49,533 nucleotides of DNA, filler included, from Bipalium vagum (GCA_037834085.1; 3 parts of 3 records of this genome joined end to end with filler, not necessarily neighbours in it); one strand, 5' to 3'. Positions 1 to 49,533 are shown, counted from the whole stretch's first letter. A program made the numbers and translations. The notes: generated from the letters alone by a model not told the origin.

Positions 1-70
<70 letters not shown>

Positions 71-80
71 TATTATTTAT
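1..80. repeat. (TTA)n microsatellite
   Basis: Directly visible TTA run with a few TCA variants. Confidence 0.95.
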
Positions 81-749
81 TCTTATTATAATGCCACATA
101 AAAATTTTATTTCAAACTAATTCATCAAATCACTTCATCTTATTTATAATTTAATTTTTATTTCATTATAAAGTACGGATTGCGAGGGTTAGGGTAATTG
201 AGCTTATCTAGGCTTTCGACTAATACTATTCTATCTTTATGATTCAGAGGCTGATATGTCTTTTCCAATAATGTAGAAGAACTACAGGATTTTCATAATT
301 GGTAGTCATTTTAATTGAATGCTAAAAATAAATATTAAAACCAATATCTATAAATCTAATCTTTTTTATTAACCGAGCTATGTAAATTTTCGTCGAATAA
401 GTTAATAATTTATTAATCCTTATTATAAGTTATTTATTTTTAATGTTGATACATATAATACTTACATTTTTATGGGAAACCATAATAATAAAAAAAGTCA
501 CAATACATTTTAAAAATATTTTCAAAACGAACACTCCAATGATATTGTGTTCGTTTTTTCATCACGCAACTTTCGGAAAATTTTCAAAATTTAACAGAGT
601 GAAAGCTCTTCCTCTCTTATTATAATTTAAATAATTCTAAGCAAATAAAATTTAATTTGGAAATGCTATCCATCAATTCGTCGTTCTCTCAGAATTCCAG
701 CGTTTATTTGAACACAGTTAAAGATGGTTCAATATTTCTCAATTTCAAG

Positions 750-996
750 ATTTATGAGGATCGAAGAAATTCTAGTCTCATTGTCATCAGCGATGGTTGT
801 AAGTTTTATTTCTTCGAAAATGCTTCAGCACTTCATGATTGATTATATTTTATTAATATGATAATTTACTCAATTGCGGTGATAAATAAAACAAATTTAT
901 TCTCATATCAGGTGATGCCTTTTTCAATGCAAAAGTTTTATAATCCACATCATTCTGTAACCACAAGTGATGGATTTTCTAGAAATGTTTTACCTG
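750..996 (+). CDS. Candidate upstream exons of WDR59 (750-798 and 912-996)
   Basis: Two GC-richer blocks bounded by AG acceptors and GTAAGT donors (799, 997). They join in phase 0 as FMRIEEILVSLSSAMV|VMPFSMQKFYNPHHSVTTSDGFSRNVLP. No diagnostic motif; assigned by position only. Confidence 0.3.
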
Positions 997-2589
997 GTAA
1001 GTAGTCTGATTCTTTCTTTGATTGTAATTGTTTTTCAGTCAATTTATAAATTATTATACTTTTTTATCGAAATATTTCGACTCACACAGTTTTACTGATC
1101 ACGGAGTATTATGAAATTTAAATTCATTTCAATTTTTATTTTATTGGTGAAGATATAATTTTGTTATTCAATTATTTATTTAAAATTCGATATATCCACT
1201 ATAAACTTAAATCAATAATTAATCATTCTAAGAAATCAAAGTGCAGTTATTTGAAAAGTAAAAACATTTCATCAAAGGATTATGTTGTCAGTTTTTTGAA
1301 TATTTCAAAGGATTTGTTTATTTTGATCTTTAAACTAAAAATATCAATAAAACAATAATTTTTGATTTTTATATTAAACAGATAGAAAGTCCAATAATAA
1401 AATACAAATAAGAAATTAAAAATCACTGTGTTTTCTTCACGATCACATACATATTTTTCTTTCGATAAAATTTATTGTAGCTTAATTGGTAAATTCCAAT
1501 ATTATTTTTGGCTAAGGTTCATTAATCAGGTGGCCTAGAAAAGTTTGTTTCAATTTAAATTTTATATAAAATCTTAAGCTGCTAGGGTTGTTAAATAAAG
1601 AGCGGCTTTCGTAAGATAATTAGAATGATAAAAATGTTGATAGAAACAAAATTTGCGATTTTTATTTTTTTGACAATTCGCCAATATAATTTTCTATATC
1701 ACTAAAATACTTTGTTCCTTTTTTAATCAGTTTTCGTTTAATTGAACTTCAAAATGATTCCATATTTTAAATATTAAATTCCGAATCATCTGGTGATACA
1801 AAGTTTTCACTGTGATTGAATTTAAAATGTGACACAGTAGCTACTCGTTAAATGTCATACCCACGGAAACTAATTTTTAAAAAACATGACTATTAACGAA
1901 ATTTTGTGACATTTATCGAATTTGGTAGTAGATTTTTTAAAATTAATTTTTAATCGTTTTTTGAATTTCTAAGAAATATAATAAGTTCAACAACAAGTTT
2001 TTCCTATAAAGTTACTTGAAAACTTTGATTTCTTGTTGATCGAGTGGTTAATCTATTGATTGTTTCAAATTATAATACCCTTTTCAACTATTCTTCATAA
2101 TAATATATCAAGGTTTAATTCTTTTACTTTTGATAGATTGTAAAGTATCTTTTTTCTGTTATCCACAATCTCAATAAACAAATGATCTTGAGATTGTTCA
2201 TTGTTGTCCAGTATGTATTCAGCCTTTAGGTATTTAACTTTTTAAAAGTAATGATTTATCTATCTCTACTACCAATCCGTTTCCACCAATTTTTTTGTCT
2301 TCTAATAAAATAACTTCATTTTGATACCGTAGATATCAAATCATATTTGTATTATCTACTGATATGTTAATGAGTCATTCAAAAATGACTTAAAGGCTTT
2401 ATCAGATTTTAATTTTTTTCAAATATTGTTTCATGAGGCAGTCCTGTTCTTTTTAGACATTTGTCCCTGGTGCATCTACTTTTTTCGAATTTAATGAATT
2501 TTCTTTATTATTATGATTATGATTATTATTAATTAATTATTATAATAATTAATCAATAACTATCAACTTGTTTAACGGTTTAATAAAAG

Positions 2590-5266
2590 CTCCAGGAAGA
2601 TTTCGAAATAATAGCACAGGAGAAGCAGAGCAGCTTTCCAGCCTTAAAAGAAATGATTTTTTACCGGAAATGATTCTGAAGCACAAGGAACACTTGAAGT
2701 AGTATTGATGTTTTAAATTTTGAACATTTTTTTTTGAAAACTAGACTTATTGATCAAACTAAAAAGTGGCTTTATGATCGTATTTTGCAACATTACGCAC
2801 GTATTCTTACTGCACAAAATGTACTAAATGTGGCAGTGAAAATAACCCACAAAATTATGCCATCAGCCACCACAAATTCTGTTTACGGACAATATAATTT
2901 TAAAGTTCTTTTAATTCGAAGTAATTTCCAATTTTCCATTGTAATTGATTTTTACTTAAATGTTGATTTTTATTTTTTAATCTATAAATTTCTGTTAGTA
3001 TCTTTTCTCCTCCAACCAATTCTCCATTCAATTAAAAAGTAGAAAATTTCACAATTACGATCGATCTATTTCTAGAAAAAATATTTGATATCTTTAGTTT
3101 TTAAATTCTAAACCTTTCATAATTTGAAAATCGGGAAATTAAATACGTTAACTACTGTCTTCAGCAAATTTATTTTAATTTTATAATTTATGGAAAACTT
3201 GTTTCATTTTTAATCTTATTCTAAAAAACACTTTTATCATTTTCAGATCATGTTTAGTCATATTTTATAATTTCATCATGGTCACTCATTTGAATTTGAA
3301 TTTTTATGTTTTTGTTGGCACTCTGACTGCAACTTCATATAGACTTATCAGTGTCATTTTTGTTCAAAATCCTTTGCTATTTTATATCATCTCTGTTAAA
3401 GATAATTATGACCTTCAATACTCTCTTTCATTTAAAAAATTGGAAAATTTTTCTGATATGTACATTTTTTCGACAAGTTATTTTTACAATGTTATGCTAA
3501 CACTTTTACTTCAATTTAAAACCAGTTTAATATCTTTGTTCCATAGAGATAATGTCATTAAGGAGATCATAGGGAACGAACACGACACGTTATCAGCTTG
3601 AAATGCTTACTTATGTTAGCCTGAAGGCACGTAAACCTTTCTCGTTGAACATACAATGTATGTGTTCTGTGTAAAATGTTTGGATTTTAAGATTTTTTAT
3701 GAAATGACAACATTACTTTTGAAATGATCCAATATTTCACATTTACATTTTGAAAAATTCAAAGTTTTGTAATTGATTCTCAAAACATTTCCTTTAGTTT
3801 TCTATTTTTAAATTTTTTTTCATTAACCTTGATGAGTTTAAAGCTCAGAAATAATAAAAAATATAATAAAATATAGCCATGATTATTACAAAATAAAAAT
3901 AACAAAAATGATATTTGACCTAAATTTTTATATTTCATTCTTTGAAATTTCAAATTTTTTATAAATATTTTGCGACCACAAACAAATTATATGGGATTTT
4001 TTAACAATATTTATTTTACCAATTGGAAATAACTTATATAAATCACAAACACTTTTCCATGGAAATTGAGGGCTGTAGAAGAAATGAGATGAATACTCTA
4101 AAGACTCACATTTATCAACACAACAACCTGAAAAATTGTTGGAGTTTCACTTCAAAATGCATTTTGTTTATTTACATAATTGTGAACAGGTGAATTTGTT
4201 TCTTTTGCTGAATATAAAAGGACAGGAAGGCAAATATGATGAATTGCAGTCTAATACATTCACTTAATAAATAAAAGATGGTTGATCGCAATAGGAGATC
4301 TAAAACAATGGATTGTATGTAAAATATCTTTTAACGAAAAGATGATTATTATTTTTATATGCTTTTATATATTGAGTCATAAGGAACATATGTATGCAAT
4401 GTTTTCTGAAAAAATTCATCATAGTTTATCATTAAACAAGATTGTATAACATTATTGCATAAGGAATCAAGAAGAGTTTAAATTTAAAGATCCCTTTAAT
4501 TCATTATACTTATAGATCAGAATTTTAGAGGCTAAACCTAATTTAATTTCGCATTTTTTTAATTGTGTTGCAATTTAAAACATAAAACTCAAATTTAAGA
4601 AATGAATCATATCTGAAACTTATATTTACGATGATTTTAAAAGTTTGCGAAATGAAAATGAAAAAATATATTTTAACAAAGATCACATTGTTCAATACAT
4701 TCTCCCTTCAGATTAATGCTCTTCTGTCAACGATGTTCTAAAAGATTAACTAGAGTTAGGTGAATAATTAATTAAATATCTGTATTAAAAAAACAATTGG
4801 AAATCTACTGTATATTTCCTTTTAATTTTTATCCTCAAATATATTTATAACATTAATCAATTAAGTACAAATTGTAATTAGTTATAATATATGTAGGTGG
4901 ATTTCATTTTTATTGAGGGTTTTCTTTATATTTATTATTTAAACATGAGAAAATTTTCGTTTAGATTGTTCCCAAGATCACGCTTGTCGTATGGTTTATT
5001 ATGATAATGTGAGATCGACTGTCATATGTTCCGATTGTCATTCAATCAACGTTCCTATTCAAGATCTTACTGTTAAGTCGCCTCTTGTTTGCTCAATCTG
5101 TCGACTTTATGTTCGTGGGTTAATTACCATTTGCTCCTCTTGCAATCATGGCGGTCATGTTGATCACATGAAATCATGGTTTTCTCGTAAAACATCACAA
5201 GGATATTGTCCGACAGGTTGTGGATGTCTTTGTTCGCCTTCAAAAGATGTTATTTGTGACTTATAA
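2590..5266 (+). CDS. WDR59: GATOR2 complex protein WDR59 (SEA3), C-terminal exons; 5' part of gene not resolved or outside the window
   Basis: Exon 2590-2698, 46-nt intron 2699-2744, exon from 2745 (KLIDQTKKWLYDRILQHYARIL, cf. WDR59 RLLDP...FDDFKKCYGEIL; donor uncertain, 2881 or 2921). Last exon 4965-5266 encodes CSICRLYVRG...CSSCNHGGHVDHMKSWF...CPTGCGCLC. The CPTGCGCxC ending matches WDR59 rather than WDR24 (CPAGCGHLC) or MIOS. Confidence 0.85.
4965..5266 (+). CDS. WDR59: WDR59 terminal exon: C-terminal zinc-finger/RING region
   Basis: tttag acceptor ending 4964; open frame to TAA at 5264-5266; CxxC...CxxCxHGGHxxHxxxWF...CPTGCGC motif. Confidence 0.9.
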
Positions 5267-8200
5267 AAACCGGTTTTTTACTGTGTTCCAGCTCTGCTTA
5301 AAATATATATTTCCAATTTCAGTGTGTTCTTATTATTTTAGATATATTGACTTGTATCACTCCGTTTCATCATTAGTTTTTTATATTTATGATTTTGCTA
5401 ATTTATATCAGGTGATCATTTTATTTTTTTGTAGTCAAGCACTTTAAAATTATAGGAGTGGTTTGGATTTTTTAATTTTAAAATATTTATATAAATACAA
5501 TTGCTTTATTAATATTATAAATTTTAAAAAACTTAAATAAATTCAAAATCTTTAATAAGTACTGTTTGTCCTGCATGAGATTTTTAGATAATAATAGTAA
5601 CAACGTTAACGGCTGATTATTTGAAATTGAATTACCATTTTTGTTGATTATTTACATTTACTCCGCTTAGTAATCTTTTTAAAGTTGAAAAAATAATAAT
5701 TAATATTTTTCATTAATCGATTTTATTTAAAATGAATATCTGAAATCAAATTCATGATAAAGTGAGTTTTTATGCGGCATGGCAGCTTTACAGACGTCCA
5801 AAAGCATAAATAATGTATTCCGTTGCTGTGTTACTACACTAAACAATATTAAGTTTGTTCATAAAATTTCATGTAGATCATTTGAGTTGTATGTAATATA
5901 TATATAACTAGAGAAATATAGGAGATGCGAACCCAATGCCAGCGTCAATCTGTAGCATTGTACTTCTATGAGACCTGGAATAGCCAGAAATGTGTGGGTC
6001 TTTTGCAACCATGTATTTCGCTAAGTATTCGATAGAATCGGATACTATACGAGAACTTCCTCTCAATATCTCATTGGTACTTTGTTTTAAATTCAGGATT
6101 GATAATTTACATCTAATACATCACAGCAATTCCTTTATCTAATAATTATAGAATAAATTAAAGAAGTCATAGTCTCATAAAATTTCTATTTGTTAAATAT
6201 TCGTGAATTTTTATGTTTATAGACTGAAAAATTACTGAGGAGGAATCCATCATAAATTCAGAATACTTTTGTAGAAAAAAGATCTCAGAATATGAAACCA
6301 CGATTTTCAGCATTGAAAGATATTCTCAGTTAAGACTATGGATGGAGATTGCAGCATAAAGATAGAGTAATCACTATATTCAGGTTGATGTTCCAATTTA
6401 ACCAGTAAAAGAAAAATCATTTTTTGACCAACCAAAGGGTACGGGAATTCAAACTACAACCTGACTTAGTTTTTTTCTAGCTGTATTCAAAAATCTTATT
6501 CTTTATATTTTTTTAGTTTTTTTGATTTAAGATTTGTCAAAAAAAATTGTAGACTACTTTTGATAAAAATCAAATCTTTGTTAAAATAAATTAATAAAAT
6601 ATTAAAATTTGTTTTGAATAAAATAAAATTAGTGAAGATTTAAAATTTAAAATTGAAATTCATAGAAATTATTCAAAAAAATACATTGAAAAAACGAAAA
6701 AATTAAATTTTTGTAGATTTCCAAGCATAAAATGTAAATTAAAGAAAAAAGATACATGGTTTAATTTATTTAAGTATCTTGTAAATTTAATAAATGAAAG
6801 TTTTAGTAATTGAAAAATGAAAGCGGAATGAAATTATTTGCTTATTTAGAGTTATCAAAATTATATATTCACTGAGAAAAAACAGTTTTAAATTTAAAAT
6901 AAGCTTTGAAATAAATATATTTTTCCATCTTTATAAGAATTAAATTATTTCACATTATTTTGACTTTGTTTCCTTTCAAAATAATCTTATTATGAGATTT
7001 AAAACTTAATAATTAGGAATAGAAAATAATTTTTAATTTAATTAGTAATCTTTATGATCAACTTTCTGGCGTGATGTTCATCTTAGAGGCAAATATGGAG
7101 CAAGGTGAAGTTTATGAAAATTTTTCTTAGCTAAATCTAATTAGATGTAACCTTAATTAAATAACTTTAATAAACAATAATAGAAAATAATTTCCATTTT
7201 GTTACGACAGAATTTTTAAAATATTATATTTATTAAATCTTAATATTAAATTGATGATCATTGAAACAGAAATATATTATAAGACTGTCTACTTAATTAT
7301 TTATATCTCATTTTAATTTCATATTTTCATACAAAAGGAACTCACTGCTCTTTGAAAAAGTTCAAAGTTTTCAGTCTAAGACAAAATACTTAATTATTTT
7401 TTTAGAAATTATAGTAAAAAAATTCATCGTTTATTGACTGTAGATGAAAATCATTCTTTTCTAACCAGTAAGTTGTAAAATTTAAGATATTATGAACAGA
7501 GTCAACAATGAGATGTTTCACTAAATATATTAGTCTAATATCTTCTTTCTGTAAAATGAATCTATAATAAATTTTGTAATGCTTTGATTTTTCTTAATAA
7601 TTATTAATAAATAAGTTAATTTACTTTTAAATATTTATCTATCCACACTATGAATACTAATTTTATTAATAAGACAAAAAGAATTTATTTTGAAACTGAA
7701 GTGAATTAAAAACTGATAATTATTATTTATTTTAAATTTTAAGTTTAATTTATTTCAAGAGTTAATTTATAATAATTTAATAAAAAATGAAATTAATAAG
7801 ATTGAAGATTAAGAGATTTGACCTCCAGTTTTGTTTTAAAGCTTGTTGCTGTGGTAATTGAGTTTAAAATTATAAGTACGATATGAAGAAAATATTTGTT
7901 AACTTGGAAGTTAATAGAAATTCTGTAACAAATAGATTAATTAACGAAAATGAATCTGAATAGATCATTAATCAATAATTGAAAAATTAATTTAATTTTA
8001 ATTAAACAATAATAATTTATGAAAAATATGTTTAAATTTTCGAGTTCGAAGTTTTTAAGCTTTCAGCGATTAAAGTTACATTTATCTATAATTGTTGATT
8101 TAATTATAGTTTATAGGTTTTAATTCTTTAATATTTTTAGTTCTATATATAATATTTTAAGATGTAAAACAATAATTTCCAATATATTACACAATTTTGG

Positions 8201-8440
8201 ATTAATGTCTCAAGTTTTAATTAACTTATGCTCATCTTGCAGATGTATTATCTAATTTTTATCATATATGAATTAATGTCCTTTTATATTAATCAGTCTA
8301 AAAAATTTCTTTCACAGCCATTAACCTTGTAATATTTAAGACATTATGAGAATATGTTAAAAAAGTATTCAGATGATCGAGAATCAGGTGACAGGCTTTA
8401 AAATGTTACGGTTTTGGTAATACTCTGACTAGTGTTTTAA

Positions 8441-8640
8441 CCCGAGAGCCGATTTAATGGATCACATAAAGAATAGTGGCAAAAATCAATTTTTATTTTG
8501 TTGCAAAATTACCTAAATTGATTTTTAGTAGTATTTTTGTTGTGTTATTTCATTTCACGTCATTTATCTTGAGGTCATATGAATTATACATTTGAGACGT
8601 TAATAATTATGCAATTATTCTAGAATTATTGGTCTCAGGG
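8441..8640. mobile_element. Possible 200-bp piggyBac-type MITE
   Basis: TTAA|CCCGAGAGCCGAT ... ATTGGTCTCAGGG|TAAA: imperfect short inverted ends with CCC/GGG termini and one intact TTAA. Confidence 0.25.
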
Positions 8641-9284
8641 TAAAATAAAGAAGAAGGGTTAATATAAGTTAGGTTTATTGAAAATTCAGCTTGATCCTTA
8701 ATTTAACGTAAAATTCAGAAATAATCACAATCAGAATATAATAAACCTTCCAAAAGAAAATCCAAAACGATTGAACTGGCTTAAAAACAAGACCAACTTT
8801 GTAAAATTTTTCATAATAAAATTTCAATGTTATAAAAGGAATTGTTTCAATATTAAAAAATATTTAAGTTTTCTTTATAATTATGTGGATCAGTGTCGAT
8901 CATACTAGTTAATATCAGGATTCTCACACTAAGAATAAGTTATAATATTAGGAAAGTTAGAACCAATTTCAAACCACTGATATATATAATATTTATAAAG
9001 AAGGTTTTATCTAGTAAAAAATGGATTTTCAGCATCTTTCAAGATTCTTTTGTTAATTTGGATTCATTACGAAAGAAAATATGCATTTTATATAGTTCAA
9101 AGTATTAACTTGAATACCATCTTCTTTAATAACCATTTTTATGATCTCCTTTTCTCAATCATTTCACTGATTGAGAACTGAATTTAAAAGTCATTTAATA
9201 TATTAAAAAGATTATTATAAATAATTTAATTTTTGTTTAAATAGAATTGATGGAAAAATAAAACATTTTCTTTCATTCTTCTAT

Positions 9285-9774
9285 ATGTCAGAAGATTCGC
9301 ATTTAAAATTCAGTAAAAGCGTACATGGTGAAGATACCGATAAAGAAAGTAATAATGGTGATAGTGTAAGATTGAAGAAAACTCTCGGACTAGTAAATGG
9401 AGTTACTATAATCGTTGGAAGTATGATTGGATCAGGTATTTTTATTAGCCCAGCTGGGGTTTTCCTAAAATCTGGAAGTACTGGATCAGCTTTAATAATA
9501 TGGTTCATTTGTGGAATTTATACAATGACTGGAGCCATTTGTTATGCAGAACTTGGTTGTCTAATAAAAAAATCTTCAGGAGATTACGCGTATATCTACA
9601 AAGCTTTTGGACCAATGGTGGCCTTTATGAGAATGTGGATAGATGTTTTTGTTACCAGGCCATGCAATATTGCTATTGTATCATTAACTTTTGCACAATA
9701 TGTCCTAAACCCAATATATCCAAGTTGCGATGAGCCATTTTTAGTTAAGCAACTGTTAGCAGCAACCGCAATCT
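9285..9774 (+). CDS. SLC7 alternative first coding exon 1a (N-terminus to mid-TM4)
   Basis: ATG at 9285; 490 nt open; phase-1 donor GTAAGT at 9775. Confidence 0.92.
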
Positions 9775-12700
9775 GTAAGTTATAATTTATTAAGAAATAA
9801 ACTAAAGCTCTTATAATTATTGAACTTTAATCATTATAACATTATTATTAATTATAATATTATAGTAAAGAATTATTATGATTTATTAAATTGTTAGTGA
9901 AACAATTTTTTAAAATCAATGTTAAACTTTACATAAACATTAATAATATAAGCAAATACGTAATTAATTTTTTTGTAAATAATTGTGATTATGAAATCAA
10001 AAATGGTACATGTTTATTTAATATGTTTTATTTTATTAATTTTACATAATATTAGATGAAATATTTGAAATATATACTTTTTTGAAATACTTTTAAAAAA
10101 AAGTTAACTATTAACTGAATATTTCCAAAATGTTATTTATTAAAAGGAGTCGAACTTTTATTATGACAAATAGCTTTCTAACAAAAATTCGAAGTATTAG
10201 GTGATAATAAGATTTGGTTATTCATTTATTTTTAAAATTATTAAAATTAAATTCAAAATATTTATTTCTTAATATGAAGGAATTTATTATTTTATATTTA
10301 TTAATAAAATTTTTAAAATTGAAAGTTAAAATTAATTAAATAACATGGTTAATTTAGTTAATATTTATCTTAGATTATTAAAAGTTAACTAGGTTAAAAG
10401 TTAACTAACTTACTTTCAATTAACATCTCATTTCATTTTTTCATAATCAAATACATTTAAAAATAAAATATCTATATAAAAATATTTTCCTGATAAAGTT
10501 AAATGGTTTCTTTTCCCAAGGTCATATTTTGTTTATATTGTCTAATTTAATTTAATCAATTGAAATTTTAATTTAAAATAATTATATATTAAACATTTGC
10601 ATTTTGAAAATTTAAAGGTACGAAATATATGACTGAAATAGAAAACGTTGTAAAATTGAAGAAAACAATTGGAATAATGAATGGGGTGTCAATTTTAGTG
10701 GGTAGTATGATTGGAGCAGGAATTTTCATAAGTCCTGCAGGTGTTTATTTTAAAATTGGAAACAGCGGAGTTTCCCTAATTATCTGGCTGTTATGTGGGG
10801 TATATACAATGATCGGTGCATACTGTTATGCAGAAATTGGATGTTTAATAAACAGATCTTCAGGAGATTATGCTTACATCTATTTTGCTTTTGGACCGTT
10901 AATTGGTTTTATTAGATTATGGATCGAGGTAATGGTAATCAAACCATGTACAATTGCCATTATTTCTCTTAATTTTGCTCATCATGTATTGGAGCCATTT
11001 AATTATATGTGTAATGAGCCGAAATTGGTTAAACCGATTTTAGCAGCACTTTGCATTTGTAAGCATTATAATATCTTTCCAGCAAGATATTAAAATTATT
11101 ATACAAAAAACTTAATTTTACATATGAAATTCTCATAATAATTTTGATTTAATAATTAATTATATATTATATTGTTATATATATATTATATTGTTTTAAA
11201 TATATAACAATAATTCTAAAAAAAAATAATACAAATAATAATGAGAATAATAACAATAATAATAATTCTCATTCTCCAGTTAACTTTCGTTAATATTCAG
11301 TTAAAAAAATAAATATTAGGTTGTAACATGAAATATCCCATTTGGTTAAAATATTTTAAACGGTCATGAGACACAAGAAAAAAGTTTTTATTAATCAAAA
11401 TATGATCCGTCAGAATCGAAACACTTTTGCCATCGTATTACCAGATTTCTTATGCCACTTTCATGAAAACTTGTGTTCTTGGAATTCAAGAAGTCGGATA
11501 AGGCATTTTGTTTTATTGGTTGGTGAAAGTTTTATTTGAGAAAAAATGATCTAAATATTTGAACAGATGCTAACCTGTTGGAGCCAAATCTGGAGAAAAA
11601 GCTGGAGTCGGCAAGGTTTCATATTTCAAGTCCTTGAGCTTATTCAACATTACCTTGGAAACATGTGGCCTGACATTGTCGTGGGGCAATTTAACACCAT
11701 GTCTGTTAGACTTTGCAGGATGTTTGATAATTAATATCCGGTGCATTTCTTCCAGTTCTGTACAGTATTTGTCGGCTGTTATGGTCTCACCTGGATCTAG
11801 AAATGAAAAATGTATTACTCAACCATAGACCACCAAACAGTGATCATTATTTTTTTGTGGTACAATTTCCATTCATAAAAATAAAGGGTTCTTAATTCCG
11901 ACGGTGTTATGTTATTCATGTTGACCATTAAATATTTTAAAACATTTTATTATTTAAACAAGTGATATTTTAATATAAAGCAATTTTTAACCTTTAAATC
12001 GATATATCAAACTTTAATTTTCATCAATTATTATTGAAAATATGTTGCTTAGAAAAATTAGTTTTAAATAGGGACATTTCATATGTTACAACCTAATATC
12101 AATGCAATCTGTTAGAGTTCATTTATAATATTTTCTTAAGATATTAAAAAATATTAAGTACTTATGCATTAATTTTATTTTGTTAAGTCATAATCACTGT
12201 AATAAACTGCTGGTCAGTGAAAGCTTCCACTAGAGTGCAATGTTTCTGCACTGGTGGTAAAATTATTGCCTTGTTGATTATCATTATCACTGGGTTTGTA
12301 AAGCTGCTCATGGGTATGATAATTAGTTAAATCATGAAAAAATATGTTTTTCTCACAAAGGTCATGTAACAAACTGGGAATCTCCTTTTGAAAATGCTTC
12401 AACTAATATTGGGGACATAGCTATGGGATTCTATATTGGTCTATTTGCCTATACTGGATGGACTTATTTAAATTGTATGATCGAAGAAATGAAAAACCCA
12501 GTCCGGGGTCTCCCTCTTGCAATTTTTATATCTTGTTCACTTGTTACTATGATCTATGTGTTGACAAATGTTTCTTACTTTACTCTGTTATCAAAAACTG
12601 AAATTTATGAGTCTAACGCACTGGCCGTGGTAAATATTTTTATATATAATTTTTGTTTCTCTTAAAACATTCAGAGCATTGGATATCGGTTTTATGGTTT

Positions 12701-15700
12701 CATGTGGTGGATAATACCACTTTTTGTTTCAATATCTGCGTTTGGAGGAATGAATGGCAATATATTGTCTACATCGAGAATATTTTTGGTAGCTGCTCAA
12801 ATTGATCAAATGCCAAAATCTTTAGCTATGATAAACCACAAGCTTAACACACCAATTCCTTCCGTTATATTTGTCGTAAGTCAAGAAGAAAATAATTAAT
12901 TTTAACCGTTTGTGTAATAATATAGATCTATATAATGGTAATAATAATTTTAAAAATAATTTTAATAATAATAATAATAACAATAATAAGTTATTAATAT
13001 TATTATGTNNNNNNNNNNNNNNNNNNNNNNNNNNNNNNNNNNNNNNNNNNNNNNNNNNNNNNNNNNNNNNNNNNNNNNNNNNNNNNNNNNNNNNNNNNNN
13101 NNNNNNNNNNNNNNNNNNNNNNNNNNNNNNNNNNNNNNNNNNNNNNNNNNNNNNNNNNNNNNTTATATTATTTAAAGTAATTATTAATACAATTTAACAT
13201 ACACATTTATATAAACACTAAAAATCATAGTTAGTCGGAAAAAAGGCAAAATATTTCAGTAATTGAAATTTATAATAGCAAAGGTATCTTTATTTATAAT
13301 TAAAAATGATGTATATTTCATTTGTTTAAATTTAATTTAATTATATATGATTAAAATTAAATATTAATAACCAAAATAAATCAAAATATTTTTTGCTTTT
13401 TATTTTTTAGTTATTGTTTAAATAAAATTTGTGTTTCATTTATTCAAATAATTATTATTTAATTAAAGGAAAAATCATTAGAGTTTATATTCATATTTAT
13501 GTATATTTATTCATATATATGTATATGTATATATTAAAATGATAAAAAAGAAATAAGCGACCTTTACCTTTCTAGACATTGATATCTTTAGGCTATTTAT
13601 TTTTTCCAAATATATTTCAACTAATGAAATATGTTGGATTTGTAACTTGGCTCACTTATGGCCTTGCAGTACTCAGTCTAATTTACTTTCGATTCAAAAT
13701 GAAAAGTGCTCCAAGACCAATCAAGGTAAGAGCTCCTGATTTATTTGTGATCCTAATTTTATATCATTTTTTATGATAGGTCAGTCTTGTGTTTCCAATT
13801 ATTTATTTGATCATTACTGTTTTCTTGATCATTTTCGCTTTTGTCGGAGGACCATATGAATCGCGTAGGTTTTAGTTTTACCTTAAATAAAATAAGTGAA
13901 TTTAATTAAACTTAAATAATAATTAATTTTTTGAAAACATAATTAAATTCGAATAATTCGTCCTATACCGATAGTATCAAAATAGAGGTAATAAACTTGT
14001 CTGCCAATTTTTATGAAAATATATTTCATTTAAATGGATATATTTTTCGAAACTATTACATAAAAGTAATTTTTGTTTAAATAAATAACTAATGAAAAAA
14101 ATTTTAAATTTAGATTTGAATCTTTATTTGAAAATTGATTTAATGTTATGTTATTATGGTAATGGAAATTCCACTAAAGCTGCTTTTATCTAAACCAAAA
14201 GACAAAGAAATCTAATAAAGGAAATTTCTAACTTGTGGAAAAATTTTATGAAATTATAATTGTTGTCAATATACCCTATGGAGGACGTTCATTGGCGACT
14301 GAACGTAAAACTGCCATTAAATGTTCAATTGCTGATAAAGTTGGTAAGAAGGTTATTCTAAGATTTTCACGGAAATTAATATTCTACCTACATTTTGTCA
14401 ATGAATTTTAAAAGAAGAGAAGTTAAAACCTTTTAAAATGCAATTGTTTCATGAGCTGAAATTAGATGATTTATAATCAACCAGCTAAATTTTTTCTTTA
14501 ATTTTTGAAGCATCAAGATATCCTGCCTAGGATTTTTTAGAGTGATAATTGGTGGTTTTGGGGTACTCTTATAGCAAGCAATTTGTCATTAATAATATAA
14601 CTTTTTGTCCATTTTTTCTCATTTACTTTTTTCCTCGGTTTTGATACAACAGGTATATTAAAATGGTTTATGATTTCTCGAAAGTAATTTTGATTAGGAC
14701 AATAGTGTAAAATATCAAAATATTTAATTATAAAACTTAAGATTTAAATAATATATATATAAAATTTAGTAAAAATGTATAAACAATTGAATAAATAATA
14801 ATATATTTTTTGAATTAAAATTCTTTGTTTAAATTATATTATATTAAATATTTTTTTTTAAAATATTTTTTTTAATATAATTTTTATTAAATCTGAATTT
14901 ATATACATATGTATTTTTAAAGAACATAATAATTATTTGATAACTTTCCACTTCAGTTTTTCTAATTTTTTTATTCAGGGATAATTAAAATGTTATTTTT
15001 ATAAGAAAATACAGATATTTTATTTAAAATATTTTGTTTTAAAGTATTGTATAAGAACTATTATATTATTTTTTTAAAAAATATTATTAATTGTTGATTT
15101 TTAAGACTGCATTTTAATTATTAATTCTTATTTATTTTCTTGTTATTTATATATTTATAAAATTTTATAACAAACATAAAAAAGTTACGAAAAAAAATTT
15201 CCTGTTTTTCTACTACCAAATAAGAATATTTTTCGAAATAAATGCTTGTTTCAGGTTTTTCATTTTATTGAAACTTGTTTTTAACTATATAAAAATGCGC
15301 TAAATTTTGGATGGAAATAAATCATGAAAATTAATAAGTATTTTATCATTAAAATATTTTTTAGATCGAAGTTTTTTAATGAGATCATGCAATCAATTTT
15401 TATTTGTTTTTAAAAGATATTTGATACTCTACTTTTTCATCATCATAATAAAAAATTATTAAAAATGATGAATTTCCATAAAAATAATGTGAAAATTTAA
15501 TTACATGTTTCCAGAAATATTTATTTTTTAAAAAATATTTCAAAAAGTTGAAAATAGAGTTTTTTATTCGTTTCCGAGTTTAATGAATTGTATCGGGATC
15601 AGAATACACCGACTGATAGTAACACCCGATGTGAAAATATCATTTAATTCATTGTTCTCTTTACTAATATATATTCAGGTGTAAACTAAATATTAAATAA

Positions 15701-16102
15701 AAACTATTAAAATTAATAAAAGTCGAGAGAATTTTCTTTTGTTATATTCAGAGTTGAAGTTGTAGCTAAATAATCAATTAAAGATTTGTTTATCTCGATA
15801 CGGCATGTCAATAAAATCCGATAACTAATTATGAGTTTAATAAAACAAAAGCTATAAAAATATTGTTTGACCTTTTATTTTCTTCTAGTGATGGGGACAC
15901 TTATTATGCTTTCTGCAATTCCCGTTTATTGGGTATTTATATTATGGAAGGGTAAGCCGAAGTCAATCATAAGACTATTAGGTTAATTGTAGAATATATG
16001 AATTAATTTTACTTTTAATATCTTCATTTAGAAAAGGTAGATATTGTCATTCAGAAATTATTTTTCGTTGTCTTACCGAAAATTGAACATGATCTCTTGT
16101 AA
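9285..16102 (+). CDS. SLC7 heteromeric amino-acid transporter light chain (LAT/y+LAT/xCT group), isoform A, 494 aa
   Basis: Exons 9285-9774, 12188-12313, 12361-12629, 12675-12875, 13576-13725, 13780-13864, 15889-15981, 16032-16102. All introns are GT-AG and phase-compatible; 1485 nt ending in TAA. Motifs GSMIGSGIFISP, YAELG, SGDYAY, heavy-chain disulfide Cys (YPSCDEP), FAYTGW, EEMKNP, RPIKV, QKLF. Paralogue identity cannot be assigned by eye. Confidence 0.93.
10629..11058 (+). CDS. SLC7 alternative first coding exon 1b (isoform B, 474 aa with shared exons 2-8)
   Basis: ATG at 10629; 430 nt open; phase-1 donor GTAAGC at 11059 at the homologous codon. 88/136 aa identical to exon 1a with no gaps (manual count). 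Confidence 0.9.
11316..12096 (-). mobile_element. Internally deleted mariner element (781 bp) in the SLC7 intron before exon 2
   Basis: TA|TTAGGTTGTAACATGAAATATCCC ... GGGACATTTCATATGTTACAACCTAA|TA terminal inverted repeats. Minus strand reads HDNVRPHVSK...YETLPTPAFSPDLAPT. Confidence 0.9.
12188..12875 (+). CDS. SLC7 shared exons 2-4 (12188-12313, 12361-12629, 12675-12875)
   Basis: Introns of 47 and 45 nt. Peptides INCWSVKASTRVQ, GLFAYTGWTYLN...EEMKNP and SAFGGMNG...SR...TPIPS. Confidence 0.93.
13576..13864 (+). CDS. SLC7 shared exons 5-6 (13576-13725, 13780-13864)
   Basis: 54-nt intron; NIFQLMKYVGF...APRPIK|VSLVFPIIY. Confidence 0.92.
14140..14580 (+). mobile_element. Degenerate rosa/maT-like (Tc1/mariner superfamily) transposase fragment in SLC7 intron 6
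   Basis: Remnant peptides YYGNGNSTKAA, YGGRS and KLKPFKMQLFHELKLDD resemble the HPYKIQLVQEL region of DD41D/DD37D transposases. Confidence 0.5.
15889..16102 (+). CDS. SLC7 shared exons 7-8 (15889-15981, 16032-16102)
   Basis: 50-nt intron; IPVYWVFILWKGKPK...IQKLFFVV...HDLL*. Confidence 0.9.
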
Positions 16103-16183
16103 TTTCTTTTTGAGTTATTATATTAAATATTATTTATCTGTATAATAATATTTCGTTGTTATTATTTTTGATTTTTTTATTTT

Positions 16184-16189
16184 AATAAA
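16184..16189 (+). terminator. Candidate polyadenylation signal of the SLC7 gene
   Basis: AATAAA about 80 nt after the stop, followed by a GT-rich tract. Weak evidence in AT-rich DNA. Confidence 0.35.
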
Positions 16190-16630
16190 ATTGACTGTTT
16201 TGTGATAGCTACGAATTCTTTTTGTGGTCTTTAGTCAATCTTAATTATTTTTTTCTATAATAAAATAATAAAACATTTCACATTTATTCTTTGTAATTTA
16301 TTTTTCATGTTATTATTAACAATGATCTATTTTCAATTGCTTTCATAAACCCTGGTCCTTTTCTACGGTTTTAACCCTTATATGTTTCATTTTCCAATAC
16401 TTTTAAATACAATTCAGAAAATATCGTAAAAATATTACGACATTGGATGCCATTATAATTTTCAAAAATGCTTTGACTGATATATCTACTAGTTGTGTGT
16501 AAAACTCCTTCAAAATATATGGATTTCCAATAGATTGTGAATCAGTTAACGGGAAATACCAGGTTGAGTCAAAAGTTATTAGCGTTTTTTTAATAAATTG
16601 AAATTGTTTTACTGCTTCATTATTACTATA

Positions 16631-16730
16631 NNNNNNNNNNNNNNNNNNNNNNNNNNNNNNNNNNNNNNNNNNNNTTAATTAATTAANNNNNNNNNNNNNN
16701 NNNNNNNNNNNNNNNNNNNNNNNNNNNNNN
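16631..16730. other. Assembly gap spacer N44-TTAATTAATTAA-N44
   Basis: Exactly 100 nt containing an all-frame stop linker; an identical block is at 32421-32520. Confidence 0.95.
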
Positions 16731-16749
<19 letters not shown>

Positions 16750-16761
<12 letters not shown>

Positions 16762-17367
16762 GCAATTGCATTTTCAACAAATTGATATAAAAATCTTTCA
16801 TGCCTGTCACTGATTTGGTTCTTTGACACACTCCTCAGATCTGTACATGTCTTTACTCTGGTATTCATTTTGTCCATTTTGCATCTGTTTTTGTAGATAT
16901 CTCAACGTCTTTTCTATTCATTCATGACACAGTTGTTTATGTATCTCTTCGATCATTTCTTCACATCTATCCTTTGGTATCCATACTCTTCCGTTCTTAG
17001 TATGAACGACGTTGTTAATTATGATAAATTCTTCGTCTTGTCCTTTTGTAACACTTTCCTTTATTTGTCTAATTTCATTGCTGTCATGTTGCCATTTGTG
17101 AGCTTCCTTTGTTGTTATTGTCAGTACACCTGTTTTTATTTTTTCGGTCTTTGTTTCTTCGTGCATTATTTGACAATGCAAACACATTCCACATTTTAAC
17201 CTTGACATAGCGGCTGCATTCAGATGACTGGCTCCCTGTCAGTATTCTAGTTATATATAAGCCACTTAAATAATTTATCCAAGTTTGAAACTGCGGAATC
17301 AGCTTTTTGACGTGATCAGGAATGTAATGGCCTTGTGATCTCTCATTAATATGAATCTTTTACCATA
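16750..17367 (-). mobile_element. Ty3/gypsy pol relic: C-terminal RNase H and start of integrase zinc-binding region
   Basis: Minus strand YGKRFILMRDHKAI...QGASHLNAAAMSR...GRVWIPK...IEEIHKQLCH, with stops and frameshifts. Confidence 0.85.
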
Positions 17368-18926
17368 CAGTAAAGTCTCATGTAGGGGGCACTCTGGTCT
17401 TAGGGATATTCGATATAAGTGGCACATTCGGTGTAAGAAACACCTGGAAAAATCAAATAAAAAATACCCCCTTTTTTAATTTTAGATCATTTTATATTTC
17501 CGTTAATTAAAATTAACATATCTCTAATGTTACTAATAAGAAATATCTTTTGTTTGAATAATATAAAAGTCTAATCATCGAAAAATATAAAATTCATATT
17601 AAATATACCGGGTGCTCAAGTTAAAAGTTCATAAATAAAAGCGTAATATTTTTTATGCTGTAAATTTTTATTGAAAATAAATTTATTTGATCGAATAAAC
17701 TTTATTGCGGATTTAGTAAATCCTGTTTTATATATAAACTTATGTTGTTTAAATGCATAAATAATGACAATAAATAAATGTACTTGTTTAAAATTATATT
17801 TTATTTTTAGATATGCCTTACATATTATCAAAATCAGATAAAATTAGTCACTCATAGGCTGGAAGCATGCTTAGAAAATGAGGGTAGAAACTTCGAATAA
17901 AAATATGATTTATGTACATATCATATTTGTAACTATTTTGATTTAGATACAACATATCTTGTAATTCAACTTAGTTATAAAAATAAATCCGCATTTTTTA
18001 TCTTTATAAAAATTTAAAATTTTCATGAATTCATTACCTGTAGGAAGTTTGAACAGTCTTTTATTTATGAACTTTTAACTTGAACACCCGGTATATATCG
18101 TACAAGACATTAAATATTACAAATTATTACGTATCTGTTTAATGACATTTTTCTTTTAAGAGATGAGAAATCATTTGTCCTTAAAGCAGAAAATTCATAT
18201 TATTAATGATATTGAAATTCACTTAGTGAAAGACTTATATATACGAAATACAACACGAGTAAAGGTGTCGTAAATAGAATTTAAAAAAATAAAGAAGAGA
18301 TTCTAAGTTTACATGTGTGTTGCTTATTCAATGATTTCATGACGAAAGCAATACAAGTGGCAAATACCTCCAATAACGTAATAATGTAAGAGAAAATTAT
18401 AGAGAATATTTATGTGTTAGGAGAACATTGTATTCCTCTTAATGGTCCAAAAATTGCAAAACAGTAGAGAAATAATAAATTTAAAGCTTCAGAAGGATGG
18501 TTTTCAAATTTTAAAAGAAGACACGGACATGAACTAAAGAAAATTCACGGCGAAATGATAGATTCTGATCAAGATGCAGAGAGAAAATATGCTGAGGAAT
18601 TTAAAAGTGTTATTAGAGATTACGAATTAAGGAATATATTCAACGCAGATGAAACAGCTCTTTTTTATAAAGCCTTGCCAACTAAGAGCTATGTATTAAA
18701 ATGCGAAAAAATTCAAGGTAAAAAGAGAAACAAAGAACGATTGACAGTATTGTTTTGTTGTTCGAAACGGAGAGAAATTGCTACCTTTAGTGATCGGGAC
18801 AAGTAAATATCCACGAGCTCTTAAAAATATTGATTTGAAATCTTTAGGAGTCATATATGAGTCTACTAAAAAGGCTTGGATGATGAGTGATTTATTTTCT
18901 AGGTAGTTAGTCAAAGTCAACGAAAA
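17368..18926 (+). mobile_element. 3'-truncated pogo/Tigger element (CENP-B HTH + DDE_1 transposase relic at ~18180-18910)
   Basis: TA|CAGTA left end at 17368. Peptides FKASEGWFSNFKRRHG, IFNADETALFYKALP, KERLTVLFC, PLVIG and KKAWM. Confidence 0.85.
17608..18091 (+). mobile_element. 484-bp non-autonomous Tc1/mariner-superfamily (maT/rosa-like) element
   Basis: Near-perfect ~33-bp TIRs CCGGGTG(C/T)TCAAGTTAAAAGTTCATAAATAAAA flanked by TA on both sides. Internal remnant HRLEACLENEGRNFE* resembles a transposase C-terminus. Confidence 0.9.
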
Positions 18927-19525
18927 TAGATAGTGTATGAAATGATTGCAGAAATAGTAAATTGATAAGAGCTCCTTTAGGGTAATGCAGTATCTTCTTT
19001 CGTGAGTGAACATTGCATGTTTTTCTTGACCAGCACTGGTCCAATCGTATGAAAGCTGACGTTCATATCTAGAATAAATTCTCTTCGTACGTCTGGGTAG
19101 CTTAGCACCATTGAATTGGTAATGGCTGTTGTCATCTCGAAGAAGGCTGTGCTGCATGCTTCTGTTCAAATTAGTTTCTCTTTGTTCCGTTCAAAAGGTT
19201 TCTCTAATGCTCTAGCCTTGTTTGCATAACTCTTGGTGAAACGATGATAATAGTTGTAAAGGCCCAGAAAACATTGAAGAGTTTTCACACACTTTGGACG
19301 TTCAAATTTGTTTATAGCATCAATTTTGTAGGATCGGCTCTCACACCCTCATTATTGATAATATAGCCCTAAAAAATTTTTATTTTTTTCCTGTATAAAT
19401 GAGCATTTGTCTGGGCTTATTCGTAGTCCTGCTGATTCAATTCTCATTAGCACCTAATTTAAGCGTTCTTAGTGTTCTTCTAGGCCTTCAGAGTCTATTA
19501 GAATATCATTTAGATACACGAATTG
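18927..19525 (-). mobile_element. Ty3/gypsy pol relic: reverse transcriptase C-half and RNase H N-half
   Basis: Minus strand FVYLNDIL (decayed YLDD), FLGYII, LQCFLGLYNYYHRF and ERRYCITLKELLSIYYFCNHFIHYL. Confidence 0.88.
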
Positions 19526-19835
19526 GCCAAGCCTGGAGAACCGAGTACATCAAGGCCCAAATATAATATCTATGGGTATAAAGTGATGCTGTTTATCTGG
19601 TTGGATCAAAAAGGTGTGACTTATTATGAACTGATGAAACCATCAGAAACGATAACTGGTAAACGTTATCAATCCCAGTTAATTCGTTTGAAGTGAGCTC
19701 TGAAAGAGAGAAGGTCAGAACTGGCGGACAGACATGATCGGATAATTTTACTACACGATAACGCCAGACGATAAAACCAGGGGATAACGCCAGTTATCTC
19801 TATTGTAAATAATTACTTAGAACATGAAAATTGGC
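19524..19835 (+). mobile_element. Mariner (Mos1/mauritiana-like) transposase fragment
   Basis: KPGEPSTSRPKYNIYGYKVMLFIWLDQKGVTYYELMKPSETITGKRY...RHDRIILLHDNAR. Confidence 0.88.
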
Positions 19836-22800
19836 AAGCCAGTTGGATCAAATAAAATTGACTTTGGTTTAACATATATCAATAAATATTTAATTTTTCA
19901 ATTTTAGTTTATTTATTCGCGCATTTTATCCACTTGTCGAAGCAACCTTTACTGGTTTCAAAATCTGAGTCAGATTAAATCAAGTAAAAGACACTAAATA
20001 TTAACACTTAATGGAAATCAGAAGATATTTTGAAAATAAATTTGAAAAATAAAGTTGTATTTTATCATTATATTTACAATATATAAACTATGGATATGCA
20101 AAAAAAATTTTTTTAATTTGCTACGTCGTAAGAGATTGTTTATACTAATTTAATTTTTCACAGTATTATACCTTGAAATGTGTCAGACGAAAAGAGAATA
20201 AGATTATTATTAATTATATGACGATTGTTCCAGTAAATTAATCCAACTCATTTGTAAAATCATAACGTATTATGTTTACCTTAATATATCATACTTTTGA
20301 GAATTCCAGAATCTTAACAAAAGTGTAGTTAAAAAAATACTATTTTACCTAAGAAGGATTATGAAAAAAATAATAATTCAAACAAATTAAAATCTAAAAA
20401 TCAAATCAAAATAATTATATTTCTAAAAACTAGATTTTATTGAACCATGAAGAAGCCATGTTGATTAAACCCATAAAATGATATTTTTATATGAAAACTG
20501 CTTTGTATATTAATAAAATTGAGAAATATAATAAATATTAATTTTTAAAAATTTATTAAAAAATCAATATAATTTTTAAATTAAAATTTCATTTTCATTT
20601 AGTCGTTGCAAAATTAAAAATATTTTTAATTTATATATCATTAATAATAAATACCTAATTAAATTATCTTTCTATCTCATTTCCTCAATTAGCCAAATAT
20701 TTTAAATTAAAATTTTAATTATAGGTTAGATAATTTTTTCTTTTTAAAATTTTTAATTTCTAGTGGTTGATTTATTCACAAAATCTTATTGTCAAATCAA
20801 AATGTTATATTCTCCAAAGGGCCCTACGTGAAGAAGTATAAATTTATAAAGCCTTTAATTAAATTATTTATTTCCATTTTCTTTTATAGTAAGTATTTTT
20901 CATTTTATGTATATACATTTACTTTGGTCTTAAGATTTAACTATGATATACTTTTAATATACTTTCGATTAAATACCCAATCTATTTATCTATTTCTATT
21001 TTGTAAAACATGTTTCCCTTATTATTTTATTTATAATATACTGAGTTTGAGAAGTAATTGATCATATATATTATCTTATCCATATATGAATTACATCTAA
21101 GCACTTCTTAGATATCCTAAGGTCGAAATATATCCTATTTTCAAAGAATCACAAGAAAAACTTTTAGTAAAACTTTTCTGATATTATGATTGACCAAATC
21201 TTTGAGATTAAAAATATTATTACCAACTTATATATAAATTCCAAAATATTTCTTACTATAATAACTTTTTAATTTTTTAGAATCAATAAAATTAATATAT
21301 AATTATCTAAAATATTATTTAAACTATTAATAACGAAACGATCGTTTTTTGACATGAATTGAAATTAAATAGCTTTTGTCTAAAAAATTAATATCTTATT
21401 CATGAAATTCATGAAAGGAGTCAATTTATTTTAGAAGGATTTTGGTTTTCTAGAAATTTGGAAGATATTATTAAAAATAATAAACATTTTATGAAAATTT
21501 CCATAAAAGTGTATATAAAACATTTAATAAATACTTTTTAACATATTATTTAATTTTATTTATATAATTATTTATTTACATTGTTTATTTTACATTTACG
21601 AAGTTTATAAATTGAAGTGAGATACATATATAAATTAAATTCTATTTAATTATAATCATTATATGCAATATTATAAACTAACTTGAATTCTGTAAAGTTT
21701 TATTATAATTATGAGCCAGTAAAACAAGTAATAATGTTACTATTAGATGAGTACGAGACTGCAATTAAAGGAGATTAAATATCAATTAAAACAAAGCTTT
21801 CAGTTCAAAGTAAAATAATAATTTCAAAAAGCTTTTAGTTTTTTTATCACAGGTAACACTAATTAGTCGCATATAATTAAAAAGAATAAAATATTCATAA
21901 GATAATTTAATATGTGGAAAGTTAATCATTTCATTTAATTGAAGTATTTTTTTTAATATTTATCTATTTAGAATTTAAAATCAAGCCTATAAAAAATTTT
22001 AGTGTGATTTTCATTAGAGAAAATATATTTTTATAGATGTTTTACATTTTAATTTTCGTATTGTTTCATTTTATTGCTTTGTAACTTTATATATTACAAA
22101 TATTAATTTTGTATATATATTCACATTTTTCGAATTAAGTATAATAAAAAAAATGGAAATGTTTAAAAAGTTTAAATTTTGATTAATTAAAATGTACAAA
22201 ATCCATAACGATAAATCATTTACAATTCATGTGCCTTATTAAATATCATTTAATGACTTTCATTTTCATGATGAAATAAAATATTTTTTAAAGATATAAA
22301 CAAATAGTTTTTTTTAAAAAAAATTCTGATATTTTTCGCTTTGTTAAAATTTTATATTATTTTAGAGAATAATATTACAATGTATTTTAATTTATAATAT
22401 CATTAAAACAATTTATTTTTAACAAAGATCACATTATTTTTAAGAAAAATACTTCTAAGTTAATTAAACAAAAATAATCATTTATTATGATTTATTTATA
22501 TTTTTAGGACAATGAAGAGTTACTTTCAAATAAGCTTATTAATAATATTCTTAAATGTTATTTGGACCAAATCTCTATCTGAAGAATATTTTGAAAAAAG
22601 GTCTAAAATGAATAGGGTAATTGATATTTTTTATTCATTTGTTCAATATTTTGAGAACTTTTGAAATAAATTTATAGTAATAATAATATTATTATTTATA
22701 AAAGGGTTTCAAAAATTGGTCAATCTCACATGATTGTTATTACTAAATTTTCTTTTTTTTAAATATTAAAATATCAATATTCATTTCTGAAATTATCATA

Positions 22801-22942
22801 TGAAACATTTTTATGAATAAAAACCTTATTTTTATTTTATAACTGAAGAAAGTATTAGAATAAAAAAGAATTGTCGTTATATGGATTCTATTAAGCTGTT
22901 CTTTGCAAAGAAATCTTAAGCAATAGTTTTGGAATATATATA

Positions 22943-22945
22943 TAT

Positions 22946-22988
<43 letters not shown>

Positions 22989-22991
22989 TTA
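22943..22991. repeat. (TTTA)n microsatellite
   Basis: Directly visible. Confidence 0.9.
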
Positions 22992-24439
22992 AACTATTAC
23001 GATATTATTAAAAATTATTAATATTTATTTTTTAATCAATTATAGTCTTTGAAAAGTAAATCAAATATCTAAGAACTTTTCTTCTTTTTAAAGTCTTTTA
23101 AAACAAAAATATCCATTAATTAATTAATTAATAATAAAATAATTGATTTAATGTTATTTTCTTAATGAATTTTCAAAATAATATTCACTCTTCGAAATCA
23201 AATTTTCAATTTTAAGAAACTCTTAAAAATTAAAACAGTTAAGTTAGGGATTCATTGAGAACATGAAAATAATGATTTTGATAAATCTTTTTAAAGATAT
23301 TACCGGCATTTTTTTGAAATCTGTCGAATTTTCATGATAAAGAAAAAGAATTTTATTTAAGGTAAATTTAAGATGATGAGATTAATGAAAACTATTTTAT
23401 ATATGAATAGAAGAGTTGATTCAAGCAATTGGATCAAATATTTAAAAATGTTATAAACATTTATATTATTATTTCAATATTCTTAGCACATTAATCATAA
23501 TTAAAAATTTTAACAAATGTATTAATGATAAAAATACCTTTTGTAAACTGCTTTTGTCAGGTAAATGTCCAATTTATCTTAATTAAATTAATCTTAATTT
23601 TTAAACTTAAATAATTTTCTATAATTTTGTATTATTTAATTTTAATTAAAAGGTCTTTTTATGTGCATTTATTTTTGCATAATTTTGCAAAAAAATTTAT
23701 TATTACTTAATATGAAGTTAAAATATTAAAATAATTAAAATGAAGTTATTATTAATGATATTATTAATCAGTTTTAGTAACACTAACAACTCAGGTTAAT
23801 CAATTCAATTTATAAATAAATAATATATTCAATCTCATTCTATTTTAAATATTCAAAATCATATCACTAAATCTTATTGTTCCTTCAGGAAATTTCAAAC
23901 TAGAATATATTATGGCTTCTATATCCGGTTTATTTTGATCTATTGTTAATAAAATTAAATTAAAATATTGTTGGTAATTCTTTATCCTTTTTGTCCTAAT
24001 ACTTGTATTTATTTAATGCAAAATTACTTTTATCTAAGATCTTTTTATTATAAATTTCATGAACAAATAATGTCTAATGGAAATATTTTTATTAAATTGA
24101 TTTAACAATTTTATGAGTTAATAAAATGTATTAATTATTAGATCACCAATGAGGTTAGTGTCGTTTTTGTATATCCAAATTATTAATATTGAATAAATGA
24201 TCTTTTCGAAAATTTTAAATGATAGTAAAATTATATTGAATATCTTATTTTGTTTTTCAAAAATTAGTTTAAATCTATCATATGTGATCAAATATAGCGC
24301 TGTTTTCCCATTTAAATTATTTATTGATTTAAACGTAATTAGGACATGCTTATAATATAAATCTAAGCCTAAATCTAAGGTGTTACAGACATTTCATAGG
24401 AAATTACCATGTTTTTGAGATGTTGTATTAGAAGAAAGT

Positions 24440-26546
24440 ACAGCATGAAAATAGTTCACCGGATTCCTCAAGGGCGATGAATCTCTAGAAGATGTGTGAT
24501 ATTCTGGAAGTTCATTATCGAAATGTGAACTAAATAGTTAAAGCCTTCGAGGCAACCATGTTTAAGGTCAACAATGTTATATATCATAATTATTAGGTAT
24601 GAAAAACGATAGCGCAGGAAAATTAACAAGTAGGTCCCTTGTGCATTGACAAAGAACAACAAGCTGTAAAAGTTGAAATCGTGTGTAAGTCATGAAATCT
24701 TAACATTCCTGGATTACATGGTTAGCGCTGATGAGAAATGTTTATAGAACAAAAATAATACCCGAGTTCACTTTTGGTCGAGCTTAAAGTATGCGGTACT
24801 CCAAAAACACCAGTTAGTCAAAAATTATGAGTATGGTAGTAAGTTCTTAGTATTGGTAATCACGAATTTCTAGACAATAGTCAGGTAGTAACTGCTGATT
24901 TCCATGTTCAGTAGCAGAAACTTGTAAAAGTTAAGCTCCTTTTAAACGAACCGGTCCTGATTCAGAGAAATAAGACAGCGTTGTTCCATAATAACCCAAA
25001 GCCACACAAGTTTTCCTTGAATAAATGTACGAATTGCAATGGAAAGCGCTGCTACATCTTTCGTATTCTTTCGATATTTCTCAAATTATTAGGTTGTTCG
25101 GAAATAAATTATCGTTTTATATAAGTCAACTTTCAATGATTTTATTGTACATAAAATACATATGAATGGCATCATATGATATTCCAAATTGATGCTTAGA
25201 TGATAAAGATTCACATTCTATATAATTTATTTTACTGCTTTAAATTAAAGCATATTTGGGCACAGTTTTAAAAATGTTAGCAAACCAGCAAATTAGAGCA
25301 ATATATCTCTACAAATTAAACTTGGAAATTCTGCGGTAGATGCAACCAGAAATATAAACAGAGCTTTCGGAGATGGTTATGTAGCAGAATCAACTACCAG
25401 TCGGTGGTTTGCTAAATTCCGTCTTGGAAAATTTTATCTCAGTGATACAGAGTGTCGTTGGCGGAAAACCTCAATGGACAATGATGATTTGAAGACAATT
25501 ATTGAATCACACCCACAAAATACAGTAAGAAATTTTTCCAAGCAATTATCAGTATCTATTTCAACTATTTCTCAACACCTAAAGGAAATTGGCAAGGTTA
25601 AAAAGTTAAATAAGTGGATACCGCATCTATTAACTGATTATCAAAAACAAATGAGATATGATATCTGCTCAAAACTGATTCAAAGAAATAAAAGTAATCC
25701 ATTTTTGCGCAGAATAATTACGTGTGATGAAAAATGGATCCTTTACGATAACCGTAAACGTCCGTCTGAGTGGGTAGATCGTGGTTCAGTTCCAAATTGT
25801 TCTCAAAAATCAAGTTTGCATCCAAAAAAGATTTGGATATCAGTTTGGTGGTGTCAGACTGGTTTGATTCATTACGAATTCCTAAAAAACGGTGAATCAA
25901 TAACATCAGATGTATATTGCAATCAATTGGAACGTATGCATCAAAAATTAAAAGTTTGCATCCAGCAATTGTCAACAGAAATATTCCAATTTTGCTGCAT
26001 GACAATGCGAGGCCACATGTTGCGAAACAAACACTGCAAAAGGTAAATGACCTTGGATATGAGATTCTTCCACATCCGGCATACTCACTGACTTACTTCC
26101 TACGGATTATTATTTATTTCAAGCATTACATTATTTCCTGTCTCGAAAGGTTTTCAATAGTTACGATAATGTATTAAATGTAATGGAAATTATTTTTAAT
26201 AAATGTCTTAAGTCAAAAATTATTTCTTTTTCTATTTCATTCGAAAAAACCCTAATTTATTTCCGAACAACCTGATACTTGTCCGCTCTTTCATCCCTAT
26301 GCAATCATTTCAAGCAAGTGGTATTCCAAAATATGTACAGAAAAGATTAACCTGGGAGTTTTTATTTTTGGTTCTAAAGATTTTGAAATTTATAAAAAGG
26401 GATCAATAAATTATTATCTTGGTAAAAGTTTGCTTTATTGTGACAGAGATGTTAATTATTAAAATTTTATGTAGTTACATTTATCAGTATTATTGGACAG
26501 AAAATATATAACTTTTAAAACGGCACGAACTTTCTTGGTTACCTAA
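24440..26546 (+). mobile_element. Old, decayed mariner element (outer), split by a younger mariner
   Basis: Remnants FLDYMVSADEK, HEFLDNSQVVTAD, FHNNPKPH and WKALLHLSYSFDIS before 25088; continuation after 26277; right TIR-like AAAACGGCACGAACTTTCTTGGTTACCTAA|TA. Left end not resolved. Confidence 0.7.
25089..26275 (+). mobile_element. Near full-length mariner, cecropia/Hsmar1-like; transposase frameshifted
   Basis: TA|TTAGGTTGTTCGGAAATAAATTA ... TAATTTATTTCCGAACAACCTGA|TA. Peptides MLANQQIRAI, WIPHLL, IITCDEKWILYDN, LLHDNARPH and ILPHPAYS across at least 3 frames; the C-terminal part appears shortened. Confidence 0.95.
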
Positions 26547-29500
26547 TATTTAGATCTAATCCCAATTAAAACTTTCCGTCAAATTTTATTTCTAAAACAT
26601 GAAATAATGGTAATAAATTTATATCTTTAAAGATAATTAAATAAAATATTAATTGCAATGGTTACTGAAGATTTGAGACTAAATGGCAATATTATATATT
26701 TATCTAGTGCCATTTTAATATCTCATCTTCAGAACATTTTAGAAATTGGCTCATAATTTTAAAATTCTTCTAACCTGTGAAGATAATTTAAGTTCTGAAA
26801 AGAACTATCTTCAGAAAAATATCATTTTCAAATCTTGATTAGCGAACAGTGAGAAGAAGAAAGAGTGAAAACAGACAGGCTGTAATGTATGAAGTAAAAC
26901 TTCAGTATATCTTAATAATTAACTATTCGCAAGAAAAAAAACGAAGAACAATATTGAAACCCTGTGTCATTAATTTGTGGCTGAATTTTTATTAAAGGTT
27001 TAAAGGTAATATTCTGTTGCTCTCAAATAAGAGGTTTCGTATTTTTAGAAAATATAAATAATTGATCTGAATGATCAGATAAAGATTCAATCATTTTTTC
27101 TCCCATAATCTTTTTTTAAAGTAGATTTTGAATTTTACTTGGATAATGCTTAAGATCTTTCTTTAAATCATTCACCAGAAAGCGATGAATTCTCAAGACG
27201 TAGTAAGAATAAAAATACTTCTAAAGTTTTTGAAGATTTTCTTCATGGTTTTCCGCGTCTTTATTTATAAGGCACTCCAAGTTTCGAAACAGTCATTTCT
27301 AATTTAGTCTTAGTTATATCAGCACAATTCATACGTGTTCATCAATGAGTAGCAATATCAACTGTTAACTCTAAACTATTTATTGAAATTCTTTATAAAA
27401 TAAATTACTTATTTTTCTTTAATTACTTCTTGCATTTTCTTTAATTATTTATAAATACATATAATCCTTTCATCCATATAATGCAGTGTTTTTTTTAATT
27501 TATTACTTGAAATTAACACCTTTTCATGAGTTTCAAATTTTAAATGTTTGTTTTATTTAAAACAAAATAAACATTTATTAAAGGATTACATCAACTTTAT
27601 TCGGGAAACCCTTAAGAGGAAATTGGTTAATTCTCAAGATCAACCTTTTCAAAGAAACTTAGAAGGTAGTATTTTAAATTGAAATAACAAAAACTAATTA
27701 ATTGTTTAGAATCAAGATGGAAAAAAGGATACTCATTTTTAAGAGGATAACAAAATTTGTTTTTTTAATAAAAACATCATTATGATTATTTGAAGCATGA
27801 TTAATTTTTTCATTTTTAGATGTTTTAAAACTCAGTTAAGACAAGAAAAAATGTTTTCAAATCATTATAAATCAATAAAAATACAATTAAAATGTATAAC
27901 ACATAAAAAATGATTTTCAATCATTATAAATCAGTACACCTAAAACGTATGACAATGTTTAATCACTAAAAATAAGACTATAAAGGTAAAATTTTTTTAG
28001 CTTTTCATTAGATCATAGAGGTAAAACGTTTTAGTCTGTCTTAAATTCCACGATTTGAATTGATGGAATTTACTTTTGTTTTGTATTTGTTGTCTTTGGT
28101 TTGTTGGATTGTGTAATTGTGAATGGTTCTGGCTGTAGGATTGGGAGTCCCCAAATAAAAAAATTAATAATTTATCAAACTACCATTCAATAAATATAAT
28201 TTTATACTTCATGGCTCTCTCATTCAATTCATTGCTAATACTTAATAGAAGTGAATCGAATTCGGTCGCATAATATCTTTTGGAATAGGAACTTTGGTGT
28301 ATTCTTCGTAATGAGTAATTGTCTATTAGTGTTTATGACTGTCCGTAATCGTAGATTTTCTCATATCTTTATGGTTCAACCTTCCTAAACGAATCATCTA
28401 GATTTTTAGCCTGGTTTTCGTTTACATCGTACGTAGTGCTAAAATGAAGAAAGAAACCGACATAAAAACTAACCCTTAATAATTGTATTTGTCTAATTTT
28501 CTCTTTGTTTTTTAGGTTTTTACGATTTAGTAATACTTTAAATTTTTGGAATTTTTTAATATTATTACTTTTAAAACCAGTTAATATTGTTAAGTTTCCC
28601 TAAAAGTGACTGAATTTAAGTTACAAATATCAAATATGGGCTTTTCGGTTTCTCAACATAAACGTATGACTATCAGAAGGATTTATGGAGTGTAAATCGG
28701 AACAGTAAATAAAATAGGATAAATAAAAACAAATTGAATCGAATACAAATATTTTTATTTGTAAAAATGTGATTTTACAAGGGGAGTTTAAATAAGAATC
28801 CTTAAATCCTTATGCGGTTATCCTGTAACTTGTGGTAAGGTCCTAAGATGATTTACCAACCCTAACTGTTGTGTAAATCACAAAAAAAGAGAAAAATTAG
28901 AGGATGCAAAAACAAAAGTAAGGGCAATCCTATTACTAATGATTACCAGGGAAAGTTTTAGATTTTAGAGTTAATTTAATTTTATCTGTGTAAACTGAAT
29001 TAGTTTACCAGAGATAGTTTAATAATAATAAATAATAAAAGTTATAATAAATTATTATGAAATGAACAAAATTTACTGTAATCAAAATATGTCATATACT
29101 ATTGAAAAGAGTTGAGACTTCGAATGTTTGTCGTCTTGTACAAATATACTGAAACGCTTTGTAAATTTGAATTGGAATTTGAAATCGTAGTCTTTTTCGA
29201 ATTTGAAATTCTTGTCCTTAATTAGATGTGTTAATGGTATCAAGTTTGGTGTTAACCGTCTGAGAATTTGGAATTAATTAATTTGGCTTGCAATGTTTTT
29301 GTGTTTGTTTTCAATCTTCAATTGACCCTTTTATATGGTACTTTTCAGATCAGTTTTATTTTTAGATTTTTATTTTTTCCTTTTTTAGTTTTCAGTATCA
29401 TAACTTTTCCCTTTTTTATATTTTCTTGTTATATTTTTGACTAGTTTTCTATTTTTAGAAACTTGGTTGTTTCTAATTTTAGTTTTTATGTAAAATTAAT

Positions 29501-29832
29501 TGTTTTCTATATATTACTTTTAATAATAGCAATAATAACGATAATATTAATATTAATAACAATTTATTTGTTAGGTCTTAATTTTTTATTTTATCATTAA
29601 GAATTCTCATTTTTACAATCAAATACAGAGAAAAGAAAACACTTTTATTATTTTTATTAGAATAAAAAAAAGATGCTATAATCAAATATTGTCACATTTA
29701 AATTATTTTGTTTATCAATTTTTCTTGAGTCTCCACAATATTACCTGTGAAGATTAAAAAGTTTAAAATTATTTTAATTTGTTTAAATAATTTTTTTGAA
29801 TAATTGTTTTATTAAAATAAATAATTTGAAAA

Positions 29833-30630
29833 TGAGCCTTGATAACTCGTCAACCGATATTAATGTAACTAACATGGCGCACCAACACCATCTGTACATT
29901 ATCTTAGCCAGACTGATGCCAGAAAAGTTTAGAAGGAGTGTTGACACTGACAATTTTATTAAAGAATGCAAAAGTTAATTTGCGTTGTTGAAGATCCCGA
30001 ATTCGTCTAGGACAACATTAGTGGTGATATCTTTAGATCAAGATTTGATCCCTGTTTACGAAGCCGTAAGCGCAGATTTGAAGAACTTTGATAAAAAGCT
30101 TTGTAAAGCGTATCAAAAGAAAAGCTTGGTGATAGAAGATCTACAATCAGCTCTGAATTACATAAAAACAAATGAAACAGCAAAAAAATATTTCGAAAAG
30201 TGGAAAAACTGGTCGATAAATTGCTTACACATAGGTGGGATAAGAATTCATTAGTAGAACTTTCGTTGGTATACTGTACAAATGACCCTGAAGTTAAAAG
30301 GGAGTTGTGCATGTGGAAAGTGAAGAAGACAATAAAAAAGATGAATGAGTATAGAGGTGAAATAGGGGGAAAATGCAGTTCGAGAGCCCAGAACACGACA
30401 ATATCAGAGCTACAAATCAGCATTAACTAGTGGTATACGAACAAGAGAGGAGACGTGTATAAAAAGCCACAAGGACGACGAATGATCATTAGAAATGATT
30501 TTGTATATAAAAGTGAATGCTGGACATGTCACAAGTTCGGGTACATAAGTAGAAATTGTAATATGAGAAAGAAACCGACTTTTTTCGCATGTGGAGTGGA
30601 AGGGCACGTTCGAAGACAATGTCCACTGTG
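29833..30630 (+). mobile_element. LTR-retrotransposon gag relic (Ty3/gypsy-like) with two CCHC zinc knuckles
   Basis: Broken ORF chain MSLDNS...MPEKFRRSVDTDNFIKECK... ending in CWTCHKFGYISRNC and FFACGVEGHVRRQC (decayed Cx2Cx4Hx4C). Confidence 0.8.
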
Positions 30631-30899
30631 AATAGAATTATATAATTATAAATATAAATAGAATTATGATTGAATTAATTTTGCACAAACTAATTTAATA
30701 TTCAATTTATATGTTCAATAGGATATCGAGTTATCGTAAGACCCTCTTTCAAATTTATTATCATTTAATTGTGTAAATGATAAATGAAATATAATTTAAT
30801 ATAATTAATGGAAATAAGGCATTAAAAAATTTAAGCAATGAGGAAATTAGTTTTCCGATTCTACTGAAAAAAAAATTAATATATTTATTTTTAAAACAT

Positions 30900-31882
30900 G
30901 CAAGCTTTGTTCTGATTACTTTACAGATTACAAACTTTTTCTTTTTCAATTAATACCTTGCATAGCCTTTGTTGTATAGTTAGATACAGTGCTCTTGATT
31001 TGTCTCGTATCTTTGAGTTTAATTGCATTTTTGTCCTTTTGATCTTTTCCTTCAATTCCTTAACATTTTTAAACTGCGGACCATCATAAATATCATTTGA
31101 AAAAAAATCCAAATTTCTTCAACGATATTTAGATCAGGACACTTAGCTGGTTATTCCAATTTCATAATTTAATTCTCTTACATAGTTTTTGAACAGATTT
31201 AGCATTGTGAACTGTGGAATTGTCCGATAGATCTCTGAAATAAATTTAAGTAATCATTACTTCCAAATTTGCCATTAATTATTTTATGACATCATCATTA
31301 GCCAAATCATAACACCACCTTCTTTGCGCTGCCTCGTTTCACCTTTCTTTTTCTCTTTTTTGATAATCCAATTTCTGACCCATCCAAAGTAAACCTCTTT
31401 TCATCACTGAATATTGTTTTGCTATTACTACCCTGAACCTATTACTACCCTTTTTCCTTTATGGCTCTTTTTAAGAAGTATAACTTTGGAATATTTCTAT
31501 ATGTCATACCATCATTGATTAAGTGTCTTCTGCTAGTTCTGGTAGACACATTTAATTGGCATGCATTTTTAATTTAGTAATAAATTTTTTTGGCTATCAT
31601 TTTTTAAAGCTGAAATTCTTCTTTTTATAAATAATTTTTGAAAAATTTGGCAAAACAGGTTTTTTACCTCTCTTTTATGATTTTTAACTTTTTCATACAC
31701 ATATAAATGCCTAGAAAGGCTCATAATTTTACTGATTTAAATATATATAACTTATACTCATTTCCTAATCTTTTCGCCAGTTGGTGTTGCAATTATTTTC
31801 TCATCATTATATCTAAAATGTACATGAAATATTAATTACGAATAATTATAATCATATATACTTAAAAAATTTAAATATACTG
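30900..31882 (-). mobile_element. Decayed Tc1/Tc3-like (DD34E) transposon
   Basis: Minus strand IFSDEKRFTLDG, GGVMIW, DNSTVHNAK and PAKCPDLNIVEEIW; possible TA|CAGT 5' end at 31882. Confidence 0.85.
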
Positions 31883-32335
31883 TATAATGCGTGAAAAATA
31901 TTTTCCATTAAAATTTTTAGATTTAACATTACGTCACATATTATTTAAACAGGTGAATGAAGGGATTAATTAAATATCACGGCGTGCTTATGTAATAATT
32001 AAATCTGACGGTATATTTAGCATATATTTATTTTATCATCTAATTCAATTGAAGCAAAGTTAAAATATATTCAAATGATATATTCTTGAATTGATCTCGA
32101 AACATAATTTCCCGCAAGAACTCTTCTCGTTTGTCTTCATCAATATCACATACTCCTTTTATTGAAGATTAAATTGTTTTGTAAAAAATGAAGAGCAAAT
32201 TTTGAAAAACTTCAACAAAAACTTGTTATAATTACAACACAAAGTGAACCCTGTTTATCCCCCCTTTATTTCATGAACAAAAACAGCCCTAAAAATAGGT
32301 TGAAAAATATACTTTTGGCAACAAAAAAATAATTA

Positions 32336-32420
32336 TGTTCAATATATTTAGGGTATCAAATTTAAACCTGACTCCAAAATCTTAGGTGGTGCAAATCAAA
32401 ACAATCAGTAAAGCAACACT
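32336..32420 (+). repeat. Dispersed repeat copy (same family as the 34118-35062 arms), cut by the gap
   Basis: TGTTCAATA..TTTAGGGTATC...CTGACTCC..AATCTTAGGTG.TGCAAA...CAGTAAAG matches sequence starting at 34118. Confidence 0.75.
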
Positions 32421-32520
32421 NNNNNNNNNNNNNNNNNNNNNNNNNNNNNNNNNNNNNNNNNNNNTTAATTAATTAANNNNNNNNNNNNNNNNNNNNNNNN
32501 NNNNNNNNNNNNNNNNNNNN
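32421..32520. other. Assembly gap spacer N44-TTAATTAATTAA-N44
   Basis: Identical to 16631-16730. Confidence 0.95.
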
Positions 32521-32951
32521 GGTCTTGGAAGATTGTCACAAGCATTTGTTGCTTCCCATTTATTCCAGGCATATCGGACAGCACATCTTGAATGTCCTAC
32601 TCTACGTGCGACTTCAGCTTTAGATAAGCCACATTCCAATAATCCAATGATGCGACCACGTTCGGATTGACTTCGGATTGACAGAAGTGGTTTGAACAAT
32701 TAGTTTCCTTGAATTTTTTAAAATAAGGACCTCACGCCTAAATTAACGATTAATAAATGTTTTTAATTTAAAGTTTTTCAAAATTATTAAGTTACGATTT
32801 TTTATGTTTAAGATTTACGTAATCGGATTTAGTGACATATTATTATTGCCTTGGTCTTATATTATTATATAAAATGACTACTCAAGAATATAACTAATAT
32901 ATTTAACATTATGATAATTTAAGATCAGATATTTACTTTTCATACACTCTG
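32521..32951 (-). mobile_element. Tc1-like transposon 5' end (paired-like HTH), running into the gap
   Basis: ERGRIIGLLECGLSKAEVARRVGHSRCAVRYAWNKW...NLPR; TA|CAGAGTGTATGAAAAGT terminus at 32951. Confidence 0.85.
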
Positions 32952-33236
32952 TATGGTTCTATTGATACTGGGAGTTGATAATATTTTTAAAATCGTTAAA
33001 ATTAAATAAAAACTTGTTTTATTTTAACATTCAAAATAAAAAATCTAATTTATTTGCAGAATAATAGTTTTAAAATTGAAATAATCTTCTTTTGAAAATA
33101 CTATTTGGGCTTTTTTGTGCTCCTTAAAATAATTAATATAATCATTTAACAAATTAATTTAACAATTTTTTGACATAAAACTACCAAAGTTAACAAAACA
33201 ACTACTTTTATCTAAGATATGATAAGAAACTTTTAT

Positions 33237-33670
33237 TCATAAAGGTAACGATTGCAGAACTATACCATATAAGCCCTTCATTGAGACAATCTTAACCTCG
33301 AGTTTTCTCCAAATAAACTGTTCTTTGTGTATGATCACCTTCTCCATGCTTACAAAATTCACTTGATGATTCACAGTCAGATGTACATATTTTTTATCTT
33401 TAGACAATTGAGAGTAAAATTTCCATTCACAACTCATTATAATTTATCGTACCGAACAACGACTCAAACATTTGATAATAATGTGATAATTTTTCTTTTT
33501 TAAAAACTGAAAAAACATTGCATTATTGGAAAAATCAATCTTACTAAGAACCCACAATTTTGGTAAATAAAAATGATATAACTTGTTTGTCAAATAAAAA
33601 ACATAACACGATTTGTTGGTCAAAAAACATGATATGAATTTTGACAAAAACAACATGATTCGATTTTAAC
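33237..33670 (-). mobile_element. Merlin (ISXO2/IS1595-like DDE) transposase fragment with adjacent short tandem repeats
   Basis: SCEWKFYSQLSKDKKYVHLTVNHQVNFV...IWRKL matches the SDxWxxY...HxTVNHxxNFV...LW motif. Imperfect ~28-32-nt repeats at ~33570-33665. Confidence 0.75.
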
Positions 33671-34117
33671 TGAAAAAATTGTGTCTGAGGCATTTTGTAA
33701 ATATTAAATTTTTAAAATGCATCTCAATAAATATGTAAATAATTTTAGTCTATTTTAATGACCATTTTAATCCGACTCTGAATGGAGAATGAAACAAACA
33801 GGAAACTGTGAATATGCAAAGCTTTGAAGAAGCCTCCAAAAAGCTTTTAAGGAGTGCTTCTGAATGAAAATCTTATATTATATTTTAGATTATAAGACGA
33901 TAATGAGTTATCCGATGAATACGTCTAAGGTATAACAAGTGAAGTGAGGAAACATGGGTATATTAAAGAATATCATTAAACGAATTGACAATAAATATGT
34001 AACATATGCGGCTAATATAAGAATATCATTATTTAGTATAATTATTAAATATTTAACATTGAAGGCAATAATATTTGTTATTAGTGTTCTGAATTTGTTA
34101 TCAGATATTACTGATTC

Positions 34118-35062
34118 TGTTCAATATTTAGAGTATCCATCTGACTCCGAATCTTAGGTGTTGCAAAATAAAAACAAACAGTAAAGAAAATTTTTTTATT
34201 TATATCACCCGCGAATAATAATAACAGCCAATACAAGGATCACAAAAATAACAATGTTCAAATTATCCCAAATGTCACAAATAATAAAATATTAATGAAA
34301 TTAATCCAATTAATTAAAAGAAATAAAATATAATTAATAATAATAATGAAAATTAAAAAAACAATCTTACAGTTCGTATTCGGTCTAAACTTCAAACAAT
34401 AAGCTTCTTCACAAGCAATAATCTGCGTATTAGTTCACAAATTACTTTCTTGAACGCTTCTGAGGGCAATAATCTGGAAAAACCTTTCTCTTTTTAGACA
34501 TTTTTGCTGATCTTGACTTGGAGATTCTTCTTAAAATAATCTCAAAAACCTAAAATCTCTTAAAATTCTTAAAATCATTGTTTTTCTTTTCATCTTTATT
34601 ATTGTTATGATTGTTTTATTGAGATTGTTTTTGGGTTTTCTACCAGATGCATATTTCTTAGCAACAACAAGAGCTCCGCTGACAGTTCGGCAATCACAGC
34701 AGGAATTATGTCAAAAGGATATTTTCTTACTTTTTTTTCATTATTTTTTTATTTAATTATTGTTTAATTGATACTTAGTTTTGTTTATTAAATTTGGTTT
34801 TTGTTTTATTGATATTTGGTCATTGACGGATTGTGTGATTTTTTGATTATAATTTTGGTGACTTTTTTTTTCGTAATTGACAATTTGGTGATTGATATCA
34901 CTGTTATTTTTGACTCTTTTTGATCATTTGAAAGTGTTATCATTGTTATCTTGTGATTATCACTTGTAAATTGTGTTATAAATACACATTATTGCTTTAC
35001 TAGCTGTTGTAAATTGAAACGCCTAATAGAATAAGAGTCAATTTAAACTCTAGATATTAGAA
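34118..35062. repeat. ~945-bp segment bounded by diverged ~100+ bp inverted repeats
   Basis: 34118-34260 aligns by eye with the reverse complement of ~34930-35062 (AATAT.TAGAGT...TGACTC...TTAGG.GTT.CAA...AGTAAAG.AA...TATTTATA.CAC). Confidence 0.7.
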
Positions 35063-35089
35063 ATAAAAATAGAAAGATCATGTATAGGT

Positions 35090-36030
35090 TACATAAATCC
35101 AACACCATTTTAAAAATTGTTAAAATATTTCTGAAATAATTCAAGATATCTGTGCTGTGTACAGAGAAGGCACATTTTCTTGGAGCACTCGTAAAAATCG
35201 TGCACAAAATTCAAAAAAAGAAATGTTCATCTTCAATGTCTCCCCAGTGGTATGCCATCCATGTTAGATGAGAAAAAATTAAACCTGATTTGATGGAAGA
35301 ATTGTCGTCAAACATATAGAGAAATGGCTATGAGGGTAAATATCAATGAAGTGAAAATCTTCCATTATCTTCGATCAATAAGTTTTTCCTTAAAACTGAG
35401 ATTCGAATTTTCTTTGAATTGGTCATTAATAATAAGGTACTAAATATGGGCTTATGATAAATGAACAAAACTCATTTCAAACGAATTATATTTATCACCA
35501 ATAAATAACCAGTGTTCTTTCCTCAGTCATATAATAGAAAATATTTGATTAATGGTGTTCGAGAAGTAGATAAAAGTATCAATCTTTAATTGATAATATC
35601 AATCAATTCTCCTCCAGTCATTAATATTATAACTCACTACAGACCTGTACATTTTATTATTATTTTAAAAATTATCTTCAAGAGATATATGATGAAGAAG
35701 CATGTTCTCAGGTGACCATTTATAACTCGATTCGAGAATTTTCGTTTGGCGAATAAGTGCTTTCAATGCAACCAAAAACAGTAAGCTCCTTCTTGACACT
35801 CAAAGCTACCGACGCATGCCACCTAGCAAGGAACTTTTTTGCTCCACACATCTAAGAAAACACAAGATGCATTTAACAAATCCAGGTTTTGTACATCTGG
35901 ATCATTCTCTATATAGAAAAAATCTTGCACCGAGTACATTTTGTTTGTTCAATTATATAAAAAACCACATTTGGGGACATACATTTGTTTCAGAGAATAA
36001 TATGAAGGATAGCATGATGTAGAATTCTTG
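35090..36030 (+). mobile_element. Highly decayed mariner transposase (irritans-like)
   Basis: EIIQDICAVYREG near the start; HLDHSLYRKNLAPSTFCLFNYIKNHIWGHTF is a decayed HPPYSPDLAPSDFxLF. Confidence 0.65.
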
Positions 36031-36509
36031 GGTGACTGACAATAACTTTTTTGCATACTTCAGAGCCGATATCCATGGATCTACCACGGCTATGATCTTT
36101 AATATATTACTGTTAACTGTCAATGGACGTTCACGATTTACATCTTTTTTGAGGTTATCATCTCCTAAATGTTTAGAACAGGATTTTAATGGTGTGCACA
36201 TTTTTGTACCAATTCCAATTGCTTCACTGATTTTTCGAAAGGTCTGCGCAGCATTATAGTCCTCGTACAGGGCAATCGCTTGTAAATGTGTTTTTTTCTA
36301 AAATGACAAATAATAACATCTAAAATAACATAAACTAGAAATCAGTAATAAAATTAAAGTAAAACCAAAAGAAATGAAATAAAATTTTGCGCTTTGAAAT
36401 GATATATAAATGAACCCGTTCAAACAAACATTTTTGCCAAAATATCTATTGTTAAATTGAATATTATTAAGTTTGTATTAAAAACGAAATTTTCTTCTTA
36501 CCAACCTAA
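36030..36509 (-). mobile_element. Mariner 5' fragment (TIR + HTH)
   Basis: TA|TTAGGTTGGTAAGAAG end at 36509; minus strand THLQAIALYE...NAAQTFRKISEAIG...RERPLTVNSNIL. Confidence 0.75.
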
Positions 36510-38215
36510 TAATAATAGAAAAGACATTACAAGTGATACAAATTAGATATGACATAAAACAAGATCGATTAAGTAGAAATAGGTTCGTCTTGAGAATTAT
36601 ATTACAGTTTAGAAAGAAAAGAAACAAGTTTTTAGACATGTATTTAATTAATCTTATTGATTAAATTTATATTTACCCGAATAAATTAAATTCTCATTAA
36701 ATCAGATAATTCCATGAGACGATATTTTTCTTCTCATTAAAACCCAATATTAATTTTATTTTTGCAATTGTTGCTTGTTATAAATTTTTCGTTTCATTTT
36801 TTCCTTTTCCATAAATTCCGTAATTATGAATTGAAAATTAAATTAATTTAAGTTTATTGTTTTTTCATTATCTCTTTTGAAGAAAAAATATTCAAGGTCA
36901 GATTAATAGTATTTGACAACTAGTATTGTTATATTGATTTTATATAGATTAGCACGTTTCTTAATTTGAAAGATTTTAATGACTTAGTTAATCAATCAAA
37001 TTTAGATTTGCTTTAATATTTTATTTTAGTATTTTTAAATTGCTTAAATAAAATAAAAAATTTTATTTTTTCAAAATTTAATTATATATTATTAATAATA
37101 TTGATATTTTTTATTTTTATTAAGAAAATAAGGCCTTAATTTGAATTGTTACAATTTATAATATATTGCAATACAATAAATCTATTAAAGCTATCATATT
37201 CTTGCCTCTGAGAGTCAGTTAAAATTTAGTTGATATAACATTAAAATAGCTCAATTTAATTCCTTTGTCAGATGATTTTGAGAGATTTTCGAGATTTTGT
37301 ACAGTTGGACGTCGAAGAATAGATTCTTTCTTATGAAGTCTTGATCTTAATACATTTCATTGAATAATTATGATGAATGAGAGTTGTCTATTCACATCTG
37401 GAGATGTCATTGGGTCTGATAAACATTAGTTATTTTTCCTTTAATAATATATCAAAATAATTTAACATTTAATTTATTTAAATAACTAAAAACAAAAATC
37501 AGTTCATTCAACATTCATTGGATTAAATTTTTATTTATATTTCCATTAAAAAAACGAAATATTATAATTATAATTTTATATTTATTTCATAAATTTTAAA
37601 AAATAAATTAAAACAATTAACAGAATTAATCTGAAATCCCTAACCAGGGAGTTTCCATCAAATGAATAAATTTAACTAATGATTTATTACAATTAATCAC
37701 TGATATTGAAATTGGGGAAAGGAGTATTACTTATCTAAATATTCACTTCATTCATCAACACAAAAATTAAGGAAAAGCATAACATAAGGAGTTATATTTG
37801 TTGACATGATAGATTCTTCAGCTGTAATTAATGCGAATAGCAAATGAATGAGATTTGCACTGAAATTATTAAAAATTATTTAATAATAAAATAAATTAGT
37901 CGCAGACAAAGAAAAGATTCAAGAAGAGGTGTTGTTGCCGTGACTGAGAAAAGATATTTCATAATAGATTAAAATATTTCTTGATCGTTCAATCAAATAT
38001 TTATCTCAGAGAATTGCTTAAAAATTAAAAATTATTGATTTAAATTTTTTCATCTAGGCAGTTTTAAAAAAGTGTAATAAAAACCTTTCAATTATGATGA
38101 GGTCCAACCTAAACTGTTAATAAAAATATTTTGTTATTTACAGAAATAAAAATAAATTGTGCGTTGAGATTTTTTGATAACAAAAATCAGCTATAATTAT
38201 TTCTCTGAAACGATA

Positions 38216-38870
38216 TTGGGTTAGTGAAAAAATTCGGTTAAAGAAAAAACAGTACGTGTACACAAATTAAATCATTTTTTTTCGATTCATATTATTTTTT
38301 CCCGTGTAACTGCAGTTGTCGGAATCCTTGGGGAAGCACAACTCGTCTTTCGAAGTGATCCATTCATGAACCATTTTCCAATTTCTTTATAAATATTGAA
38401 GTGCTTTTCCGAAAGCCCATGTTGCATCGATCGAAACAAATGATACTCACTAAGACCAATGTCCGATGAATACGGCGGGTGAGATAAAAAATCAAAAACA
38501 AGGTCTTCCAAAGTGGCCTTCACAATCTTTGCAATACTTGCCCAGTTCTTATCGTGCTGGAAAAACATTTTATCGTGTCTCTTCATATATTTTTGATCTT
38601 CTATTTTTCTATGCCTCGCTTAAAACTATCAGTTGTTTTTTTTTTAATTCAGCATAGACGGTTTTTTTCGCTTTCAATAACTCCCTTCACAACTCCCTTC
38701 TGGTCTCATCATATCATAACCATTACTTTTTTGTAGTGAATATTTGTTTTGATGTTGATTTGAACGGTTGCCTTGGCTTATAATATCGATTTTCCTCTTT
38801 TCGTATTATACTAGAAGAAGCATATCCACATTTCGTTCATAGTCAAAATGAGACTTTCTTCCTTGCCATT
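38216..38870 (-). mobile_element. Mariner (Mos1-like) 3' half
   Basis: RHDKMFFQHD...LSHPPYSSDIGLSEYHLFRSMQHGLSEKHF; TA|TTGGGTTAG end at 38216. Confidence 0.9.
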
Positions 38871-40199
38871 CAAAGCAAATTATCACTTAATTAATAATTA
38901 AAATATAAATTAAAAAAATTAAATTAAGTGATCAAATGATAAAAAATATATTTCGAAAACAAATTTTTATGATTAAAATTTTACAATTGATAACACGAGG
39001 TTTGTTTATGAGATGAAAAAAGCTTATATTATTTAATAATATACTGAAAATTATGTATTATAATATATTATATAATGATAAAGATAAATAATTAAACTGT
39101 AATGCAAAATAAAAAATTTAATTAGCTAAAAATAATTTTTAAAAATGATAATATATAATATTATTATAAATACGACGATGAAAACATCAAAGAAATAATG
39201 AGATAATTATCGTGACAATACTTCAACAATTTATTTAACACAGTCATGGTTTGAATTACGTATAAGAGTAATAAAAACATATAATTCTCATTTTATTATT
39301 TTATATGAATAAAGATAAAAATATTATATTATATTTCACTGTTTATTTTCTTAATCATGTAATAAGATTATATTTATTTAAATTAATTGAAACCAAATTA
39401 AAATTCATTAATATTACATAACTGACTAAGTGATAAACAAATTTATTTTAAGATATATATCAACAAGAAAAATAATTAAAAATTTTTGAAAATGTTATTA
39501 TTAATTTACACGAAAATGATTTACAAATTTATTTTGTCAAAATAAATTTTAAAATGCGATAAAAGAAATTTTAATTTAAACAAAATAATAAAATTAAAAT
39601 TGATTTTATATCGACTTCAAATTGTGAACGAATGATAAAAATACAAGTAAATATCATGATAAAATATATTTTAATTAAATCAATTAGGGGAAATTTGTCC
39701 TTTAAATATTTTAAGTATGAAAAAGATGATAAAGAAAGGATTTGTATAATTTTATATTACTTATATTTGTTATTAAAATCAATTTTTAATTTCAGAATTA
39801 AGAAATAGGTAAAAAGATCTGGAAATATTAAGTTTATTAATGAGATTAGCTCTTTCTTATTAATAATAGAATTTGATAATATTTCACATTATACATATCA
39901 CGAAATAATTTATAAATATTTTAGAATTATAACAGACAAACGAGATTGGGGATTGTTGATGAGAACCAAGGAGAATGAAAACCAATATTAATAACTTTGA
40001 ATTGATTTCTTTTAAAACAATTCCGGAAAAATAATCAACATTTTAATATTTAATCTTTCTAGTTCAGAAAACATTTATTTTATGAAATAAGGGTAATTAA
40101 TGAAAAATTTTATCGGTCATAATAGTTTTAATAGTTTTTTCAATAAATGGTTTATACTAAATTTTAATGTAAAGGAGGATTTTTCAGTTTGTGGCCATT

Positions 40200-41487
40200 G
40201 TCATTTTAATTTGAAAAGCGGATTCAGAAATCACAACAATCATTAATTTATTATTAAATATCGCAATAATTTAAATCTAAAGCTGGTTTGTTATACATTG
40301 ACATTAATAATAAAAAATAATTATGCATAATTCAGTTTGTTGGTAGAGCAATTCTGAACCAAGTCAATTAATATGATGATCTTTGTCCCAAGAAAAACAC
40401 ATTTGAGGAAGCGTTACGTTTTAGTTATAATTTGAAAAGGTGCTGCAGAAAGCCATAAGATGCCTTCGGAAGCTTATAAGAATCGTGCTCTATCCGAAAC
40501 ATGTTCCCAAGATTGGTTTCGGAAATTCAAATCTGGTGACTCGGATTTGGAAAACAAACCACACTCGGGTCAACCGAAACACTTCCAAAATGGAGATTTG
40601 GAAAAATTGTTGATCAAAGATCGATGCCAGTTAAGCAAAACAATGGCGGAAGTCCTAAATATCAATAAAACTACGATAAGCAAACGAATACATGCCATTG
40701 GATATAAGCAGATGTTCGGAAAATTTTTGCCTCATCAATTAAAGTAAGCCGATATATCGAAACGTTTGAGTATTTTTTAGATAATGGAGAACAGGCAAAA
40801 TTCAGTAATTTTACATCATATAATTACTTACGAAGAAAAATGGCTTACTTGTGAAAATTATAAACGGAAAATATCGTGGGTGAAGCGCGGTGATTCTGCA
40901 GTATCCATGTCGAAACAGAATATGTGTGGGCGTACGGTGATGCTGTCCATTTTTGGGATCAAAAGGAAATAATTTATTATGAACTGTTAAAAAATAGGAA
41001 AATGGTCGATGGTTATCATTACCAGCAAAAACTAACAAAACTGAGGCACGCGCTAAATGAAAAACGGCCTGAAATTCCAAAAGATTAGACGGTATTGTTA
41101 CAGCATGATAATGCTCAACTGCACACTTCGATCTTTGTGAAGAACACAATACCAGAATTTGTGTGGGAGATTTTACCTCACCAGCATATTCACCAGACCT
41201 AGCACCGAGTGATTATCATCTTTTTCGCTCAATGCAACTTTGGCTTTCTGAACAGCACTTCCAAAATACTGAAGATATCAAAAATTCGCTTGACTTATGT
41301 ATCAAATCTGAGGATCAAGGATTTTTTTATTGGAGAATACATTTGTTGGTTGAAAAATATGGAAATGTTGTTACAAATGGCGGTTCCTATTGTGAATGAT
41401 ATTTCATGTAAAAATAAATGTACATTGGCTTTTATTTAACGTTTTTCTTTTTATTAAAAAACATCGAGGACTAATGTAGCTATCTAA
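40200..41487 (+). mobile_element. Near full-length decayed mariner (Mos1/mauritiana-like)
   Basis: MMIFVPRKTHLR (cf. Mos1 MSSFVPNKEQTR), WFRKFKSGD, FLPHQL, IITYEEKW, LQHDNAQLH and PAYSPDLAPSDYHLFRSMQ; right end ...GTAGCTATCTAA|TA. Left boundary approximate. Confidence 0.92.
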
Positions 41488-42309
41488 TAATAATAATAAA
41501 AAATTAAAATTGATTATTCATTGAAAATGGTCGTGTATGAATATTGTGAATGCACTATTAATTTATTAAGATTAAAACAAAACATATTTCAGGATTTTAA
41601 GATAATAATTTTTGCTAAAATTTAAAAATTTCAAAAATTAAAAAATTAATTTTTAAAAAATTATTAAAATTTTATTGTTCTTTGTGCTTTATCTTTAATG
41701 GATTCAACTAATATCTAGAACACTAATAATGAATAACGTGTAATATTTTTATTATTGGAGTTTTTATTGTTGAAACAGCATTGATACATTGAATATCTAC
41801 ATTTTGTGTTGATTTATCAATTTACATTCCTGTTGTAGCTGATATTTTTAGTGGTGATAATTTGTTTCCTAATGAAACAATTAATATTGGAATAAAGAAT
41901 TAATGAAAAATCAATTATATGAAAATATATGAATCAATTGAATATGTTACATTTATAAAACGTTTAAATTACAGCTCCGAAAAATTGTTATCCCTCATTA
42001 TTAATTTTTTCTTACACTGTTGAATCAAAATAAGCTTCGCTATATGGATCAAAAAAATCATAATAACAATTACTAGGTGAATCCAAATAATCACAATAAA
42101 CCTTTATTTCAAAATGCAGCACAATAGCAATCAAAATGAAATGATGTCTTAGTAAATCAAAACTGTAATCGAATGATTATTATAAAGAAACAACAAAGCT
42201 AAGTAAATATTATAATCGACAAAAATATTCCTGTATTATAACGACTGCTTAAATTATTAAAAATAAAAACTTTAATTTACAAAATTCAAAATAATCATAA
42301 AATAATAAA

Positions 42310-42640
42310 ACAATGCTATTCTCACCCTGAGCGATCGATGGGTCCTCGGGTCGCCAGCTATGCCCTGAAAAAATTGCCTATAGATTCCCAAACTTCACAG
42401 AAACCATTGAACAATATTTTTTCGTTGTGAAAATCAATATAAATGAACCTGAATTTAATAATTCTGGTAATCTTCTAACGCAAAATTTTATTTTTTTCTC
42501 TCCGCCCGCATAGGACTCATTCTTTCATAAATGTATAGATTGACCAACGGCCGTCAATTTCTATTATGGGAGGAATAATAAACGATTCTCATAAATAATT
42601 CTCCGAAATTTATTGCAACCTCTAATAATCTTCACAATGA
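42310..42640 (-). mobile_element. Possible LINE (CR1/L2-like) 3' fragment
   Basis: GC-richer block; minus-strand KIIRG...ERKN resembles the post-RT tail of CR1/L2, followed by an A/T-rich tail. Confidence 0.3.
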
Positions 42641-45600
42641 AACTATGATTAAATTAGGTAATAAATTATTATCATTATTATTAATTTATCTTTTTATTAT
42701 AATTATTAAATTAATAATATTTTATTATCAATTATCAATATTATTATTCAGCCTGATTACTATTACTAATAATACAATAAAAATAAAATAAGAAATAATA
42801 TAATATATAGTAGTAATATTATTATTATTTTTTTTTATTATTATTTTTTTTTTATTATAGACTCTCTTTGGTCTTCCAGGGTGGTATATTTGGCGAACCC
42901 AGTAAATAATAAAAAATTAACATTATTTATTTCAAATGAAAGCAGTAAAAATATTGAGCAATAATTTTAAAAGAAATATGCAATTGAAAAATTAGAGTTT
43001 AAAAACGAACTGAAGTTTCAAATTAAAACTAAAAAGAAAAAAACATTTCATGATATTTTTACTTTCAGTATAATCTTAAACAAGTCTGATAATGATGAAG
43101 AAAGAAAATCAGTGTTAATCAGGGGTAAACCGAGGTATGAGCATGCAAACCAGATAAAGAAATATCAGGAGATTGTTCTTGTGGATTGGATATACTAAAA
43201 TTAACTTAGTTTGAGTACAAAACCTCATGTGTTTAATAAAAACAGTACAACATATTAATCCCTATTTATATTTTCATAATTATTTTCTTAATCAAATGTT
43301 TCACATAAACTGAAATTCGTCTCCATCATTAATTTGATTATTAGTCTAATTATTATCTTAACAGGTTTTACCCATTTTTATAAAGTCGTTTAGAAGGTAT
43401 ATTTGTGATTATACCACTCTGAGATTACCCATTAAAATATATCTTGATAGAAAACAACCGTTTTTAAGGTAAATCTATAAGTTGTTTTACCTTGGTAATG
43501 TTTCAAAATCATTTCAATTGGAATCGTAAGAACTGCAGCAAAATCCTCGGTTTTTGTGCACTGTTTTTATCCAAAAACCCGATATTCCTGTCTAATAATA
43601 ATGTGAAATATGATTCCTTAATTCTACAAGATTGATATATTTTGCAAAATATAAATAATGATATAAAGAAAAACAATCAAAAATAAAATTTATTGATTGA
43701 ATTTAAGGGATACCTGCCAAATTAAGTTTTCAGAAAGGAAAATATGTATTTTTAGACTGTGATCATGCTCAAGCAGCCGTCACCACATCCACATGGTTAG
43801 AGTATAATACAATGTATTCAAACAAATTCCGTTCACAAAATGAAACGAATTATCTCATGCAGTTCTCCGGCGATCTAGGTGTAAAGATAACATGCATGCC
43901 GTAATGTAAATATTCTAAAACTGATTTTCTAATTCTATTACTCCAAAAATATTCTTCCTCGTTCTGAGAATTGGGTACAGATCCGAGATTTTTTTCAATA
44001 TTTTTCTATCCCGATTTTTTTCCAGATTTTCATATCGAAATTATTAAAGAAGAAAAAAGAATTGCATTAAAACAAATTTTACTCGACCTGTGCATTGGTT
44101 TTCAGTATGATTGGTTGTAAAATGATCCATAAATGAGTTTGACAGACGGAAAAAAATTTCATTTAAAAAAATATATCTTTTACGGAAGAAGACATTGATT
44201 GATCTTTGGTTTCCTTCGTCGACATTCTTTATTATCGGTTTTTCAAACATGCTAATAAAATAATTAATTAATAATAAACAGTTTTTTTCTTTTTCAAATG
44301 TGGTAATGGTTGAAGATACTTCATAATTAAGCTTTATTTACTCCAGTGACATTGTTATCTTATAATTTTGGTATTTATTTTCATTTTGATGGATATTGTC
44401 ACTTCAATTGTTCCTTCATCAAAATCGGAGTACTCCATCAGTTGATCAGATCACTCAGTTCGACATTGAAGAGGTTTTGTCAAAAATCTTTTTAAGATAT
44501 AGATAAGATTTTTGATATTCAGTTCTAAGAGATAAAGAAAATTGGAATTTTCCAATTTTAATGAAAATCGTATGGAAAAAGGGAAGGAGGATAGAAGACA
44601 TTTGATAGAAAGAAATTATCTCTGAAATATACAAATGTATACACTATGATTCAGAAATTAGTTCATGTGTATCTGTCGTATTGACTCAACCATAACAATC
44701 CGTTAGTTATATAAGAAGTGATATTTTTTCACAAAACAATTTGACAAAATCGAAAACACCCTTGATAATGTAAAGACCTGGAATATATAAACTGGGAATA
44801 TGAGAACCTATCCATACAGATACAGTTATATAACTGAAATATTGTTGATTTGTTAATTTACTGAAAATTTTATTAAACGGAAATTATATTGTCTAAATTC
44901 ATTATTATTGCTGTTGTTATTATACATAATATACAAAGTAGACATTATTTTAAAAATAAGGGATAATGGAGGTCTAATGAAAATTTCTTATCATTTTTAA
45001 ATTAAATATAATTTCTGAAATATTGTTTGATTACTTTTATTTAATTAAATCATTTTCAATAAAAGAAAAACATGAAAATCTTTTATGTACATGAAACAAT
45101 TCAGAGTAATTAAGTAAATAAATAAACATTAAGTTATGAACAAATACAGAATTAATATTATTTAATAAATTATTCACCAAGCTCAGCAGATAGGATAAGA
45201 AATATCACTAAATTAATTAATAATAAATAATTAATAATTGAAGAATGCAAGAGTAATTTTATTTATATTTTATGTATATTTGGCAGCTAATAACGATAAA
45301 AAAATGTTTTGTAAAAAATAAATTTAATTAAATTTGTTGAATTTAAAAACCAGTAAAAAAATAAATGAAAAATTGAAATTGGATATTAGAAAATTAAATA
45401 GATATTAAAAATTGGAAAATATTTAATGGCGATTCCACGTCGTCAGAGATATTCCGTTTTTATTATATGTCATTGTATATCTGATTATTGTTTCTCTCTG
45501 TGTAAGTATAAAATCTTCATAATCTTTCAGTTGTTATATATTTTCCGTAGCAATAAAATTTCTATCGTTTTTATTGATCTTTAAGTAACATAAACTTGAC

Positions 45601-45975
45601 AATAATTCTTGACAATAGTTAATTTTTTTCTTTTGTTTAATGTTTTTCTAAACTGTGATATACGATTATTTAATTATGATTAATTTTCTTTATATTTCTG
45701 GTTTACATTGTTGTTATTTATATTTATTTTTATATTTTAATGACGATATTTAAGAAATTTATATTTCTTATAATATTAATAATTTTGTTTAAAATTTTAT
45801 AATGTAAATATTTATACTTAAAAATGAATTTTAAATTTTATATATGAAAGAAAATTCAATATGAAAATTAAATATATTTTATCGATTTGTTAAACATTAA
45901 TATATTAATATAATATATAAAGATAATCAATATTAGTGTAATATAATATAATAATATAACAATAACATTAATATA

Positions 45976-46338
45976 TCAATATATTATAATTTCATTTTCG
46001 GTGATCAGCTTTGGTCTTCCAGAACGTTCACGAACTTCCACCGAGTCAATCTCACAAAAACGAAGAAAAATCTCTCTTCTAGCACATTCACTTGGTGAAG
46101 TTTTCCCAAATTCGGCTTTTAATTTCCGTTTAACAACAAAAATCGAGTTGAATTTGGCCATTAAAAGTACAATTTTGATTTTTTACTTCAAATCAAGCAG
46201 CATTTGCTAAATCAAATTTTAAAATATTAAAACAAAATTTAGACTTACTTTAATATTATATAAATAGAATTTTCATTTGATTGGATTTAATGAAAGAAAT
46301 TTAAGTTTACTTTCCATGGGTACTTATGGGATACCCTG
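45976..46338 (-). mobile_element. rosa/DD41D-like transposon 5' fragment (DUF4817-type HTH)
   Basis: SIFVVKRKLKAEFGKTSPS...RFCEIDSVEVRERSGRPK; TA|CAGGGTATCCCATAAG terminus at 46338. Confidence 0.8.
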
Positions 46339-49300
46339 TAAAGAATATTTTATTAATAAATAAAATTGTAAAACGTGATGGATATTTTTCAGATTTTCTT
46401 GGTCAAAATCTATAAAACTGTCCGGTTGATGGAAAAGAACAGAGTAATATCAAAGTATTCTGTTGTATTATCTTTATTAGAGATCTAAGAAATTCTTCAA
46501 ATCCCTAGATCAGTTTTTAAAATAATCTTCCAGAAAAATTAATATGACTTTATCTAGTCGACCTGCTCCTCTTAATTGTATGGTACATCTATCTACAGAG
46601 AAACTCGGTGGAAATTAAATTAATTAAGGATCAAATAATATTTGTCTATTCAAAAACCTTAAACTATTGAACATCATGTTTATGTTCGTTTTGTCCAATG
46701 GTATAAGCACAACATAAATTACTATTTATATATTATGATTTTTTTATACTTAAATCGTACCCATACATAACAAAATTAGAAATATTAATTAAGTAATATA
46801 TGCAATTTTATAAGATATTACAAATAAAAATTTTAACCAAGAAAGATTTTTCATTAAAAAAGTTCAATTAACTCCATTCACACAGTAGGATAAAGAAAAT
46901 GTAAGAATCGGTAAAGCACGTTTTGTCTAAAATTGTTTCTTAAGACAAAATAAATGAAAAATACAGTCATTAACGATTTTCTGTAATTATTAATTAATAA
47001 ATAATTCCTTTCAACCTTTGTTTAATATATTTATTTAATTAATAATATATTTATAATATTAAGAAAATATATGAAGTATATATTATTTTTTTTATTATTA
47101 TAAATTAATTTATTAATATATGTGTATCCGTTATTTTCTCCAATATATTTTCTGTTTCATTTTCAATGGAAAAACCAATCGTTGAAGGTTAATCATATTT
47201 AAATTAAAATAAATCATAAAACTAAAATTTGCACATAAAACGTTCATGTTTAATTTTAAACTCCCATTTCACTACTTTAAATTTATTTACCGTAGCAATA
47301 CAAGGTAAACAATTTTTATTCAATGCACAGGGTGCGTGAATATAATTGGCGCACTTTTCTAAATGTAAAATCTTATAAAACAATTGCCTGTATATCAATG
47401 TTTTAATTAATTTAGTTTCATCTATGTTTTTTTCAAAAATGGAAATATTACAGAATTTCAATATTTATGAGTTGTATTGTTCCTGATTTTTTGAAATTTT
47501 GAATAAACTTTCAAAATTGTAGTTTTTAGAGATATTTTTCTTTACAGTACTTACGCGCCAATTATACTCCTGCATCCTGTATGTAGATCGACAAAATTAT
47601 TTATAGGTATAGTTTCTGTAAGCGAATTTGTGTAATTTAAGGAGCTCGCTGTTGGTTCAATTTTTTAAATGTGTCTGATGTTATTTCCTAAATATTGATA
47701 TATATTTTTGAATTACAAATATAATCTTTGTAAATTATTTTGTAATTTTGATTATAGATATGAAATAAAGGACATAATTTATTATACCAGTACAATGTTA
47801 TTTGAAGAAAAGCAAGACAGGCTTAATTAATTATACTTCATTTTTTAATCAATACATTGACCAATCTACTTCTACAAGTTTGATAAAAATTAATTATTAA
47901 ATTTCGTTTTGTACTATTTTTCAAGTCCGCGGCCTGATTGGTATTTTATCGTTACTTTTTTCGCTGCTGAGGTAACTGAGTATTTTCAATATGTTTTCAA
48001 AATGTTGAGATATGGTGAGATATGGTGACCTTCCTTTTGGTATTTAAGATCATTTCGTTGCAACGATCTGGATACAGTTCTTATGAAGACTGATAAATTA
48101 TTATTCCTCAAATGGTACTGGCTTCACTTTATTATTTTTTGTTTCCTTTTGATATATGCCGGCGTAAAATTGTTGGATTTCTTTTGCTTATTTTGAATTT
48201 GCGACCTTGTTTCTTTTTTTGGTAAAGTTTCTGAGAATTAAATAAATGTTAAATGCAGATTTCGTTACTCACAAAAATGTTTCACATTTCTTTATATGTC
48301 ATTTCTTTTTTCTTAAATCAATTACTGCTTTCTTAATTTCTTTGGAATATATATTTAAAGTTGAATTTTATTATTGAAACTACTTACGGTATAAATAATT
48401 GTGCTTTAAATTCTTAACAAATTATTAATGTTGTAAATTATGTAAATAACAGAATTAGAATTAACTTATTACAATGTTCTAAACAAATGAATATACGTAA
48501 AATTATTATATTTCAGGTTTCATATTTAATTTATATAAGAGTAAACAATTAATTAACATTTTTATCGTGGTTTAAATAATTATGTCGACCATTATAGAAT
48601 CTTAGTCTCATTCATCACCTGCAATATTAGTTTCCAGAAACTTTAATTCAATGTACAAATAATTCAATGTACAAAATACTTTAAAAAGCTTTGTTTTCAA
48701 ATTTTATTTACCTAAATATAAACAAGTTTTTAATAATAATTAAATAAATAAAATTCAAAAATATATATTAATACAATAATAAATTTTTTTCAAAATATCA
48801 TAACTTTCAAACAAGGAACGGTTAAGAATTATTTTCAGACTTTAATCAGACTTTTTAATATAGAAATTATTTTAAAAATCTGCGTGCTAGTCCCTAATTC
48901 ATGTAATTCAATAATTAATTAATAATTATGGAGAATGTATAATTATTATATTATGAAAATATTAATAAAATAATAAAAAATTAAATATTTATAAAATTAC
49001 ATCTTATTACTTAAATTTTTAATTAATTTTCTATAAAACAAGAGTTAATTTAAAAATTGAAGTTCGTGTATCTTAAAGGTTGGAAATTAATATTTTTCAG
49101 AATAACATATTTCAGAATAAATGAAATTAGAGTGTTTTGTCGGTTTTATGATTGTGTAAGATAATTCGCCTTTAAGAAAATAGATATAAAAACCCATGGA
49201 AATACTGATATCATTAAAAACTTTATAAATACTAATTCAACTAGCTAAAACATTTAAACAGGAAATTTCGATTTAACCATTTAAGACAGAACCAAACTTT

Positions 49301-49417
49301 CATAAATTTTGGAGATCAACAACGACGAGCACTCACTGTTTAGTTATCATAAGTTACGCACTTCACAGGTGTATCATAGAGTCACTAATAATTAAAATGA
49401 TATCATAAGTCACCTTT

Positions 49418-49418
<1 letters not shown>

Positions 49419-49468
<50 letters not shown>

Positions 49469-49486
49469 TTATTATTATTATTATTG
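49419..49486. repeat. (TTA)n microsatellite, possibly the tail of a non-LTR element lying at ~49150-49418
   Basis: The repeat is directly visible. The LINE-tail reading is inferred from the GC-richer block just upstream. Confidence 0.9.
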
Positions 49487-49533
49487 TTAAGTTCCTAAAA
49501 GTGGCTGATTTTACGTTAAAAATATCGATAAAG

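Follow-up and report, generated by a model that had tools for sequence, protein, structure and literature searches.

The window analysed here, 49,533 nucleotides of DNA (filler included) from Bipalium vagum (GCA_037834085.1), corresponds to contig C101764 of a 440-Mb assembly of 272,664 contigs, and is extremely AT-rich, with an overall GC content of 24%. On its plus strand we modelled a gene with two homologous first coding exons, 1a and 1b, and a set of exons 2-8 that occurs once downstream of them. Exon 1a (9285-9774) encodes 163 aa plus one base and exon 1b (10629-11058) encodes 143 aa plus one base; they are separated by an 854-bp, single-copy spacer of 15% GC (9775-10628). The downstream set consists of exon 2 (12188-12313), which encodes the rest of TM4 together with TM5 and is phase 1 at both ends, exon 3 (12361-12629), exon 4 (12675-12875), exon 5 (13576-13725), placed by its frame and splice reading and found in three copies in the genome, exon 6 (13780-13864), which matches an exon at an insect-like locus (L021), and exon 7 (15889-15981), which encodes TM12 and the start of the C-tail and shows a weak match with residues about 453-486 of xCT/LAT1. 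A putative exon 8 (16032-16102) would provide the C-terminal tail and a TAA stop; its frame and splice signals fit, a homology search lent it no support, and its assignment is uncertain, so that the protein could instead end at a TAA directly past exon 7. By this gene model, the exon 2 acceptor (12188) is common to both first exons. All similarity searches were run exon by exon and protein lengths were obtained by arithmetic; the summed exon lengths give 494 aa via 1a and 474 aa via 1b, which agrees with the product sizes originally predicted.

The region from 9285 to 12188 is free of N, and the sole gap in the gene is a run of N (13009-13162) inside intron 4. Exons 4 and 5 adjoin in the closest paralogue, on contig C234799, where they lie 67 bp apart, and we therefore take no exon to be missing in this run. 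The intron between exon 1b and exon 2 contains the relic of a mariner-type transposon (about 11313-12099, minus strand), which is internally deleted, has terminal inverted repeats and matches Pfam Transposase_1 on a stop-free piece (E = 3.8e-9). The genome has at least 40 copies of this element at 82-94% identity, the others being about 0.5-0.7 kb longer in the middle; the relic does not contribute to the protein. Positions 1-11154 were scanned with Rfam and for tRNAs, and no non-coding RNA was detected.

Exons 1a, 1b and 3 scored above the Pfam cut-off for AA_permease_2 (E = 6.9e-17, 2e-13 and 5.6e-15, respectively), and exon 4 matched the same family at 25.4 bits against a cut-off of 27 (E = 8.4e-6). 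Both first exons matched LAT1, LAT2, y+LAT1, y+LAT2, xCT, b0,+AT and Asc-1 with E values of 1e-33 to 1e-46. Among solved structures, the best relative of exon 1a was y+LAT2 (E = 2.2e-46) and those of exon 1b were the xCT chains (E = 5e-40). The alignments of both with y+LAT2 (9ky5), LAT1 (6irs) and xCT (7p9u, 7ccs) were gapless over TM1-TM4 at about 45-55% identity, and the GxG motif of TM1, the cysteine of EL2 and the invariant Gly, Pro and Trp residues are shared with these light chains. Judged by these similarities, the predicted product of the gene is an SLC7 heteromeric amino-acid transporter light chain of the LAT/y+LAT/xCT type.

Each of the two first exons, as the original prediction had stated, has its own ATG and an intact frame and ends in a phase-1 donor at the same codon, all of which can be read directly in the DNA. 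Exon 1a begins with an ATG at 9285 and its donor (ATC T|GTAAGT) follows 9774, and exon 1b begins with an ATG at 10629 and its donor (ATT T|GTAAGC) follows 11058; both donors are strong GTAAG sites at the same aligned codon. The paralogues on C234799 and C21969 have a phase-1 donor at this very position. On BLASTP comparison, 88 of 138 residues were identical between the two exons (64%, with 83% positives and E = 8e-69) and no gap was introduced, which bears out the identity of about 65% without indels that had been claimed. Each encodes an N-terminal tail, TM1, TM2, TM3, EL2 and the start of TM4; the cytosolic tail before the LKK motif is 29 residues long in 1a as against a short tail of 9 in 1b. 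In the alignment, the end of the first exon falls at about residue 179 of LAT1, so the alternative block stops halfway through TM4. The claim that the two isoforms differ in TM1-TM4 thus holds for the N-tail, TM1-TM3 and EL2, and has to be restricted to the first half of TM4.

The similarity of the two exons is not matched by their surroundings. The flanks of 1a and 1b showed no similarity to each other beyond AT-rich noise, none was found between the spacer and the region upstream of 1a, and the spacer gave only short AT-rich matches elsewhere in the genome.

The functionally important residues of the family were located in both copies. The unwound segment of TM1 carries the G(S/T)G loop, which is known to bind the substrate carboxylate (10.1101/577551), and the motif here reads GSGIF in 1a and GAGIF in 1b, the GAG variant being present also in the aligned human xCT chains. 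A nine-residue stretch of EL2 between prolines is kept in both (P-IYPSCDE-P in 1a and P-FNYMCNE-P in 1b), and with it the equivalent of LAT1 Cys164, a residue that forms the disulfide to the heavy chain CD98hc (10.1101/577551) and lies in a column that is 99% conserved in relatives. In an alignment of 122 relatives, 58 columns were at least 80% conserved; 10 of these columns are occupied by different residues in 1a and 1b, as are about half of the remaining ones. Exon 1a matches the consensus at 51 of the 58 conserved columns and exon 1b at 44; the departures of 1b include, in TM3, N for T, H for Y and, in the RP motif, K for R. In our reading, 1b has probably diverged in function while under constraint; early on, a relaxed copy would look alike, so the departures are not decisive.

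Sequence comparison of the two exons supports the view that both have been under purifying selection for most of their history, as had been proposed. Synonymous sites are saturated (pS 0.72), with four-fold degenerate sites 45% identical as against the 38% expected from composition, whereas dN is only 0.25-0.26. The resulting omega was 0.12 by NG86, 0.19 by LWL85 and 0.03 by maximum likelihood, so that the comparison of dN with dS, which had been suggested as a check, returned values well under 1. The GC content of exon 1a (35.5%) and exon 1b (33.5%) resembles that of exon 3 (35.7%) and contrasts with the 15% of the spacer. Stop codons occur at 9.2% per frame position in the local non-coding sequence, and in 6.6 kb of flanking sequence no frame stays open for more than 75 codons; an unconstrained open frame of 143 codons would have a probability of about 1e-6, and hence the first-exon frames are not due to chance. 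The branch leading to exon 1b is longer than that of 1a in the tree. Tajima relative-rate tests gave 9 against 18 (p = 0.08), 10 against 15 and 13 against 16 unique changes, and none of these differences was significant; the similar rates and the retention of family-invariant residues in both copies are in agreement with constraint on each. Recent gene conversion between 1a and 1b was considered and rejected, the longest identical nucleotide run being 15.

In a maximum likelihood tree, 1a and 1b were sisters (support 96/96), and the small clade around them contained two paralogues from the same assembly (C234799 and C21969) and one forest-soil metagenome sequence. Since 1a and 1b are sisters inside the paralogue clade, the duplication was a local one and came later than the separation of the gene from its paralogues. 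For all that, it is old. The C234799 paralogue and P0001, its orthologue on a 1.5-kb forest-soil metagenome contig and the best protein match, are already saturated at synonymous sites with a dN of 0.12, as compared with 0.26 between 1a and 1b. Identity to the C234799 paralogue was 62% for 1a and 60% for 1b, which is within the range seen for exons 2-5 (53-70%; exon 2 alone, 61%).

In a six-frame search of the whole assembly, exon 1 of this subfamily was recovered four times (1a, 1b, C234799 and C21969) and exons 2, 3, 4 and 5 only three times each; the gene on C21969 carries on in contig C192638. No orphan downstream exon set was found in the whole assembly when exons 2-5 were searched. This count, together with the unbroken sequence between 9285 and 12188, upholds the earlier statement that a single set of exons 2-8 follows the two first exons with no gap in between. 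The only further exon-3-like piece lies on a 257-bp contig (C94067), which was examined as a fourth paralogue and rejected, its GC content of 45% being foreign to a genome of 24% GC. Three different COX1 genes, 68-79% identical in their protein sequences, are also present in the assembly, which includes foreign DNA, from more than one animal; a search with a COX1 piece recovered no close relative that bears a name.

Based on these observations, we consider it likely that the locus is one light-chain gene with two alternative 5' coding exons derived from an old tandem duplication, either 1a or 1b being spliced to exon 2. Each transcript would contain 1a or 1b, joined to the one exon 2 from a phase-1 donor whose position is identical in both, and the two predicted proteins of 494 and 474 aa would have TM5-TM12 in common. 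The differences between them would lie in the N-tail, in TM1 (GSG or GAG at the site for the substrate backbone), in TM2, in several pocket-helix residues of TM3, in the surroundings of the heavy-chain cysteine of EL2 and in TM4 as far as its midpoint. The choice of exon would most likely depend on a promoter of its own ahead of each first exon, as in variable-first-exon genes; the spacer would then be an intron for 1a transcripts and a candidate promoter or leader region for 1b. A 1a transcript would be expected to skip 1b, since a first exon has no good acceptor. The locus probably makes two versions of the transporter, and alternative use of both exons seems to us plausible and on the whole favoured. 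That both exons are transcribed, that they are mutually exclusive and that the predicted isoforms differ in function is what we infer from the genomic sequence. It may further be that the choice of first exon swaps the substrate-binding helices, the heavy-chain-contacting EL2 and half of TM4, and the N-tails as one block, and thereby provides two transport specificities, or two heavy-chain pairings, each with its own transcriptional control; this we put forward tentatively, as a possibility that falls somewhat short of being probable.

A different reading is that one exon alone is still used and that the other is a recently silenced relic which has not yet acquired a disabling mutation. Exon 1b would be the natural candidate in view of its more numerous departures at conserved columns and its very short N-tail, and a pairwise omega, being an average over the whole history, is blind to a recent loss of constraint. 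Against this, in a genome with non-coding DNA of 15% GC and 9% stop codons, neither exon has lost its ATG, its frame, its donor or its exon-like GC, and the relative-rate tests gave no significant acceleration. Exon 1b presents a nonsense target of about 23 site-equivalents, in addition to its ATG, its donor and frameshifting indels, so that by a rough estimate an unconstrained copy would be disabled once neutral divergence exceeded about 5%, as compared with a dS of more than 2 since the duplication. We consider such a relic unlikely. It appears to us quite improbable that 1a and 1b are instead internal exons, lying behind an upstream non-coding or short coding leader exon and spliced in a mutually exclusive manner or, in the extreme form, included one after the other in frame. 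What speaks for it is a strong pyrimidine tract with an AG over the start of 1a (9291|9292, the exon then running from 9292), a weaker AG acceptor candidate ahead of the 1b ATG (10617|10618) and 12 open codons ahead of that ATG; both candidate acceptors are phase 1 and in frame, which would make the exons symmetric (1-1), and SLC7A2 offers a precedent for duplicated, mutually exclusive internal exons. Yet both paralogues and P0001 begin at an ATG in the same place and have a similar acidic, Ser/Lys-rich tail, the tract at the 1b site is 56% pyrimidine as compared with 61-83% at true acceptors, and T-rich tracts are frequent in this genome. Serial inclusion of 1a and 1b would, moreover, double TM1-TM3 and half of TM4 and break the 12-TM fold.

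The architecture could also have been created by the assembly, if 1a and 1b belonged to two complete genes that were misjoined or of which one lost its downstream set. The assembly is short-read-like (272,664 contigs for 440 Mb) and includes DNA of more than one animal, the intron that follows 1b harbours a transposon present in many copies, and a fourth downstream exon set may have been missed in an assembly so fragmented. However, the sequence runs from 9285 to 12188 without an N, and the 854-bp spacer occurs once in the genome. The transposon copies are 6-18% apart, which is enough for unambiguous assembly, and a repeat-driven mis-join is unlikely since the mariner copies are so well diverged. 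A fourth copy of exon 2, 3, 4 or 5 is absent from the whole assembly, and 1a and 1b are mutually closest, as a local duplication predicts. An artefact of this kind therefore strikes us as very improbable.

We looked for the same arrangement, and for orthologues, in other sequences. A search for sequencing runs turned up one run, DNA-like in kind, and none of RNA. Word searches of a protein collection with 1a and 1b returned nothing above 59% identity, transcript-derived proteins included, scans of the JGI metagenomes gave nothing closer than the protein-collection matches, and an orthologous locus in another species was not found in either. Single copies of exon 1, within 10 kb on either side, were present at an insect-like locus (L021), a clam locus (L043) and a cricket locus (L044), which together make a small sample. 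A metagenome contig with two exon-1 copies (L047) was rejected as an instance of the same design, the copies being oppositely oriented.

Arrangements of this kind are well documented in other families. In UGT1, the alpha and gamma clusters of PCDH and GCNT2, homologous first coding exons stand in tandem before one constant exon set, every one of them having a start and a donor of its own, and a single locus with a variable-first-exon cluster thereby gives rise to proteins that vary in the N-terminal part that bears specificity (PMC1885805, PMC3325998). The present locus resembles UGT1 and PCDH in its tandem first coding exons with their own ATG, in their same-phase donors and in its single constant set. 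It differs from these and from GCNT2 in having two exons only, in encoding a polytopic membrane transporter and in a variable part that stops midway along a transmembrane helix. Within the same SLC7 superfamily, SLC7A2 also has tandem-duplicated alternative exons. Its duplicated exon is about 40 aa long, and the CAT-2A and CAT-2B isoforms differ in transport kinetics. SLC7A2 is, however, a 14-TM, heavy-chain-independent transporter of the CAT type, and its duplicated exon is internal and short and not a start-codon exon that encodes TM1-TM3. In man, it is a case of substitution by tandem exon duplication that was recovered by all the earlier studies compared in one report (PMC8373072).

For light chains of the LAT, y+LAT or xCT type, our literature search turned up no description of a first coding exon in duplicate. 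In vertebrates, to our knowledge, every light chain has a gene of its own, in which the first coding exon is single, and we know of no variable-first-exon design among the SLC7 light chains. The original remark was that the architecture is unfamiliar from vertebrate SLC7A5-A11; the arrangement as such is shown by UGT1, PCDH and SLC7A2 not to be new in kind. The kind of architecture is already known, and no new principle is involved.

If both exons are used, the locus would amount to a natural domain-swap experiment, in which TM5-TM12 are identical and the N-tail, TM1-TM3, EL2 and half of TM4 are different. The substrates and the heavy-chain pairing of the two isoforms would then show how much of the specificity of LAT/y+LAT/xCT-type transporters resides in this block, and the polytopic SLC7 light chains would join the short list of families that diversify by way of duplicated first coding exons. 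For genome annotation, the locus carries a warning, in that an orphan SLC7 model consisting of exon 1 only may in reality be an alternative first exon.

Both proposed alternative first coding exons carry a candidate splice acceptor close to their start. The start codon of exon 1a is overlapped by a long pyrimidine tract with a CAG at its end (window 9266-9292), which yields a possible plus-strand acceptor at 9291|9292. In exon 1b the frame remains open for a further 12 codons upstream of the ATG (window 10593-10628), and an AG is found within this extension at 10616-10617 on the plus strand. Each of these acceptors would be in frame, in phase 1.

A mariner-type element that bears terminal inverted repeats and carries an internal deletion was observed between exon 1b and exon 2 (window about 11313-12099, minus strand), 254 bp past the 1b donor and 88 bp short of the exon 2 acceptor. 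A first look at the genome returned 218 candidates for this element, and at least 40 scored copies share 82-94% identity; the fuller copies hold roughly 0.5-0.7 kb of mid-element sequence in addition to what is present in the window copy.

The metagenome contig Ga0049105_1001291 (L047; 44% GC) carries two homologues of SLC7 exon 1, at 581-1009 on the minus strand and 5538-5960 on the plus strand, with 4.5 kb between them, which look like a divergently oriented pair of genes and not alternative exons. In P0004, a deposited SLC7 protein of the mite Medioppia subpectinata, a 44-residue stretch over TM1 (CLKPKMTLLNG...SLVV) is present twice, reflecting either an internal duplication or an artefact of annotation or assembly.

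The window's assembly (G000) contains three different mitochondrial COX1 genes, on contigs C253947, C246471 and C253320 (loci L036-L038), whose proteins are 68-79% identical and whose frames are all open under the invertebrate mitochondrial code. For the most AT-rich of these COX1 genes, a search turned up no close relative that bears a name. A further contig of 45% GC (C94067, L014) has an SLC7-like exon. From the COX1 genes and this contig together, the assembly seems to hold DNA from two or more animals, or else mitotypes that have diverged strongly.

Upstream of the transporter gene, a plus-strand open frame of 91 aa (window 4991-5266) matches zf-RING_16 in Pfam (E = 1.1e-13), has a weaker match to zinc_ribbon_16, and seems to be the terminal coding exon of an upstream gene, which we take to encode a WD-repeat protein of the GATOR2 type (WDR24, WDR59 or MIOS-like). 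With that identity, an amino-acid-sensing component would adjoin an amino-acid transporter gene, a proximity that is probably coincidental. A dispersed SINE- or MITE-like repeat of roughly 210 bp lies at about 5897-6110 of the window and has at least 40 copies in the genome, at 70-80% identity.
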